Part shown: one piece after another, positions 1-64,000 of the stretch
How positions within the stretch are numbered: position 1 is the first letter of the stretch
How the letters are laid out: the number at the start of each line of letters is the position of its first letter
DNA from: Rebecca billardiae RCC1528
Lineage: Eukaryota; Protista; Haptophyta
DNA: 64,000 nucleotides
NCBI GenBank assembly: GCA_965240325.2
Contig: OZ251232.1
Location: forward strand, 806,001-870,000
Reading direction: 5' to 3'
Notes under the pieces: generated by a model
Told to the model about the DNA's origin: nothing
The model's database searches: none
What the model saw: only the letters and a program-made list of their open reading frames with translations
Program-made: the position numbers and the translations under genes

Positions 1-1605
1 GAGGAGCGTGTTGTTGAGTACGCCCCCGCGAGCGCGCAGCAGCTGGTGAGGAGCGTGGAGCGTGCCCGACACACGCCCGCTGGCGCCGCCCCGCCGTGCG
101 CCCAGCCGCCGGACGCTGCCGATGGACGCAGAAGCAGCATGGATGCGCACGAGTCTCGTCCAGCGCCAAAATGCGCTCGCGCGCGAGCGAGGCAGACAGC
201 GCCGAGCGCGCCCACGCTCGAGCGAAGCAGGTGGAGATGAGCGAGGAGCGCGCACGACGGACGGCAGCGCACCGGCACCTCACTTACCACCCCGATGTGC
301 GTCCCCGATGTGCGCCCGGCCACCGGACGCCTCAGAAGGACACCCAGCACAAGCGTGGTCGCGCACGAGCGGATGAGAGAAGCAGAAGGCGCTGAGCGTT
401 CCCCTCGAGTAAAGCAGTGGGCCATGAGGAGGAGGGAGCACGACGGACGGCAGTGCCCAGCACCTCGCGCTCCGCCTCGCAGTGCGCACGACCGTCGGAT
501 GCCGCCGCAGAAGGACGCCGAAGCAGCATCGTGAGAGTTCGAGCGTGATGCACGCGCACCACGCCAGGGGGGGACAACGAGGAACGGGGAGCGAAGGAGG
601 CGGAGGAGCGCCGCTGGCTGTCCGTGAGTGTGCCGGCGCCGCCGCGGCCTGCCGCCCGGGGGCCCCGGGCCCGGGCGGGGCCGCTGTGCTCAGGCGTCGG
701 CCGGGGCAGGGTGCGCCGGGGGGCAGTCGCGGCGGAAGCGGTCGGCTGCACGACGTGGGCTGCCCTGACCGGCCCCGAAGGTGCGCCTGTCACGCCGAGG
801 GTCGGCCCTCCTGCAGGTACGCTCACTTTCCGCTTGGTACCCGCGCCGCAAAGGCGAGCTGCTTCCGACTCACATCTCGTCACCGTGCGGTCACTCCGGC
901 GATGCCGCTGCGAGCGCCGAGCCCGCGTCCGGCCAGGTATACGCCCACCTAGCGGGGAGGGGCACGGGCGGCGGCGGAGCAGCGACGCGGCAGTCATAAC
1001 GCGATAACCGCCGCGGACTGCCAAACCCACCACTCCCGTCGCGTCGGCCATCGCCCCGAAACTTTCGGCACTTTCCTTGGTCAGCCGACAGCGGGTACGA
1101 CCTCAAGCCGCCGCCGCCGGCCCCGGGCGACACTGATGAGAGTCGACACTGAGTCAAGCTGTGCGGCCCTGCGAACTATGAGAACAGTAGAATCCGAGCC
1201 GCAGTCAAGTACATCATGGACGCGAGTCCGATTCGCCGCTCGCGGCCTCTCACTCTCGTCAGCCACTCTGCGGACTCTGCAGCCGCACGGCGTCGTCAGG
1301 GCTGGCCGGCATGGGCGCATGGCACTGACAGCCGGTCACGGCGGCGGGAGATCCTCATCAGCCTGAAGACGTCGATTCGCGGTCCGGGAGGCGGGACTGC
1401 CGGCGCGCAGTCAGCCCAGCGCGGGCCGGCGCCGTGAGCACCGCGCCGCCAGTGGCTTCTGTACTGCCAGAGGCAGGGAAGATGCCGGTGGCCAGGAGTT
1501 CGCCGAGTCGCGGATGAGTAGGCTACTGCCAGTATCGTCAAGAAGTCGTGTGGGACGGTCGCAAGCCGTCCGGCCGTCCCGCGACCCGCCGGCGCGCGTC
1601 GCCGC

Positions 1606-4600
1606 TCACTCCGGCAGCTCGCAGGGATGCTCGTTCGTGAAGCTGCCGTTCAGTGATTGGGCCAGGCTGCACGCGGTCGACGCCCGCGGCGACAGGTCCG
1701 AGGTGCCGTCTTGCTGCGAGCCCGCGAACTCGTCGAGCCGCGGCGTCGCAGCGGTGGGCGTCCAGTTGCTCATCGGCGAGCGCGAATCGAGGTCCATGTC
1801 GTCTGACGTGCCGATGCTCCGGCTGCAGTTGCTGCTCAGCTTGCTGCTGCCGCGCATGCTGCTGCCGCCGGCCGCGCGCTTGCGCGCGCGCATCGCGCGC
1901 GTGAGTGCGCGGTCGAGCTTGGAGAGCTCATGGCCGATGCGCTGGCGGATGCGGGGCCACTCGGCCCACGCGCCCTGGTTGGAGGCCGTCGCCTCCGCCG
2001 ACGCGGCGCCGGGCACGAGGCACGCGCTCGGGTGCAGCGACTCAATCGTCACGCGCACGTCCGCCACCGCCGCGAGCGTGCCCACCGACAGCGAGGAGAG
2101 GTGGCCGAGCACGCCAGAGAGCACGATCCAGCGGTGCTCGACGCTCGAGTTCTCCTCGGTGAGCGCGTCGACGCGCGCGAGGAGCGCGGTCGCCTCGGCC
2201 AGCAGCGCGCTGTCCAGCACCGCCGTCGACGCCGCATCCTCCGGCAGGCTCGGCAGCGCGGCGCGCGGCGCATTGGACGGGCGCGGCGAGATGCGTAGCG
2301 AGCTGCGCACCGTCCGGGCCTGCTGCGGCGACGGCGGCGGCGGCGGCGGCGGCAGCTGCGCGTGCGAGAGCCGCCCCTCGCCGAGCGTGGGGAGCGAGTT
2401 GGTGTCCGACGCGCGGCGCTCGCGCGCGGACGCCGCCGACGGCTTCGACGGGCGGTACGTCGCAAGGCACATGTCGTCGACCGCGGCGCGGCGCGAGCGC
2501 GGCGCGCCGGGCACGGCCGCGCCGAGCGCGAGATCGAGCGAGAGGGCGGCACCGGATGCGCTCGAGGAGGTGGACGCGCGCGACGGCGCCGGCCGGACGG
2601 GCGGCGCGCGGAGCATCGCCTCCTGCGCGTCGAGCTCGTCCGCGAGCGCCTCGGCGCCGAGCCCCTTCCCCTCCCGCTCGGGGAAGTGGTAGATCCACAG
2701 CGGCGCAATGTCCCTCCGCACCTGCTCGCGGTTGAAGGGTGTCTTGGACATGACGCCGTGCGCGCGCTCGAGGTACACGGCCACGTCGCGCGCCGAGTCG
2801 TTGGCCGAGCGGATGATGGCGAGCAGGCGCGCGGCCTCGGCGGCGTCGAGCTGCGCGCGCGCGCGCGCCACCTGCTCCGAGCCTGAGATCACGCTCACCC
2901 CGTCCACCGGCCGCGCGAGCTCGAGGTTCTCGTCGGCGATCACGAGCACGCGCTGGTCGGGGTGGTCACGCAGCGCGCGCACGACCGAGGCCGCAAAGCC
3001 GAGGGCGTCCTCGTCCTTGCTGCCCGTCACGGTGGTGCGCGCCTCGCACGCGCCGGCGGCGCGGAAGATCCGCTTGAGGATGGCGCGCTGCACCGCCGAG
3101 TCGTCGATCCCCAGCGCGAGCACGTCCGGCGGCAGCTGGAAGGTGTCGAGCTCGGCGGTCGCGCCGTGCACCTTGACTGGCACCTGCAGCCGCACCGTCA
3201 CGAGCTCGTCGGTCGCAAAGACGGAGACGGCGGCGCCGAGCGCCGCGGCGCAGTGGCGCACGATGGAGGTGCCCGCGTCGAGCAGCCCGCCCTCCTCGCC
3301 CACAGCGGGCGCGCCCGACGCCTTCGTCGACGCCGACAGCAGCCGCGCGATCAGCTGGATGTGGCTCGGCCCCGGCTCATTGCTCACGTCAAGCACGAGC
3401 CAGCCACCGTCCAGCGTCACCTCAGCGATCACGTCGCCGTCCTCCGGGCCGTGCTTGTGCGCGTTGGCGACGAGCGAGCGGTAGGCGAGCGCGAGGAGCT
3501 GCGCGTCCACCTCGACGGGCGGGATCGGCACGGGCGCGAGCAGCGTGCACCGGCGGAACGCCAGCGCGCTGCGCGCCCAGCTCACCTCGGTCGAATCTTG
3601 CGAGTGCGCGCGCGATGTGGGCGTGTGCGTGCCAGTGCCCGATTGCTCGTTGGTCGGCGGCGCGGGCACGGCGACGGTGAGGAGCGCGTACGGGTCGATC
3701 ACCTCGGGGCGGGCGATGTACGTGCCGTTGAGCACCTCCACCGTCACCGCGTTCGCGAGCACCGTCTCGAGCGCCGCCTTGAGCGCGCTCTGCAGCTGCG
3801 CCGCCCAGCGGCGCTGCTCCGAGTCCGCGTGCAGTAGCCGCACATCCGGCGGCTGCGCCGACTTGTGGAGCGCCGCCGAGCGCTGGTGCACGCCGCGGAG
3901 GCGCTCCGCGCACTCGACGGCGGCGAGCACGCGGTTCTTCACCTCGTGCCGCAGGAAGTGGTTCGCCTCCTCGTCCTTCCGCCGCGCGAGCGACTCCATC
4001 TCGCGCAGCCGCTCGGCCGCCTGCAGCCCGAGCGCGTGCTCCGCGTCCAGCCTCGCGAGGTGCTCGCCCAGGTCTCGTATCTTGAGCACGACGCCGCGCC
4101 CGTCGCCGACGGAGGAGACGATGACCTGCATCTGCACGAGCTCGCGCGAGGTGAGCACCTCGACCCGCTCGCACTTCAGCCCGCGCCTCGCCTCGTCCGC
4201 CTCGGCGAGCCGCGGCAGGTACCAGCGCAGCTCGACCCGCCGCCCGCGCAGCCCGCGCGCCGCCGTCCACGCCGCGCACACGATGTGGTGCAGGTACGAC
4301 GTGGCCGGCTGCGACGGGTCGGCGACGACGACGATGGGCGGCGTGCGCTGCGGCGCGGTCGCGGGCGCGCCGGAGCCCAGCTCCGGCCCGTCCGGCGGCG
4401 CGCACGCCGCTCCCAGGTCGTCGCACACGCGCACGACGTGCGAGTGGTTGCTCAGCCACGGCGCGGCCGCCTCGTGCCCGAGCACTCGGCAGATCGTCGG
4501 CGTCGCGACCGTGTCGACGGTGAAGGAGGCGTCGGCGTCGAGGCTCTCGGCGGATCCGGGGCCGTCGACGCGCGACGAGAGGACGAGCACGTCCTCCGAG

Positions 4601-4820
4601 TTGGTCCAGAGCTCGCTGTTCTGCTCGTTCATCGCCACCAGCACGTCGTGCGTGTACGTCGCCGCGACGCGCTCGCTCGCCTCCACGATGAGCGCCGGGC
4701 AGAGCAGCGCGCACAGGGCGTCGAGCGCGCAGTTCGCCGCGAAGAAGAACGGGAACTCGAGGTCGGGCGCGGCGGGCGGCCCGCGCTCGTCCGCGCACTC
4801 CGCCGCGCCGGGCGCCGCCG

Positions 4821-4851
<31 letters not shown>

Positions 4852-5721
4852 GCGGCCGGTCGTGAGCGCGACGAGCAGCTCGGCCATCCAGATCGTGAGC
4901 AGCAGCGCGCAGAAGCAGCCGTACGCGAGCGTGAGCTGGAGCGCGAGCCGCGCGCGCAGCCAGCAGAGCCGGTCGTGCGGGGTGCCCGACGACGGTCGCG
5001 AGGACACGTGGCGCCAGCGCTGCGCCGCGAGCCCCACCACCTGCGACGAGCAGCCGGCCGCGATCGGCAGGAGCGCGGCCCACGACCACGCGCGCGCGCC
5101 GCACAGCGGCAGCACGCTGCCGAGCGTCACGACTGCGCCGATGCGCAGGGCGAAGCGCAGCGCGAGGCCGACGGAGTGGCTGTCGATCGCAACGAACAGG
5201 AACGACATGGCCGCCGCGAGTGGCGTCCACTCCGCCAGGCGCACGAGCTGCAAGGGCCGGCCAGAGAGCGGGTCTGTGACGGCAGGCGCGGCCGTGCACG
5301 CCAGCAGCGCGTTCGAGAGCAGCGCGATGCCCTGCACGCTGAGCGCGACGGACATCGCCGCAAAGTCGAGGCGGACTTGCCGGCCGCCCACACCCGCGCC
5401 CACGTACAGCCGCGCGAGCGCCGATATGAGCGCGCCCCCGAGGAGCGCCGCCGAGATCGCCGCGGCCACGCGCTCGCTCGTGCTCAGGTACGCGCGCGGG
5501 GCGCCGGTCAGACCGTACGCGGCGGCGACAAGCGCCCCGAAACACAGCCACGCCGCGATCGCGACGCGCCGGGCGACGCCGGGCGCGTCGATCGCGGCCG
5601 GCGGGATCGTCATCATGTGCGCCGCCCGGCCGGCCGAGCACGAAACAGGGAACGAGTCCGAGCTGGGTAAGGTGATGAAGGGCACGGCCACACGGCGGCA
5701 AGCCTCGGTCGGAGATGGCAC
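1606..5721 (-). CDS. Hybrid sensor histidine kinase: ~8-TM microbial-rhodopsin-like domain (no Schiff-base Lys) + PAS-like + HisKA/HATPase + receiver
   Basis: Single 1371-aa ORF (alternative ATG at 5616). Helix-C-like VRLAEWTPL; helix-G-like LDALCALL; PAS-end VLKIRDL; H-box NHFLRHEVKN; N-box SLVANAHKHG; receiver motifs IDDSAVQR, IADENL, IRSAND, MSKTP. Confidence 0.85.
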
Positions 5722-7017
5722 TCATCTGATTGCGATCTTGTGAGGAGGCCGGCGCGACTTTAAGGAGCCCCAGTAAATACTTAGATACCGTGCTTACCCA
5801 CGTGAGCTTCGGGCAATGATAAGTTTGGCGCTCGTTCGACAGCGGCGTAACTACTTCATAATCATTCGGTTCATTCGTTCGAGGGAGCGCTCATCAGGGG
5901 CGACCCTCATGAAGGCAAGCAGGTACGGGTATGGGGGTAAATGACCCACGTGAAACTTCACGAACCACTTCGTTCAAATCATCGGCTTAATCGCTCTCAG
6001 CTCGGTGATGAACTTCATAAGTGCTCATTACCGGCTCGCCAAAACACCCTTGCCGGGTTGTCATATATGTGTACTCAGCCGGCCTCACTCAGCGATGATG
6101 CCACTAGCGGTTGAACACCATAATGAACCGAATTACCTGGTACTTCCTATCTTGAACGTACAGTCATTAAGACTACTTACCACTACTTACCACTACTATT
6201 GGTACGAATTGCGGAATTTACATTGGAGAGAATGTTCGATGCGTTTGGATGGTGAGGGTGGTCAGGCACCCGCCATCGTGCGGCGACGTCCCACGCCCAC
6301 GTGCGCGACGACGGGAAACCATTCACCGCGACGGGGTCGCCGTTTTCGGCCGCTCCGACGCGCAGACTGCATCCGCGTTGGCCTTCCGGGAGTCCGGGTG
6401 CATTCTGCGCCGCGTACTCGTCCGGACGGCGCCGACCTTCACCTCGCCGCGTTGAATGGTTTCCCAGTTCGAGAAGTGGAGCTTCGGGCGCGACCGCGGC
6501 CCGCATGCCAGGTCCGCGCGGCGCTCTGTGGGCAAGCGAACCAAGAGGCGCAGCGAGTCCGGAGCGGCTGCCGTACAGGTCGAGCGCGAACGCCGAGTCG
6601 CAGCCGCGCGCGCGCCGCGCTCGCCTGGGGGAGAAGGCGCCGGCTGAAGCGCTCCTTCTGCCATGATCACGCGATCCGTGCCGCAGAACTTAGACCTTCG
6701 GACTTGCGCCCAGTTTTGACCAAAGTGAATAAACGATGGATTTTCAACTGCGCGCGCTAGCAGCTGGGTAACCTGACAGTCCGGTCACGGCGCCGGAAAG
6801 ACCTCAGTCGGACGGTGCCATGACGGCCCACAGGCCACACCCGGCGGCGCCGGCGCGCCGCCGGCGAGCGGCGGTTCAGCGGAGGCCTGGGTCAGGGGCT
6901 GACAATGACAAGAGGCCCACCGTCCACGGACGACACTCGGTAAGGCTCACCTTCGCGGGCGTGATTCACTCAGGACGGATAGCGACGCTGTGATGCCACT
7001 ATATGCACGGTCTCGTC

Positions 7018-9191
7018 TCATTGATGCCGAGCAGCGTCGTCGAAGAGGCCTTTCCGCGCCGTCCGCCTCGGCGGGGGCGGCGTCGAGCCCCGCCCGCCCT
7101 CTCCGTCCGCCCATGCAGGCGCATTCGACCCAGCGGCACCTCGCGCCTCAGCGCTGCCATCGGCGCGGTCAGCGAGGACAGAGCGCGCCCCACTTGTGGA
7201 TGCGCCGTCGGTCGGTGCCTCGCGCGGCGCGCCGCCGAGCGCGCGGCCCGACGGGCCCTGGGCGGCGCGGCGCGGCGCGCGGCCCGCCTTCGGCGCCGGC
7301 GCGCCTCCGTCCGCGCCCTCCGCCGCGCGGCGCTTCTTCTTGAGGCGCAAGCGAAACGAGCGCTTCCGGCTGAACGCGCCCGAGATCCCGGCGCCAGACT
7401 CGGCGCCCTCCCGGATCGCCGCGACCAGGTCCTCGTCCGCCGCGCCGTACAGGCAGGTGGCGCGGCCGGCACGCTTCGCGCGCGCCGTGCGGCCCAGCCG
7501 GTGGAGGTGCTCCACGACGTTCGGCGCGAGCGTGTACTCGACGACGTGCTCGACGGCAGCGAGGTCGAGGCCGCGCGCCGCCAGCCCCGTCGAGACGAGC
7601 GCCTGCAGGCCGCCCGCCGAGAACTCGGCCAGCAGCCGCTGCCGCTCCGCCACCGCGAGCTTCTTGTGGAAGGGCGAGGCGCGCACGCCGGCCGCGCTCA
7701 GCACAGCCGCGCCGCGATCGGCGATGGCGACGGTGTTGGCGAAGACGAGGGTGGGGGGGCACGCCGACGGCTCGCCCACCGCGCGCACGAGCGCCTCGTC
7801 GCGCGCGGCGCTCATCACGGGCTGGCCGCCCACGCCGCCCAGCGCCGCGTCCTCGCCGTCCTCCGGGTGGGCCGCGCGCGCGCGGGGGCCGGCAGCCGCG
7901 TGCGCGGCCGTGCTCTCCGCCTCGTCGCCCACGCGCACGAAGCTCACGGCCAGCTCGGGCTTCGTCCGGTGCAGCCCGGACGACTCGACCCACACCGCGG
8001 CCGGGAAGAGGTGGGTCACGTGCGCGCGCACGTTGCGCGTGCCGTACGCGGGCACGGTGGCGCCCACGAGCAGGTGCTGCAGTGGGCGCGCGGGCGCGGG
8101 CGCGTCGCCGTCCTCGGCCCCGTCGGCCTCGGCGGCGCCGCCGAGCTGCGCGCGGCGGCGCTTCTCCTGCCGCAGCGCGAGGAGCAGCTGCTCGCTGCTC
8201 GGCCGCGTCGCGCGGACCGCGTCGCGCGCGCGACGCGAGTGGGCGTGGGCATCGCGCGGCGCCGCGGGCCAACGGGAGCGAGTCAGCGCGGAGTTGCGCG
8301 CACGGCGGCGGGCAGGCGCGGCATGCGGCGCGCACGACACTGTGCGCGCCGGGCGCCGTCCACGCGCTCCGCGCGCACAGCCCCGCACACGCAACCGGGC
8401 GCGCGCGCGCATGCACGTGGGGCGGCGTGCTACAATACCCACATTGGGTACTTCTGCCGCGCGGCCAGCTTGAAGCTGCCGGCAAGCAACGAGTCGACCT
8501 CGTCGAGCACGGCGAAGCGCGCGCGGCGGACGTCCGCGTGGCCGAGCACCTTCGCCGCCGTGCCGACCAGCACGTGCGCGCGCGCCGCGCGGCCCGGGTC
8601 CGTCGCCGGGTCGGCGAGGCACGCCGCCTCCAGATTGCAATCTCGCAGCAGCTCGGCCGCGACGCGGTGCGCCTGGAACGAGAGGTCGGCGTTGGGCTGC
8701 ACGACGAGCACGAGGCCCGGGTCGGGCTCGGGCTGGGTCGCATCGTCGCCCTCCGCCCAGCTCGGCCCGCGAGCCCCATCCGCCGCCTCGCCGAGCAGCG
8801 CGTCGAGCGCAGGCAGCAGGTAGGCGAGCGTCTTGCCGATCCCCGTCTCGCCCGCGATGATCACGTCGGGCAGGTCGGGGTCGCGCACGGCGGGGAACGC
8901 GTCCGCCTGGATGGGCGTGGGCGTCGAGAGGTCGAGCCGCTCGAGCGCAGCGGCGAGCACGGGGTGGAGCCCGAAGTCGGTGAAGCTGCGCTCGGCGCGC
9001 GCGCCGGGCGCGTCGGCGCTCGGCGACGCGCACGCGAGCGCGCGCGCGCGCGGCGGCGGGCCTGTCGGACGTCGCAGCGCGGCGGGGGCGAAGGGCACGC
9101 CACCACGCACGCATCGGCCCAGGGCCGCGCCGCCAAAGCACGCCAGCGCCGAGACCACCAGCGGCCCTCGCGCCGCTCCCACGCGCGGCAT
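7018..9191 (-). CDS. DEAD-box RNA helicase, plastid RH22-like; exons 9191-8443 and 8194-7018
   Basis: Q motif SFTDFGL...PTPIQ, Walker A GETGIGKT, DEVD, GAT, LVFAN, ARGLD, HRLGRTAR, C-terminal FSRKRSFR as in plant RH22. GT-AG intron 8195-8442 joins KYPI/EQLL in frame. Hydrophobic leader followed by an Arg/Ala/Ser-rich transit-like segment. Confidence 0.85.
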
Positions 9192-9266
9192 CGGAATCCG
9201 ACCGGCCCGCGACGAGCCGTGACTGACCGAGGCCGCCGCGCCGCCGCGTGTCACCCTCTCCCCACG

Positions 9267-11000
9267 ATGGCGGCCGTATTAGCCATCGCGCTTGCGCTGG
9301 GCGCAACGCGGCCGCAGTACCAGCACAAGCCGCCCTCCTCGGTGCAGGTCGCGCGCGCTACTGTGTTCAGCGTGCCCACCGGCCTGCCCCTCCAGCAGAA
9401 CGTCGCGCTCCTGTTCGTCCATCCGGTCAAGTGCGGCGGCACGAGCGTGCGGCAGGCCATGTTTGCGGCCAACGCGGCCAACTGGACGCAGGCGGGCAAG
9501 ACGTTCTGCTTCAGCGGCGCCATGCCGGACATGGCCGCGTTCGACGACGCCGCCTTCATGCGTGCGCACCCGCGGCTGTACCTCGAGCTCCACTGCGACA
9601 TCCCGATGTCGCTCAAGACTGGCGGGCGGGTCGACACGATCACGGCCGCGCTGCGCGCGCGCGGCTGGAGCGTGCGCACGGCGATCCTCCTGCGGCACCC
9701 GCTCTCGATCGTGCCCTCGTTCTTCTCCCACTTCGGCCCGGGCAACCCGCGGCGCGCCGTCTCGGCCGACGCCACCCTCGACATGTTCAGCGCCGCGCAC
9801 ACCGAGCTGACCCTCTGCGGCGTGCTGCACGACCAGCGCATGTGCCAGCTGGCCGAGCTGGTCGACGTGGCGCTCCGACCGCGCGCGGGGCGGCGGCGCC
9901 GCCGCCGTCGGGCGGCCGCGCTCGGCGGCGCGGGGCCTCGCGCCGCGCGCGCCGGCGCGGCGCACCGCGCTCGCGGCGAGCATCCCCGCGGCGGCCGCGC
10001 GGCCGGACGAGCGGACGATCCGAGCGGTGGCCGGCCGCGGCGGCGCGCGGCCGCCGCCGAGCCTCCACCGCCCGAGCTGCGCACGGCGGTGGTCGACGCG
10101 CTGGGCTCAGAGATGCACACGCTGGCGCGGCGCGTGCACGCGCTCGTGCCCCCCTCCTTCCGCAAGCTGCCCCGGCAGCTCAGCGCGCCGCACTCCGCGC
10201 CGCCCGCCGTGCGGCAGGCAGTCCTGCTCTTCCTCCGCCGGCTGGCCGCGCGCGCCCCCGAGCTCAGGCCGGACTGCGGGCTGGTCCGCGCCGGGACGGG
10301 CGAGGTCGAGTTCGCGCTCCCGCTGCACACGACCTCGCTGTGGTACCACAAGTGCTCGCGCGAGGCGTTCCGCGCGCTCGTCGACGTGCAGCACGCGTAC
10401 TCTGCCGCGCTCGGCGCGGTGCACCGCGCGTACCCCGAGTTCTGCGAGCGCGCCGTGCGCAAGTGGGAGCGCTGGCTGGGCAAGCTGGACGTGGTGGGGC
10501 TGACGGAGCGGTGGGACGAGTCGTTCATGGCGATCGCGCTCGCGGCGGGCGTCGGGCGCTTCCCGCTGATCGCGCGCAACCGCGCCAGCCGGCGCATCGG
10601 CTGGGACAGCAGCGCCGCCACCAAACACGACGACATCAGCGACGGCACGCGCGCCCTGATTGGCCGGAGCGAGGCGTGCGGCGTGCGCATCTACGAGCGC
10701 TGGGCGGCGCACTTCGAGCGGAGCACGGCCGAGGCGGTGCGCAGCTCGGCCGCGGCGAACCGCACTCTCGAGCGCGTGCGGTACAAGCGCGCGCACATCG
10801 GAGAGGTCGTCGCGCTCGCCGAGACCGTCCTCGGAAGGCACGGCCAGCGGCGCGCGCCCACGCCGGGCTATCTGGACACGATGATGCTCGGGGGCGCCGG
10901 AGGCGTCCTGTCGGCCGCGCCGCTGCGGCTGGAGGGCAGCGTGACCGCCAAGATGCTGCGCAAGTATCGCATCGAGCCCGCTGATGCCGTGCACGGCTGA
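9267..11000 (+). CDS. Secretory-pathway sulfotransferase-like protein (Sulfotransfer_2/Gal3ST-like)
   Basis: Signal peptide MAAVLAIALALGA; 5'-PSB-like FVHPVKCGGTS; 3'-PB-like LRHPLSIVPSFF; VVGLTERWDES. The low-complexity segment ~9870-10070 could be an in-frame intron. Confidence 0.65.
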   Translation: MAAVLAIALALGATRPQYQHKPPSSVQVARATVFSVPTGLPLQQNVALLFVHPVKCGGTSVRQAMFAANAANWTQAGKTFCFSGAMPDMAAFDDAAFMRAHPRLYLELHCDIPMSLKTGGRVDTITAALRARGWSVRTAILLRHPLSIVPSFFSHFGPGNPRRAVSADATLDMFSAAHTELTLCGVLHDQRMCQLAELVDVALRPRAGRRRRRRRAAALGGAGPRAARAGAAHRARGEHPRGGRAAGRADDPSGGRPRRRAAAAEPPPPELRTAVVDALGSEMHTLARRVHALVPPSFRKLPRQLSAPHSAPPAVRQAVLLFLRRLAARAPELRPDCGLVRAGTGEVEFALPLHTTSLWYHKCSREAFRALVDVQHAYSAALGAVHRAYPEFCERAVRKWERWLGKLDVVGLTERWDESFMAIALAAGVGRFPLIARNRASRRIGWDSSAATKHDDISDGTRALIGRSEACGVRIYERWAAHFERSTAEAVRSSAAANRTLERVRYKRAHIGEVVALAETVLGRHGQRRAPTPGYLDTMMLGGAGGVLSAAPLRLEGSVTAKMLRKYRIEPADAVHG

Positions 11001-11394
11001 GGCGGACGAGCCGGGCCGATTACTTACCAGGACGCGCAGGCCGGCGGGCCGGGCCGGCAGGGCCGGGCCTGGGCAGTATGAGTATCAACGGGCTTCATCG
11101 GCCCGGCCGGCTCGCACTCGCACTCGCAGGCCGGCGGGCCGGCGGGCCGGCCAGCGCAGTAGTGAGCCCGCGCGTACTCAGCTGAGTCAGCGGACTGCGC
11201 GTGTCGCGCGCGCAGTACGGACTACGGCTACTGAGTGTACCGCGTAATATGAGTGAGTCACTATTACTCCTATATGATGCTATAAGGACGAGTCGCAAGT
11301 GTGATATAGACCGATCACGGTGATGACGATGAACAGCGAGAATGCGGCGGCGGCGTTTTGTCGATCTAGCGCAGTTACTTAAGCGGGGCGGGCG

Positions 11395-14300
11395 TCAGCT
11401 GCCGCCGGCGCTCCGGAGCAGCAGCTCAGGAACGAGCCGCAAGCGTGCAGCTGCCTCGCGCTCGTCGGCCGCCAGGTCGGCGAGGGCGGGCGGCGGCGGC
11501 ACGGCGGCGTGAAACTCGTGCGAGCTGGTAGCATGCGCACCGGCGCCGCCGCCCGACGGCTGGCACCCGGCGCCCCACGCAGGCTCGAGCGTTCGCGCCG
11601 CGGCCGGCGGTGGCGGCGCGGCCGCGCGCGGCTCGCACGCGGCAGCCGCTGGCTGGGGCTCTGCAGCAGCGCCACCGTTCGCGCGCTGCGCCTCCGCGGC
11701 AGCCGGCTGCAGGGCCCTTGGCGCGTCGGGGGCGACGTCGCCCCCGCGCGCAGAGAGCTCCGCCTGGGCCGGTGGCGGTGGCGGTAGCACGCGCGGCGGC
11801 GGCATCGCTGCGACGGGCACGCCCTCGGCGACGACGCCCTGCCACGTGCGCGTTGTGAGCGCAGGCGTGCCGCGCGCGCTGAGCCCGCCGCCGCTGCCCC
11901 CGGCGGGCGAGCGCGTGGGCTGGAGCGCGCGCGCGCGCACCGGCGTCCACACCCGGGGCCCCGTCTCCGCGCCCAGCACGGACGGGTGTGCGGCGCGCGG
12001 CGGCGGTGCCACTCTGGGCGTGGCGCCGCAGCGGTGGTGCGCCCCGTGCTGAGGCGCGTAGCCTGCGTGCGCGAGCGGCGGCGTGCCGTACGTGCCGGCA
12101 GCCGCGGCGGGCAGGTGCGCGAGCGGCGCCCATGCCATCCGTGGCTCCAGCCGAGCGGTCGAGTCGACGCAAGCGCTCGGCGGCGCGTGCGGCGGAGCAG
12201 GCCCGAAAGGCGGCAGCTGCCCCGCCGCGCGCCCGTCCGCCACCGCGCCCACGGCTTCACAGACGGAGGCGACCCCGGCCATCTCGACGTGCACGCACTG
12301 CGAGTCCGCTGGCGGCGCGCCGAGCTGCCCGCAGCTGCCACCCGGCTGCGCGGCCGCCCCCCACGCCGACACGGGCGCCCAGGCGAGGTGGGCGTCCGCG
12401 CTGCCGAGTCCGCGCGCGTCCGCGCAGCCGGTGTGCGGGCGCGGCAGCGGGTGCGGCGGGTGCGGCGGGTGCGGCGCGTATGGGCCCGCTTGCTCCGGCG
12501 TGCCGAACGGCGCGTGCGCGACGCCGCCGCCGAGGCTGAGGGGCACGTGCAGCGCGCCCACGGCCACCCCATCCTCCTCCTCTGTCTGAGCGGCCGACTC
12601 CCGGACCCACGCGCGGCGGAGCGCGCCGGCCTGCGCGCCTGGGGGGCGCTGGCCGTGGGCTGCCGACGGCCCAGCACAGCCTCGCGGGTGCGGCGCGCGC
12701 GGTGCGCTCGGCTCGAGGCCGGCGTCCGCGCCGAGCTCGTCCGCGGGAGAGCCCCAGCGGGCCCACTCCTCGGCAGCCATGCCCATGCGCGCCACATCCG
12801 GCGCTCGCGAGCGCGCCGCGCCGGGACCTGCGCCAGCGCGCGCGCGGCCGTGCGCGGCTGACCACGGCGCTCGCCACGCGTCCGGAGCGGGCGGGCGGCG
12901 CGGGCGCAGCGTGCGCGAGGCGTAGGGCGAGCCGTGCGCCCAGCCGTGCCGCCCGCCGAGCAGCTCGTCCTCGAGCTGCTCCGCCTCCTCCCAGCCCCAG
13001 CCCCATGCATCCGCCTCCCAGTCAGCCAGGCCGCGCGCCCACGGCGAAGGCACGCCGCGCGCGTGCCGGCCCGGGCGCGAGTAGGCGCCAGCCGCGCGGT
13101 GCGGTGGGCGCGCACGCGGGTCGGCCTCCCGCCACGCGCGCTCGTCGTGCCACGCGCGCCAGCGTGCCGGCGTCTCGTCGGCGTACTCGCCTCGCCGATC
13201 CCACCCGGCTTCTCCCGACGCATCCGCCCACTCCCACCGCTCACGCGCACGGCCGCGCGCGAGGCGCGGGCTGCGCGCCGGCCCTCGGTGCGGGCCGGCG
13301 GAAGGGGCCTGGCCGTGCGGCGCGTGCCACGCGCCGCGCGGCTCCAACTCATCCTCGCCGCCCGGCGCACGGCGCCCGCCGCGCGTGCGGGAGCGGCCCA
13401 GGTCTCGGCCCAGCTCGCCATCCTCGCCCACACCCTCCGCGGCTGAGTCGAACCCATCCTCGTCCTCACCCGCGCGGGGAGCAGCCTCGGCGGCGCGCTC
13501 GCCGGGTGAGGCGGCACGGGCGGCGGCGCCAGAGGGCCGCGGCTCGCGCGCGCCGCCGGGGTGCCGAGCGCGCGGCGGCGAGGCCTGCGCCGCCGTCGAC
13601 GCGCGCGCGCCCGTGCCGCCGGCGCGCGCGCACGCCGTGTGGCCGTGCGAGCGCGGCGCCCACGCGCGCGGGCTCGACTCGGCCGCGCGCCCGTCCGGAG
13701 CGTGCTGGGCGCGCGGGTGCTCCGCGCCGGCAGTCGCGCCCCGCGGCGCCGAGCTCGGGTGCGCGAGCCCTCGTTGCTGGCACGCGCGGCTGAGCGCGCG
13801 CAGCTGGCCCTGGATGTCGGCGAGCTGGGCCGACCACGCCGAGGGCGCGCCGGCATCCGGCGGCGCGGCCGGTGCGGTGGCGCTCCGCGCGTCGGCGCGC
13901 GCCGCGGGCCACTCGACGCGCCCAACATCGTCCAGAGGCGCGCGCGAGCCCGCGTCCGCGCGCGCGCCCGCGTCCGCGCGCTCGCGCGCGCGCCTCCGCG
14001 CCGCCTCGCGCCGCCCCGCCTCGTCGTCGTCCGCATCGCCCGGCTCGGTAGCGCCGTCGACGTCAGGGCGGCGCGCCGCGCGCGCGCCGGCCACCCGCTG
14101 CGGCATGTCGTCCACGCGCCGGCGGAGCTCGCCCATCTGCGTGCTGAGCTGACACGTCAGCGCCTCACGCAGCTGCGAGTGCTGCTGCTGCTGCCACGCC
14201 GCCTGCTGCTGCCACGCCGCCTGCTGCGCCGTCTGCTGCGCGGCCGCGAGCGCGGCCGTGCACGCGTCGGCGCTGGGCGCGGGCGGCGGCGCGGCTCCGA

Positions 14301-15583
14301 TCACGAGCGGCGGCGGCGGCGTCGGCTGCGCGTGCGCGCCGCCGAGCGCACCCCGCGCCGCCGCCGCCTCGGCCGCCGCCGCGCGCTCCTGCCGCACTGC
14401 GCGCATCTCGTGCTGCAGCGCGTCCAGCCTGAACACTAGCTCGGCGCGCTCGGCGTGCGCGCGCGCCTGGCCCTCCTGCGAGCGCGCGCGCGCCTCGGAG
14501 TCGGCGAGGCGGGCGATCTGCGCGGTGAGCCGCTCGCGCTCGCGCGCGGCCGCCTCGAGCTGCGCGCGCATCTCCGCCTCGCGCTGCGGCTCCCGCTGGG
14601 CGCCCGCCGCCTCTCCGCTCGCACCGCGCTGCCGCCCGGCGGGCGCGCCGCCGCCGCGCTCGCCCGGCCCGGCTGCCGGCTCGTCTTCGGCCGTGTGCGG
14701 CGCGCGCGCCGGTGCGGGCGCGGTGTGCGCCTCGCGCTGCGTCAGCGCCGCGAGCTGCTGCGTGAGCGACGCCTGCAGCGACGCGATCGCCGCCTGCACC
14801 GACGCCTGCTGCGCGCGCGCCGCGGCCGCAACCTCCTGGATCGCTCCCAGCTGCGCCTGCTGCAGCTCGAGCGCTCGCGCGGGCGGCGCTCGCTCGGCGG
14901 CGGCGGGCGCGTGCAGCGCGCGCACGAGCTCGCGAATGTCCGCGCGCGCCTCGTCGAGCGCGTGCGCCGCGGACGCCTCGGTGCTCCGCAGCCGCTGCGC
15001 GAGCGCACGGCTCGTGGCGCGGTCCACGGCGTCCGCCATTGGTGGCACCGCCGCTGCCGCCGCCGCCGTGGCCTCTCCCGCGGCAGCGCTGCCCGCGAGC
15101 GCGCGTGCGCCGCGGGGTTCGGTCGGCGGGGACGCAAAGGTGCCCCCGCCCGCGCCGCCCTGCGCGAAGGCGCTCGCGCAGCAGCTACTCGCCGGCCTCA
15201 GCGCGCCGCCGATCGTGCCGGCCCGCACGGTCGCGAGCGCACGGGGTGGCGGCGTGGGGCCCGGCTCGTCAACCGCGGCGAGCGCGCCGGCGTCGGGGGA
15301 GTGCTGCTCCTGCTGCTGCAGCAGCTCGAGCAGCGTGTCATCCACCACGGCGGAGAGCTGTGCCTTGCTCTGCTGCGGCCGTTCGTCGCTGCCGTCCGCC
15401 AGGCGCATCGCCATCAGCGCCTCGAGCTGCGCGCTGCGGTGCGCGCGCCGTGCGCGCCGAGGGGAGGGCAGGGGGGCTGAGCCGGGCGAAGGGGAGGGGG
15501 GGAGGGCGAAGCGGCGCACCGCGGGCGTACCGTGTGGATGCGTACTCATCGGGCGCGTACTGCTGCGCGTTGGCGGCCAGCAT
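11395..15583 (-). CDS. Large low-complexity coiled-coil hypothetical protein; exons 15583-15531 and 15433-11395
   Basis: Long open frame with Q/E/A-rich coiled-coil stretches. Predicted GT-AG intron 15434-15530 links MLAANAQQYAPDEYASTR to AQLEAL in frame. Confidence 0.6.
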
Positions 15584-15959
15584 GGCGGTTTGAACGTGCT
15601 CTGCCGCCAATCCAAAGAACAAACGGCGGCCCGGACCGTTCTTCATCAGTGAAGAACTCCCAGTCTCAAGAGACAGTCAAGGGCCGTCTGCCCAGTGTGG
15701 TCATTCCAAGTTTCCCAACGGTGTTTACCCACCCACTCATCCGATAATCACGAGTCGCGGAGTCGGGCACTCAATTTCTGGCTCGTCGCTCATCGAAAGG
15801 AGAAAGGGTGCAAAGTGTATTCACGAGCGGGCCAATCAGGTGCTGCCCTTCCCCACCAGCTAACAGGACAGTACACCCATCAACCGCAATCTATCTAGAC
15901 CCGGCCGCCCAGCTCCCAACCGCGCCCTGCCGCCGCCGGCGCCTGCACCGACGCCCGGT

Positions 15960-17348
15960 ATGCTCGTGCTCACCGCCATCCTCCTCAGCCCCGCGATCAA
16001 CAGCGGCGGCGGTGGCGGCGGCTGGCTGCAGCCGCGCGTCGGCGCACGCGCGCGCGCGCTCTTCGGCGCCGTGCGCGCGCTGCCTGTCGCGCCGCCGCGC
16101 GCGCCCGGGACGGCGGCGGCGGCGCCGCCGATCGCGCCGCCGAGTGACGCGGCACAGATTGCGCCGCCGCGCGTCTCGAAGGCCCCGAAGGGCGCCGAGG
16201 ACGGCGGGGAGCTCATCCTGCAGATCTCCGGCCGTCGGTACAACATCACCGCGTACGCGCACGAGCACCCAGGCGGCCAGGCCATCCTGCGCAAGTTCCG
16301 CGACCGCGACGCGACCGAGGCGTTCCTGCGCGCGCACCACTCCAAGGACGCGCACCGGCTGCTGCGCAGCTTCCTCGTGCCCGAGGAGGAGGAGGCGGCG
16401 GCGATCGCCGTCGCGCCGCCGCTGCCGCCGCCCGAGCTGGCCGGCGTCGGCGTGCTCGGCAAGCTGTTCACGCACGAGGACCGCTCGAACGTGCACAAGC
16501 TGCTGGGCGTGTTCGTGCTGCTCCACTTCGCCGCGCGGTACGGCGCGCTGCTGCTCGCGCCGCACGCGCCGGTGGCGGGCCTCGCGGTCGCGCCGGCGCT
16601 CGGCTTCGCGTGCCTCGCCGCGCACGGCGCGCTCTCCGCCTCCTCGCTCAAGTTCGCCGTGCCGCGCGAGCGGGTCGTGGGCAAGCCGATGATCTGGGCA
16701 GAGTTCAGGGCGCACAACATCATCTTTGGGCTGCGCTCGGTGGCGTGCTCAGCCGCTTGCCTCGGCGCGATGGTCGGCGGCACGGCGGCGGCGCGGCGGA
16801 GCGCCGAGCTCGCGTGCGCGGCGTGCGTGCTGCTCGCGCTCCGCGCCGCCGACCTCGCGACCGCCCGGCTGCGCGTCGACACGTCGCAGTCGACCACCGC
16901 GACCATGCCCTACCCCGACGGCTGGCAAGCGCCGACCGTGCGCCGCTTCAAGAGCTTCTACGCGTACAGCCAGTACATGGCGACGCTGGGCTGCCTGGCG
17001 TGCACCAACCCGTCGTACGGGCTGATCATCCTGCTGCCGATCCAGCTCGCCAGCCTGCTGATGACGCTCGTGCGCAAGGGCCTGATCTCGGCGGGCGCGT
17101 ACCACCTGCTGTACGCAGGCTCGCTGTGCATGCCGTACGTGGTCGCGCTGCGCCACGCCGTGCAGCTGCGCGCCTTCGACGCCGTCGCGCTGCTGCCGAT
17201 CGCATCGGCGCTGCTCGCGCTCCGCAGGCGGGGCGTGAGCAAGTACGCGCTCTGGGGTCCGATCGTCGGCGGCCGGCTGCTGCTCGGCGACGCGCTGCTC
17301 ACGACACCGGACAAGTGGCTCGCGCTCGCGGGCGTGGGCGTCGCATGA
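15960..17348 (+). CDS. Cytochrome b5 domain fused to an uncharacterised multi-pass membrane domain; N-terminal targeting signal
   Basis: YNITAYAHEHPGG...DATEAFLRAHHSKDA is a b5 heme motif. Downstream LFTHED..HKLLG, PMIWAEFRAHNIIF, IQLASLLMTLVRKG and several hydrophobic helices. Confidence 0.85.
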   Translation: MLVLTAILLSPAINSGGGGGGWLQPRVGARARALFGAVRALPVAPPRAPGTAAAAPPIAPPSDAAQIAPPRVSKAPKGAEDGGELILQISGRRYNITAYAHEHPGGQAILRKFRDRDATEAFLRAHHSKDAHRLLRSFLVPEEEEAAAIAVAPPLPPPELAGVGVLGKLFTHEDRSNVHKLLGVFVLLHFAARYGALLLAPHAPVAGLAVAPALGFACLAAHGALSASSLKFAVPRERVVGKPMIWAEFRAHNIIFGLRSVACSAACLGAMVGGTAAARRSAELACAACVLLALRAADLATARLRVDTSQSTTATMPYPDGWQAPTVRRFKSFYAYSQYMATLGCLACTNPSYGLIILLPIQLASLLMTLVRKGLISAGAYHLLYAGSLCMPYVVALRHAVQLRAFDAVALLPIASALLALRRRGVSKYALWGPIVGGRLLLGDALLTTPDKWLALAGVGVA

Positions 17349-17671
17349 CGAGCCACCACCCTGTCCAGCACCTCTGTTGCCATCGGAGCCGTCGCACTCT
17401 CTCTCGCACTGTACTGCGGCGACGGCGCTCTGCTGCTTCCGATGCTCGGTGTGGCCGGCAGAGAACATTACGGATTATGCACTGCGCGGCCCCGCCCGCA
17501 CTCAGTTGGGCCGCCCTTGGTTGGCCTTGCCCGCACGGTCCGCCGCGGCATCTGCCAGGATCGGCACGTGATCGACTGCTACGTCTGCTCTCAGAACCGG
17601 TCGAGACTCACGAGTACGACGCAGGCTTTGGCGGAAGGACCCGTACACTCTGTCCTGAGGATATATCGATT

Positions 17672-17672
<1 letters not shown>

Positions 17673-17711
<39 letters not shown>

Positions 17712-17730
17712 GTAATAATAATAATATAAT
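17673..17730. repeat. (AAT)n microsatellite
   Basis: Direct run of AAT units with one or two interruptions. Confidence 0.95.
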
Positions 17731-18027
17731 ATTTTTAAAGCAGTCGATTTTGCTGTTTATTATAATAATAATATGTAAATCTGATTCTGATTCTGAAGAG
17801 TAGTGAAGTGACGTACCAGTCCAGTGACGAGCCACGATTCGATCTGCGAGCTGCGCAGTCTTATTATTATAAGGCAGCTCAGGCTCCGCCGAGCCCGTGG
17901 GCGCCGTGGTCTGCCTGTCGTAGTGTCTAGTGCCGTGCCCGGGCATCCGCCTCAGAACCAGGCGCGCGGCAGGCCACTGTCATCAGTCAGAAGGCTGCGC
18001 AAGCTGTAAGGCAGTAAGGCACTCATA

Positions 18028-18889
18028 CAGGGGTCTCAACAATTAGCGCTGTATCTCTGTTTGTGCCACTCACACTGGACTGTGGACTGGCATGAATGAG
18101 CACTTGATTGCCTCGGGCTAGATGTGGTCGTCTAGCACAGCCCATTCCCTGGCCATTCTGACGAGTGGGTGGCTGCTTGGCCAGCTCTCCATGCTGGGCT
18201 GTTAGTGCCATCCAGAGTGCGCATGTGCAGCACGGCCCAGGTGGGTGCAGCTGAGGGGTGCGGCAGGCAGCAGTCGGGGTCGGGTCAGCTTGAACTACAG
18301 TAATCCATCACCATGCAGGCCAGCCACCAGCAGCTAGGCTGCAGAGCTCTTGGCCGTGCCGACCAGCCCCACTCCAGCCCCCTCAAGTCGGGTGGCTGGC
18401 CACCCTCGGGGTGTGTCAGCGGGTGCTGCTGCTGGCCTCCCAGTGCAGGGGAGCTGACCCGACAGGTCCTTGCGCAGGTGCCGGTGGGGGTGCGGGATAT
18501 TGGGCACTGTGCCATGCAGCAGCTGCATCCGCCATGAGCTCGCCCGCCCAGGTGGCATGCACTTGCAGCCCTCCCTAGGGGGTGCTACCAGATCGATCCA
18601 CTGCCAAGCACAATTTAGGCCTGGTCTGTGTGGGCACACGGCCCGCGAATAGTGACGACGACAAGCCTGCGGCAGGATCTGGCCAGCTGCGACAGGCTGT
18701 ACGCCTGCAGCAGTGTGACCTGCTGGTGTGCCCAACTCCAGCCCACGCCGGCGCTGGGGCCGTGACGCGCTGGGTCGCGGAAACCGTCGTGCACGGGCCG
18801 TGGGGGCCGCCTGGATCAGCCCAGGGGGGCGGGGTGAGCAGTCGCGTGCAGCTCAGTCAGAATGTGACGATTAATTGTTGAGACCCCTG
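18028..18889. mobile_element. Non-autonomous TIR element (862 bp), TA TSD, Tc1/mariner-like
   Basis: Perfect 18-bp TIRs CAGGGGTCTCAACAATTA (18028-18045) and TAATTGTTGAGACCCCTG (18872-18889), flanked by TA on both sides. Interior CpG-poor with no recognisable transposase. Confidence 0.85.
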
Positions 18890-19031
18890 TAGGCAGCATG
18901 GTTCCTGAGGCGCGTCACGTATACGACGCACACTCCAAGTGAATAGCATGACGAAGCTCGGAGGCGCACGAGCTCGTGAGCGCGCTCGGAGGCGCAGCCG
19001 CGCTTCACGCGCAGCATCTCCGCGGTGCTGC

Positions 19032-20026
19032 TCACATGAAGTCGTAGTCGTCGGCGCCGTCGTCGTACTCGTCCATGTTGTCAAAGGCCGAGTTGTGCGT
19101 CTCCTTGACCGTCGCCTTCTTGGCGGCGGCGTTCGACTTCTTCTTGCCCTTGTTCTTGTCGCGCTCCGCCTTGAGCTTGTCGTTCGCGACGACCTGCACG
19201 GTCGTCGCGATCTCCTTCACGTCGTCCGACTGCAGGTTGGCCGTCACCTTCTTCATCAGCGACTTGAGCATCTCGTTGTAGAAGGGCGTGTTCTCGAGCG
19301 TGAGCAGCTTGGTTGCCACCTTCTCCGCGAGCACCTCGCCGTCCGCGGCCGTCTTCGCGACGAAGGCGTCGATCGTCTCGGAGCCCGGGGCGTCGGCCTT
19401 CTTTTTCGACTTGGACATGTCGAACAGACCCTGGGCGTTCTCAAAGTCCGCTTCCTCCTCCAGCTGTCGCAACCGCAGCTTCTCCGCGACCGAATCTGAC
19501 ACACCGCCGTCGGTGTTCATGCCGCGCCCGCCATCGAGCAGGCCGCGGTCGTCGCCGAAGGCGACCGCCGCCTTCGCCGCGGCCGCCTTGGCTTTGGCCT
19601 TCGCTGCCATCTCGCGCTCCTTCGCCTCGCGCTCAGCGATCTTCTGCTTCGCGAGCTGCTTTGGGCGCAGCGATTCGGCTGCGGTCGCTGCTGCCGCTTT
19701 GGGCGCCGCCTCAGGCTCTGCGCGCGGGCGGCGCGAGGGGGCAGGCGGCGACGCGCACGGCGCGTCGTCACGCGTAGCAGCACGATCAGATCCGCAGGCT
19801 CAACGTTCGCGCTCCGCCGCCCGCGCGGCCGGGCGCCTCTGATGTGCCCGCCCGATCGCGTGACTCGCGCGGCCGCAGCGGCGCATCGAGCGCACGTACC
19901 GGGCGCAGGCTCGTCCTTCTTGACGTCGTGTCCCTCCTCGTCGGACCATGACTCGGGTGGGGCATGTTGTGAGGCGCCCGCGATGGTGGGCACCTCAAAA
20001 TCGTCGTCGTCCCAGTCGTCACCCAT
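19032..20026 (-). CDS. EIF3J: Translation initiation factor 3 subunit J; exons 20026-19900 and 19717-19032
   Basis: Acidic DDWDDDD/ESWSDEE N-terminus, AEKLRLRQLEEEADFENAQGLF, C-terminal DDYDFM. GT-AG intron 19718-19899 restores the frame. Confidence 0.92.
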
Positions 20027-20259
20027 GCCTTGATGCCTCGTGCACTAACAAGGGGCACGACGGCCAGCAGCCATTTCCCGCCGCAGGAGTGCAGGATGCG
20101 GGCCCGAGACGTGGCCTCACGAAAGGACTTGGGTGCACCGGACGCGCCTTGGCCGCCATCGTGCGAGGGCGTCCGTTCGGCGAGGGCCGTCTGCTCAGGA
20201 GTCCAAGGAAGCAGCCAGGGCAAAGGCGGGTGGTGGGCGCGCTCTGAGGCGCCTCACGC

Positions 20260-20493
20260 ATGGCGGATTCGCCGACGCATACGCGGCCGATCCTGCAGGA
20301 GGTCCTGCCGAAGGCTGGCCTGGTCTACTCGGAGAAGGGGAATCTCTCCGAAGTGCTCTGCAAGCCGAAGATCATGCCGATCAAGTCGGTGACGCTCGAA
20401 AAGATTGAGCAGATGGAGCAGGAGATGGCAAAGCTCACTGCAGCGATGCCTAAGACGGCGATGGCACAAGGAGGATTGCCTTCCGACTTTTAA
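20260..20493 (+). CDS. BBIP1: BBSome-interacting protein 1 (BBIP10/BBS18)
   Basis: EVLPKAG...VLCKPKIMPIKSVTLEKIEQM matches the BBIP1 core motif; 77 aa. Confidence 0.88.
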   Translation: MADSPTHTRPILQEVLPKAGLVYSEKGNLSEVLCKPKIMPIKSVTLEKIEQMEQEMAKLTAAMPKTAMAQGGLPSDF

Positions 20494-20974
20494 GCCGCCC
20501 GCTCGCTCTTGCATCAGTCCCGGCCACCGAGAAATTGCTCCGCGCTCGGCCTCTTCTCGCGCACGTTCAGCGATGCGTTGCCGCATTATGTAACTCGGGT
20601 CTCGGCCCGGACCGCAGTGCGCCCGCCCAGCGGCGGCGGCGGCGCGCGGCCGCGCGTGAGCCCGTCGTCATCTGACGACACGAGTCTGGAGCTTGCTGTC
20701 GATGATGCCGCACCACCACCGCGAGCTGGCCCCGCCGCCGGGCGCCGGGGGCGGCGCCAACCGGGCAACTGGCGCAACCGGCGCATTTACTTGGCGCCCC
20801 TGTCCGAGGCTGTAGCTGTCTGTCGTCAACGGTGCCGGAGCCCGGACTGCCGGCGGCTCGACGCTGACGCTGGCCACCGAGCGGACGTCGTCACGGATTA
20901 CATTATATATACTTTCGCTGCTGACGACCAGCCTATAAGCGGCCCCGGAGGCCGGAGTAGTCATGAATGCCGCC

Positions 20975-23107
20975 TCACGATGACGCCAACGGCAGCGCGG
21001 ATGCGTCGACGAGGCTCGTCACCGAGGTGATCCACGCCACCGCGCCGAGATCGTAGATGCGGTCGATGAGCACGAGGCACACGGTGCCAAACGTCGTGCC
21101 AAACGTGCCGGCGAGCGAGAGCGACGCGCGCACGCCGAGCAGGCGCACCGGGTGCGCGGTGGCGATCTTCATGATGGCGGCCGCCTCGTGGTGCAGCTCC
21201 TGGATGGCCTGCAGCACGAGGAAGCGGCGCGCGTGCGCACCTGCGGCGAGCGCGCGGTCGGCCGCCACCGCCGGCTCGGCCAGCCGCCGGTTCGCCACCT
21301 CGAGCTCGTAGTGCGAGCGCGTCACGCCCGCGAGCAGCAGCATGTCGAGCTCCTCGAGCTGGTCGTTGGCGGCCGAGCCGGCGCGCAGCTGGAAGAAGAA
21401 GACGGCGGAGAGCACGACGGTCATGAGGAGGACGAGGTTGACGGGCAGCGAGTGGCGCAGCTCGATCGAGTCGTCGCCCAGCCGCTCGTGCGCGTACAGC
21501 AGCCACACGAGGTACGCGCCCGCCACGCTCGCAAACCCGAGCACGAGCGCGTTGAAGACGGTCATGCGCAGCGAGTAGGCGCGGCCGTACGCGAGCTGCA
21601 TGCGCCAGAGCAGCGAGAAGACGCGCACCACCGACGGGTTGGACAGGTCGAGCGTCGGCCAATCCGAGACGCGCTCACCACCGCCCTCGTGCACCGGCCC
21701 GTCGTGCGACGCGAGCAGCGCGCTCAGCATGCGCCGCTGCAGCGCGATGCGGCGGTACCACGACTCGGCGCACATGAGGAAGAGGATGTTCACGCTCCAC
21801 CACGCGGCCGTGATGAGGGCGAGGCTGAGCGTGACGCAGTACGCGACCGCGTCCGTGCCGAACGGCCGGATCGGCTGCCCCAGGTCCGCCTGGTACCACG
21901 CGCGCAGCACGCTCGGCTGCAGTCCGAACACGATCGCCACCGCGCGCGACACGTGCAGCGTGCGCGCCACGTACTCGGGCGTGACGATGGCATAGGTGGC
22001 GCGGAGGACGAGCGCGCCGAGCACGTCGTCCACGCGCACGGAGGCGGGCAGCGCCACGTGCGCGGGCGCGTCGGCGTCGACGGCGGCGGCGGCGGTAGCC
22101 TCGGCGCCGCCGCGCACCGACTCGTGCGCAGCCTTGTCGGCGGCGGTCGGCGGCGGCGGCGTCGGCGGCGGCGCAAAGGGCGACGCGTCGCCCAGCACGC
22201 TGAGCAGCCGCTGCCAGCGCACCACCTCCTCGCGCGTGCGCACCTCGAAGGAGAACTGCCGCGTCGCCGCGTCCGCGGGCGCCACGCCGCCGGCGCCCGT
22301 CGCCTCCACGAGCCGCCACGCCCGCATCACCTCCTTGCGCACCACGTCGGGCTGCGGGAACCACACGCCCGTGAGCAGCTGGATGCGGTTGGCGTACGCG
22401 ATCGCGGCCTCGTACGGCCCGCGGAGGAAGAGCGCGAGCTCACCCGGCGCCATCACCGAGTACTTGACGCCCACCATCGTGCGGTGCGCGGCGTACATCA
22501 GGAACGCATGCGCGAGCTCGGTCACGTGCACGCGCTGCGCGGCGAGCGCGTCCCAGCGCGTCGCAAAGCCGAGGGCGGCGAGGGCGAGCACGAGCCAAGT
22601 GCCGTCCAACACGGACTTGCGCGCCCAGAACGCAAGCGTTGCGCTCCAGAGCCTCAGCTCCATGCCGTCGTCGCGGCTGCGCAGGTTGTACACGAGCCGC
22701 AGGTTGAGGACCGCCTGCCAGCCGTGCCGCGCGGCCACGTACGGGATGCCGAGCGGCGTGACGATGTGCAGGAGGAAGAACTCGAGGAACGTCCACGGGT
22801 GGACGCGCAGGTCGGTCGCGAGCTCGAGATCCACGTCCACCTCCGGCGTCGCGTCCGCGTGCGGCGCCATCGGCGGGCCGCCGAAGCCCTGCGCCATCGC
22901 CATCGTGCGCTGGCGCGCGAGGCCGAGGTCCATGTTCTTCACGTAGCGCGGCTTCGAGTCATTGGGCGGTCCGGGCGGGTCGGGCGGGTCGGGCGGGTCG
23001 CGGGCGGCGGTACGCGCGCGCCGGCGCGCCGGCGGGCCCACCGCGTCGCTGGGCTCGTCGCGCAGCCGACCGTACCCACCCCTTTGCCGGCCTTCGCAAG
23101 GCGCCAT
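20975..23107 (-). CDS. Multi-pass membrane protein, possibly gustatory-receptor-like (7TMIC)
   Basis: 710-aa ORF with at least 7 hydrophobic helices. C-terminal PVRLLGVRASLSLAGTFGTTFGTVCLVLI resembles the TM7a/b pattern. CDS secure; family tentative. Confidence 0.7.
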   Translation of the reverse strand: MAPCEGRQRGGYGRLRDEPSDAVGPPARRRARTAARDPPDPPDPPGPPNDSKPRYVKNMDLGLARQRTMAMAQGFGGPPMAPHADATPEVDVDLELATDLRVHPWTFLEFFLLHIVTPLGIPYVAARHGWQAVLNLRLVYNLRSRDDGMELRLWSATLAFWARKSVLDGTWLVLALAALGFATRWDALAAQRVHVTELAHAFLMYAAHRTMVGVKYSVMAPGELALFLRGPYEAAIAYANRIQLLTGVWFPQPDVVRKEVMRAWRLVEATGAGGVAPADAATRQFSFEVRTREEVVRWQRLLSVLGDASPFAPPPTPPPPTAADKAAHESVRGGAEATAAAAVDADAPAHVALPASVRVDDVLGALVLRATYAIVTPEYVARTLHVSRAVAIVFGLQPSVLRAWYQADLGQPIRPFGTDAVAYCVTLSLALITAAWWSVNILFLMCAESWYRRIALQRRMLSALLASHDGPVHEGGGERVSDWPTLDLSNPSVVRVFSLLWRMQLAYGRAYSLRMTVFNALVLGFASVAGAYLVWLLYAHERLGDDSIELRHSLPVNLVLLMTVVLSAVFFFQLRAGSAANDQLEELDMLLLAGVTRSHYELEVANRRLAEPAVAADRALAAGAHARRFLVLQAIQELHHEAAAIMKIATAHPVRLLGVRASLSLAGTFGTTFGTVCLVLIDRIYDLGAVAWITSVTSLVDASALPLASS

Positions 23108-23278
23108 GCTGATCCGGAGGGATTGATTGACCGTATTCGTGACCGGAAGCTGGTATGATGAATGTGGGTATTCATTAATAAAGGCGCGGCCGTCCTCGCT
23201 CGCAGCCGCTCGGCCGCGGACTCCCCAGGAAGTCGTCGCAGCACGCTCCCGAGCCCAGCTTCACATCAGCGTTCGAAC

Positions 23279-23671
23279 ATGAAGCTTCTGGTTGGCGTTG
23301 GCATGCTTATGCTGAGCACGCTGTCCGATGCGTACCATGCAGGCACGCCGACAGGCATCGTCCAGAGCCGTCTGCCACTGGCGTCGCGCCGCTCGGCCTT
23401 GCTCCTCTCGGACACGCCCCCGCCGGCAGGGGACGAAGCGGGCACGACGGAGCAGGACGTGCAGGCACCGCCTCCTCCGAGCGCGCCGCAGCAGGCGCAG
23501 GAGCGCTCAGAGCCGTCGTTCTCGGTGAAGGACGTCCTGACCGCGCTGCCGTACGCACTCGGCCTCTGCGCCATCACCACGCTCTTGATGTCGCAGGCGG
23601 GCCTCTTTGACAATTTCGACCTCAACTTGCCAGGCATCGAGATTCCCGCCGAATGGCTCGAGGAGTCGTAA
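23279..23671 (+). CDS. Small predicted plastid-targeted single-pass membrane protein
   Basis: Signal peptide ending SDA|YH, Ser/Arg-rich transit-like stretch, acidic/Pro linker, one C-terminal TM helix. Confidence 0.7.
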   Translation: MKLLVGVGMLMLSTLSDAYHAGTPTGIVQSRLPLASRRSALLLSDTPPPAGDEAGTTEQDVQAPPPPSAPQQAQERSEPSFSVKDVLTALPYALGLCAITTLLMSQAGLFDNFDLNLPGIEIPAEWLEES

Positions 23672-24180
23672 TGTCGCTTCGTGATGGACGTGCGCGTGGT
23701 GGCGAGGAGCACATGGGCGGCGACGAGAGCAGTGGAGCCGCGCTGTCGAATACGGTTAACGGGCGCGCGGCGTCTAGTAGTAGTGGCCTGGCTGCCGATC
23801 GGCGACATCCGGGCCTGGTACGCGATATATCGTCATCAACAGCGCGCATCAATCGTCTGCTGATGCGCGCTGTGATGACGCACGACTATATATATATGAT
23901 GATGAGCGTATATATCGGCGCACGTAATGCGGTCGCGCGTCTAATTACTAATACTCTAATCGTCCGCGTAACTTTGCCAAAGTTACTTTCAGCGAGTAGT
24001 CTCGGGCCACTAGTGGCAAGTCTGAATACTGTAGACTGCTGCGGCGCAGCAGCTGCAAATAATTAATAATGCATGCAGGCCTATAGTGTGAAATCAGCTG
24101 CAAACCGTGCTACGGCAGGCCCGCAGCCGCACTGCCGCACGGTTTATTGACTTCGATAATGACGCTAGTCTAGTGAGTTA

Positions 24181-24750
24181 CAGGCAATCGCGGGCAATAA
24201 GGAGCTGTCACGTTTAAAGAACTGGGGCTTGCTACAGTATCTGCGGATCTGGCCTAGAAATTAAAACTGCTAGCCGATTGGCTGGTTCGCTATCTATTAC
24301 CGCCGTGACTAATACGCACTTCACCGTTCACGCATAGTCACACGAAGAAACCGCCGCCGGGACTAACGTCGTCGCGGCTGACGTGGTCCGCCGACGAGGC
24401 CGCAGTGCGGAGTGCGGCCCGTGGGAAGCGGCGCGCGGCCCGACTACGACCAAGTCCCGACTTATTCTCCTGACTGACTCCTGGCCAGTGCACCGCGGCA
24501 TCCATGCAACATCATGTCAGATTTGCTCTAAAATGGCCCGAATGTTTTCTTCGTCGGCCTCGCCGGCCGGGCCTAAAGACTCAGCGGGGGGCTCTGTCCC
24601 CCTGCGCCCCCCGGGCTGCGCGGCGGGCGGAGCCACCTAGCTAGCTTTGAAGAAACTGAGACTCCGTAGGCGCTCGGGCTAACGAACAGGCTAAGTAACC
24701 CAGACTAGCCGTGAGATCTCTGACTTATTCTTATTGCCCGCGATTGCCTG
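24181..24750 (+). mobile_element. TA-TSD MITE family A, copy 1 (570 bp)
   Basis: 21-bp TIR CAGGCAATCGCGGGCAATAAG / CTTATTGCCCGCGATTGCCTG flanked by TA. Homologous (inverted) to 56148-56659 and 62965-63542. Confidence 0.92.
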
Positions 24751-25371
24751 TACCGTGAGTGAGTGTACGGCGGCAGACGCTGACTCTGACAGACATCGTC
24801 ACAATATATTAAATATGATGCTGGTGTCAGTGTCTGCCCGCGCGGCCGTGACGCGGAATGCGCCGTCCGCGGCGTCCGCGGGGCCTCAGGCTCCGACATC
24901 AATGCGCTGATGATAATAACATCAATATAATGACGATATATTTATAATATATCGATCTATATATATAGTGATAATGATGTCGGAGCAGCAGTGGCGCGCG
25001 CGTGATCGATGTAGTCATATTCGATCAGCATCGGATATCGGCGGAGTCGGAGTGCGATGACGAGATATTATTGATGAGTCACCGAGTAGAGTGCTATAAA
25101 TACGTCTCAGAGTCTCAGAGTGTCGTCACGGAGTCGGGCTACTGCGTGAGCAGAGTCGCTGAGGCTGCCAGCAGCTGAGTCAGGCTGACAGTCTGACTGA
25201 TCAGATGATCGATATGCGCGGCGGTATTCCGCGACCGCGCTGCGCGGCCGCGCGGCGCCGCCCGGAGTCGGACCGGCGGCGGCGGCCGGGCGGCGGCGGC
25301 GGCCCAGCCGCGCGGCCTGCGGGGCTGCCCGGCGGGCCCCGCGGGCGCGGGGCCGCGCCCCGCGGGTCGCG

Positions 25372-27730
25372 TCACACCGCCTGCAGCCCGCTCGCGGCGA
25401 GGAAGTTGAACGCGAGCACGAACTCGTCGCGCTCCTCGAGCGACTCGCACAGCACGTACAGCCTGCGCGCACACGGGCTGAGCTCGTCCTCGTCGAGCTC
25501 GAGCAGCGGCTGGTCCCAGAGCGGGATGCGCGCGCTCGCGCCGTCGGTCAGCGCCCACTGCACGAGCGCACCGCCCAGGCCGACCACGCCGGGCAGTCGC
25601 AGCTTGAGCTCGCGCTTGGTGACCACGGCGATGTACTGCGCGAGCGTCGACCCGCCCGGCGAGGAGGGCGCGGCCGGGCGCGCGCCGAGGCTCAGCCGCC
25701 GGGCGTCGGCGTCGTCCGCCGCGCCCGCCGCAGCGCCGACGCCCGCCTCGGCGAGCGCAGTCGCTATCTCGGGCGGCAGGCGGCGCAGCTGCTCCTCCGC
25801 CGCTCCCACGCCCGCCTCGACCGGCGCCGCGCGCACGCGGAGCTCTGCCCAGCCCCAGCTGTGCGCCGAGCGCACGGCCGCCTCGCCGTCCTCGCCCGGC
25901 GCGACGGGCGCGTGCGTCGTCGCGACGAGCGCGCAGCCGAAGACGCGCTCCGCGCCGACGTGCGCGTACGGCGCGCACGCGAGCGCGAGGCGGCAGTGCA
26001 CGTCCTCCGCAGAGGGGCGGTAGTGCCGCTCGCACGCGCCGCCGATGGGCACGCGCGCGCCGCCCGCGTGCACGCGCCACCACTGCAGCGCGCAGCCGTG
26101 CGCGTGCGCCGTGCGCGGCACGGCCGCCTCCAGGGGCTCTCCGACCGCGGGCGCGCGCGCGCCCAGCGCCTCGCCGCCCGCCAGGCCGAGCGCGGGCTCA
26201 ACAAAGAGCAGAGGGCTGGGCGGCGGCGGCGCCAGCCCGCCGCCCGCCTCGAGCGCGGAGCGGCCGCTGGCGGCGCCGAGCCTCGACACGTCCGGCAGAG
26301 GCAGCGCTCCGGCCGAGGCGGCGCGCTGGCCCATCTTGGCGATGGTGAGCTCAATCAGGTCGCGGTGCCACGCGCTCGGCGCGCGCAGCGTGAACCTGCC
26401 GCGCGGCGTCGAGCACGCGGCGCGCGCGCGGGGCGGCGAGGTGCGCCGCCGCGCGCCTCGTGCGCGTGAATGCCGGGCCAGCCCACGGCGCTGGCGGCGG
26501 TGGCGCACAGCGCGTGCGCAGCAGTAGGGCGCGGCGCGCGCGCGCGCGCCCTCGCGCGGCGCGCGGCGCGCGGCGCGCGCACAATCGCCCCGCGCCGTTG
26601 CCCGCCGCGAGCAGCAGCGTGAAGCGGCGGTGCTGCGCGTCGCCCTCGTCCGCGCTGAACACGGTGCGCGCGCCCGCTGCGCGCCCGCGGCCGAACGGCG
26701 CGTGCCTCCGGCGCAGCTTGGAGTGGAGCACGGTGACACCGTCCATGCTGACCGTGAGCGTGCACGCGCGCTCGCTCGCAGGCTCGGGCGCGCAGCCGCC
26801 GGCCGCGCCGTGCGCTCGGGCGGCCAGGGCGTGCTCGGGGTCTGCGGCAGAGGCGCGCCGCGCCGCAAGCCGCGCAGCGAGCCCGCCGCCCGCGCCGCCG
26901 CCGCCCGCGCCGCCGCCCTCCGAGCTGGTGAGGGCGCGCGTGAGGGCGCGCGGCAAGGCTCGCTTGGGCCGCGCCCCGGGGCTGAGGCCGCCCTCCTGCG
27001 CGCCGCCCTCCTGCGCACCCGCGCACCCGCCGCCGCCGCCGTCCCCGCCGTCCCCGCGCCCTTCCTCCGCCGCGGCGCCCTCCCCGAGCAGCTGTGCGTC
27101 GAACGCGGCCGAGTGCGCGGCGAGCGCCGCGGAGACAGCGTCGCGCTGCGCGGGCGACATAGGCACGACCGCTGAGTACGCGGTGGCTCTGACGAGGACG
27201 GCGGCCCCGCCGGCTGGGCGCCCGCCGGCGTCCGTCGGCGCGGCGAGCGAGGCCGTCGCGCTCACGGTCGCGTCCACGTCGGTGGCGCTGAGCACGCGCG
27301 CGTGCGCGCGGCCGTCCGCGCCGCGCTGCGCGCCCAGCTCAGCAGGCCGCTCGGCGCGCCCGTGGTGGCAGAGGCGGCGCCACGTGACGGCGCTGATGCG
27401 GAGGGCGTCGGCGCGCGCTGAGCGCCGGCCCACGCCACGGCGGTCGAGCGTCACGACGGGCTTGAGCGTCGCGCCGCACACGCTCGCCCCGTGCAGCGTC
27501 AACAGCGGCAGCGGCGCGGCACAGAGCTGCACGTCCGCGCCACCGCCCAGTCCGAGCCAGCCGGCGAGGGACGAGGCCCGCGCCTCCTCCTGCGCCAGCC
27601 AGTGCAGCGCCTCCGGGCCGGTGCCCTGCGGGATGCGCTCGGCGACCTCGGACACGTGGATCAGCTCGCCCGTGTCCAGGTTGCGCACCATCTCGAAGGC
27701 GATCGCGTGGTGCGCGTTGGCTGCGCTCTC

Positions 27731-27770
<40 letters not shown>

Positions 27771-28756
27771 GCCGCCGCGCCCGCGCCCGCGCACCGCGCA
27801 CCGCATGAGCCCGTGCTGAGCTGCGCCTTCGCCGCGCTGACCTCGGCGAGTGGGATGGCGACGGTCAGCGCCTCGAGGACGTACCCGCCCGCCTCCTCGT
27901 CGCCGGCCTCCGCCGCCATCGCGCGCAGCGTGACTGCATACGCGTCAGCGCTGGCGTGCGTGTAGCTCGCGCCCTCGGGCGCCGCGCGGACGGCCGCCGC
28001 GCCGCGCTCGACGCGCTGCGGCACGTGCACGATGCACTCGCTGGTGAAGAAGCGCCTGCCCGCGAGCGGCGCGGGCGGCGGCGGGCGCACCGCCGACTGC
28101 CGCCGCGCAATGCTCAGCTTGGCGACGAACAGCGCCGCGTGCTCCGCGCCCTTGCCGCTGGGCGCGCCCAGCCCGGCCGCCGGGGGCGTCGGCGGCTGCG
28201 GCGTGAAGAGCGCGCGCAGCGCGCTGCCCTTGCGCGACGTGCGGCGCTCGTGCTCGTCCGCGGAGCCAGCAGCCTGACGACTCGCGCCGTCGGGCGTGGG
28301 CTCGTCACGCGCGGGCATCCACGACGCCTTGGCCAGGATCGTCAGCCTGTCGCCGCCGCGCACGGCGATGGGCGTGGCGCTGAGCTGCTCCGCAGACCAG
28401 TGGAGCGTGACCGCCCGCTCGGAGCCGCCGGCGCCCTGACCGGCCGCCTTGCGCAGAGCCTTGCCCGCGGCGCGCGCGGCGGGGTGCGGCGTGCTCACGG
28501 GCTGCGGCATCGCGTCCGCATACACGCCGTCGAGCGAGACGCCGTTGAGCGAGAAGTCGACGCTCCACGCCACGCGCGCGAGGTCGATCGAGCCGGGCTC
28601 CCGCCCGAGGTCAGTCCCGGAGCCGTGCGGGTCGGCGCCCGCGGCCGGCCTCCTCCCAACGCCGGGCTTTGTGCCCAGCATGGAGCGCAGCGCGCCCAGG
28701 CTCGGCGGCCTGGGCACAAGGGCGGCAGCCCCCGCCGGTTGTGGTGGCGGCGCCAT
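25372..28756 (-). CDS. Protein with tandem Ig-like (AIR9/A9, SCAB-like) + PH-like modules; exons 28756-26583 and 26395-25372
   Basis: LQWWRV...IGGACERHYRPSAEDVHCRLALACAP is an A9/Ig-type motif. PH-like terminal helices FTLRAPSAWHRDLIELTI and YVLCESLEERDEFVLAF. GT-AG intron 26396-26582. Confidence 0.7.
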
Positions 28757-28857
28757 CGTCGAATTCTGGACGGCCAAAGGAGGCCGCGCCAGGGCGCCAG
28801 CAAGGGGCCGCCGGAGCACGGAGTCCGGGCGCGCAAGGAAAGGTGTCGGTTTCCAAG

Positions 28858-30135
28858 ATGGCAGCGGCCGAGGACCCGATCACACACGTCGAAGGCCTGA
28901 TCCAGCAAGGGCTGGTGGAGGTGTTCCGCGAGCGCCCGGCCAACCCCGCGCGATTTCTCGCGCGCTGGATCTCCGAGCGCAGCGGCTCGTCCGCCACCGG
29001 CGAGGAGCTCCCCAACACCTCCGCGCTGATCGAGGAATGCAACGCGATCGCAGCCAAGCTGCACAAGGTGCGCGCGGGCAACGCGGAGCTCGAGCTCGAG
29101 CTCGAGGCGGCGCTCTCAGCCGTGCTCACGTCTGAGGCATCGCTCGCAGAAGACGAGGAGCGCGTCCAGCGCGGTGTGAAGCAAGCCCTCGCCGCAGCCG
29201 AGGCCGACCTCGCGGCCACTGTCAGCGAGGGCCAGTCTGAGATCGAGGTCGCCGCCAGGGAGGCGCTCGCGACCGAGCACCGGGCCAAGCTGGCGGAGCA
29301 GCGGCTGGCACAGAGCCGCGAGTATCTCGAGCAGCTCCGGGCGCTCGCGACCGACCTCGGCCTCGACGGCCCGGCCGCGCTGCCGGAGAGCGGCCAGCAG
29401 GCGGACGAGCAGGAGCAGCCGCCCCTGCGCAGCTCCGGGCTGATCGAGCTGGGCCGGGACAGCCCCGAGCCCGAGGAGCAGACTGCGCCGCGCTTCCAGC
29501 AGGCGGAGTCGAAGTCGGACACGCTCGGCTCGGGGATGGACGACGCGGCAGCGGACGACAGGTCGGCGGACGACGCGGACGCGGACAACATGTCGACTGC
29601 GGCCGTCGACGACGAGAGCACGCACCGGCGCGCCACCATGGATCGGGACTCGGTCGCCGCTCTGATGGCGGCGCAGGGGTCGCTCGCCGACACGTACGGC
29701 GACACGGGCAACCTGGCCGTGGAAGAGCCGGGCACGGCGGACAACGTGTCCACTGCGGCCCTCGACGACGAGAGCACGCACCGGCGCGCCACGCTCGAGC
29801 CGGACTCGGTGGAGAGCCTCTTGCGCGCAGGGCCCTCGCCTGCCGAGGAGGGCGAGTTCGCGGACGGCGGTGACGCGCCCAGCGCGGACGGCGGTGGCGA
29901 GGGCTCGCAGCAGCCCTCGGCGCAGCAGCCGGATCCCAATCTCCTCCAGGTGGACCCGTACTCGGACTCCAAATCCGCCGTGGACAACGCGTCGAATGTG
30001 GCCATCGACGACGAGAGCACGCACCGGCGGGCGACGCTGGGCGCTGACCTCGCAGCACCGGACAGCGAGGCGGAGGTGGCGCTGTCTGCAGCGGACGAGG
30101 CGGAGGAGCACGCGCCAGTGGCGGCGGAATGGTGA
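28858..30135 (+). CDS. Dpy-30/RIIa-like docking-dimerisation domain protein with coiled coil and three acidic DDESTHRRAT repeats
   Basis: N-terminal VEGLIQQGLVEVFRERPANPARFLARWI; repeats at ~29581, ~29737 and ~29980. Confidence 0.8.
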   Translation: MAAAEDPITHVEGLIQQGLVEVFRERPANPARFLARWISERSGSSATGEELPNTSALIEECNAIAAKLHKVRAGNAELELELEAALSAVLTSEASLAEDEERVQRGVKQALAAAEADLAATVSEGQSEIEVAAREALATEHRAKLAEQRLAQSREYLEQLRALATDLGLDGPAALPESGQQADEQEQPPLRSSGLIELGRDSPEPEEQTAPRFQQAESKSDTLGSGMDDAAADDRSADDADADNMSTAAVDDESTHRRATMDRDSVAALMAAQGSLADTYGDTGNLAVEEPGTADNVSTAALDDESTHRRATLEPDSVESLLRAGPSPAEEGEFADGGDAPSADGGGEGSQQPSAQQPDPNLLQVDPYSDSKSAVDNASNVAIDDESTHRRATLGADLAAPDSEAEVALSAADEAEEHAPVAAEW

Positions 30136-30555
30136 GCCGGCGGCTTGGCGACAGCAGGCGGTGCTGCGGCCAGCCTTACTGTTGGGTGTGGCACCTCGGC
30201 GTCAGAAGGCGCCGACGCTGGCTATCCTACTCGGCATATCCACTGACCACTATCCAGTATCCTGCCAGGCGGCCCTGGCAGCAGGCTGAGCAGCAGCAGT
30301 CGCGAGCTCGTCCGACCAGTGCTGGCGCACTGCAGTGTCCCGCGGTCGCCCTGCCATAGCAGTGCATGCGTATACAATGCTGCTGATGCAATATCACTGT
30401 GCGAGGCGCCCGGCGTCACCCTGACCCGTGGCCGTGCGGGGCGCATCAGCAGATCGACAGCATATATATATATTCACATCAGCAACCAGTAGGCAGAGCA
30501 GCACTGCCGCGCTGCCGCCCGCTGCTTGCTTGCGCACGGACGACCATCACGGCTG

Positions 30556-32977
30556 CTAGATGAAGATACCGCCTGGTACCTTGCTGCTCCGCGGCGGGGG
30601 GCTCATGATGTACGAGTCGTAGCACTTCTCGCACACGAAGCGCACGTTGCCCTTCTCCTTGGCCGTCACGCCCACGAGCAGCTCGGCGAGCGCCTTCCGC
30701 CCGCCCTCCTTGCTCACCACGTTGAACGGGCTGAACGGCTCCGCCTCCGAGGTCAGCTTGGAGTACTCGCTTCTGACGAACGCCTGCGCGCGCGGCGGGG
30801 GGCAGCGTGCGCGACCGATCCCCTCAGCACAGCCGCGCCGCGCGGGCCGCGCGCCGCGCGCGCACGCGCGCACGTCGGCCCACTCCTCCGCGATCGCCTC
30901 GACCGAGTGCTCGACGTGCGCGACGCGCCACGGCACGAAGTGCGGGTGCGGCGCGACCGCGCGGATGTGCATCGCGTTGATCCCGCCCTCCTCGAGCACT
31001 TTGCGCTGCTTCTCGGTGAAGCCCATCGTGAACGCCACCCCCTGGTCGTCCACGCAGTTGTCCTGCCCGTCCAGCCGGGTGACAATCACCTTGTCCACCT
31101 TGGGCTCTCGCGCAATGTGCTTGGGCATGCCCACGCCCGCGGCCGCGCCGCCGCCCGCTGCCCCCTTCGCGCCGCCGCCGCCGCCGCCGCCGGCCTTGCC
31201 GCCAGTGGATGCCGCGGCCGCGCTCGAGCCCGCCTCCTCGATGCGCAGGCACTCGTCGTACCCCTGCAGGAAGAAGCGGCCGGTCTCGCGATCGCGCTCG
31301 AGCGTGTACGTGCCCGCCACCTCCTGCTCGCCCAGCCGCACCGGGTAGTCGTTGCGGTAGCGCGGCCGGTACGGGCATGCGCCGTCGGGCGTGCCCTTGG
31401 GGCCGGCGCAGCAGATGTACTGCGCGCCGGCCTCGTCGACGAAGCCCGCGCCCCTGAAGCGCGGCTTCGTCGGGAACATCGTCATCGGGTCGAGGAACGT
31501 GACGAGCGAGGTCGCGTACCCCGTGAGCTTCCCCTTGTCCTGTGCCGAGACCCTGCCCTTGAGCAGCCTGCCGCTGCTCGGCTCGCGCACCTCCACCTCG
31601 ATCTCTGAGGCGCTGCCCTCCGTCTTGCCCATGTTGCCGCCCAGCAGCCGGAAGTACACGCTCTCGCCCGGCTTGCGCGGCTGCACCGTCACGTTGCCCT
31701 CCCCCGCCACGCCGGAGAGCGTGACCGAGCCCCTCTCGCTCTCCAGCCTGGGCACGTGCAGCAGCCGGCGCGCGGTCGGCTCGCCCTCCTCCGCCGCCGT
31801 GTTGGAGAAGAAGTGCGAGATCTCGTCCGAGATCGACTCCCAGATCGACTCCTCCCACGGGCGCGGCAGCGACTCCTTGGTGCGATTCTCGGACGCGAGC
31901 TTCTGCTCGATCTTCTCCCGGAACTTGTTCTTCACCTGCGCGCACGCGCGCGCGCGCGCGGCGGACACGGGCGTGTGCGCGCGCGTGTGCGCTGGCTGAG
32001 CTCGAGCCAGCGCGGCAGGCCGCGCGCGAAGCGCCGTCGCGGCGCGTGCCTGGATGCCGATTTGCCGCTGGATGCGCGCCTCCGGCTTGAGCCGCGAGGC
32101 GACCTCGGCGAGGTCGTCGTTGATCGCCGGCGCGTTCCCGAACAGCCCGACCGACTCGATCGTGCCGTTGTCCTGCAGCCCGTCGATGATGTCGCTCACG
32201 CCCGGCTCGCCGATGCCGTTGGCTCCGACGTCGAGCTTCTTCAGCCGGCGGTTGTACTGGAGGAGCCGGCCGATGTGCTTGGCGCCGGCGTCCTCGAGCT
32301 TGTTGTACTGGAGGTACAGCTCGGTGAGCGTGCTGTTGCCGATCAGCGCGTCGACCAGCGTCTTGATCCCCTTGTCCGTGATCTTGTTGTGGTTGAGGTA
32401 GAGCGAGCGGCAGTACTTGGCGCCCTCGTGCACCGCCTTGCGCGACGGGTCGATTGCTGCGCGCGAGCGGCGGCGGCGGCGGTGGGTCGCGCGCCTCGGG
32501 CTCCGGAACCCCGCGGCGGCCCGGGAGCGCCCCATGCGCACGCAAAGCGAGCGCGTGTGCGCGCGTTCGCGCGCACCGTCGCGCCGGTTGCCGTCGAGCA
32601 GAGGCGCAAAGTACGCAACCTCCTTGTCACCCAGCCCAATCATCGCGAGGTTGATGCGCTCCTTCTTCGACTGCGCACACGCGGGCGGGCACGCGGGCGG
32701 TGGCGGCGGATGGTAAGGGATGTGAGCGACGCGTGGCTCTCTGCCGCGCTCGACCCGCGCCGCGCCCGCACGCAGCTCTGCGCATCGCGGCGGTGGGGCG
32801 CCGCACCGCAAACAGCCGGCGGAAGTCCTTCTCAGAGATGTCGACGCGGTCGTTCTCGTCGACCGCGCGGAACTGCTCGACCATCTGCGGCGGGAGCGAC
32901 TCGAGCTGGTACCGCTCGTCATAGCACCCGGGCGGCAGCTGCTTGTTCACGCAGCCACCCTGGAAGGGCGCGGGCAT
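30556..32977 (-). CDS. RI-like leucine-rich repeat protein; exons 32977-32807, 32670-32577, 32456-32050, 31935-30874, 30783-30556
   Basis: SLYLNHNKITDKG, ELYLQYNKLEDAGA, KLDVGANGIGEPG repeats. Four predicted introns, one with a GC donor (32049), all giving a continuous frame. Confidence 0.85.
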
Positions 32978-33121
32978 CGCGCGGGAGCCGGCCCTCGCGA
33001 GCGTTTGCACGATGGCGGCCGTTGATAAAATCGGCAGGCGTGTGGTCCAACGGTCGTCTTGCATTTGCTGCGCACGCGGCAACCACTTTAAACCTCTCCT
33101 GCGGGGGGCGACGACGGGCCA

Positions 33122-35197
33122 ATGCCGAACGGTCGTCTCGTGGCGGCTGCTGGCGGTGGCGACGGACCGACCATCCGGCTAAACGGGCAGTGGCTCGCGA
33201 GCGAGCAGCGCGCATCCCGCGCCGTGGAGGAGACGAGCCACCTCCAGCACGAGCTCGCGCAGCGGGACACGTGCGTGCACGAGCTCAAGCGCCACTGTGC
33301 GGGCCTCGAGGAGGAGCTCGTGCAGGCGCGGACGCTGCTCTCGGCTGCGCGTGAGGAGGTGCTCGTCGCTCAGAAAGACACCGCGCACTGCCGCGCCCAG
33401 CACGCCGAGGCGCACGCGACCGTCGAATGCCTGCTGGTCGACATGCCACTCTATGAGAACGCGCATGCGCTGATGATCAAGCACTACCACACGCTGCAGG
33501 CGCGGTGGCAGCAGGCGGAGAACGCGAGGTGCACGCGAGGGGGGGAGGGCACGCCGTGGCGCTCACACGCGAGGGTGCGCCCCTGCGTGCGGCACGCGCG
33601 TGCGCACGCGCGCACGGGGGCTCACGAGCGCGCGGTGTGCGTGTGCGCTGCGCGTGCTTCCTGCTGCGCAGAGCGCTCGCCGAGGTGAGCAGCAAGTCTG
33701 CGGCGACGGAGCTCGAGCGCGTCTCAAAGCTCCACCTGCAAGCCAACGCTCAGGCCACGTCGCTCAAGCTCAAGTGCGCGCCCTTGCGCGCGCGCGCGGC
33801 GCGCACCCAGCGGCCGCCACCGCGCCTGGTTCGGCCCTGGGCACTGTGCGCGCAGGCTGTCTGACACCCGCGCGGCGGGCCCGTCTCGCGCGCGCAGGCT
33901 TCGCGACACCGAGGACGAGCTCCACGACGCGCGTCGCCGCGTCGCCGAGCAGCAGCGCCACGCGCACGTGCTGCAGAAGGAGCGCGAGCGGCTGAACGAC
34001 CTGATCAAAGAGTGCCGGCGGCAGATGGCGGAGCTGCAGCGCGCGTCGAGCCGCGCGTCGGCGTCGTACGCGGCTCGGAGGCAGCAGCGCGCGGAGATGA
34101 TCGAGGCCGCCACAGAGGAGGCGAGGGCCTTCGATCCGCAGCGGCTGGCGCCCGTGACCGCGCGCTGGACAGGCCGCGCGCTCGAGGCGCGGCCGTCGCC
34201 GCCGCCGGTCGCCACGGGCGCCCCGCCTTCGGAGCCCGCGGCAGGCCCCCAGCCACGGCCGCCCTCGACGCCGGCCAAGGCTCGCGCGCCCGGCGCGGGC
34301 GCGCACGCGGCATCGGATGCGCCGGCCGACCGCGGCGCGCGGATCCACTCGGCGTCCTCCTCGGACGCGTCGTCCCCCGCTCGCGCCACGGACGACGCGT
34401 CGCGCTCGGCGGCCAAGACGCACTCGCGCGCAGCGGGCGGCACCGCGGCCGCGGGCGCCAAGGGGGCGCCCGGCGCGCGCGCGGACCTGGCTCAGGCTGG
34501 TGCCGACGGCGACGCGGCGACGGAGGGCTCGCCGCCCGCGCACCAAGCGCGCGGCGTCGCGCTCCTCACCCCGGAGGAGGCGAACAGAGTGCGGATGCAG
34601 CTGTTCGGCGGCGGTGCTGACGCCGACGCCGACGCCGACACCGCTGGCGGCGGCGTTGGCCCCTGGGCGGCGACGCCGCCACCGCCGCGCTCGCTGCGCG
34701 CGCGCGCGGCCGCGCTGCTCGAGCCGCAGGACGACGCGCACGTGAGCGTGCCCGTGCCTGGCCTGGCCGCGCCCTCGCGCTTCCGCAACTGGGACCTCGC
34801 GAGCGCGGAGGAGAAGGAGCGCGCGCTGCGCTCTGAGAACGGCGAGCTGCTCAAGGCGCTCACGACGCAGCTGGCGCGCTGCGGCCACCTGGAGCAGCAG
34901 CTCGCCGCGACGCGGACGGAGAACATCCAACTGCGGTACACGCGCGGCACGACGGCGGAGAGGCCCGCGTCCGCGCGCGCGCAGCCGGCTCGGCCAAGGA
35001 CGGGGCGCGAGCGGGGAGCGCAGGCGACGAGGCCGGCGCCAGCGTCTCGGCCTGCAAGCGCCTCCGCGGCCGCCGGGCCACAGGCGCGAGCCAGGGTGTC
35101 CTCGTCGACATCCGGACCGCAGATGGGCACGCAGCCGCAGCCGCCGCCCTCCGCGTCGCTCAAGGAGCGGGTCTCGCAGCGCGCGCAGAGGTCGTAG
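33122..35197 (+). CDS. Coiled-coil hypothetical protein; exons 33122-33528, 33672-33773, 33898-35197
   Basis: Heptad-rich E/Q/R/L segments in three ORF pieces joined by two canonical GT-AG introns. Confidence 0.7.
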
Positions 35198-35784
35198 GCG
35201 CGTAACGATCTGCATCTTGGGCAAGGCGACGGTGTGCGACAACGCGCCGATGCCGCGGAGGCGGTCTGCCAAGCTCGGCCCCGGCCCTGGGGCGCTCCGA
35301 CGGTGCCACAGGACTGGCCAGTGGCGCCGCGAGTGGTATATCAGCACCAGGGCGTCATGTTCCGAATGTATGCAAGGTCGGCCGCTCGTGCTCACGCGCG
35401 TCCGACACGGTGCCTGGCGGGCAAGCCCAATATACGAGTCAAATCTGGCGCGGCATGCTAGCGCTACGGAGTACGGTCTGCACTGCCTCTGGCTGACTGG
35501 CTCTGACCAGAGTGATGAACAGTCTGAGTCCGCGTCTGAACTCTGCTGAGATCATCAAAATTGATGATCACGGATTCGCGGTTGGTCTCATCAATCTTGA
35601 GCGCAAACTACCAGTCGTGTAAATTTGCATCGACAGTTTACTAAGAATAAGAGACGCACACAGCTCAGGCAGGCGAGATTAAATTGAGAAACCGAGCCTG
35701 ATTGCGCATTTCAATTCCACGTGCCGGTTCGCTCTGGTTCCCCCGACGACGCGCAGCCGACGACGGCGGGACCGCGGGAGCGGG

Positions 35785-36975
35785 ATGCACGGCGTCGTTC
35801 GCGTGCGCATCGTGCAGGAGGGGAGGGGCGTCCGAGTGAGTGTGCAGAGCGAGCAGCGCAGAGCTCGCGTGGCATGGGTCACGCTCATCACAACGGACTC
35901 CTACGCTCGGGGCGTCGCCTGCTTGGCCCGCTCACTCGTCGACGTCGGCTCGGCGCACGAGCTCATCGTGATGTGCGGCGGTGAGCTGACTGCTGAGACG
36001 ATGACGCAGCTCTCGCGGGAGGTATGCACCGTGCGCCGCGTGGAGCCCTTTGATCCGTTCGCGGACGATTCGCACGCGCGCAAAGCCTACGCGTCGGAGC
36101 GCTTCGGGGATTGCTGGACGAAGCTGCGGCTCTTTGAGTGGACCGAGTATGATCGCATCGCCTTCCTCGATGCAGACATGTGCCTCACGCGGAACATGGA
36201 CGCGCTGCTCGCCGACGCCGAGCTCCCAAGCGATGGGCTACTCGCCGTGCAAGAGTGCACCTGCTTCCGCAAGGACCACGCGCGCCGGGAGTGCTGCCCC
36301 TACCTGCCGCCCAGTGGATGGGCGCGACACATTGTGGACGATGGCCGTGTCGTACGCGCGGTGCGCCCTGGGGTCGGCGCGTACTTCAATGCGGGGCTCC
36401 TGGTCTTCTCGCCATCGCGCAGTACGTTTCGCGCCTTCGAACGCACCCTGAGCACCACGCTTCCTTCGGACTTCAGGTTCGCCGAGCAGGACTTTCTGAA
36501 CGACTTCTTTCGAGACCGGTGGCGCGCACTGCCCTACACGTTCAACGCGATGAAGTGCTTCTTTGGCCACCATCGACGCGACGGCCTGTGGTCGACGGCG
36601 GACGTGCGGAACGTGCACTACACGCACGCCAAGCCGTGGTGCCTCACCGCCAACCACAAGGGGTACGGCCGGCTCAATCGGCTGTGGTGGTCAACCTACC
36701 TCCGGCATGACCCAAAGCTGTCAGGTGGAACGCTGCAGCGCATGATGCTCGTGATGCTGATCAAGGCGAAGCGCAGCGGCAACGCCACCGAACGGCAGGC
36801 AGAGCTGGCTGGCGGTGGCGAGGTCGAGGATGACGACGCAATCAGCAGCAGTAGCAGTGGCGACGATTTTGAGGTCGGCGACGACAACACGAAAAGCAGC
36901 AGTACGATGGACGCGCATCGCGGACGTGGCACAGGCCTCACAGACAGGGCGCGGACCGTCGGCCCGAGGCCGTGA
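35785..36975 (+). CDS. Glycosyltransferase family 8 (galactinol synthase/glycogenin-like)
   Basis: WTKLRLFEWTEYDRIAFLDADM (DxD), YFNAGLLVFSPS, FAEQDFLNDFF, VHYTHAKPW. Confidence 0.9.
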   Translation: MHGVVRVRIVQEGRGVRVSVQSEQRRARVAWVTLITTDSYARGVACLARSLVDVGSAHELIVMCGGELTAETMTQLSREVCTVRRVEPFDPFADDSHARKAYASERFGDCWTKLRLFEWTEYDRIAFLDADMCLTRNMDALLADAELPSDGLLAVQECTCFRKDHARRECCPYLPPSGWARHIVDDGRVVRAVRPGVGAYFNAGLLVFSPSRSTFRAFERTLSTTLPSDFRFAEQDFLNDFFRDRWRALPYTFNAMKCFFGHHRRDGLWSTADVRNVHYTHAKPWCLTANHKGYGRLNRLWWSTYLRHDPKLSGGTLQRMMLVMLIKAKRSGNATERQAELAGGGEVEDDDAISSSSSGDDFEVGDDNTKSSSTMDAHRGRGTGLTDRARTVGPRP

Positions 36976-37348
36976 GCACGGACTCGTCGGAGCTGTGACG
37001 AGCCTTACACTGCCTAGGTGCATTTAAAAATGATTAACTGATTCATCATCGTCGCGGAAGCTGCTGAGCGCGGAGTCGCCGACGATCACGATGCGGGACG
37101 GCGGTGCACGTGCCCTTGGTCGAGCAGGCTGGCGCTGGCCGGTCGGAATGCGCGTGCTGGCCATTGTCGATAGAGGACTAGAGGTCTTTCCCCTTCAACG
37201 CATCACCAGATGCCCCCGCGCCCGGTCTCGACGGTGCGCCGCCGGCGCCGTTCAGCCCGAGCGCACCCAGGCGAGGGTCGCCAGCGGCAGCGTCTGCGCG
37301 CGCACGCCCAGCGGGCGATGGTGGTGCGGCTTCAGGCGAGCGCATCAA

Positions 37349-38880
37349 TCAGCCCATGGCCTGCACCGACGAGACGGCTTGCACATCACGCTTGGCGAAT
37401 CGCCCGCGGAAGCCCGGCGAGACGTTGATGTAGCTGCTGATCGCGCCGCCATCCACATTCTGCGCAGACGAAGGCCAGGCATGGGGGGGGCGGGACGCCA
37501 CGGTGAGGCAGGCGGCGTGGTGATGGACGTGCGCAGTGAGGCGGGCGCACGCGCGCAGCTTCATGCGCGGCGTCACGCGCGGCGTCACGCGCGGCGCACC
37601 CTAGGCGCGGCGGCCGTGTCGAGCGAATGGCGCGGCGCGCGGTCTGCGCGCTCGTCTGCCCGCAGCTGCGCGGCGGCGACGAGCTGCGTGAGTCCGCCAG
37701 AGTTGGGCACGTCTGCTGCGTTGGGCTCGGACACCGGTGGTGTCTCCATCGCCTCGCCGCTGCCGCGCATCTCCTGGTCCTGCTGCTGCTGCATCGGCAT
37801 CGCCGACTGCGAGTGCTGCTGCATGGAGTGCTGCATCTGCGGCGGCGGCAGCGTCTTCGTCACCAGCGCGGCCGAGTGCGACGGCATGCCCATGCTCGCC
37901 TGCATCAGCGAGTCTGGCTGCGAGGACATGGGCTGCTGCCCGTGCTGCTGCGGCGGCTGCGCCTGCATGCGCATCTGCACGTAGAGCGGCTGGTTCAGCG
38001 ACGCGTCGGGCACGGGAAACGCGCCGTGCTCGGGGACGCTCGGCGGATGCATCATGTGCACGTGCTGCGGCGGCTGCGAGAGCTGCATGTGCGGCGAGCC
38101 CATGGGCGGCACGCCCATGTGCATCGGGTGCTGCTGCGGCTGCATGTGCGGCTGCATCCGCGGTGAGCCCGCCTGAAGCTGCTGTTGTAGGTGCGCCGCG
38201 TGCTGCATGGGCGGCGAGCCCGCCTGGAGCTGCTGCTGCAGGTGCGCCGCGTGCTGCATCTGCGGCGAGCCCGCCGCGTGCTGCTGCTGCAGGTGCGCCG
38301 CGTGCTGCATCTGCGGCGAGCCCGCCTGGAGCTGCTGCTGCAAGTGCGCCGCGTGCTGCATCTGCGGCGAGCCCGCCGCGTGCTGCTGCTGCAGGTGCGC
38401 CGCGTGCTGCATGGGCGGCGAGCCCGCCGGGTGTTGCTGCTGCAGGTGCGCCGCGTGCGGGATCGCCGGCGAGCTTGCGAGCTGCAGCTGCTGCGCGTGC
38501 GCGTTCGCCGCGTTCGCCGCGGACACGGCCTCCAGGTGCGCGATCACCTGGTTGAGCCGCGAGTTGCTCGCCTGCAGCCCCTCCTCGAGGAATTCGACAC
38601 GGCGAGTCAGCGCCTCGTTGAGCGCCTTGAGCTCGAGGACCTTGCGCTGCGTCGCCTGTGCGTCGTGCTCGTCGCCCGCATACGCCATGGGCTGGTCATG
38701 GTCTCGCCGGCCGACGACGGCGCCGCCGAGCACGTGCGCGCCGGGTCCGTTCACCGTCGTGGGCAGGTTGGCCGCCCCCGTGCACGCGAGGGCCTTGACC
38801 TGCGACTCGAGCTGCTGCATGCGATCCATGATCTTCGCCTGCTGCGCCGGGTCTGCTCCCATCGTCGCCATCGAGTACAT
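37349..38880 (-). CDS. Coiled-coil, Gln/His/Pro-rich protein with 17-aa tandem repeats; exons 38880-37600 and 37459-37349
   Basis: 431-aa ORF plus a predicted phase-0 GT-AG intron 37460-37599 adding NVDGGAISSYINV...AMG. Confidence 0.7.
38164..38470 (-). repeat. Coding minisatellite, ~6 x 51 bp (AGSPxMQHAAHLQQQxx)
   Basis: Repeats visible in both DNA and translation. Confidence 0.9.
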
Positions 38881-39475
38881 GGCCGCCGCCGGGGGCGCCC
38901 TTCGCTACGGCTGAGCCACCCTGCTTGTTCGACGTCCTCCGGTTTGGGCCCCTCCCCTCGGCTTGGTCTGGCCACTAATCTGGAGAGTCGCATCTTGGGG
39001 CTCCGACCCGAGCAGATCTAGAAGCACGCGGAAACGTGATCTCCTCGTTGAGCTCGCCCGGGCCGGGTGGACCAAGGATAAGTCGTTCACCCAGCGGGGT
39101 ATACGGCTAAAAAGGGCTGAGAGTATCCCACATATAATCTGCGCTTCGAGGCGATATCCTCAAGCCTTGATCGGTTCTTTCCTTGATGACTGATTATTGA
39201 CTGGTCGCACCTCCCGCCAATATGGGTATTGGGTGTGAAAGTGTGAACCGCGCGGTCGCCCGACACAATAGTAATTGGTTACGGGTACAATACCCGTTTC
39301 TCGAGAGTGACCGCCCTGACTGGTTGCTCAACTCTTTGGGCGAAAGTTCCATCAACGAAACGAAGTTTCTTTGATATGGGTAGCTGGGTCATTATTGAAC
39401 ATTTGCATCACATTGTCACATAAAATATGAACACCCATAATCATTGATTCCTTTGATCACGGCGGTATTTCAGCT

Positions 39476-42163
39476 GAGTCCACTCCACCGAAATCGCGGG
39501 TCTGCCCGGCCTCCTCGCTCTCCAAATGCCCGGGGGGGGGCCGGGCAGATTGCGCGCGTGCCCGGCCTCCGTGCATGCACGCGGCGTGCGCGGAGATCAT
39601 ACGGCGATCGCCCGAGATCATAAGTCGCGTGCGCGGGCCGCCCTCCCGCGGGGTGCGCGCGCGTGTTCGCACCCTGGCCGCCCGCATCGCCCGCGGCAGG
39701 CCGTCGCGCGCGCTCGCGGGCGGGCGCTAGGGTGCCCGGAACCCGATCGCGCTGTCGGTTCGCGCCCGCGCGCCTTCCGCCGCCGCCGCGGCCCGCCGGA
39801 ACGCCCGCAACGCACTGCCTGTATGGCCCGGTGAAAGCGCGGCCGCGTGGCGAGGCGAGGACGGCGATGTCAGGGCGGCGCACGTGCGTGTGACGTGTCT
39901 CGTGCGGTACTCTCGTCGACGGACCAGCGTCACGCGCGCCGCGGCTCCCGTTCCGACCACGCGCCGCGCGCGTGCCGCTCGGCGCGGCTGAGCCACTGCT
40001 CTGACGGCTCGTCGGTCAGCGCGGCCAAGTCGCACCCGCGACGGGCAGACGAGGCCGCGCGCCGGCTCCACGGGCGCAGGACTACGCGCGCTATCCTCCC
40101 TCCGCGAGGCGTAGGCGGCTGCGCCTCGAGACTGCCGCCGCGGCCGTGCCGCGCCCGAGCGTGTGATCAGACGGCACCGCGGGCACGTACCAGCAGTGGG
40201 ACGCGGCGCGCGGCGCGGCGCGTCGAGCGGAGTCACGCGGACGGCACGGCGACGACCCGTGACGGGCAGACGAGGCCGTGTTCTTCGGGCGCATATCTGC
40301 ACGCGCTAGCCTCCTTCCGCGAGGGGTAGGCGGCTGCGCCTCGAGACTGCCGCCGCGGCCATGCCGCGCCTGAGCGTGTGATCGGACGGCACCGCGGGCT
40401 ACACTTAGCACTACGGCCACCTCATGGCGATGGCTGGCCAGGTAGTGCGGCACGTCCATGCCTCCGGATGGGCATCGAGCGGTGGCGTGGTCGCCGAACC
40501 GCGTGGCGTAGTCCCAGAGCAGGTTGCTATCGGCCCTGATAAGTCCAGCGCTAGCCAGCATGTCCGTCGATGACGGCCGCGCTGTTGTCAAATGTCAGTC
40601 GCGACACACGTATTTGCAGCATCGCTCAGCGGCAGCTGTCTGACGCAGTCGCACGACTACTGCGCAGCCAACCTTGCTCGTCAGACGCACGGCGTGTGGA
40701 GTGAGACGGAACAGCGACAGTTCGGCATCCTCGCACGACATGCCTGAGAGTTCAGCATTCAGAAGGGTGACCCTGGCCCCTACTTGCCCATCCTTCCCAT
40801 GCTGCTCAGCTTTACGCGCGCCGGTCGCACGAGCCCGAGGACGTGGACGTGGACGTGAGAGTGGTCGAAAAGTTTGAAGGGAAGTTGTCACTCATGACCA
40901 CGCGCTCGTACGGCCACGCCAACCTGCCTACGCCTCACCCCGGTGACCCGGCCGTGGCGCGCGGTGGGACGGGCATTCACGCCCACCATGGCTTCCCTTC
41001 AAACTTCATCTGGACCCACGTACTGTACAATAGATGCTAGCGCAGTGCCGGCAGTGGGCCGCGGCGTGTGGCGCTGCTCGTCGAGTGGAGTCATGCGGAC
41101 GGCACAGCGACTAACAACATGCGTCGTCTCTCGAGTGTTGGTAGCTCTACAGATGAGCACGTGATTCCACACATCGCTAGGCTGAAAGTCGTGTTGGCCT
41201 GTGAGCTGGTTGGCTGCCAGTCTGTGTCACAGCAAGCCCGCGCGCCTGACAGGTGCTGGGCTGCAGGCTGGAGTCAAGAGAGCAAGTCATTTGCGACGCG
41301 TGCGTGACTGACTTCGTGCTGCAGGGACACGCAACGCGGAGCAAGCGCTACGGGCCAGACTCTTGCCCGAGGAGTGCGTCGGATCGTCGCCGTGCCGTCC
41401 GCGTGACTCCGCTCGACGCGCCGCGCCGCGCGCCGCGTCCCACTGCTGGTACGTGCCCGCGGTGCCGTCTGATCACACGCTCGGGCGCGGCACGGCCGCG
41501 GCGGCAGTCTCGAGGCGCAGCCGCCTACGCCTCGCGGAGGGAGGATAGCGCGCGTAGTCCTGCGCCCGTGGAGCCGGCGCGCGGCCTCGTCTGCCCGTCG
41601 CGGGTGCGACTTGGCCGCGCTGACCGACGAGCCGTCAGAGCAGTGGCTCAGCCGCGCCGAGCGGCACGCGCGCGGCGCGTGGTCGGAACGGGAGCCGCGG
41701 CGCGCGTGACGCTGGTCCGTCGACGAGAGTACCGCACGAGACACGTCACACGCACGTGCGCCGCCCTGACATCGCCGTCCTCGCCTCGCCACGCGGCCGC
41801 GCTTTCACCGGGCCATACAGGCAGTGCGTTGCGGGCGTTCCGGCGGGCCGCGGCGGCGGCGGAAGGCGCGCGGGCGCGAACCGACAGCGCGATCGGGTTC
41901 CGGGCACCCTAGCGCCCGCCCGCGAGCGCGCGCGACGGCCTGCCGCGGGCGATGCGGGCGGCCAGGGTGCGAACACGCGCGCGCACCCCGCGGTAGGGCG
42001 GCCCGCGCACGCGACTTATGATCTCGGGCGATCGCCGTATGATCTCCGCGCACGCCGCGTGCATGCACGGAGGCCGGGCACGCGCGCAATCTGCCCGGCC
42101 CCCCCCCGGGCATTTGGAGAGCGAGGAGGCCGGGCAGACCCGCGATTTCGGTGGAGTGGACTC
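39476..42163. mobile_element. Foldback-type element, 2688 bp, 780-bp TIRs, 5-bp TSD CAGCT
   Basis: 39476-40255 is the reverse complement of 41384-42163 (one mismatch noticed by eye). Ends GAGTCC/GGACTC; CAGCT at 39471-75 and 42164-68. Confidence 0.9.
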
Positions 42164-42273
42164 CAGCTGCTCACTAGCTGGTGATGAAAAAAAGCACACT
42201 GACGTCATCGTACCTCACGGATACAAATGCTTCCGGATCCCCCCCATCACGAGTACCCTGCCAAAGTTAGCGC

Positions 42274-44802
42274 TCACTCGGCGCCGCGCCCAAAGTACAC
42301 GTTGGCGACGAGCGCGCCGCGCCGAATGTGCACGCCGATGTCACAGCCGCGCGGGCCGCACAGCGCGGCGGAGATGTTGTCCGCGCGCGCCGCGAGCTCG
42401 GCGCTCGGCCGAAAGAGCCAGCCGATCAGCGCTCGCAGCCCGGCCCCGCCAAACCCGACGTGCGCGCCGTACCACGCGCGGAAGTGCTGGTTCGCCGCGA
42501 GGTGGAGCACGTTGGGCGCGGCCGTCGGGAGCGGCATGCAGATCTCGTCGTCGCCGTCGCACCCGCCCGCCGCGAGCAGATCCGTGCACAGCGCCTGCTC
42601 GGCCGGGAGCCACTCGGTGGAGCGGCGCATCGGACCGCCGACGCGCGCGAGCACGCGCGCGCGCACGGCTTCGGGCAGCGAGCGCACGTCGGCGGCGAAC
42701 GGGAGCTCGAGCCCCGGCGCCCACGAGCCGTCGATGACGACCGCGCGGCCCGACGCCATCGCGAGCAGCGCGTGGGCCAGGAGGCTGATCGCGCGATTCG
42801 CCAGGTTGTAGCAGTAGCACACGCCGACGAGCAGGCGGCGCCCGCCCGGCGGCTCGTCCGCGCCCGTCATGCGCGCGTGCAGCGCCTCGTACTCCGCCAC
42901 GAGCCGCTCGACGCGCGCCACCTCCTCCGCCTCCGCCCCCGCCCCCGCCCCCGCCTCGGCGTCGGCGTCGGCGGCGCCATCCGGCTCGGCGGGCTCGGCA
43001 CCCTCGCCGGCGCCGCGCTCGGCGCGGCCCCCGTCCGCGCCGCCCGGCGAGCCGTCCGGAGCGCCGAGGCTCAGCGCCGCCTGGAGCGAGCGCTGCGCCT
43101 CCGCCGCCGCGCGCGCCGCGGCACTGCTGTCGCCGAGCACGCGCACGCCGCGCGAGGCGCGCCCGTCGGCCTCGCCGCCCACGTCCGCGAGCGCGCGCAG
43201 CATCGGCCCGTCCGCGCACGAGACGGCCGCCGCGTGCTCGCGCGTGAACGAGTAGTGCGGGCGCGCGGCCGGCGGCAGCGCGCTCGCGTGCATGCCGCCG
43301 AGCGGCGACGCGGCGCGCGCGCACGCCTCGAAGCGGTTCGGGTAGACCACGTAATGCCGCAGCGGCGGCGCGGCCGAGGCGGGCCGTCCGGCGGCCGCGG
43401 CGCGCGCCGCCGTGCCGTGCTGCAGCCCGGCGGCGAGCGCGGTGAAGGTGGAGAGGTGTGTGCCGACCAGGTGGCGCGTGCGAGCGAGGAGCAGCAGCTC
43501 GAGCACGGCGTCCTGCTGCTGCGCGCGCGCGCCCACGGCCTCGCGATGCCCGTCGATGCGCGTGCGCACCTCGCTGTTCCACACACCGCGCCGCCCGAGC
43601 AGCGCGCGCACGTGCTCGCCCGCCGCCGTGCTGTCCGAGCCGACAAAGACGTGGTGCTCGTCGGGCAGGCCGTGCGCGGCGGCGACGTCGCGCGCGCAGG
43701 CGGCGTAGATGTCGAGCTCGGGCGTGATCGCGCTCGCGTGGCTGTCCGCCGCCTGCTGCGCGCGCGCGGCGAGGCTGCGCGGCTGCACCGCCGAGAGCGA
43801 CTCCGCCTCAGCGATGAGCGCCCGCACGCGCTCCGCCTCCGCCGCCGCGCCCTCCCACAGCGCGCCGTCGAGCTGCTCGTGCGCCTTGAGCAGCCAGCTG
43901 GCCGCTTGGTCCGGCCACGCCGCGCGCAGGTGGAGCCCGCCCGTGCGCGCGTGCATCGTCGCCACGTGCCCCGTCCGCGCAAACAGCGCCTTCCGCTCCT
44001 CCCCGGCCACGGCCCGCACGTCCCCCGGGCATTCGGGCGCACCTGCAACGTGCTCGTACACGTCAGCGGCAACCTCGACCTCGCCCGCGTCGGCAAACAT
44101 GCGGCCGGCCATCACGAGCGAGGAGAACTCGCCGCGCGCGTAGACGGTCTTGACGCCGCGCATCTGCGCCAGCTTCAGCGCGTCTTCCACCCGCGGCGGG
44201 CAGCGCGCCGAGGTCGCGCGCACCAAGTAGGCCTGAGCGAGCGCGCGCGCGCGCTCCTCCTGCAGCCGTGCGACCACCGCCTCGCTGGGCGGGTCGGCGG
44301 CGCGCGTGAGCGGCGCGGCGAGGGCGTCGGCAAGGCGTAGCAGCTCGTCCAAGTGGGGGCCGAACGCCGCGCCCGTCGTCGGCGTCCGGTCGAGCAGGCC
44401 GGCGGCCTCGACGTCGGCGGGCAGCTTCGGGCAGCAGCTCGCCACGCGCACGAGGCCGAGGACCGTCGTGCGCAGCGGCAGCAGGAGGTTCTCGAGCGGG
44501 ACGGCTGCGCACGTGCGTGCACGCTCGGGGTACTCGACCACCCACGCGCAGTAGCCCGCGGCCTCCGCCCTCGGGTCGGGCTCGATCAAAAACTCGGCCA
44601 GCTCGGAGCCGAACAGCGCATGCACGCTCGTGTTGCACGTGCGCAGGTACGCTGTGGCCACGCGCAGGAGCTGGGCGTGCTCCTCGCCAAATGGCGCGGG
44701 CACCTGCGCGCCGGAGGCGTCGAGCACGACGCGGTCCTCCGTCTGCGCCAAGCCCGCCCACACGAGCGCGAGCAGAGTGAGCACGCGCGCCCTCGTCGCC
44801 AT
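42274..44802 (-). CDS. Secreted TPR-like + GT-B fucosyltransferase-like (GT37/GT23-type) protein with permuted motif order
   Basis: Signal peptide; helical TPR-like region; VFVGSD and ELLLLARTRHLVGTHLSTF precede YNLANRAISLL and LFRPS...IGVHIRRG. Confidence 0.7.
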   Translation of the reverse strand: MATRARVLTLLALVWAGLAQTEDRVVLDASGAQVPAPFGEEHAQLLRVATAYLRTCNTSVHALFGSELAEFLIEPDPRAEAAGYCAWVVEYPERARTCAAVPLENLLLPLRTTVLGLVRVASCCPKLPADVEAAGLLDRTPTTGAAFGPHLDELLRLADALAAPLTRAADPPSEAVVARLQEERARALAQAYLVRATSARCPPRVEDALKLAQMRGVKTVYARGEFSSLVMAGRMFADAGEVEVAADVYEHVAGAPECPGDVRAVAGEERKALFARTGHVATMHARTGGLHLRAAWPDQAASWLLKAHEQLDGALWEGAAAEAERVRALIAEAESLSAVQPRSLAARAQQAADSHASAITPELDIYAACARDVAAAHGLPDEHHVFVGSDSTAAGEHVRALLGRRGVWNSEVRTRIDGHREAVGARAQQQDAVLELLLLARTRHLVGTHLSTFTALAAGLQHGTAARAAAAGRPASAAPPLRHYVVYPNRFEACARAASPLGGMHASALPPAARPHYSFTREHAAAVSCADGPMLRALADVGGEADGRASRGVRVLGDSSAAARAAAEAQRSLQAALSLGAPDGSPGGADGGRAERGAGEGAEPAEPDGAADADAEAGAGAGAEAEEVARVERLVAEYEALHARMTGADEPPGGRRLLVGVCYCYNLANRAISLLAHALLAMASGRAVVIDGSWAPGLELPFAADVRSLPEAVRARVLARVGGPMRRSTEWLPAEQALCTDLLAAGGCDGDDEICMPLPTAAPNVLHLAANQHFRAWYGAHVGFGGAGLRALIGWLFRPSAELAARADNISAALCGPRGCDIGVHIRRGALVANVYFGRGAE

Positions 44803-44890
44803 TCTCGCCGGTCGTCAAGCCGCTCGAGTCCGGAGGAAGCCTGATCTGACAAGAAAATTGAAAACTGAGATCGCGAAGACGATGATCAAC

Positions 44891-46002
44891 CAAGGGTGTC
44901 CAGGGTCCGCAACAGCCAGTGCGCAGCGCGGCAGAGGCTGTGACATCGCGAGGTCGCCGCTCGCCAGTGGGACTCGCCCGCCCGCCGCCGTGCACGGCGG
45001 CGGAGCCGCTCGCGCCGTGCGCTCCTGCGGCCGTCGGATCGGGCTGCGTAGGCGGCGCGCGGCTTGGGCCGTCGCTGAGCCACCCAGCGCCCCTCGCTGC
45101 GCCGCGCGCCTTCCTCGTCCTCGCCTCCTCCGCGCCTTGAAGCAGCACGCACACGCGCGGCGCCGCCACAAAAGCAGCGCAGGCGCTCGCGTGCAAGCGC
45201 GCGCGCGCAGCGCGCGACGGGCTCGACTCAGGGCTCGCGCCGCTGCGGGGGCATGCAGCACCATCACATGCGCGCGCGACGCCACCTCGAGCCTGCGCGT
45301 TTGACCGTCAGTGCACGCTGATGCACGTTACAAAATGGTCTGACTTGGCATCATCACACGTGCGACGGAAGCTTCCACAACGGGCCTTGAGTACGTCGAC
45401 GCGATCGATGCGGGGACGGTTATGCTTGCGTGCGCTTCTCTTGTGGTCTCCACGCTTGCTGAGAAGCGCCGCGTACGTAGCTGTCATCGTGTCTTGCCTA
45501 AGAAGTCGTCCTGACGCATGGCAGGTTCTGGTCAGATTGGGCCTACTTCAACACGAGGACGTGTGAGCATTTGGCGCGTGACGGTCACAGCGATGCGCAA
45601 GTTCGAGGTGGCGTCGCGCGCACATGTGATGGTGCTGCATGCCCCCGCAGCGGCGCGAGCCCTGAGTCGAGCCCGTCGCGCGCTGCGCGCGCGCGCTTGC
45701 ACGCGAGCGCCTGCGCTGCTTTTGTGGCGGCGCCGCGCGTGTGCGTGCTGCTTCAAGGCGCGGAGGAGGCGAGGACGAGGAAGGCGCGCGGCGCAGCGAG
45801 GGGCGCTGGGTGGCTCAGCGACGGCCCAAGCCGCGCGCCGCCTACGCAGCCCGATCCGACGGCCGCAGGAGCGCACGGCGCGAGCGGCTCCGCCGCCGTG
45901 CACGGCGGCGGGCGGGCGAGTCCCACTGGCGAGCGGCGACCTCGCGATGTCACAGCCTCTGCCGCGCTGCGCACTGGCTGTTGCGGACCCTGGACACCCT
46001 TG
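44891..46002. mobile_element. Palindromic P-like non-autonomous element, 1112 bp, ~400-bp TIRs, 7-bp TSD GATCAAC
   Basis: 44891-45290 is the reverse complement of 45603-46002. Ends CAAGGG/CCCTTG; GATCAAC at 44884-90 and 46003-09. Confidence 0.92.
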
Positions 46003-46106
46003 GATCAACAATGATCAACATCGTGCTCTCGGTTGCTCAGTGGCAAAAGTCGACGCGAGTTGCCGAGCTTCGCGTCGTCGGCTCGGCCGGCCCAGTTTGC
46101 GCGGGC

Positions 46107-47662
46107 ATGGCTCGAGCCGGCTGGACGTGGCGTCGGGCGTGGCCCCTCGTAGGCACGCTCCTCGCCGGCTTGGCTGAGCCGGGCACGGCCTCGGACTTGA
46201 GGATCAGGGGCACAGCTCTGGAGATTCCCACCGATTGCGCGCCGATCACCATCGTCTACGAGCACTCGGCGGACCACGGCTGCGCCTTCTTCAGGGTGAA
46301 TGACCAGCATGGCACGCAGGTGCTGCACGGGGACTGCGCGCTGCGCAACGAGCGCGGGCATCGCCAGTCCATCTGCCTGCCGTATGGCTCGTACACCTTC
46401 AACATGTGCGCGCAGTCGCATGCGATGCGAGCGCCCGCCACATCTCGTGCCGCTGCGCGCGCGCCCGCCCAGCGCCCGCCCACACATCCGGCGGCGCGCG
46501 TGCCGCTTGCCGCCTCGGCTGTGTGCGCGCCCGCCTACCAGTGAGTACGACGGGAAGCTCTTCGCGGCGGGCAGTCGCTGGTCCGTGTACACGGGGTACC
46601 CGGAGAAAGGCATGCTCCTCACCACGCTCGTGCCCATCGGCAACTTCAGCGCCAGCGTGAGCTTCCAGCTGCCAGACCCTGCGCCCATGATTCGGCAGCG
46701 CCACAGGCACCCTACCCGCTCCAGCGGCGGCGGTGGCAGCGCGCCACCCGCAGCCGTGCGCTGGAGCGGCGGCGGCGAGGACTACCTGACGCTACGCCTC
46801 GAGCCGGACACTGTGCCGGACGACGGCTCGATGGGCGAGTGGAGCGTGATCGAGATCTACTCGGCGGGCTCGGCGCTGCCGCACACGGTCGCGCAGGGCC
46901 GGATGCAGCGCGGCCACGGCGCGACCTTCAGTGTCCGACCGGGGCGGTACCGACTCTCGCTGTGAGCGCGCCCGGGGCTGCGCGGACAGCCGGGCCCGCC
47001 GGCGCGCACGCGGCGCGAGCGCGCGCGCGCGACCCGCTCACGCCCGCCCTCGCCCCGGGCCCGCCCCATGCGCCCGCCCCCGCAGCATGCCGTACCACTA
47101 CTACCACAACGACCGGCCGTGCTGCCTGTACGAGCTGCTGCACCGGCACGGCAAGGACGGGCGCGACAGCCAGGTGCTCGCGGCTGGCGCGAGCGACGGC
47201 GACGTGGACTTTGTCGTCAGGGCCGGGCCTGATGGCAACGTGGTGCGCGTCGTGGCTCCAACCGCGCCTGGCTCTGCGCGGGCGCTGCCGGCAGGCCGCA
47301 CGTCGGCGCACCCGGGGCTCGACGCACTGGCCAGCGCACGCGCGCGTGCGCCAGGCCGCGCTGCAGCGCTCGCGGCTCTCGTCCTCGCGCCGCTCGTGCT
47401 GGTCGCCGTCATGGTGGTGCGTCGGGCGTTGCGGGAAAGCGGCGACACCTCGGCATCCAATGCGCATGCGCCGGCAGTGCGCGTCGAGCTCGCGCACGGC
47501 GTCTCGGCGTGTGGTGCTCGCGCCGCGGCAGAGTCGTCATCGGAGACGATGGACTCGAAATCGGCCGAGGCCGAGTTGACCGCCGCACCGACAACCGCCC
47601 ACGCCGCTGCCAGGCTGACGCAAGGGGCGTGTCGTGCGGCAGGTGCATCTGCGCTGCTGTGA
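46107..47662 (+). CDS. Type I membrane protein with beta-rich ectodomain; exons 46107-46405, 46542-46961, 47086-47662
   Basis: Signal peptide; CLPYGSYTFN and PGRYRLSL strand motifs; TM AALVLAPLVLVAVMVV followed by RR; two canonical introns joining frames. Confidence 0.75.
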
Positions 47663-47825
47663 CTGTGAGGGACTCACGACGAGCCGTGGTCGTGGGTCAC
47701 GCACTCCAGACCGTCCAGTGAACTGCGACCAACTACTCCAGCTGGCCGTGGCCCGTGTCAGCCGTGGACGCCTCGTCCTGAGTCCTGATGGCTGATCGAT
47801 CGCGACTTCCGTCACATCGCGACGA

Positions 47826-47860
<35 letters not shown>

Positions 47861-48726
47861 GCGCATAATAAATTCGTAGTCGTCTCGAGTCATATCATCT
47901 GAACGAAATATATATTCCGCGGGACTGCGTCGCCGCACTCACCGTGACCGTCACTGCGCCTGCGGCGCTGGCGCTGTCTGGACTGCGCGACGTTATTGAC
48001 GTCGCATTGAATCGGACTACGACGACGAACGCAGCGCGGATCGACGACTGCGTGTCAGTGTCACGTTATATGAACGGCACTACCGTTGAACTTGAACTTC
48101 AAAACCGAATTATTATAAGTGCTGATGAACGAATAACTTATAATAATGCACTGCAAGCAGCGCTTGAAGTCCTGAACTCAGTGAATGAAGACGGTTCGCG
48201 CGTGGCACGGTGCAGGTCAGACCGTGCAGGACCGTGAGTTGAGTGCAGAGTGGACTGACCAGTCAGATAATCATAGCATCGAACTTTCGAAGCTAATACG
48301 AATACACTCACTAGTCACTACTTGCAGTATAGTCTCCCCGGTACCTAGTCCTCGTGAACAGAATTCAGGCTGCTTTCTGCATGAAAAACCGTTCAAACTC
48401 ACGTATACATGACTCATATATATATAGCACCCGCATACCACCATTTAATGAACCGACAGGCGACACCTGCTCGTTCAGTACTACTAGCTGTCGCCTGTCG
48501 GGCGTCAATCTCGCCTGCCTAAGCTGTGTGCGTCTCTTATTCTTATAGTAAACTGCATAAGCCGAACTATAGTACTCTATAGTAGGCTAGTAGACTCTAG
48601 CTTAGCAGTGATGAGTCACTTATTAAAGTGAGTGCCTTTCAGGTGTCGGGACTGTGGGTCTGTGGCTGATTGTGTAGAGTTCTTGAGTCACCAAGGGCGT
48701 TCCCTGGATCCTGCCACACGCTCCGC

Positions 48727-48761
48727 GAGGGGTTAACCCCCCCTGGGGGGGGTAACCCCTC
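48727..48761. repeat. Short G/C-run palindrome
   Basis: GAGGGGTTAACCCCCCC-T-GGGGGGGGTAACCCCTC, near-perfect inverted repeat. Confidence 0.8.
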
Positions 48762-49710
48762 CGGACTGGCGCTGCGCCAGTGGCGGCCGCCGACCCGGAC
48801 TGCGGCGCACCAGCGCTTGGCGCGCGCGCGGCGCGGCGCGCTGCGGCCGTCGAGTTGCCATGCGAAGGCGGCGCGTTGCTTGCGTGGCATAGGAACACGG
48901 CCATGCTCCGCACTGCGCCCCGCAGCTCGCTCCTCGTCGACTTAACCGCGCCTACGATCAGCGCGCATGCGAGCGTCGCCTCGGAATGAGCAGCCCGCGC
49001 CGGCCGCTCAGCCGTGAGCGCCCGCCTGGCAGCGCGAGGGCGGTCAGCTCGGGCCCGCTCGGGGCACGAGCTGCGGCTGAGCGAGGAAGCATGGCCATGT
49101 GCCTGCGCGCAAGCCGCGCCGCCTTGAGACATCGATCGTGCGCGTTGATGCAGCTTCAGACGGCTGTCGACGAATGCCGATCAGCCTGCACGAGCCTTGC
49201 ATGTCAGTGGAGATGGAACAACACAACACTGTCAACAGACCGTGAGCGCCCTGAACTCTGAAGCGGCTGAATATGAGTCTTCGGGTTGAACTGAAGCGTG
49301 TCGGCGCGCAGCGACTCGTGTACATCTGTGTGCATCGTCTGCGCGCGTGGCTGCCGTCATGCCATGCCTGAGTCGTTGCTCTGATGAGGAGTCCTGTCAA
49401 GGGCACCGCGACATTCGCAAGGGCAAGAAGAATAGTTGCGTGCAAGGTGCATGCCGTCGGCGGTGCGCACCGCCACCAGCGCGGCGGCGACTCAGGCGAG
49501 CGTCGCCGTCGCTCACCGTCGGACCGTCGACGGTTCTGTGCCCCTCCGTGCTGCAGTCTGGTAGATCGCAGCGGCGCAGCACAAAAGATATATATATATA
49601 TATGTCAACGCGAGCCCTCATCAGGTTCCCCATGGAGGTGGCCTTTGCGTTTCAAGGCCGACTGCGTAGGTGGGAAAGCTGCGCAGGCAGCGTGTCGCTC
49701 GCTGCGACGC

Positions 49711-51010
49711 TCAGAGCGCCTTGTTGACGAAGTGAGGCGAGAGCGTCGCCCAGATCTGGTCGGAGAGCTCCTCCCGCGAGAGGCGGCGCCCGCTGACGAC
49801 GCACGGCACGTGCGTCCAGTGCGCAAACTTGGAGGCACACAGCAGGAAGGTGTCGCGCACGGCCAGCTTGTAGCTGCGGACCAGGGGTGGGGGGACGCCA
49901 CGGCGCGTCGGCGCGCATCGCGAGCAGCGCGCGCGCGTCAAACGGGGGGCGTACGCCCACGCGCCAGCGCGCGTCCCCTCTCGGCCGACCCCTCACCTCC
50001 GGGGCACGCGCGCGGCAGCGGCGGCGGCGCGCACACCTCTGCCCAGCTGTCTCGTGCATGTCGAGCTTCGCGCGGCTGCCGTCCGCCCGCATCGAGGCCT
50101 CGGCGTCGGCAGGCGGCAGGTCAAGGTACAGCACCGCGTGCGAGCGCGGCAGGCCGAGCCACTCGCACTCGAACTTGGCCAACTGCTCGACGAGCGCCTC
50201 CCGCGCGCCGCTCGGCTCGTCCAGCTTGCTCGCCTGGTGCCCAAAGTTGGCCTCGGTGTAACGGTCGAGGACGACGTTGGTGCCGCGGGCAAGCCAGTGG
50301 CGCAGGACGGGCGCGACGTCGTGCCGGTTCTCGGCGTACAGCGAGGCGAAGAGCAGCGGGTTCACCTCGCCGATCGAGCCGTGCTTCCCCGCCAGCAGCT
50401 CCCGGATCAGCTGCCCGTGGCGGGCGGCGTCGTGCGGGAAGTCGAGCGTGCGCGCCGGGTAGCCGTGCGCGCGCAGGCGGTCGAGCAGCATGGCGGCCTG
50501 CGTCTGCTTGCCCGCGCCGTCGCCGCCCTCGATGACGAAGATGCGCCCAGGTGCGGCGGGCGGCGCGAGCGCCGACGCCAGCACCGTCTCCAGGTCCGAC
50601 GTGTCCGAGTAGGGCGCGAGCTGCAGCAGCGGCTCGCCCTCGGCAGCCCATGCGCGCGCACTCGCGAACGGGCACTCAGCCGACGCGCCAGCGGAGGAGT
50701 GCCAGACGCACACGGTGGGGATCCGGCGACGGTGCAGGGCGTACGCCAGCTCCGCACCCAGCTCGGCGCCCGATGCGTCCCCGCCGCCCACGCCGCCGAC
50801 ATCGGCGACGAGCACGTCAGCCTCGGCGAGGCAGCCGAGCCGCTCGCTCGGCCCTGCGAGCGTGCTCGCGGCGGTGACGTGGCCGTAGCGCGAGAGGCAA
50901 CGCATCATAACGGCGGAGAGCTCGGCGCCGAGCGTCGCGCACGCCGCGAAGTAGATGCGCTGACCCATCGCCGTCTCGTGCGCGGCCGCCGCGGAGATCG
51001 GGAGCCCCAT
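49711..51010 (-). CDS. tmk: Thymidylate kinase with N-terminal DNPH1/nucleoside-deoxyribosyltransferase-like domain; exons 51010(or 50968)-50037 and 49873-49711
   Basis: FVIEGGDGAGKQTQ P-loop, LDFP, LDRYTEANFGHQ, YLDLPP, DMHE. N-terminal RIYFA...LSRYGHV...LAEADVLVADV...GAELAYA...PTVCVW. GT-AG intron 49874-50036. Confidence 0.88.
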
Positions 51011-51148
51011 TCTTAGCCAGACGACCAACGACTTGCCAGCGCGCGGGCCGCGGCCCGCGCGACCGAGGACGACCAACGACTTTCCACTTTCCCTAGCGGC
51101 TTTGAGAATGATGCCGCAAGCGAGCGCACGTTTCAAGTTGCACCGGAC

Positions 51149-51426
51149 CAAGGGGCTTACAAAATACCACTGGGGGCGAAACACAGTCGTCGCCACCCCG
51201 GCTCCTCAGACGGAATGTGTCCGGTGAGTGGAAAACACTGTGCGAGAAGTTTGAATCCGGGAAAGCGGGTAATCTGTCGACACATCTCGTATTCTTTCAA
51301 GGCATTCCGGTCTTTTTTTCATAAGAGCTACCGGACACTTTCCGTTTGAGGAGCCGGGGTCGCGACGGGGCTCCGCACTGGCGCTTTCGCCCCCAGTGGT
51401 ATTTTCACTATTTTGTAAGCCCCTTG
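51149..51426. mobile_element. P-like MITE, 278 bp, 7-bp TSD ACCGGAC
   Basis: TIR CAAGGGGCTTACAAAATA / TATTTTGTAAGCCCCTTG with imperfect inward extension. ACCGGAC at 51142-48 and 51427-33. Confidence 0.9.
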
Positions 51427-51623
51427 ACCGGACTAGGTAGCCGTACCCCCATACCGACCGTACGGCCCAAACCACGGACGACTCCACGAGCTCGCAAACC
51501 AAAACGCTCCAAAAATGTGTCTAGCTCCATTTCGGGCCGTTGAGTGGCCGCCATCCTGTGCGCTGTGTGTTGTGGCCGGTGATGGCCAGGCCCGCATCGT
51601 GAGCACGCCGTCGACTTGGCAGC

Positions 51624-52397
51624 ATGGGGGACGATCGGCAGGCGCCGCCGGGGCTCAGCCTCAACCTGGCGCCCACGCGCAGGCCGCTCGTGGCCTCCTC
51701 CCATGACCCCGAGGGGTCCAACACCGCGGGCATCGTCACGGTACGCGATTCGCTCGGCACGCCTCGCTCGGTGCGCGTCGTGCAGAAGGAGGAGCCGGAG
51801 GGGGCTAACATGGTGCGCATCTCGTGGTTCTACACGTTCGAGGACAAGACGTACACCATCGAGCTGCGGCACGGCCGCCTCTCCGGCATCCGCAAGATCT
51901 ACGTCAATAAGGAGCTCGTCGAGCGCGACAAGAAGCTCAAGTACGCGATCAGCTCGGTCGCCACGCAGTACGAGTTCGATGTCGGCCCGAAGCAGGCGCG
52001 GATCGAGATCGAGCCCGGGCAGAAGGGCGGGTACACGTACCAGCTCTACATCGACGGGCGCATCGTTGAGGCCGCGCCCGCGCCGCACAACCAGGTGCCC
52101 TCGAAGGAGGTGCGCATCGAAAAGACGCAGCGCATCGGCATGACGCTGCAGAACAACTCGGACGGGCCCGGCGTGGTGGTGGTGCACTTCCAGCCCGAGT
52201 CCGCAGCGCGCGACGCCGGGGTGAAGGTGGGAGACATCCTCCTCGCCGTCAACGGCGAGCCCATCAACACGCACGAGATCGCCGTCTACCGCATCGACCA
52301 GGTCGCGCCCGGCGATGCGTTCCTGCTCAGTGTCGCAAGGCACGGCGTCGGCTCGGGCGGCAGGGAAGAGGAGGACGCGCACCAGCTGTACACGTAA
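51624..52397 (+). CDS. FAIM-domain + PDZ-domain protein
   Basis: W...YTIELRHGRLSGIRKIYVN...YTYQLYIDG is FAIM-like; IGMTL...PESAARDAGVKVGDILLAVNG is PDZ. Confidence 0.85.
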   Translation: MGDDRQAPPGLSLNLAPTRRPLVASSHDPEGSNTAGIVTVRDSLGTPRSVRVVQKEEPEGANMVRISWFYTFEDKTYTIELRHGRLSGIRKIYVNKELVERDKKLKYAISSVATQYEFDVGPKQARIEIEPGQKGGYTYQLYIDGRIVEAAPAPHNQVPSKEVRIEKTQRIGMTLQNNSDGPGVVVVHFQPESAARDAGVKVGDILLAVNGEPINTHEIAVYRIDQVAPGDAFLLSVARHGVGSGGREEEDAHQLYT

Positions 52398-53198
52398 CGG
52401 CGGCTGCGCGCGGGCTGCCGGCGGCGCCTCGCGTCCACGCGCCCGCTCGCAGCCTCGCGCGCGCAGATCGCCGGTAGGGCGGCGTCATCGTGCAGCACCC
52501 AGCCCGGCTCCGGAGTGCGAGCCCCGGCTCCGGAGTGCGGGCGGCGGCACCATGCACAGCGCAGGTCGCGTGACACTGTCACTGCGCGAGTCGGGCGGCG
52601 CGGCCCAGTGACCCGACGCCGAGCCACGGCGCGTCCCCGACAACGCGGAAGGGCGAAGCGTCCTAGCTTCGGGATCGTGGCGCAGCGGCACGCGTGTGCC
52701 ACTGCTGAGACTGCAGCGCCGCGGGGCGCGCCCCCGCTCGTCAGGCGACAGGCTCCGAGGGCAGGCACTCCGTGCCACGGCCGCTGGCCAGCTGACCGTG
52801 GCTGCGGGCTGGCCGCTGGCAGTCCGCGGGTCCTGAAACCGACTGAAGTCTGAACCGAGTCAACTTTGTAGCCGGTGCCGGTGGCCAGTGCAAAGTGCGC
52901 GCCGACAGTGATCATCAACAGACAACATTGTCAGGAGAATGCTGCGCATATGTACTGTGCGTCTCTTATTCTTAGTAAACTGTACATGTCATCATGTCCA
53001 TCGATTGCGGCGGCGCTGAGCGCGGCGGTCCTCACCGGACGCACGGCGCCACCGGTCGGCAGGCTGGGGCAAACCAGTGCTGCCGGCTTGGCCTGCCCAG
53101 CCTTTCGGTTTGGCCCAGCCAGGCAAGGGCCAAGGCGCGGGGGAGCTGCCCAGCTTTTCAAGCACCTTGCGGCTTGCCGCTTGCGCCGAGTTGTTGCG

Positions 53199-55387
53199 AT
53201 GGTCGCCACGGCTGTGGGCGGCGCGCCGCTCGCGGGCTCGCGAGCGCGGCCGTACAACATACGGGTGGAGGAGAGGCGGCGGATGTGGTTCGACTACTAC
53301 ATCGCGCAAGGCCAGTACGCCGCCGCGCAGCGCATCGCTGATGCGGAGGAGGTGCCGTGGCACTACCCGCCGCCGCAGGGCGTGCGGTCGGGCGAGCACG
53401 AGCACGGCTCGCCAGGCAGCGGCGGCCCGCTGCACGTGCCGAATATCGACCCGCGAGAGGCTGCAGTGATCATCCAGAAGGCGGTGCGCGGCGAGCAGGC
53501 TCGCGCGGCCGCCACCTGGCTCCGCGAGGAGCGGAAGCACCGCTACTGGCTGCAGTACGCGATCGCGACAAGACAATTCGACGGCGCGACGCGGCTGGGG
53601 TTCTGGCACGAGATCGCGGCGATGGTGATCCAGCGGGCAGTGCGCCGGACGATCCGGAAGCAGGTGGGCTACGAGGTCACCTGCCCAAGCTGCGCCACCG
53701 TCTTCGAGCTGCGCAAGGTGCCCGAGGGCCGCGTGCGGCAGCGGTGCCCCGAGTGCGGCGTCTCATTTCAGATCGAGGCGGCGCAGCAGGCGTGGTGGGC
53801 GCAGCCGGTGCTGCTGGAGTACGGCGAGGGCGGCGGGGGTGGGGGCGGGGATGGGCCGCGGGCGGTGGGTGCGCTCCCGTTCAGCCCCGAGTGGATCGAG
53901 GAGGAGGAGCGGAGGCGACGGGAGTGGCAGCGGTGCGCGCGCGCGCGCGTCGCGGCGCGGCGCGCGGCGCGCTGCGCATGCCGTCGCGACGCTCATCGTG
54001 CCGCGCCATCGCCCCGGGGATGCGCCTCGGCGCGCGCGCGCGCCCGCCCGCCACGCCCCCCGCGCAGCTATTTCCTCACCGTCGAGGACGTCGACTCGGC
54101 GCACCGCATCGGCTTCCAGCACGAGGTGAAGGCACGAGTGATCCAGCGCGAGTTCAAGCGCTGGCACTACGGCAAGTGGCGCGTGTACCAGGCGGAGAAG
54201 GCGGAGGAGGCGTTCCGCCGCGCGGTGGAGCTGGAGCGGGCGGCGGCGGAGGTGCGCAGGCAGCACGCGGCGCGCGTGATGCAGCGCGCCGCGAGGCGGA
54301 AGCGCGCATACAACCTGTACAAGCGCACGCGCCTCGCCGAGCTCGCCGCCAACTTCTCGTCGCGCAAGGCGGACCTGACGCGCTCCAAGGGGGAGGCGCT
54401 GTCGCTGCGCTTCTGCCGCAAGCTGCTCGGCCGCTCGTACCAGCGCGCGAAGCAGCAGCACGAGGCGGCGCGGCTGATCTCGAGCACGTACAGGACGCTC
54501 AACGTGCGCGCGCGCGCACGCGCGCCCCGCGCCGAGCCGCGCCCGCCGCCGAGCTCGCCGCCCTCTCACGCACGCGCCCGTTCCGGCCTCGGCGCCGGCG
54601 CGTGCGCTCGCGCGCGCAGGGCAAGCGCGCGGCCAAGAAGCGGCAGCTGTACACGCAGGCGCGCACGCAGCACGCCGCGCGCGTGATCATGCGGCTGTAC
54701 GTGCGGCACAAGATGGTCGAGCTGGAGAAGCACTCCAAGGGCTGGCTGCTGCGCTACTCGAGCAAGGGCAAATGGCTCAGCCGCTATTTTTATATCAACA
54801 AGCACCACCTGTGCTACATTGCGGGCAACCGCGGCTCGATCGTGCCGCGCGCGCCCAACACGGACGTCGCGTACAAGCAGGAGCTCTCCGAGTGGGAGGC
54901 GAAGGCGGACCAAGCCAAGGACGGGCAGCGGCTCGACCTGAAGCAAGTGCGCGCCATGGTCGGCCCCGACCGCACCAACCACGAGCTCGAGATCACGATG
55001 GAGCGCGGGGACAAGCACCGCTTCCGCGCGTCCTCCGAGCGCGAGGCCATGCTCTGGCGCGCCGTGTTTGAGCGCTACCTGCGCCACGGCGCACGCGTGG
55101 CGCGCGGCGAGCGGCGCGGGGTGGCGGTGTCGCTCAGGGAGCAGGGAAAGCCTTCCTCGTCCTCGCTCAAAGGCACGGGCGCGTCGCAGCCGGCGGAGGG
55201 CTCGACGCAGGATTGGCGGACGGGCCGGCGCGCATCGGGCACGCCCCCGCCGGTCGGATCCGCATCGCGCTCGCGGCCACCGGCGCCTGCGGCCTCGGAC
55301 GCGGGTCTGGGATTACCGCCTCTCGGCGCAGTGACACCGGACCCGGTGCCGTCGCAGTCGCAGACCACACGACGCCCGGTGCTATGA
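53199..55387 (+). CDS. IQ-motif / Zn-ribbon / PH-domain protein; exons 53199-53932, 54068-54503, 54620-55387
   Basis: IQKAVRG, IQRAVRR, IQREFKR, MQRAARR; CPSC...CPEC; PH motifs KGWLLRYSSKGKWLSRYFYI...FRASSEREAMLW; two GT-AG introns. Confidence 0.85.
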
Positions 55388-56147
55388 CGCGCGCTGGCGG
55401 CCTCACCATGACCAGCACGAGCCACGACGATGGGCTGCCTGCATCAGAGGCACGCGTGCTTGACGGTTTTCGTCGGCCTGCAGCATCCGCACCGCGGCCC
55501 CGGCGCGGCGGAGCCGGCCCGGGCCCCAGGCCCAGCCCCGCCGCGGGCGCGGCGGGCCGCTGGCACCGCTGAGACTTCAGGAGGCTCGACTTACGAGACG
55601 AGTGTCTAGATAGACTGGCTAGTCCGAGCTCGAGAGTATAGTCGAGTACCCCCATATTATATATATATATAGACGTACATTAATTTGTACGGTATTGTCG
55701 GTAATACTAATATTCGCGGATCTCACTGATCTGCGCTGAATTAATAATAATATAAATTATAATCAGAGTGATCCCGAGAATAATCGGCCCGCCGAGTGAC
55801 GGTTGCCCGGCCATGCCTGCGGTCGGGTCCTGGGCGAGCCGCCGGTTGATCGGAGCCAACTGGATGGGCTCGGTCGCAGCCGAGTCAGCAGGCCGCAGGG
55901 AGCAGGTGATCGTAGACGTAGCGAGTAGCACCGCCGACATGCGGCCTGTTGGACGAGGTGAGTCATGCAGCAGCTCGGCTGGCGCGGCACGGAGCGGCTC
56001 CGACGTGATCGTGGCAGGCTGTGGAGTGATGCGGGCAGATGCCGGCCGGCCTCGACAAGCGCCAGGACACGCTGCCTATAGCAGCCTATACAGGATGATG
56101 CACTGAGCAAGCTGCGCCAGTGGGTGCGGCAGCGACATGCGTCTCTA

Positions 56148-56659
56148 CAGGCAATCGCGGGCAATAAGAAGTCAGAGATCTCACGGCTAGCCTCGGTTTC
56201 TTAGCCGTTCGGTCGCCCGAGCGCCTACGGAGTCTCAGTTTCTTAGCTAGGTCCGCCCGCCGCGCAGGCGCGGCCGCGGGGGGCGCAGGGGGGCAGAGCC
56301 CCCGGCTGAGTCTTTAGGCCCGGCCGGCGAGGCCGACGAAAATTTTGGGCCTTTTTGGAGCAAATCTGGCATGATGTTGCATGGATGCTGCGGTGCACTG
56401 GCCAGGAGTCAGTCATCAGGAGAAGTCGGGACTTGGCCTGTACTCGTAGTCGGGCCGCGCGCCGCGTCCCCGACGGGCCGACTGCGCCTCGCCCCTCGGC
56501 GGACCACTCGTCAGCCGGGACGACGTAGTCCCGGTTTCTTAGTGTGACTATGCGTATAGCGAACCAGCCAATCGCTAGCCTCAGTTTCTAGGCCAGATCC
56601 CGCAGATAGCAAGCCCCAGTTTCTTAACGTGACAGCTCCTTATTGCCCGCGATTGCCTG
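56148..56659 (-). mobile_element. TA-TSD MITE family A, copy 2 (512 bp)
   Basis: Same 21-bp TIRs and TA flanks; orientation opposite to copy 1. Confidence 0.92.
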
Positions 56660-56988
56660 TATCTAACTAGCTGCGCCGTGATAACCTCTTGACGCTCTGG
56701 CCGCCGCCCCGGGCACCCACTCCCAGCGCGCGCGCGCTGCCGCGCGCCGCGCGGCTCAGGCTGGAGCCATCATCTCTGATCCAATCTGACTCATCCTTCT
56801 CAGAAATTCAAAAAAATGGATTTTCTCGCCCAGTTTTGGCCCTTCGTCGTCGACGTTATTCTTGGGCTCTACCGGCGTGCTCCGCTCTCGACGCCAGGCG
56901 CTTCAGGTATTTGTAACCTGTCTGTTAAGACAATTTACGGTTAGGCTCTGGGGCCCCTGCACGAATAAAAGTCGAAAACCTATAAAAC

Positions 56989-57020
56989 CAAAGGACCATC
57001 AAATACTTGATGGTCCTTTG
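56989..57020. repeat. Perfect 14-bp hairpin
   Basis: CAAAGGACCATCAA-ATAC-TTGATGGTCCTTTG. Confidence 0.85.
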
Positions 57021-57314
57021 ATAAAACTCGGATTGACGCGATGCCGGCCTCTGCACTAATAAATTATTGACGAAACCTATAAAAAGGGGGATTTTGAACA
57101 ATGATGAAGCCTCATAGTCATATCAGTCAGAGACTGAATTGAGCGCATATATTTCTCACTCTAGGTGGGACAGGGGGTGCGGGGTGTGACGAGCCCAGGG
57201 GCCAGGTTCCCCAGCATCAAGGGATACATTCAGATGTACAATCAAAAGTTTACAAAGTGTACACATATGTACATGTACAAGCACTGCATCTGCAGCAGCC
57301 CGCCGGCGGGCCGA

Positions 57315-57580
57315 GCTGCGACATCGACTACCACCTCATCTGCTTCATCGCCCAGAGCGCGCTAGGCGGCGCGCTCACTCTCCAAGCCCCTCTTCTGCAG
57401 CTTGAGCTGCGCGCCGCTTGGCCGGCGCGCGGCGACGCGTGACACTACGACCTCATCCTCATCCAGGCGCCCATCACGCGGGCGCACGGGGACGACAGCC
57501 GCGGCTGCCGCTTGCCGGGGCTGCTCGCCGCTAGGTCGGCGGGCGGCGACATCGACTACGACCTCACCCTCATCCAAGTG
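57315..57580 (+). repeat. Three diverged ~114-bp-period repeats (GCGACATCGACTACGACCTCA..CTCATC), possible pseudogene fragment
   Basis: Copies at ~57318, ~57433 and ~57546 read xDIDY(D/H)LxLIQ-like in one frame with an internal TGA. Confidence 0.45.
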
Positions 57581-58413
57581 CTCCGGAAGGCGCTACTCGG
57601 CCGCGGCGGCCGATCTGCCGTCGCCGCCGCGTGCCCCAGGCGGCCCAGGCCGAGGCGGTGCTCCGTCCTGATCCCGGCCCCGCTCCGCCTCCCGTAGGGG
57701 GGCAGGGCTGCGGGTGGCGCACTGTCTGACCTGGACGGAAGGCGCGGACGCATTCTATATATATGTGTCTGTTGCACTCTGAGCCTGACGCTTGTCCCGT
57801 TGTCTGATATCAAGTAACGGATGATAAATAATGTTAGATAGTGCTGCCATTCTGATTCATCAAGGCGTCGTTCAGAATAAAAAATATTATATATATATCT
57901 CACTTATAATAATAATAATATATATTATCAATAATTTTAGATGAATCTGCTGATGATACATTTCAATTTGCCGCCGACCGTACGGCGGACCGGTACGCGG
58001 TCGTCGGCCGCACCGCCCGCACCCGCCGGCCGCACGGCGGCGGACGGCCGGCGCACCCGCGGCCGGCTAGGGCCGCGCGCCGCGCGGCCGCGGGGCCGCG
58101 GCGCGGGGCCGCCACTGAGTCCGCGCTGGCAACATCATCATATTCGTCGTCATCTGTCGTCTCTGTCATCGTGAGTAGGGTGGCCTCGTGCCATTCGTCT
58201 TGCGAAGCGTCGTCATCGGACAGCGCCACGCAGTCTGCTCCAGCACGTGGCGGCGACTGCCCCGCCGAGGAGGCCGATCGCACAGCAGCAGGGCCGCAAA
58301 ACAACTCGCGCACGCGGCGTGCGGCGTGCACGAGGCAGCGAGCGCGGCACGCCTTCATCCGACCCAGCTGGGTCGGCGGGCGCGCGCTCAGCTTGAGGTG
58401 CGCCCAGTCCGGC

Positions 58414-60149
58414 TCACTCGATCAAGCCAGAGCTGATCTGAGTGCGCTCGTAGCTCGGCTCGTAGCTCTGCTCGTAGCCCGGCGCCGAGGGATACGGCTG
58501 CGGCGAGCCGGCCTTGAGCGAGCCCGTGATCATGGGCACGTCGTTGCCGTACTGCGGCTGCGGCCGCGCGGGCGGCGGCGGGCGGGCAGGGGGGGGTCGG
58601 CAGCGGCCGTGAGGGTGGCAGTCGGCGCACGCGCGGTCCGTGGCGAGGGAGCGCGCGGTGCGCGCGTGGCACGCACCGGCAGGCCGGAGGAGGGCTCTTC
58701 TTGCGGCGGGGCCAGGCAAGCCATGCGGGCGGAGCACGGTCGGCGGAGGGTGTTGGCACCGCCGTTCTTCGCCTTGTCCTTGCAGAACTTGCACTTGTTG
58801 CAGTCCTCGGCCTTGCACGTGGCGCATTGGCCGCACCGCCGCTTGCCCCGGCGGCCGCCCGGGTGACCGTTGGCTGACGGGTTGGCCTGGAGCGCGGCGT
58901 TCTCACCGTCGCCGAGGTCGACACCCATCGGTGCCATCCCGTACGACTCGGCATAGGCGCCTTGGGGTCCTCGGTACACCTGCGCCAGGCGCACACCGGG
59001 CGCACAGGGCGCGCCCACGCCGCGCGGCGATCGGAGAACGCGTGAGCTCGAGATCGCGCGGCGCACGAGCGGCCGGCGGCGCGCGGTGGCGAGGCGCCGG
59101 CCCGCGAGGCGCGCTCCCCCGGCCCAGCCCGCGCCCCACGCCCACGCCCGCGCCACCGCGCGGCCCCGCGTGCCCCCGGCGCGCGCGGCACGCACGTGGT
59201 ACTGGCGGCCGTTGAGCAGCTGGCGCTTCTCCGTCACCCACCCACCTGCGCCGTCAGGGTCGTCAGCTTCGGTCAGGCCCACCTCAGGGCCGTCGGCGTC
59301 GACGTCGAGCGAGTGGCTGTCGTCGTCGTCGAGGCTTTCGAGCAGCTCGTGGAGCTCGAGCTCCTCCTCCTCGCCGTCGAGCAGCGAGCCCTCGTGGAAG
59401 CGCACGCGCCACAGCGCCTGTGGGCGGCCGAGGGCATCTTCGAAATCCGATTCTGCCGCGGGCAGCCAGCCGACCACGGTGGCGCGCGCCATGCCGGCGA
59501 GGCTGGGGCCGTCGTAGACGCACCTCACAACCTGGCGGCCGATGTGCTCGTTGCCCGTCGTGTGCCAGTCCAGCTTCGCCGCGCCCGTCCCAGGCGACGA
59601 CGGCGTGAGGTCGCCGCCAGCACTCTTAATGCGCGCGACCGCGAGGCTGGCCGCCTGCAGCAGCGCTGCGTGCTTGGCGATCTTCTGCTCGTTCGCCAGG
59701 TCACGCTTGGGCGGCGCGGAGGTGCGCATCGCCGCGCGTCGCTGCGGCCCTAGCCCGCCCGCGCCGCCCGCGCCGCCGTTGAAGAGGCGGCCGCCCGCGC
59801 GCAAAGAGGAGGGCGGAAAGGAAGTTGCTGCGGGCGGCAGCAGTGACGTCGCGCCGCTCGGCGGAGCGCCAGCGCCGCTGCCAGCGTGCGGCGGCGGGAC
59901 GGCAGGGGACATTGCAGTCGGACTGCACGGTGCCGAGTGGTGCTGCCCACTGTTCGCGTTCGAGTGTGCCATGGGGCTCATGGGTGTGCCGGCTGGGCTG
60001 CTAGGCAATGAAGCAGCGTGCTGCGCGCCCGAAAAGCCGTTTGTGTGGTGCTCGAGGCGCCCGTCGTCGGGGCGCTCGCTCGGCGCCTCATCCGTGTCGA
60101 CCTCGCGGGTCGAAGGCGCTGAGATGTCGGTGTCCGCCTCCGCGGCCAT
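58414..60149 (-). CDS. CXXC zinc-finger chromatin protein with Tudor-like and MBD-like domains; exons 60149-59196, 58979-58677, ~58551-58414
   Basis: RRCGQCATCKAEDCNKCKFCKDKAKNGGANTLRRPCSARMAC (zf-CXXC); spliced GWVTEKRQLLNGRQYH|VYRGPQGAYAES (MBD-like); HIGRQVVR...VVGWLP...ALWRVRF...EEEELE (Tudor-like). Confidence 0.8.
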
Positions 60150-60513
60150 CAGCGCAGCCGCCGCGCGCGCCGCGCGGCCAGGCAAGCAAGCGGCGGACCG
60201 GCCCGCGAGCCAGCGGCGACCCGCTTTCGCCCGGCCCACCGACGACGCCTGTGAGCTTGAATTCGCGTCCGGCACAGCCGGCACGCAGCTGCGGTTACAG
60301 CCGCCAGGGCGAGCGGGCACGCACACGTGCCGGCGGCGATTTGCGATTGGTCCGGCGCGCAATTTTTGAACGGTGCCGATTCGTGGAAAGTGCCAAAATA
60401 GGAAGTCTGAAACCGGACGGAAAGACAAGCTCGCGAGCGGGCAGGACTGATGAGGCTCTTCAGCCCCTGTCCGGGACAGTCCTGTAAGTCCGGGCGCGAG
60501 ACGACGAAGCGCC

Positions 60514-61502
60514 ATAAGCCCATTTCACGTAACCAACCTCCAATAGCTGGCGGGAGTCTGAACTACAAACAATTCTGTCCGAGCCGAGAGGAGTTTGGGG
60601 GGAGGGCCGGGGCGGTGAGCCGCGTTGCCAGCCGCTCGGTGGCGCCGCCGCCGAGGTCGTCTCCGCGTCACACATCGACGTGCGTCGGTGTGATGTGTCT
60701 CATCGGGCGTGTGTGAGTACTTGCAGGGGCCCTGCATTCCTTTAAGGCTCGGCATCGCACTCCTCCGAGTGTGCACGCTCGTCAACGCCGTGCCGTGCGA
60801 CTGCTGCGCGTGTGGGCTTACACGCCGGCAATGTAGGCGAGACGAGCGGGGCTGAGCGCCAAGAGATGGGCGCTTCCACGCGGGAGTAGTCTGGTGCGAG
60901 GCCCCCGATCCCTCGCGCATCGGCTCGAAGCGTGCCTGAAGCACTGGGCACTCTCCTGCACAGTCTTGTCTCCCCCATCCCAAGCTGAGCTAAAACACCT
61001 CAGAACGACGTGTTTCTGCGATTTGGACGATGGTGTGGCCATCGCGTGGGCAGCGGACAGACTCGCTACTTCAGCTCCAGGCGCGCTTCGAGCCGATGCG
61101 CGAGGGATCGGGGGCCTCGCACCAGACTACTCCCGCGTGGAAGCGCCCATCTCTTGGCGCTCAGCCCCGCTCGTCTCGCCTACATTGCCGGCGTGTAAGC
61201 CCACACGCGCAGCAGTCGCACGGCACGGCGTTGACGAGCGTGCACACTCGGAGGAGTGCGATGCCGAGCCTTAAAGGAATGCAGGGCCCCTGCAAGTACT
61301 CACACACGCCCGATGAGACACATCACACCGACGCACGTCGATGTGTGACGCGGAGACGACCTCGGCGGCGGCGCCACCGAGCGGCTGGCAACGCGGCTTA
61401 CCGCCCCGGCCCTCCCCCCAAACTCCTCTCGGCTCGGACAGAATTGTTTGTAGTTCAGACACCCGCCAGCTATTGGAGGTTGGTTACGTGAAATGGGCTT
61501 AT
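60514..61502. mobile_element. Palindromic foldback/MITE-like element, ~990 bp, ~429-bp arms, 131-bp spacer
   Basis: 60514-60942 is the reverse complement of 61074-61502 with a few mismatches. TSD ambiguous (TA, or imperfect 8-bp aaGCGCCA/ttGCGCCA). Confidence 0.88.
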
Positions 61503-61534
61503 TGCGCCAACGGAGGTTGTCCGCTCTGCTGACC

Positions 61535-62086
61535 ATGGCGGCCCCCGCTGCCGCGGACTGGCGCTTGCAGCCTCCGACGCCCGTCGCGCCGTTCGAGCCG
61601 ACGTCGGAGGAGTACCTGGCCAGTCTCGAGAATCAGCTCCGGTCCATCGAGCGCAAGCGGCAGCAGCCCGTCCGCGCCGATTCGAGTAGCCGCCGAGGCG
61701 CAGCGCCCAACGCTGGCCTCGCGCGCGAGCTGGAATCACTTCGAGCAAAGGAGCAGGAGGCGGCATTTGTGCGACACGTCGCGGTCAGCCGAGATGATCG
61801 GGGAGCAAATGAGCTCGTTGACCCGCTTTTTGCCGACTATGACGGTGCGCAGGGCGCCGATCTGGCCGAGCTCGCCCCGGCTGCCGAAACGACGGCTGTG
61901 GCCGATCTTGTCTGGGGCGATGGCTGTGCGCTCGCCTCTCTCGCGCGCTGTATGGTTGGATGCATCGACTGTCTGCCGACGCGTGAGCCGCAACTACGCG
62001 CCGTGTGGAAATCTCTGCGCGCGCTGCTCGTGCATCTTGGTGCGCGCAGCGCTGCTCGTGGCAGCACGCCGACGACCGCGACATGA
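61535..62086 (+). CDS. CCDC32-like coiled-coil protein
   Basis: PFEPTSEEYLASLENQLRSI resembles the conserved CCDC32 motif (P..DSEVYLASLE.KL.RI); good ATG context ACCATGG. Confidence 0.6.
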   Translation: MAAPAAADWRLQPPTPVAPFEPTSEEYLASLENQLRSIERKRQQPVRADSSSRRGAAPNAGLARELESLRAKEQEAAFVRHVAVSRDDRGANELVDPLFADYDGAQGADLAELAPAAETTAVADLVWGDGCALASLARCMVGCIDCLPTREPQLRAVWKSLRALLVHLGARSAARGSTPTTAT

Positions 62087-62964
62087 ACTACACTAACACG
62101 GAGTTACTCTACACGGAGGGATTCCCAACGTGCGGCTCTGGCTCCGGTTGACCCCTGCCAGTCCGGTCATAGAAACCGGGCGTACCGAAAATGATCTTCG
62201 CATTCCTGCGGCCGAATGAACGCCCGAAGTGTCCCACAGGGCCCCAAGTAGGGTTGCTATGGATGGCCAATAAGTGCCCAGGGTGTGAAACTCAGTTTGT
62301 GACTACTTCAGACTCTATATTTTTCATAGCTATTTACCCAGTCCGGTGACACATTTCCAATAGCTACGGGTGCATCCGGATCGCTCCCGGACCGTGTTCT
62401 GACCGGAGTCTGAAATGGGTAAATACATAGTAAAAATAGAGTCTGAACTATAGAGGAAGTGCTTGTTCGGGCCCAATATCGCTCTGAAGTCATCATCTAG
62501 GCATCCATTGAGGTCCTCCTGTGCAGTTTTCACGAGTGACTTCATGAAGGAGCTCACAGTGCCCGTCTCTGGCAGGGGTCCGAACCGAAGCCAGAGCCGT
62601 GCGTCATGCAGGATTTACTATAATACTACTACTGCCGACGCTCACGTGCACTATATTATTACTGTTACACGCAGAGTCTGTCAGCTGGCCAGCAGCCTGG
62701 CCTGCCACCGAGAATGGCGCTCCTAAGTTCTTGAGTCATTATTTACATTAATATGATACGACGACGCTGCATTTCGGTAGTTAGATTTGAACTCTCATTT
62801 CGATCGGCGATCTGCCTCCAAATCCAATCCCGAGTGAATCCGTGCCCGAGTGCGGAGTGGCATCAGAGTCGGAGTCAGAGTCAGAGGCTCAGAGTCAGTA
62901 GAGTCGTCAGCCTCGACTATGACAATATGTCTACAAGTCTCAGTATACATCAATCGTATCACTA

Positions 62965-63542
62965 CGTAGGCAATCGCGGGCCGAATAAGAATTGTCAGAG
63001 ATCTCACGGCTAGTCTCGGTTTCTTAGCCGTTCGGTAGCCCGAGCGCCTACGGAGTCTCAGTTTCTTAGCTAGGTCCGCCCGCCGCGCAGGCGCGGGGGG
63101 CGCAGGGGGGCAGAGCCCCCCGCTGAGTCTTCAGGCCTGGCCGGCGAGGCCGAAGCAGGAAATTTTGGGCCATTTTGGAGCAATAAATCTGGCATGATGT
63201 TGCATGGATGCTGCGGTGCACTGGCCAGGAGTCAGGCATCAGGAGAAGTCGGGACTCGGCCTGTACTCGTAGTCGGGCCGCGCGCCGCGTCCCAAGCCGG
63301 CCAAGGGCCGACTGCGCCTCGGCGGACCACTCCGGTTCGTCAGCCGCGACGCAGACTGTCGTACGGTCCCCCCGGGTTTTTTTGACAGTGTGACTATGCG
63401 TATAGCGAACCAGCCAATTTGCCCGGGCAGCCAATCGCTAGTCTCAGTTTCTAGGCCAGATCGGGCAGATCCGCAGATAGCGCAGCAAGCCCCAGTTTCT
63501 TAACGTGACAGCGGCTCCTAGTATTGCCCGCGATTGCCTACG
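62965..63542 (-). mobile_element. TA-TSD MITE family A, copy 3 (578 bp), variant termini
   Basis: Body homologous to copies 1 and 2; ends TA|CGTAGGCAATCGCGGG ... CCCGCGATTGCCTACG|TA. Confidence 0.9.
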
Positions 63543-64000
63543 TAGCTATACATAGTCGTCGGATTCTTAGATCGGTAACCGTCCGGTACTCACGGGCGGT
63601 ACTCGGTAGGCCGCGGTAGTAGTTAGTAGTTACGTTATTACGTTATATATATAATACGTACGGCGGTGTATTATATTTTATTGACGATGAATTTTCATTT
63701 TTCATGACAATGTCGTCAAGTTCTTATCAGGCGGAGAGTTAAGGCGCCAACGGCCGAGTCGGCCGACCGCGCACGTACTGTAGACCTGAGTAGTGAGTCG
63801 GAACAGAACGCCTCCCGTACGTAGAATCATGATCTTGGTAGCTGCCTGCCTGTCCGACGGCGTGGCGGCGACGGGCGATGATGCGCGCGCTGGGAGTTCG
63901 GCGACAGGTCGGGCGGAGGCGGGGCCAGCACCGGGCTGCTGGACGGTGGCATGGGAGCCGCTGCATCCGTCCGCCCGGGCTGCGGGCACGGGGTGGTTCG

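What the first reader, a model, noticed from the sequence alone, without database searches (positions are those of the whole stretch)
1606..5721. Lysine-less 8-TM rhodopsin-like domain driving a PAS-His-kinase-receiver phosphorelay
Seen: about 8 hydrophobic helices, with a helix-C-like RLAEWTP (~5220-5250; cf. RYxDWxxTTP) and a helix-G-like LDALCALL (~4700-4730) where the DxxxK lysine position is Ala. These are followed by PAS-like, H-box HEVKN, N-box and receiver motifs; the G boxes look degenerate (VSNEPG, DAGTSIV). Established: enzyme rhodopsins such as algal histidine-kinase rhodopsins, Rh-PDE and Rh-GC have 8 TMs and need that Lys to bind retinal. Inference: a rhodopsin fold repurposed as a light-independent (chemo/lipid) sensor, possibly with atypical kinase activity.
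Basis: partly seen in the sequence, partly recalled or inferred. Interest (0 to 1): 0.8.

Follow-up and report, generated by a model that had tools for sequence, protein, structure and literature searches.

The report
Lysine-less rhodopsin–histidine kinase paralogue
This intact algal gene joins an eight-helix light-sensor (rhodopsin) fold that cannot hold its pigment covalently to a histidine-kinase relay, so it is probably a light-blind member of an undescribed haptophyte/diatom photoreceptor family.

Summary
Window 1606-5616 (-) is one uninterrupted CDS (M36 to stop, 1336 aa, GC3 0.96).

**Membrane domain**
- Residues 49-359 are a type-1 rhodopsin fold with the extra helix TM0.
- The AF2 model has pLDDT 89. 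VIA Z is 23.4 to Salpingoeca Rh-PDE and about 20 to SRII/BR.
- A profile of 56 relatives hits Rh-PDE at E 7e-8.
- Pfam sees no rhodopsin in this protein or in any of 50 relatives.

**Loss of the pigment site**
- All 53 intact relatives have Lys in the D-x-x-x-K motif of the last helix. This protein has Ala338.
- It has no Lys anywhere in residues 1-515.
- It also lacks a Trp that all 56 relatives keep (Cys271 here).
- It keeps the fewest family-conserved membrane columns, 20 of 37.

**Cytoplasmic part**
- The order is PAS-like, DHp (His592 kept), ATP-binding domain, receiver, then an HPt-like bundle.
- The ATP-binding domain is the most degenerate in the family (24/44).
- The receiver is fully conserved (36/40; Asp930 and Lys993 kept).
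- In the HPt-like bundle the family His aligns with Ser.

**Reading:** a retinal-free but still selected relay component. What it senses, if anything, is untested.

The scan reported the Lys-bearing family repeatedly on other DNA of this genome. Lys-less rhodopsins (Rh-noK, AsRhoPDE) are known. This is a new variant, not a new kind.

The parts
1606..5616 (-). Whole CDS, M36 to stop (1336 aa). No intron is needed.
   Evidence: GC3 is 0.957 over the CDS and uniform across domains. That equals the neighbouring cyt-b5 gene (0.961); flanks have GC 0.54-0.69. The family profile aligns from aa 48 to 1276.
4645..5577 (-). 8-TM rhodopsin-fold domain, aa 49-359. TM0 is aa 49-70; helices A-G follow, with a B-C beta hairpin at aa 145-158.
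   Evidence: AF2 pLDDT 89.1, pTM 0.88. Foldseek top hits are 7d7q/7cj3. VIA Z 23.4 over 268 aa to 7d7q_A, including TM0. The family HMM built without this protein aligns at E 3e-42.
5221..5241 (-). Helix C motif R161-L-A-E164-W165-T-P. The family consensus is R-W-x-E-W-T-P; Rh-PDE has R-Y-A-E-W.
   Evidence: The profile alignment to Rh-PDE places R, E and W in the same columns. In this protein the family Trp (93%) is Leu162.
4909..4911 (-). Cys271, in the column that is Trp in all 56 relatives (seventh helix, helix F).
   Evidence: It is not the BR W182 position. That position aligns 7 residues later, at W278 of this protein.
4762..4854 (-). Ala-rich insertion of 31 aa (aa 290-320) between helices F and G. 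Relatives lack it.
   Evidence: pLDDT dips to about 63 here.
4708..4722 (-). Helix G D334-A-L-C-A338, where the family has D-V-x-x-K. The Schiff-base Lys is replaced by Ala (codon GCG).
   Evidence: Rh-PDE D-Y-A-A-K and 6lm0 D-V-C-A-K align to the family D-x-x-x-K.
4069..4599 (-). PAS-like alpha/beta domain, aa 375-551, following the helix-G extension.
   Evidence: The AF2 strand/helix pattern. Foldseek alignments of about 500 columns to LOV-histidine-kinase chimeras 8a6x and 4gcz. Family motifs W-E-x-S-S-D-V and R-D-I-S-E-R are partly kept. No Pfam hit.
3730..4071 (-). DHp two-helix hairpin, aa 551-664, with the phospho-acceptor H592 in R-H-E-V-K-N (codon 3946-3948).
   Evidence: (helices 551-620 and 626-664).
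3178..3705 (-). CA (ATP-binding) domain, aa 673-848. N-box N753 and the family G1-like N781-x-P-G-x-x-H787 are kept. The G2-like G-D-G-A-W is D-A-G-T-S here and the lid is about 16 aa shorter.
   Evidence: Pfam HATPase_c at E 3e-4, below its cut-off. The family profile hits solved HKs 9m08 and 3sl2. This protein keeps 24/44 conserved columns, the lowest of the family.
2686..3126 (-). Receiver domain, aa 866-1012. D873/D874 follow beta1, D930 ends beta3, S972 ends beta4, and K993 follows beta5.
   Evidence: AF2 pLDDT above 90 with a (beta-alpha)5 topology. It keeps 36/40 family-conserved columns. Foldseek top hit is the hybrid kinase ShkA, 6qrj. No Pfam Response_reg hit.
2242..2664 (-). Low-complexity Ala/Pro/Ser linker, aa 1020-1160, absent from relatives.
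   Evidence: the alignment gap in all others. pLDDT about 30.
1870..2238 (-). HPt-like four-helix bundle, aa 1162-1284. The family L-H-x-L-K-G-D-L reads L-S1202-G-V-L-G-H1207-L here.
   Evidence: AF2 helices at pLDDT 80-90. The family relative P0073 is named 'HPt domain-containing protein' by its source. H->S1202 and K->L1205 by MAFFT.

Best explanation
This is an intact, selected gene for a retinal-free (light-blind) paralogue of a haptophyte/diatom family. The family's architecture is 8-TM enzyme-rhodopsin, PAS-like, histidine kinase, receiver, HPt.

**Shown**
- The membrane domain has the Rh-PDE-type rhodopsin fold and belongs to the family.
- It has Ala where the intact relatives have the Schiff-base Lys, and no Lys at all in the first 515 residues.
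- It has lost further family-invariant membrane residues.
- The DHp His and a fully conserved receiver remain.
- The ATP-binding domain and the HPt His are degenerate.

**Inferred**
- It cannot form a retinal Schiff base and does not sense light itself.
- The rhodopsin domain survives mainly as a membrane anchor and dimer scaffold.
- The protein still takes part in phosphotransfer through His592 and Asp930.

**Most likely mode (inference only):** a light-independent acceptor or modulator working with the Lys-bearing paralogues of the same genome. That could be as a heterodimer partner or as a phosphate sink, rather than as an autonomous light-gated kinase. A constitutive, light-independent kinase or phosphatase is the other version of the same reading.
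For: **Fold**
- Z 23.4 to 7d7q, with all eight helices aligned.

**Homology**
- the family profile hits Rh-PDE at E 7e-8, and every weaker hit is a rhodopsin.
- E 3e-42 to the family HMM built without this protein.

**Lys loss**
-.
- GCG against AAG needs two base changes, so this is not a single-base error.

**Derived state**
- The nearest relatives are a clade of 13 rows (SH-aLRT 96) that includes Diacronema and Rebecca.
- All intact members of it keep K and the invariant W.

**Uneven constraint**
- Receiver 36/40 against CA 24/44, Fisher p 0.0005.
- CA against the two clade relatives, 0.55 against 0.85, p 0.0003.
- The receiver is equal to the relatives, 0.90 against 0.86.
- This is not what neutral decay gives.

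**Coding signature**
- A 1336-codon open frame with GC3 0.957.

**Precedents**
- AsRhoPDE is an enzyme rhodopsin with Asn in place of the Lys (PMC8774190).
- Rh-noK genes are expressed in Guillardia (PMC7714340).
- Chytrid rhodopsin-cyclases work only as heterodimers (abstract of PMC8815786).
Against: - No expression data. No RNA run was listed.
- The protein is absent from the 15-billion-protein collection, although the neighbouring gene is present in two Logan assemblies.
- No orthologue closer than 36% identity was found. Conservation of the Lys-less state across species, and dN/dS, could therefore not be tested.
- The partner or phosphate-sink role is pure inference. No interaction evidence exists.
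- R161, E164, W165 and D334 are retained, which could mean the pocket still does something.
- Much of the ATP site is kept (N753, N781, P783, G784, H787, G817), so autokinase activity is not excluded.
- The AF2 fold was predicted from the family alignment. It therefore shows the family's fold rather than an independent fold of this divergent copy.
Confidence: 0.6

Rival explanations
1. The rhodopsin pocket has been repurposed as a light-independent sensor of a ligand, ion, pH, redox state or lipid, which gates the kinase.
For: - The buried charged set R161/E164/D334 and W165 is retained although the Lys is gone.
- Several former conserved positions are now Cys: C271, C337 and C341.
- The PAS-like and DHp modules that would transmit a signal are intact.
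Against: - Helix 8 and the membrane domain are the least conserved of the family: 1/5 and 20/37 columns. Helix 8 no longer scores against the family HMM. That looks like relaxation rather than a newly tuned pocket.
- Cys content is 3.4%, within the family range (median 2.6, maximum 4.5).
- No orthologues exist to show a conserved new pocket.
Confidence: 0.17
2. The gene is on its way to being lost. It is a redundant paralogue whose sensor Lys, ATP lid and HPt His have already decayed, and it makes no functional protein.
For: - Three functional sites in three domains are hit: K338A, G2/lid, and HPt His.
- It has the longest terminal branch in the tree, 2.05 against a median of 0.71.
- The protein is absent from public protein collections although its neighbour is present.
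- AsRhoPDE without its Lys failed to accumulate in oocytes (PMC8774190).
Against: - An open frame of 1336 codons with no frameshift, and GC3 0.957 in every domain.
- The receiver keeps 36/40 conserved columns, like Lys-bearing relatives, and H592 and D930 are intact. With a membrane-domain branch of about 2 substitutions per site, neutral decay would have erased these.
- Other members of its clade also have long branches, 1.6-1.9.
Confidence: 0.18
3. It is still a photoreceptor. It would bind retinal non-covalently, or bind another chromophore, for example through one of the pocket cysteines.
For: - The counter-ion-type residues E164 and D334 and the helix-C Trp are kept.
- W278 sits at the column aligned with the Rh-PDE and 6lm0 helix-F Trp.
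Against: - There is no Lys in the whole membrane domain.
- The family-invariant Trp and the Tyr after the Lys are lost.
- Lys-less microbial rhodopsins are reported as showing no retinal binding (abstract of bioRxiv 10.1101/2025.04.29.651185). This point rests on the abstract only.
Confidence: 0.04

Closest known systems
Rhodopsin phosphodiesterase (Rh-PDE/RhoPDE) of choanoflagellates, in particular the Lys-less AsRhoPDE
   Same: - 8-TM enzyme-rhodopsin fold with TM0: best structural match, Z 23.4, and best profile match, E 7e-8.
- Glu, not Asp, in the helix-C R-x-x-E-W motif.
- AsRhoPDE also has the Schiff-base Lys replaced, by Asn296 (PMC8774190).
   Different: - The output here is PAS-like, histidine kinase, receiver and HPt, not a phosphodiesterase.
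- About 10% sequence identity.
- Helix C is shorter between W and P (E-W-T-P against E-W-I-I-T-C-P).
- It comes from a haptophyte lineage.
Histidine kinase rhodopsins (HKR) of green algae (Chlamydomonas HKR1, Ostreococcus Ot-HKR) and the putative HKRs of Guillardia
   Same: The same logic: an N-terminal type-1 rhodopsin, then a histidine kinase, then a receiver, in one chain (review PMC12558739; PMC7714340).
   Different: - Those bind retinal through the Lys.
- No cyclase is present here.
- A PAS-like domain and an HPt-like tail are present here.
- Pfam Bac_rhodopsin does not detect this family, 0 of 51.
- Common descent with chlorophyte HKRs was not tested, because I had no tool-given HKR sequence.
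Rh-noK: microbial-rhodopsin-like proteins lacking the retinal Lys (bacterial Rh-noK, Guillardia Rh-noK, fungal opsin-related proteins)
   Same: - A rhodopsin fold without the Lys.
- Presumed retinal-free function.
- They occur as paralogues next to Lys-bearing rhodopsins in the same genome (PMC7714340).
   Different: As summarised in PMC7714340, those are not described with fused output domains. This one carries a complete relay chain.
The undescribed haptophyte/diatom rhodopsin-PAS-HK-REC-HPt family (scan findings s1-343710, s1-365395 and others; representatives P0002 Cylindrotheca, P0073 and P0077 Diacronema, P0039 Rebecca)
   Same: - Full-length collinear homology, aa 48-1276.
- The same eight helices, and the same G1-like N-x-P-G-x-x-H motif.
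- The same receiver motifs D-E-N-L and R-S-A-N-D-S.
   Different: - It is the only intact member among 54 without the Lys and without the invariant helix-F Trp.
- It has the lowest conservation in the membrane and CA domains.
- It carries two private low-complexity insertions.
RetS and DivL-type pseudo-kinases of bacteria
   Same: These are histidine-kinase folds with impaired catalysis that act through other kinases. Both appear among the Foldseek hits (6dk7, 4q20). This is a functional analogy only.
   Different: - They are bacterial.
- They have a different sensor domain.
- No homology beyond the generic HK fold is implied.
- The analogy rests on my own knowledge, not on a test here.

Membership tests
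Type-1 (microbial) rhodopsin superfamily | Seven-helix rhodopsin fold and detectable homology | tested here: met
   VIA Z about 20 to SRII, BR and xenorhodopsin over 205-233 aa. In the profile search every hit up to E 10 is a rhodopsin, and Rh-PDE scores 7e-8. The best Atlas shape match is a bacteriorhodopsin cluster, TM 0.82.
Type-1 (microbial) rhodopsin superfamily | Schiff-base Lys in helix G (BR K216) within D-x-x-x-K | tested here: not met
   A338 (GCG) is in the Lys column, and there is no Lys in aa 1-515. The Asp four residues before it (D334) is kept.
Type-1 (microbial) rhodopsin superfamily | Retinal binding and photocycle | not testable with these tools
   Needs expression with all-trans retinal and spectroscopy.
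8-TM enzyme rhodopsins (Rh-PDE / RhGC / HKR type) | Extra N-terminal helix TM0, so that both termini are cytoplasmic | tested here: met
   Model residues 4-321 align to 7d7q_A residues 45-318 with 268 aligned. The profile alignment to Rh-PDE starts in TM0.
8-TM enzyme rhodopsins (Rh-PDE / RhGC / HKR type) | C-terminal enzyme domain fused through a helical linker | tested here: met
   Helix G continues into a linker helix (aa 347-373), then PAS-like, DHp and CA.
Histidine kinase rhodopsin (HKR) | DHp with phospho-acceptor His | tested here: met
   H592 in R-H-E-V-K-N sits on the first long DHp helix.
Histidine kinase rhodopsin (HKR) | Competent ATP-binding CA domain (N, G1, G2 boxes) | tested here: inconclusive
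   The N-box Asn and the family G1-like motif are kept. G2-like G-D-G-A-W is D-A-G-T-S here and the lid is shortened, giving 24/44 columns. HATPase_c scores 20.5-21.8 bits, below its cut-off of 26.4.
Histidine kinase rhodopsin (HKR) | Receiver domain with phospho-acceptor Asp | tested here: met
   A (beta-alpha)5 model at pLDDT above 90. D930 ends beta3, and D873/D874, S972 and K993 are in their canonical places.
Histidine kinase rhodopsin (HKR) | Common descent with chlorophyte HKRs | not tested
Rh-noK (Lys-less rhodopsin-like proteins; a descriptive class) | Rhodopsin homology plus absence of the helix-G Lys | tested here: met
HPt phosphotransfer domain | Four-helix bundle with an exposed His in H-x-x-K-G on the second helix | tested here: not met
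   The bundle is predicted. The family L-H-x-L-K-G aligns to L-S1202-G-V-L-G here. H1207 lies five residues later on the same helix, so an alternative register cannot be excluded.

The most novel reading that the evidence does not exclude
The Lys-less paralogue is a dedicated 'dark' subunit. It would pair through its rhodopsin and DHp domains with retinal-binding paralogues of the same genome, and set their output by accepting or draining phosphate through His592 and Asp930. That would be a pseudo-receptor layer inside a eukaryotic light-driven phosphorelay, comparable in logic to the obligate heterodimers of chytrid rhodopsin-cyclases.
Probability: 0.2. Interest if true: 0.75.

Novelty: new variant of a known kind. 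Interest (0 to 1): 0.55.

Why it matters
- The parent family is an 8-TM rhodopsin wired to a full His-Asp relay in haptophytes and diatoms. It is invisible to Pfam's rhodopsin model, and I found it described in no searchable paper.
- This copy is a natural 'dark' control for that family. The pigment Lys, the ATP lid and the HPt His are altered, while the receiver stays under constraint.
- It can therefore show which parts of these proteins work without light.
- It can also show whether enzyme rhodopsins of the kinase type use catalytically or optically dead partners.
- It warns annotators that rhodopsin-fold genes in algal genomes are not all photoreceptors.

Tried and rejected
- **Family scans.** Pfam and NCBIfam on the whole protein and on five pieces gave only a sub-threshold HATPase_c.
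- **Single-sequence PDB search.** phmmer against PDB sequences gave nothing relevant.
- **Word-index search.** Run twice, on the whole protein and on aa 560-1012. No candidate scored, probably because Ala/Pro-rich words filled the candidate list.
- **Exact-sequence look-ups.** Tried with three possible starts; not on record.
- **Metagenome scan for close relatives.** None found.
- **Expression.** No RNA run was listed, so read laying was not used and expression is untested.
- **Other Lys-less members.** I first counted three further rows, P0065, P0055 and P0081. All three break off or lose similarity right after helix 7, so I rejected them as artefacts.
- **The invariant Trp.** I first took the family-invariant helix-F Trp for BR W182. 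The profile alignments to Rh-PDE and 6lm0 put that position seven residues later, where this protein has W278. The lost Trp (C271) is therefore a family-specific residue of unknown role.
- **Glocal alignment.** hmmalign does not align helix 8 at all. The register D334/A338 rests on MAFFT, on a weak helix-8-only HMM and on the model.
- **Cysteine-rich pocket.** An idea of an unusually Cys-rich pocket was dropped: 3.4% Cys is within the family range.
- **Tandem paralogue.** None in the window.
Full report
**1. The gene**

The ORF at 1606-5721 (-) was listed mechanically. In a window of about 72% GC, long ORFs appear in all frames, so I checked codon periodicity.
- GC3 is 0.85-0.97 in every 40-codon block from about aa 21 to the stop. 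It is 0.53-0.65 upstream.
- From the first ATG (M36, window 5616) the CDS has GC1/2/3 = 0.73/0.55/0.957. That is the same as the neighbouring cyt-b5 gene (0.961) and uniform over all domains.
- The other long ORFs overlapping it are frame artefacts of the high GC.
- No intron is needed. The family profile aligns collinearly from aa 48 to 1276.

**2. What standard searches see**
- Pfam and NCBIfam find only a sub-threshold HATPase_c.
- phmmer against PDB sequences finds nothing.
- Two word-index searches were blank.
- A language-model look-alike search gave a weak lead (0.81) to a haptophyte cluster partly carrying Bac_rhodopsin.

**3. The family**

An exhaustive phmmer search with aa 36-360 found 81 representatives. 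The best has 36% identity and none is a self-hit.
- Named members come from the diatom Cylindrotheca and from the pavlovophyte haptophytes Diacronema lutheri and Rebecca.
- Iterated HMMs give one coherent domain.
- The alignment shows eight hydrophobic helices. There is a D-P-x-T-G hairpin before R-W-x-E-W-T-P-L-A-F, an invariant Trp in the seventh helix, and D-V-x-x-K-x-x-Y in the eighth.
- None of 51 sequences scanned reaches Pfam Bac_rhodopsin at E 0.001.

**4. Is it a rhodopsin?**

Yes.
- The family profile hits the transmembrane domain of Salpingoeca Rh-PDE (7cj3, 7d7q) at E 7e-8. All weaker hits are rhodopsins: 6lm0, ChRmine, bestrhodopsin and SRII.
- That alignment starts in TM0, matches R-Y-A-E-W of Rh-PDE to the family R-W-x-E-W, and matches D-Y-A-A-K to D-V-x-x-K.
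- AF2 with the 57-row alignment gives pLDDT 89.1 and pTM 0.88, with TM0, seven helices and a B-C hairpin.
- The Foldseek top four hits are Rh-PDE, followed by bacteriorhodopsins.
- VIA-align gives Z 23.4 with 268 of 278 residues aligned to 7d7q_A, and Z about 20 to SRII, BR and xenorhodopsin.
- The best ESM Atlas shape match is a bacteriorhodopsin cluster.
- Caveat: the model leans on the family alignment, so it shows the family fold.

**5. The missing lysine**
- In the 57-row alignment the Lys column is K in 53 of the 56 relatives.
- The three exceptions (P0065, P0055, P0081) break off or lose all similarity just after helix 7, so they are truncated or frame-broken entries.
- This protein has an intact eighth helix, with D334 in the Asp column and A338 in the Lys column.
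- The A338 codon is GCG, two changes away from AAG.
- The register is supported by MAFFT and by a helix-8-only HMM that places N-C-A-L-D-A-L and L-I-V-E collinearly. The score of that HMM is only marginal, and a glocal alignment skips helix 8 altogether.
- The register does not decide the main point. The first Lys of the protein is K516, so no Lys is available anywhere in the membrane domain.

**6. Further losses in the membrane domain**
- Of 37 columns conserved in at least 70% of relatives, this protein keeps 20. That is the lowest of all 57 rows; the others keep 23-35.
- Lost: the Trp invariant in all 56 relatives (C271), the Trp after the helix-C Arg (L162), the S-T pair of the fifth helix (V197, V198), and the Tyr after the Lys (C341).
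- Kept: R161, E164, W165, D150, P146, G201, P205, W214 and D334.
- The invariant Trp is not the BR W182 equivalent. That column aligns seven residues later, where this protein and its nearest subclade have Trp (W278).

**7. Where it branches**
- In a maximum-likelihood tree of the membrane domain it falls in a 13-row clade (SH-aLRT 96) with the Diacronema and Rebecca proteins.
- Shared motifs (G-R-P in the hairpin, I-W-x-x-D/E in helix F) link it to a subclade whose members all keep the Lys and the Trp. The Lys-less state is therefore derived.
- Its terminal branch is the longest, 2.05 against a median of 0.71. Other members of this clade are also long, at 1.6-1.9.

**8. The cytoplasmic part**

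Alignment with 24 long relatives is collinear. AF2 (pLDDT 67 overall, high in the domains) gives this order:

| Element | Residues |
|---|---|
| Helical extension of helix G | 347-373 |
| PAS-like alpha/beta domain | 375-551 |
| Two long DHp helices | 551-664 |
| CA domain | 673-848 |
| (beta-alpha)5 receiver, pLDDT above 90 | 866-1012 |
| Disordered linker | about 1020-1160 |
| Four-helix bundle | 1162-1284 |
| Disordered tail | 1285-1371 |

- Foldseek returns the hybrid kinase ShkA, LOV-histidine-kinase chimeras, phytochromes and HK853.
- The family CA profile hits solved kinases at E 1e-5.
- Pfam recognises only HATPase_c in 19 of 20 members, and no HisKA, Response_reg or Hpt.

**9. Uneven conservation**

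Counts of family-conserved columns kept by this protein:

| Domain | Columns kept | Note |
|---|---|---|
| Membrane domain | 20/37 | lowest of the family |
| PAS-like | 10/20 | typical for its clade |
| DHp | 23/33 | H592 kept |
| CA | 24/44 | lowest of the family |
| Receiver | 36/40 | as good as any member |
| HPt-like | 6/11 | family His aligned with S1202 |

- Receiver against CA differs at p 0.0005. CA differs from two clade relatives at p 0.0003. The receiver does not differ from them.
- The solved kinase 9m08 has N-S-G-E at the aligned place.
- The G2-like G-D-G-A-W is specific to the relatives and reads D-A-G-T-S here, with a shorter lid.

**10. Reading**
- A protein that had decayed neutrally for about two substitutions per site would not keep a receiver at 90% of family-conserved columns. 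It would also not keep an open 1336-codon frame or full codon bias.
- So the gene has been under selection. That selection sits on the DHp His and the receiver, not on the pigment site, the ATP lid or the HPt His.
- I therefore read it as a retinal-free, light-blind relay component.
- Whether it is a partner or sink for the Lys-bearing paralogues, a constitutive enzyme, or a sensor of something new cannot be decided here.
- I give the partner/sink version about 0.2 on its own. The general 'retinal-free but functional, sensor domain largely a relic' reading gets 0.6.
- Gene decay (0.18) and a repurposed pocket (0.17) remain open.

**11. Comparison with what is known**
- Enzyme rhodopsins with eight helices are described from fungi, green algae and choanoflagellates. 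HKRs are described from green algae (PMC12558739) and putatively from Guillardia (PMC7714340).
- An ocean metatranscriptome survey with custom rhodopsin profiles detected no rhodopsin-histidine-kinase transcripts (PMC8017926).
- A survey of eukaryotic histidine kinases listed only three for Emiliania, and its single mention of rhodopsin was not among the passages I read (PMC6324907).
- Six literature searches found no description of this haptophyte/diatom family.
- Lys-less rhodopsins are well known. About 600 of 5,558 microbial rhodopsin genes are Rh-noK, and nine of the 42 in Guillardia are, six of them expressed (PMC7714340).
- One Lys-less enzyme rhodopsin, AsRhoPDE (Asn296), has been studied. 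It did not accumulate in oocytes, and its N296K mutant did (PMC8774190).
- A Lys-less kinase-type enzyme rhodopsin is thus a new variant, not a new kind.

**12. Relation to earlier scan findings**
- After I had the family and the Rh-PDE match, the findings index showed that this scan had already reported the Lys-bearing family at least eight times on other pieces of the same genome.
- My independent results agree with those notes on the fold, the family range and the lack of literature.
- I could not read those paralogues myself.

**13. Limits**
- No expression evidence: no RNA run was listed, and read laying was not used.
- No close orthologue.
- No residue-level structural superposition, because the model coordinates are not readable by scripts.

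Noticed in passing
window 15460-17700: The neighbouring cyt-b5 fusion gene (15960-17348, +) is present, 100% identical and collinear, on Logan contigs of two runs, ERR14847148 and ERR14847151. Both contigs end within 2 bases of each other, about 350 nt after the stop, which looks like a transcript end. The rhodopsin-kinase gene about 10 kb away is not on record in the same collection.
   Followed up: partly
window 3422-5743, both strands: Three further ORFs of 600-770 aa overlap the real CDS in other frames, at 3422-5725 (-), 3545-5743 (+) and 3865-5670 (+). They are Arg/Ala/Gly-rich artefacts of 72% GC, not genes. The periodicity supports only the 1606-5616 frame.
   Followed up: yes
window 7018-9306 (-): ORFs here carry DEAD-box helicase motifs readable in the translations: a Q-motif-like P-T-P-I-Q, G-E-T-G-I-G-K-T, and D-E-V-D. 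The motifs are split over two frames, which suggests an intron or a frame change.
   Followed up: no
family-wide (alignment A3; window 3361-3381 in this protein): The whole family has N-x-P-G-x-x-H where canonical histidine kinases have the G1 box D-x-G-x-G, and G-D-G-A-W at G2. Whether these kinases bind ATP in the usual way is an open question for the entire family.
   Followed up: partly
window 2242-2664 and 4762-4854 (-): Two private low-complexity insertions. One is a 31-aa Ala-rich loop between helices F and G. The other is a roughly 140-aa Ala/Pro/Ser linker with a run of seven Pro between the receiver and the HPt-like bundle. Both have full coding GC3.
   Followed up: partly
P0065, P0055, P0081 (public representatives): Three public family entries lose similarity right after helix 7. 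They are probably frame-shifted or intron-retaining gene models, and they would wrongly count as Lys-less in an automated survey.
   Followed up: partly

Follow-up and report, generated by a model that had tools for sequence, protein, structure and literature searches.

Introduction

DNPH1 (Rcl) is a nucleotide glycosidase that destroys hmdUMP before thymidylate kinase can route this nucleotide to DNA, for which reason it is a current cancer drug target; in mammals, DNPH1 and the thymidylate kinase DTYMK compete for hmdUMP (PMC13184875). In the active site of DNPH1 the nucleophile Glu104 is hydrogen-bonded by Tyr24, Asp80 has been proposed both to supply the general acid and to activate the water molecule for hydrolysis, and Ser128' is contributed by the partner subunit of the homodimer, while the contacts with the phosphate are mostly established by backbone amides, including those of the GSIRGG loop (PMC10483697). 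A precedent for the fusion of such a domain to an enzyme of the nucleotide pool is found in the Z-genome phages, in which an N-terminal DNPH1/NDT-like domain of ~145 residues (DmtZ) is connected through a linker to DutZ, a dUTPase-like dATP/dGTP diphosphatase. Both domains of this protein are active and catalyse consecutive steps of one deoxynucleotide pathway, with DmtZ, which moves deoxyribose 5-phosphate between bases, retaining its catalytic triad and being experimentally active on dAMP (PMC12884076).

The gene described here was found in a 64,000-nucleotide stretch of DNA (the window) from the haptophyte Rebecca billardiae RCC1528. It differs from the DmtZ–DutZ system in that the partner of the DNPH1-like domain is a kinase and the host is a eukaryote and not a bacteriophage. 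An earlier note, made from the letters of the window, had read this gene as a DNPH1-like glycosidase domain fused to thymidylate kinase, with a possible proofreading function, and had taken as its premise the opposing actions of the two enzymes on hmdUMP, which the literature cited above documents.

Gene structure and reading frame

The fusion gene spans positions 49711–51010 on the minus strand and contains two exons (Table 1). Its limits, taken from the open reading frame and its translation, are exact: the first in-frame ATG starts with its A at position 51010, and the TGA stop codon ends at position 49711. The predicted product is a single polypeptide of ~379 amino acids. As no RNA run was found listed for this alga, the exon structure is based on homology: the 163-nt intron, which is absent from the earlier note, was placed from the change of frame between the coding pieces and from the restored consensus spacing HETAGxxYKxxVR of the family, which the spliced product reproduces as HETAG-QS-YKLAVR. 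Searches and fold predictions for the gene used exon-1 sequence, and exon 2, which was translated and compared with the family, fits the C-terminal consensus YKxxVRxTFLWC...W..VPC...FVN. The product of exon 1 matches the window's own database protein at 100% and is 65–68% identical to its orthologues in Pavlovales, among which that of Diacronema lutheri is encoded without introns. The earlier note considered that the fusion would fit a 5mC-containing genome; the CpG observed/expected ratio of the window is 1.27, so that CpG is not depleted.

It is scarcely credible that the fusion is an annotation artefact, with an N-terminus that belongs to another gene, serves as a targeting peptide or escapes translation through a start further downstream. 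The second ATG (M15), only 42 nt downstream of the first, might be taken as the true start, but it still lies N-terminal to the whole domain; moreover, the reading frame is uninterrupted through the N-domain and the exon-1 part of the kinase. Since the translation contains no in-frame methionine between M36 and the P-loop, an internal start cannot give a functional kinase without most of the N-domain. The same architecture is shared by ~100 database proteins, including transcriptome-derived open reading frames and the intronless Diacronema gene, and full-length fusions are present in the MMETSP and EukProt transcriptome assemblies of relatives. Finally, a targeting peptide or a disordered extension is ruled out as the nature of the N-terminus by its confidently predicted fold.

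Table 1. Features of the fusion gene (positions in the window) and the evidence for each.
Feature	Position	Strand	Description	Evidence
Exon 1	50037..51010	(-)	ATG 51010-51008; residues 1-324 and two bases of codon 325	ORF, translation
Intron	49874..50036	(-)	GT-AG, 163 nt, phase 2	GTGTGC...CCGCAG in sequence
Exon 2	49711..49873	(-)	Kinase C-terminal 54 residues, YKLAVRDTFLLC...FVNKAL; TGA 49713-49711	Translation
DNPH1-fold N-domain	50567..50965	(-)	Residues ~16-148; predicted to have five helices and five beta strands	AF2, Foldseek, VIA-align, profiles
Tyr20	50951..50953	(-)	Codon TAC; within IYFAAC; equivalent to DNPH1 Tyr24	Alignment columns
Arg57	50840..50842	(-)	Codon CGG; at the position of DNPH1 general acid/base Asp80	HMMER
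Glu87	50750..50752	(-)	Codon GAG, in GAELAYA; equivalent to DNPH1 nucleophile Glu104	HMMER and MAFFT
Thymidylate kinase, exon-1 part	50037..50548	(-)	Residues ~155-324	Pfam PF02223, NCBIfam, PDB TMPKs
P-loop	50501..50527	(-)	GGDGAGKQT, residues 162-170	Translation
DRY motif	50258..50266	(-)	D249-R250-Y251	Sequence

Fold of the N-terminal domain

Used as a single query, the N-domain of the window gave chance-level matches only in Pfam, NCBIfam, PHROGs and the PDB sequences, and its homology became visible only through family profiles and structure prediction. The AF2 model of the domain has a pLDDT of 88.5, and its best 46 matches in a Foldseek search of the PDB are all DNPH1/Rcl (top E value 1e-6). 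VIA-align superposed the α/β fold of the model on human DNPH1 with a Z score of 16.1 and an rmsd of 2.2 Å over 119 residues, against Z scores of 14 for MilB and 11–12 for NDTs. Likewise, profiles of the N-domain family retrieved DNPH1/Rcl only from the solved structures (E values 2e-6 and 3e-8, the latter for a profile built without the intact-triad members), the next match having an E value of 1.1. At the profile level the homology extends across the whole N-domain, the identity of which to DNPH1/Rcl is 23–27%. The modelled fold and the family profiles confirm the N-terminal domain as a genuine DNPH1-type nucleotide-glycosidase fold of the NDT superfamily, with its five-stranded parallel α/β architecture, so that the fused DNPH1-like domain of the earlier note held up in the gene model, in the predicted structure and in the profiles alike. 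The Rebecca domain, known from its sequence and predicted structure, differs from DNPH1 in forming one polypeptide with a kinase. A model of the exon-1 product with both domains (pLDDT 89.3, pTM 0.87) indicates that the two would be held in a fixed mutual arrangement.

Thymidylate kinase domain

The second domain resembles the thymidylate kinases (PF02223), such as human DTYMK and M. tuberculosis TMPK, in its P-loop, its DRY motif and a putative LID-region arginine. It matches PF02223 with an E value of 1e-15 and 55–58 bits (the cut-off being 27), and human-derived and mycobacterial TMPKs in the PDB with E values of 1e-12 to 1e-14. All 61 family members compared share the P-loop residues G162, D164, G165, G167, K168 and T170 as well as D249 and R250 of the DRY motif, Y251 being nearly invariant. 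Arg313 and the aspartates D310 and D317, likewise invariant, and E320 fall in the putative LID region, as assigned from the alignment with TMPK structures; a LID arginine combined with a glycine in place of the P-loop arginine is the criterion for a type II thymidylate kinase. From its sequence, the domain is expected to phosphorylate dTMP and possibly close analogues.

The NCBIfam dTMP kinase models match below their equivalog cut-offs (84.8 against 193 and 52.7 against 83). Although PRK07933 is the best of these models, the kinase is approximately equidistant from the human and mycobacterial TMPKs in the PDB comparison, which weakens its description as an actinobacterial-type enzyme. In a tree calculated without the canonical eukaryotic enzyme and with actinobacterial dTMP kinases as the outgroup, the fusion kinases form a distinct and strongly supported clade, separated from the Microbacterium enzymes by a very long branch. 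Nearly all full-length proteins of this clade carry the N-terminal DNPH1-like domain, unlike other thymidylate kinases.

Distribution of the fusion and its prokaryote-type relatives

A survey of the fusion, which the earlier note had called for, placed it in haptophytes, Euglenozoa (Leishmania included), coccolithoviruses and prokaryote-type contigs. The N-domain profile matches ~190 clusters at 50% identity, a count that includes standalone DNPH1-like proteins. The database entries examined give family members no names other than 'dTMP kinase', 'thymidylate kinase-like' or 'hypothetical', the precomputed Pfam list for the family holds the kinase domain alone, and no published description of a DNPH1/NDT–TMPK fusion was found in the literature. 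Leishmania and its relatives have two paralogous thymidylate kinases, one of them being the fusion, while the Trypanosoma member is fully degenerate, having lost the kinase motifs as well.

The prokaryote-type fusions (P0177, P0216, P0192 and P0200, together with P0069 and P0071) have the domain order of the Rebecca protein and share the N-domain motifs YAL-x-RRIP and HPLL-x-x-x-EY. Unlike the Rebecca protein, they carry Tyr, Asp, Ser-x-Gly and Glu at the DNPH1 catalytic and phosphate positions; a number of them give scores with Pfam PF05014, which in three cases exceed the cut-off. They are located in compact clusters of thyA, thyX and dCMP deaminase genes, the Woesearchaeota fusion (P0177, MBI4450708.1) adjoining ThyX and dCMP deaminase genes, and in the ~400-residue group that includes this archaeal protein the kinase is too diverged for the kinase HMM of the family. 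Within the family of the Rebecca gene, the complete DNPH1 triad occurs only in P0069 and P0071, which lie on two short, bacterial-looking contigs from a single sequencing run (SRR19053153), directly downstream of ThyX-like and ThyA genes, this ThyA being of bacterial type. Both match Rcl with an E value of 4e-8, and their kinase domain is 54–56% identical to that of the window.

Searches for further intact-triad relatives retrieved only ordinary intron-containing prymnesiophyte genes from the metagenomes, while the bacterial and archaeal genomes yielded DNPH1 homologues from Patescibacteria and Saccharimonadia, all of them standalone. Kinase-only relatives alone were found among the IMG/VR viral contigs, queried with P0069 and the family alignment, and in the phage collection, searched by tblastn.

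Active-site residues and catalytic competence

Residue equivalences were obtained from HMMER and MAFFT alignments to DNPH1/Rcl, with the roles described for DNPH1 (PMC10483697). Besides the tyrosine, the glutamate of GAELAYA, which the earlier note had taken for the retained nucleophile of a GxE motif, is indeed aligned with that of DNPH1, and the remaining motifs are as degenerate as was stated there: the GSIRGG loop is replaced by ACATLG, the histidine of TEH is missing and the acidic position is occupied by Arg57. The latter pairing is ungapped in HMMER, with the family arginine opposite rat Rcl D69(N), the equivalent of human Asp80. In addition, the phosphate-binding Ser98 of DNPH1 is Gly81 in the Rebecca domain, and a six-residue Gly-rich insertion precedes the nucleophile helix. 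Ser117 lies in the helix equivalent to that of DNPH1 Ser128', as judged by eye where the alignment is gappy. As the phosphate contacts of DNPH1 are made largely through backbone amides, the loss of GSIRGG does not prove that phosphate binding has been lost; nevertheless, with the general acid/base, Ser98 and GSIRGG all gone, the N-domain is most likely not a hydrolase.

Among the 29 sequences of the haptophyte clade, tyrosine is found at the Tyr20 position in 27 (Tyr or Phe among close relatives) and arginine at the Arg57 position in 25, while the Glu87 position is occupied by Glu in 24, Asp in four and Gln in one. Of the four sequences from sister Pavlovales, three, including that of Diacronema, have the aspartate, and the glutamine belongs to a prymnesiophyte; most prymnesiophytes have Asp at the Ser98 position. 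In Euglenozoa the nucleophile position is Ser, Asp, Ala or Thr and almost all pocket residues are replaced. The N-domain is 48–50% identical among Pavlovales, compared with 79–82% for the kinase. On the other hand, A69, Y90, L92, C101 and P127–L129 are invariant across the 29 haptophyte sequences, and the surface motifs YAL-x-RR-x-P and PLL are strongly conserved. The constraint on the N-domain is thus relaxed but real.

These data bear directly on the possibility that the N-domain still works as a dNMP N-glycosidase, which would clear hmdUMP, dUMP or another noncanonical dNMP just before the kinase step, with Tyr20 and Glu87 performing catalysis and Arg57 stabilizing the leaving group or the phosphate. 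The preservation of Tyr and Glu and the conservation of Arg57 across the haptophyte clade are in its favour, as are the competition of the mammalian enzymes, the intact fusions in thymidylate operons and the two active domains of the phage protein. However, the proposed general acid is replaced, and the PDB matches of the domain include human DNPH1 D80A and D80N, the latter structure holding intact 5hmdUMP. An aspartate at the Ser98 position, as in most prymnesiophytes, would repel the 5'-phosphate, the nucleophile varies among the closest relatives and the N-domain has evolved much faster than the kinase. An active glycosidase is accordingly considered improbable for the Rebecca protein, and the sanitizing activity put forward in the earlier note finds little room here. 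Its broader proposal of a proofreading fusion fares unevenly, fitting the Rebecca gene less well than the intact prokaryotic relatives; it is for the latter, in thyA/thyX operons, that the sequences better support a DNPH1/NDT glycosidase coupled to the dTMP pathway.

Alternatively, the N-domain could be a deoxyribose-5-phosphate transferase that, like the DNPH1-like and similarly fused phage DmtZ, would convert a dNMP and thymine to dTMP for the kinase. This is very unlikely, as the residues missing for hydrolysis are equally missing for transfer and the intact relatives adjoin thymidylate synthases, which already supply dTMP.

A nucleotide-sensing allosteric module, whose former active site would hold a dNMP or dNTP such as dTTP, dUMP or hmdUMP, leave it uncleaved and thereby modulate the kinase, is a more serious candidate, though still an unlikely one. 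It would account for the preservation of the fold and of pocket-lining residues while the chemistry residues have changed, for the rigid interdomain arrangement suggested by the high pTM and for the retention of the domain in two eukaryotic phyla and a virus. The replacement of nearly all pocket residues in Euglenozoa argues against sensing as a family-wide function; furthermore, this proposal overlaps with the explanation preferred below, computation being unable to separate sensing from a purely structural role.

Proposed role and evolution

The explanation that is, on balance, preferred is a working dTMP kinase bearing a degenerate DNPH1 module that is no longer hydrolytic and that serves a structural or dimerization role, or possibly a regulatory one. 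The caveat in the earlier note that the domain may be a noncatalytic regulator thus agrees with the reading favoured by the evidence. According to this proposal, the diverged DNPH1-fold domain would be joined through a short linker to the thymidylate kinase and pack against it. The ancestor may have been an active dNMP N-glycosidase whose fusion to the kinase had arisen earlier, in thymidylate operons of a prokaryote-like kind; the evidence for this putative prokaryotic ancestry of the haptophyte gene consists of a tree with an unresolved backbone and of two short contigs from one sequencing run. In the haptophyte lineage Arg57 would then have taken the place of the general acid/base Asp80, and both the phosphate-binding serine and the GSIRGG loop would have disappeared, while the fold, the Tyr–Glu pair and the conserved surface were retained. 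The domain would have become an obligatory structural or dimerization module of the kinase, or possibly a nucleotide-binding regulatory module.

The maintenance of Tyr20 and Glu87 and the prevalence of Arg57 might, however, point to an active site that is re-tooled and not dead. An Arg/Glu pair is employed by the LOG enzymes of the same superfamily. It is conceivable, if rather doubtful, that a re-tooled Tyr–Glu–Arg57 site, newly suited to nucleotide binding or catalysis, gates the kinase, for instance by sensing or destroying hmdUMP or dUMP, in a fusion acquired from a bacterial thymidylate operon. Were this so, haptophytes, Euglenozoa and coccolithoviruses would all have obtained the whole fusion from such an operon, and the fusion would be natural 'Rosetta-stone' evidence for an evolution of DNPH1-type enzymes as guardians of the step catalysed by thymidylate kinase.

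Conclusions

The fusion constitutes an unannotated family, the N-domain of which escapes standard annotation searches. The natural covalent joining of the two folds provides independent evolutionary evidence for a functional coupling of the two steps at which hmdUMP is either destroyed or passed on. Knowledge of the nucleoside monophosphate kinases of trypanosomatids has been described as limited (PMC10208901), and a pseudo-glycosidase module on the Leishmania-type paralogue may offer a starting point for work on its function and on inhibitors. With catalytic residues intact beside thymidylate synthase genes on prokaryote-like contigs and degenerate in haptophytes, Euglenozoa and a giant algal virus, the fusion forms a series from intact through partly to fully degenerate members, which would represent a clean natural case of an enzyme domain becoming a pseudo-enzyme inside a fusion.

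Gene structure and surroundings

The interval 49711-51010 proposed in the earlier note was exact for the minus-strand gene, whose first in-frame ATG and TGA were both located. Splicing occurs in phase 2, with a Ser codon formed at the junction, and the spliced product, ...DMHETAG-Q-S-YKLAVRDTFLL..., has the same spacing as the family consensus HETAGxxYKxxVRxTFLWC; the orthologue from Diacronema lutheri consists of one exon of 1128 nt. Searches and structure prediction of the window protein used exon 1 alone (324 aa).

Features of the window gene and positions equivalent to human DNPH1 residues
Feature	Window position or residue	Strand	Basis
First in-frame ATG	51010-51008	minus	read from sequence
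Long ORF of exon 1	51010 to 50037	minus	ORF/translation
Exon 1 donor junction, CAGAG/GTGTGC	50037	minus	read from sequence
Intron, 163 nt	between CAGAG/GTGTGC and CCGCAG/CTACAAG	minus	sequence reading
TGA stop, reached in another frame after the intron	49713-49711	minus	
DNPH1 Tyr24	Y20		alignment
DNPH1 Glu104 (nucleophile)	E87, in GAELAYA		alignment
DNPH1 Asp80	R57		ungapped HMMER pairing
DNPH1 Ser98	G81		alignment
DNPH1 GSIRGG loop	ACATLG		alignment
DNPH1 TEH histidine	absent		alignment

The window has a G+C content of ~70% and a CpG observed/expected ratio of 1.27, in a genome that the earlier note supposed to contain 5mC. A 19-nt direct repeat (GACGACCAACGACTT[G/T]CCA) is present in two copies 48 nt apart at 51020-51086, immediately before the ATG and presumably within the 5' UTR, and an (AT)n microsatellite of ~16 nt at 49585-49605, ~110 nt beyond the stop codon in surroundings of 70% G+C, may lie in the 3' UTR. 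The divergently transcribed neighbour (51624-52397, plus strand) is a 257-aa ORF with FAIM1 (Fas apoptotic inhibitory molecule) and PDZ domains, both exceeding the Pfam cut-offs. The promoter between the two start codons (51010, minus; 51624, plus) contains a nested, interrupted palindrome at 51149-51426, with arms at about 51149-51225 and 51330-51426 that are 92-100% complementary and a centre of 104 nt; similar promoter palindromes had been noticed in the first reading of the sequence at 44891-46002 and 60514-61502.

Fold of the two domains

The kinase half matches Pfam PF02223 with 58 bits (cut-off, 27), the NCBIfam dTMP kinase models with scores below their equivalog cut-offs, and human-derived and M. 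tuberculosis TMPK structures at E values of 1e-12 to 1e-14. Its P-loop (GGDGAGKQT), its DRY motif and, in the presumed LID region, R313, D310, D317 and E320 are invariant or nearly so among 61 family members. Since the translation contains no in-frame Met between M36 and the P-loop, an internal start cannot give a functional kinase without the N-domain. The exon-1 model (pLDDT 89.3, pTM 0.87) indicates that the predicted arrangement of the two domains is confidently fixed.

As sole query, the window N-domain retrieved nothing from Pfam, NCBIfam, PHROGs or PDB sequences. A profile of 67 homologous N-domains matched 12 different PDB sequences at E 2e-6 (next match, E 1.1), each of them a DNPH1/Rcl sequence covered along its full length. 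A profile of 29 haptophyte N-domains, which left out the members most similar to DNPH1, performed better, reaching DNPH1/Rcl at E 3e-8 (next match, again E 1.1); sub-threshold matches to PF05014 were found in 14 of these 29 sequences. With the AlphaFold2 model built from the family alignment (pLDDT 88.5, pTM 0.82), the first 46 Foldseek matches in the PDB were all DNPH1/Rcl (best E 1e-6), and VIA-align superposed 119 residues on human DNPH1 (Z 16.1, rmsd 2.2 Å); the scores were lower for MilB and BcmB, which are CMP glycosidases (Z about 14), and lower still for nucleoside 2'-deoxyribosyltransferases (Z 11-12). The family profiles and the predicted structure thus bear out the DNPH1-like N-domain recognized in the earlier note, and by both measures its predicted fold is that of DNPH1.

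Active-site residues and constraint

Catalysis by human DNPH1 depends on Tyr24, Asp80 and Glu104, and its 5'-phosphate contacts are the backbone amides of Ile29, Arg30, Gly31 and Gly100 together with Ser98 and, from the partner subunit, Ser128 (PMC10483697). As anticipated, the window protein keeps the nucleophile position within GAELAYA, and its GSIRGG and TEH motifs are degenerate. Of the 29 haptophyte sequences, 27 have Tyr at the Tyr24 position and 25 have Arg at the Asp80 position; 24 keep Glu as the nucleophile, while four (three from Pavlovales, Diacronema among these) have Asp there and one has Gln. In Euglenozoa the nucleophile position is taken by Ser, Asp, Ala, Thr or Ile, and Phe often stands at the Tyr position. 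Because Asp80, Ser98 and the phosphate loop are gone and the nucleophile varies in sister species, the DNPH1-derived module has most likely lost its hydrolase activity, judging from the sequences. Within Pavlovales the N-domain retains 48-50% identity, compared with 79-82% for the kinase, and is therefore apparently under weaker constraint, yet the invariance of A69, Y90, L92, C101 and P127-L129 across the haptophyte set suggests that it is not free to drift.

These residues bear directly on the proposal that the fusion is a proofreading dTMP kinase, in which the N-domain removes modified dNMPs. Competition between DNPH1 and DTYMK for hmdUMP, on which it is premised, is documented in the literature (PMC13184875), and the DNPH1-like fusion to a kinase stands; the retained Tyr-Glu pair and the conservation of R57 would also favour it. 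The losses at Asp80 and Ser98 and in the phosphate loop, however, argue against an active hydrolase, and we consider proofreading by the window protein unlikely.

Distribution of the fusion

A word-indexed protein search with exon 1 returned 126 proteins, and nearly all full-length matches have 340-400 aa and the same two-domain architecture. The closest named relative is Diacronema lutheri KFE25_009915 (65% identity to exon 1); in a maximum-likelihood kinase-domain tree, both form a starred clade with three other sequences, nested in a starred clade of 22 that includes Phaeocystis. Together with the ~70% G+C, this placement points to a very GC-rich haptophyte of the Pavlovales as the source of the window. 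Besides these haptophytes (Diacronema, Phaeocystis), the fusion occurs in euglenids (Eutreptiella), diplonemids (Diplonema, Hemistasia) and kinetoplastids (Leishmania, Leptomonas, Phytomonas, Strigomonas, Perkinsela and others), and several members come from transcriptome assemblies, so that it is expressed in relatives. The family also includes Emiliania huxleyi virus thymidylate kinases, such as EhV-86 YP_294189 (P0099/P0147; 327 aa), whose N-domain is shortened and degenerate; this implies that haptophytes and their giant viruses have exchanged genes. When 1.84 billion representatives were searched exhaustively with a profile, only 190 clusters matched at E values up to 0.001, and these comprise fusions as well as DNPH1-like proteins of about 140 aa that stand alone.

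According to a review, two thymidylate kinases occur in T. brucei, and knowledge of trypanosomatid NMP kinases is limited (PMC10208901). In the Trypanosoma-type orthologues P0189 (Trypanosoma melophagium XP_067192413.1), P0171 and P0175, the DNPH1 residues and the DRY motif are lost, as is the P-loop, which reads IEGEDAAVV in place of GGDGAGK, and Pfam detected no kinase domain; by their sequences, they appear to be pseudo-enzymes in both halves.

Catalytically complete relatives

Pfam finds PF05014 together with PF02223 in the fusions P0216, P0192, P0200 and P0177 (the last from Candidatus Woesearchaeota), PF05014 exceeding its cut-off in P0216 and P0192 only. All retain the Tyr, Asp, Ser-x-Gly and Glu positions and share the motifs YAL-x-RRIP and HPLL-x-x-x-EY with the eukaryotic family. 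On a Woesearchaeota contig (JACQSV010000028.1, 3017-7218), dCMP deaminase, ThyX and the NDT-like-TMPK fusion form a compact cluster, the fusion gene overlapping the end of the ThyX gene by 4 nt and the deaminase gene lying ~500 nt upstream of the latter; this ThyX is unusually long (671 aa). The eukaryote-type members P0069 and P0071 carry the full DNPH1 triad, match Rcl directly at E 4e-8 and have kinase domains 54-56% identical to that of the window. Their contigs are both short, have 37% G+C and derive from the same sequencing run; one gene directly follows a weakly ThyX-like gene with an 8-nt overlap, and the other lies 70 nt after a ThyA gene whose product shares 70-76% identity with ThyA proteins from Proteobacteria and Flavobacteriales. 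From these contexts, the catalytically complete fusion lives in prokaryote-style thymidylate operons, and we infer, on a tree with an unresolved backbone, that it may have passed from prokaryotes to eukaryotes. A standalone 137-aa DNPH1 homologue in which every canonical motif is present (IYFAGSITGG, TEHV, NRDLNWL, PSFGVGYE) is encoded in a Patescibacteria MAG (JBAZTR010000001.1, 5004-5417), adjoining a glutamyl-tRNA-synthetase-like gene.

Functional implications

Both folds, pool enzymes fused to NDT-like domains and the Pfam-detected combination in a few prokaryotic proteins are already known; full-text searching of the literature turned up no account of a thymidylate kinase fused to a DNPH1/NDT domain. 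The closest described architectural precedent is the phage DmtZ-DutZ fusion (PMC12884076), whose DNPH1-like domain and pool enzyme work one after the other. Proofreading is far likelier in the intact prokaryotic relatives than in the window protein, which would be a working dTMP kinase bearing a DNPH1-derived module that may still bind a nucleotide and would have been kept through structural integration with the kinase.
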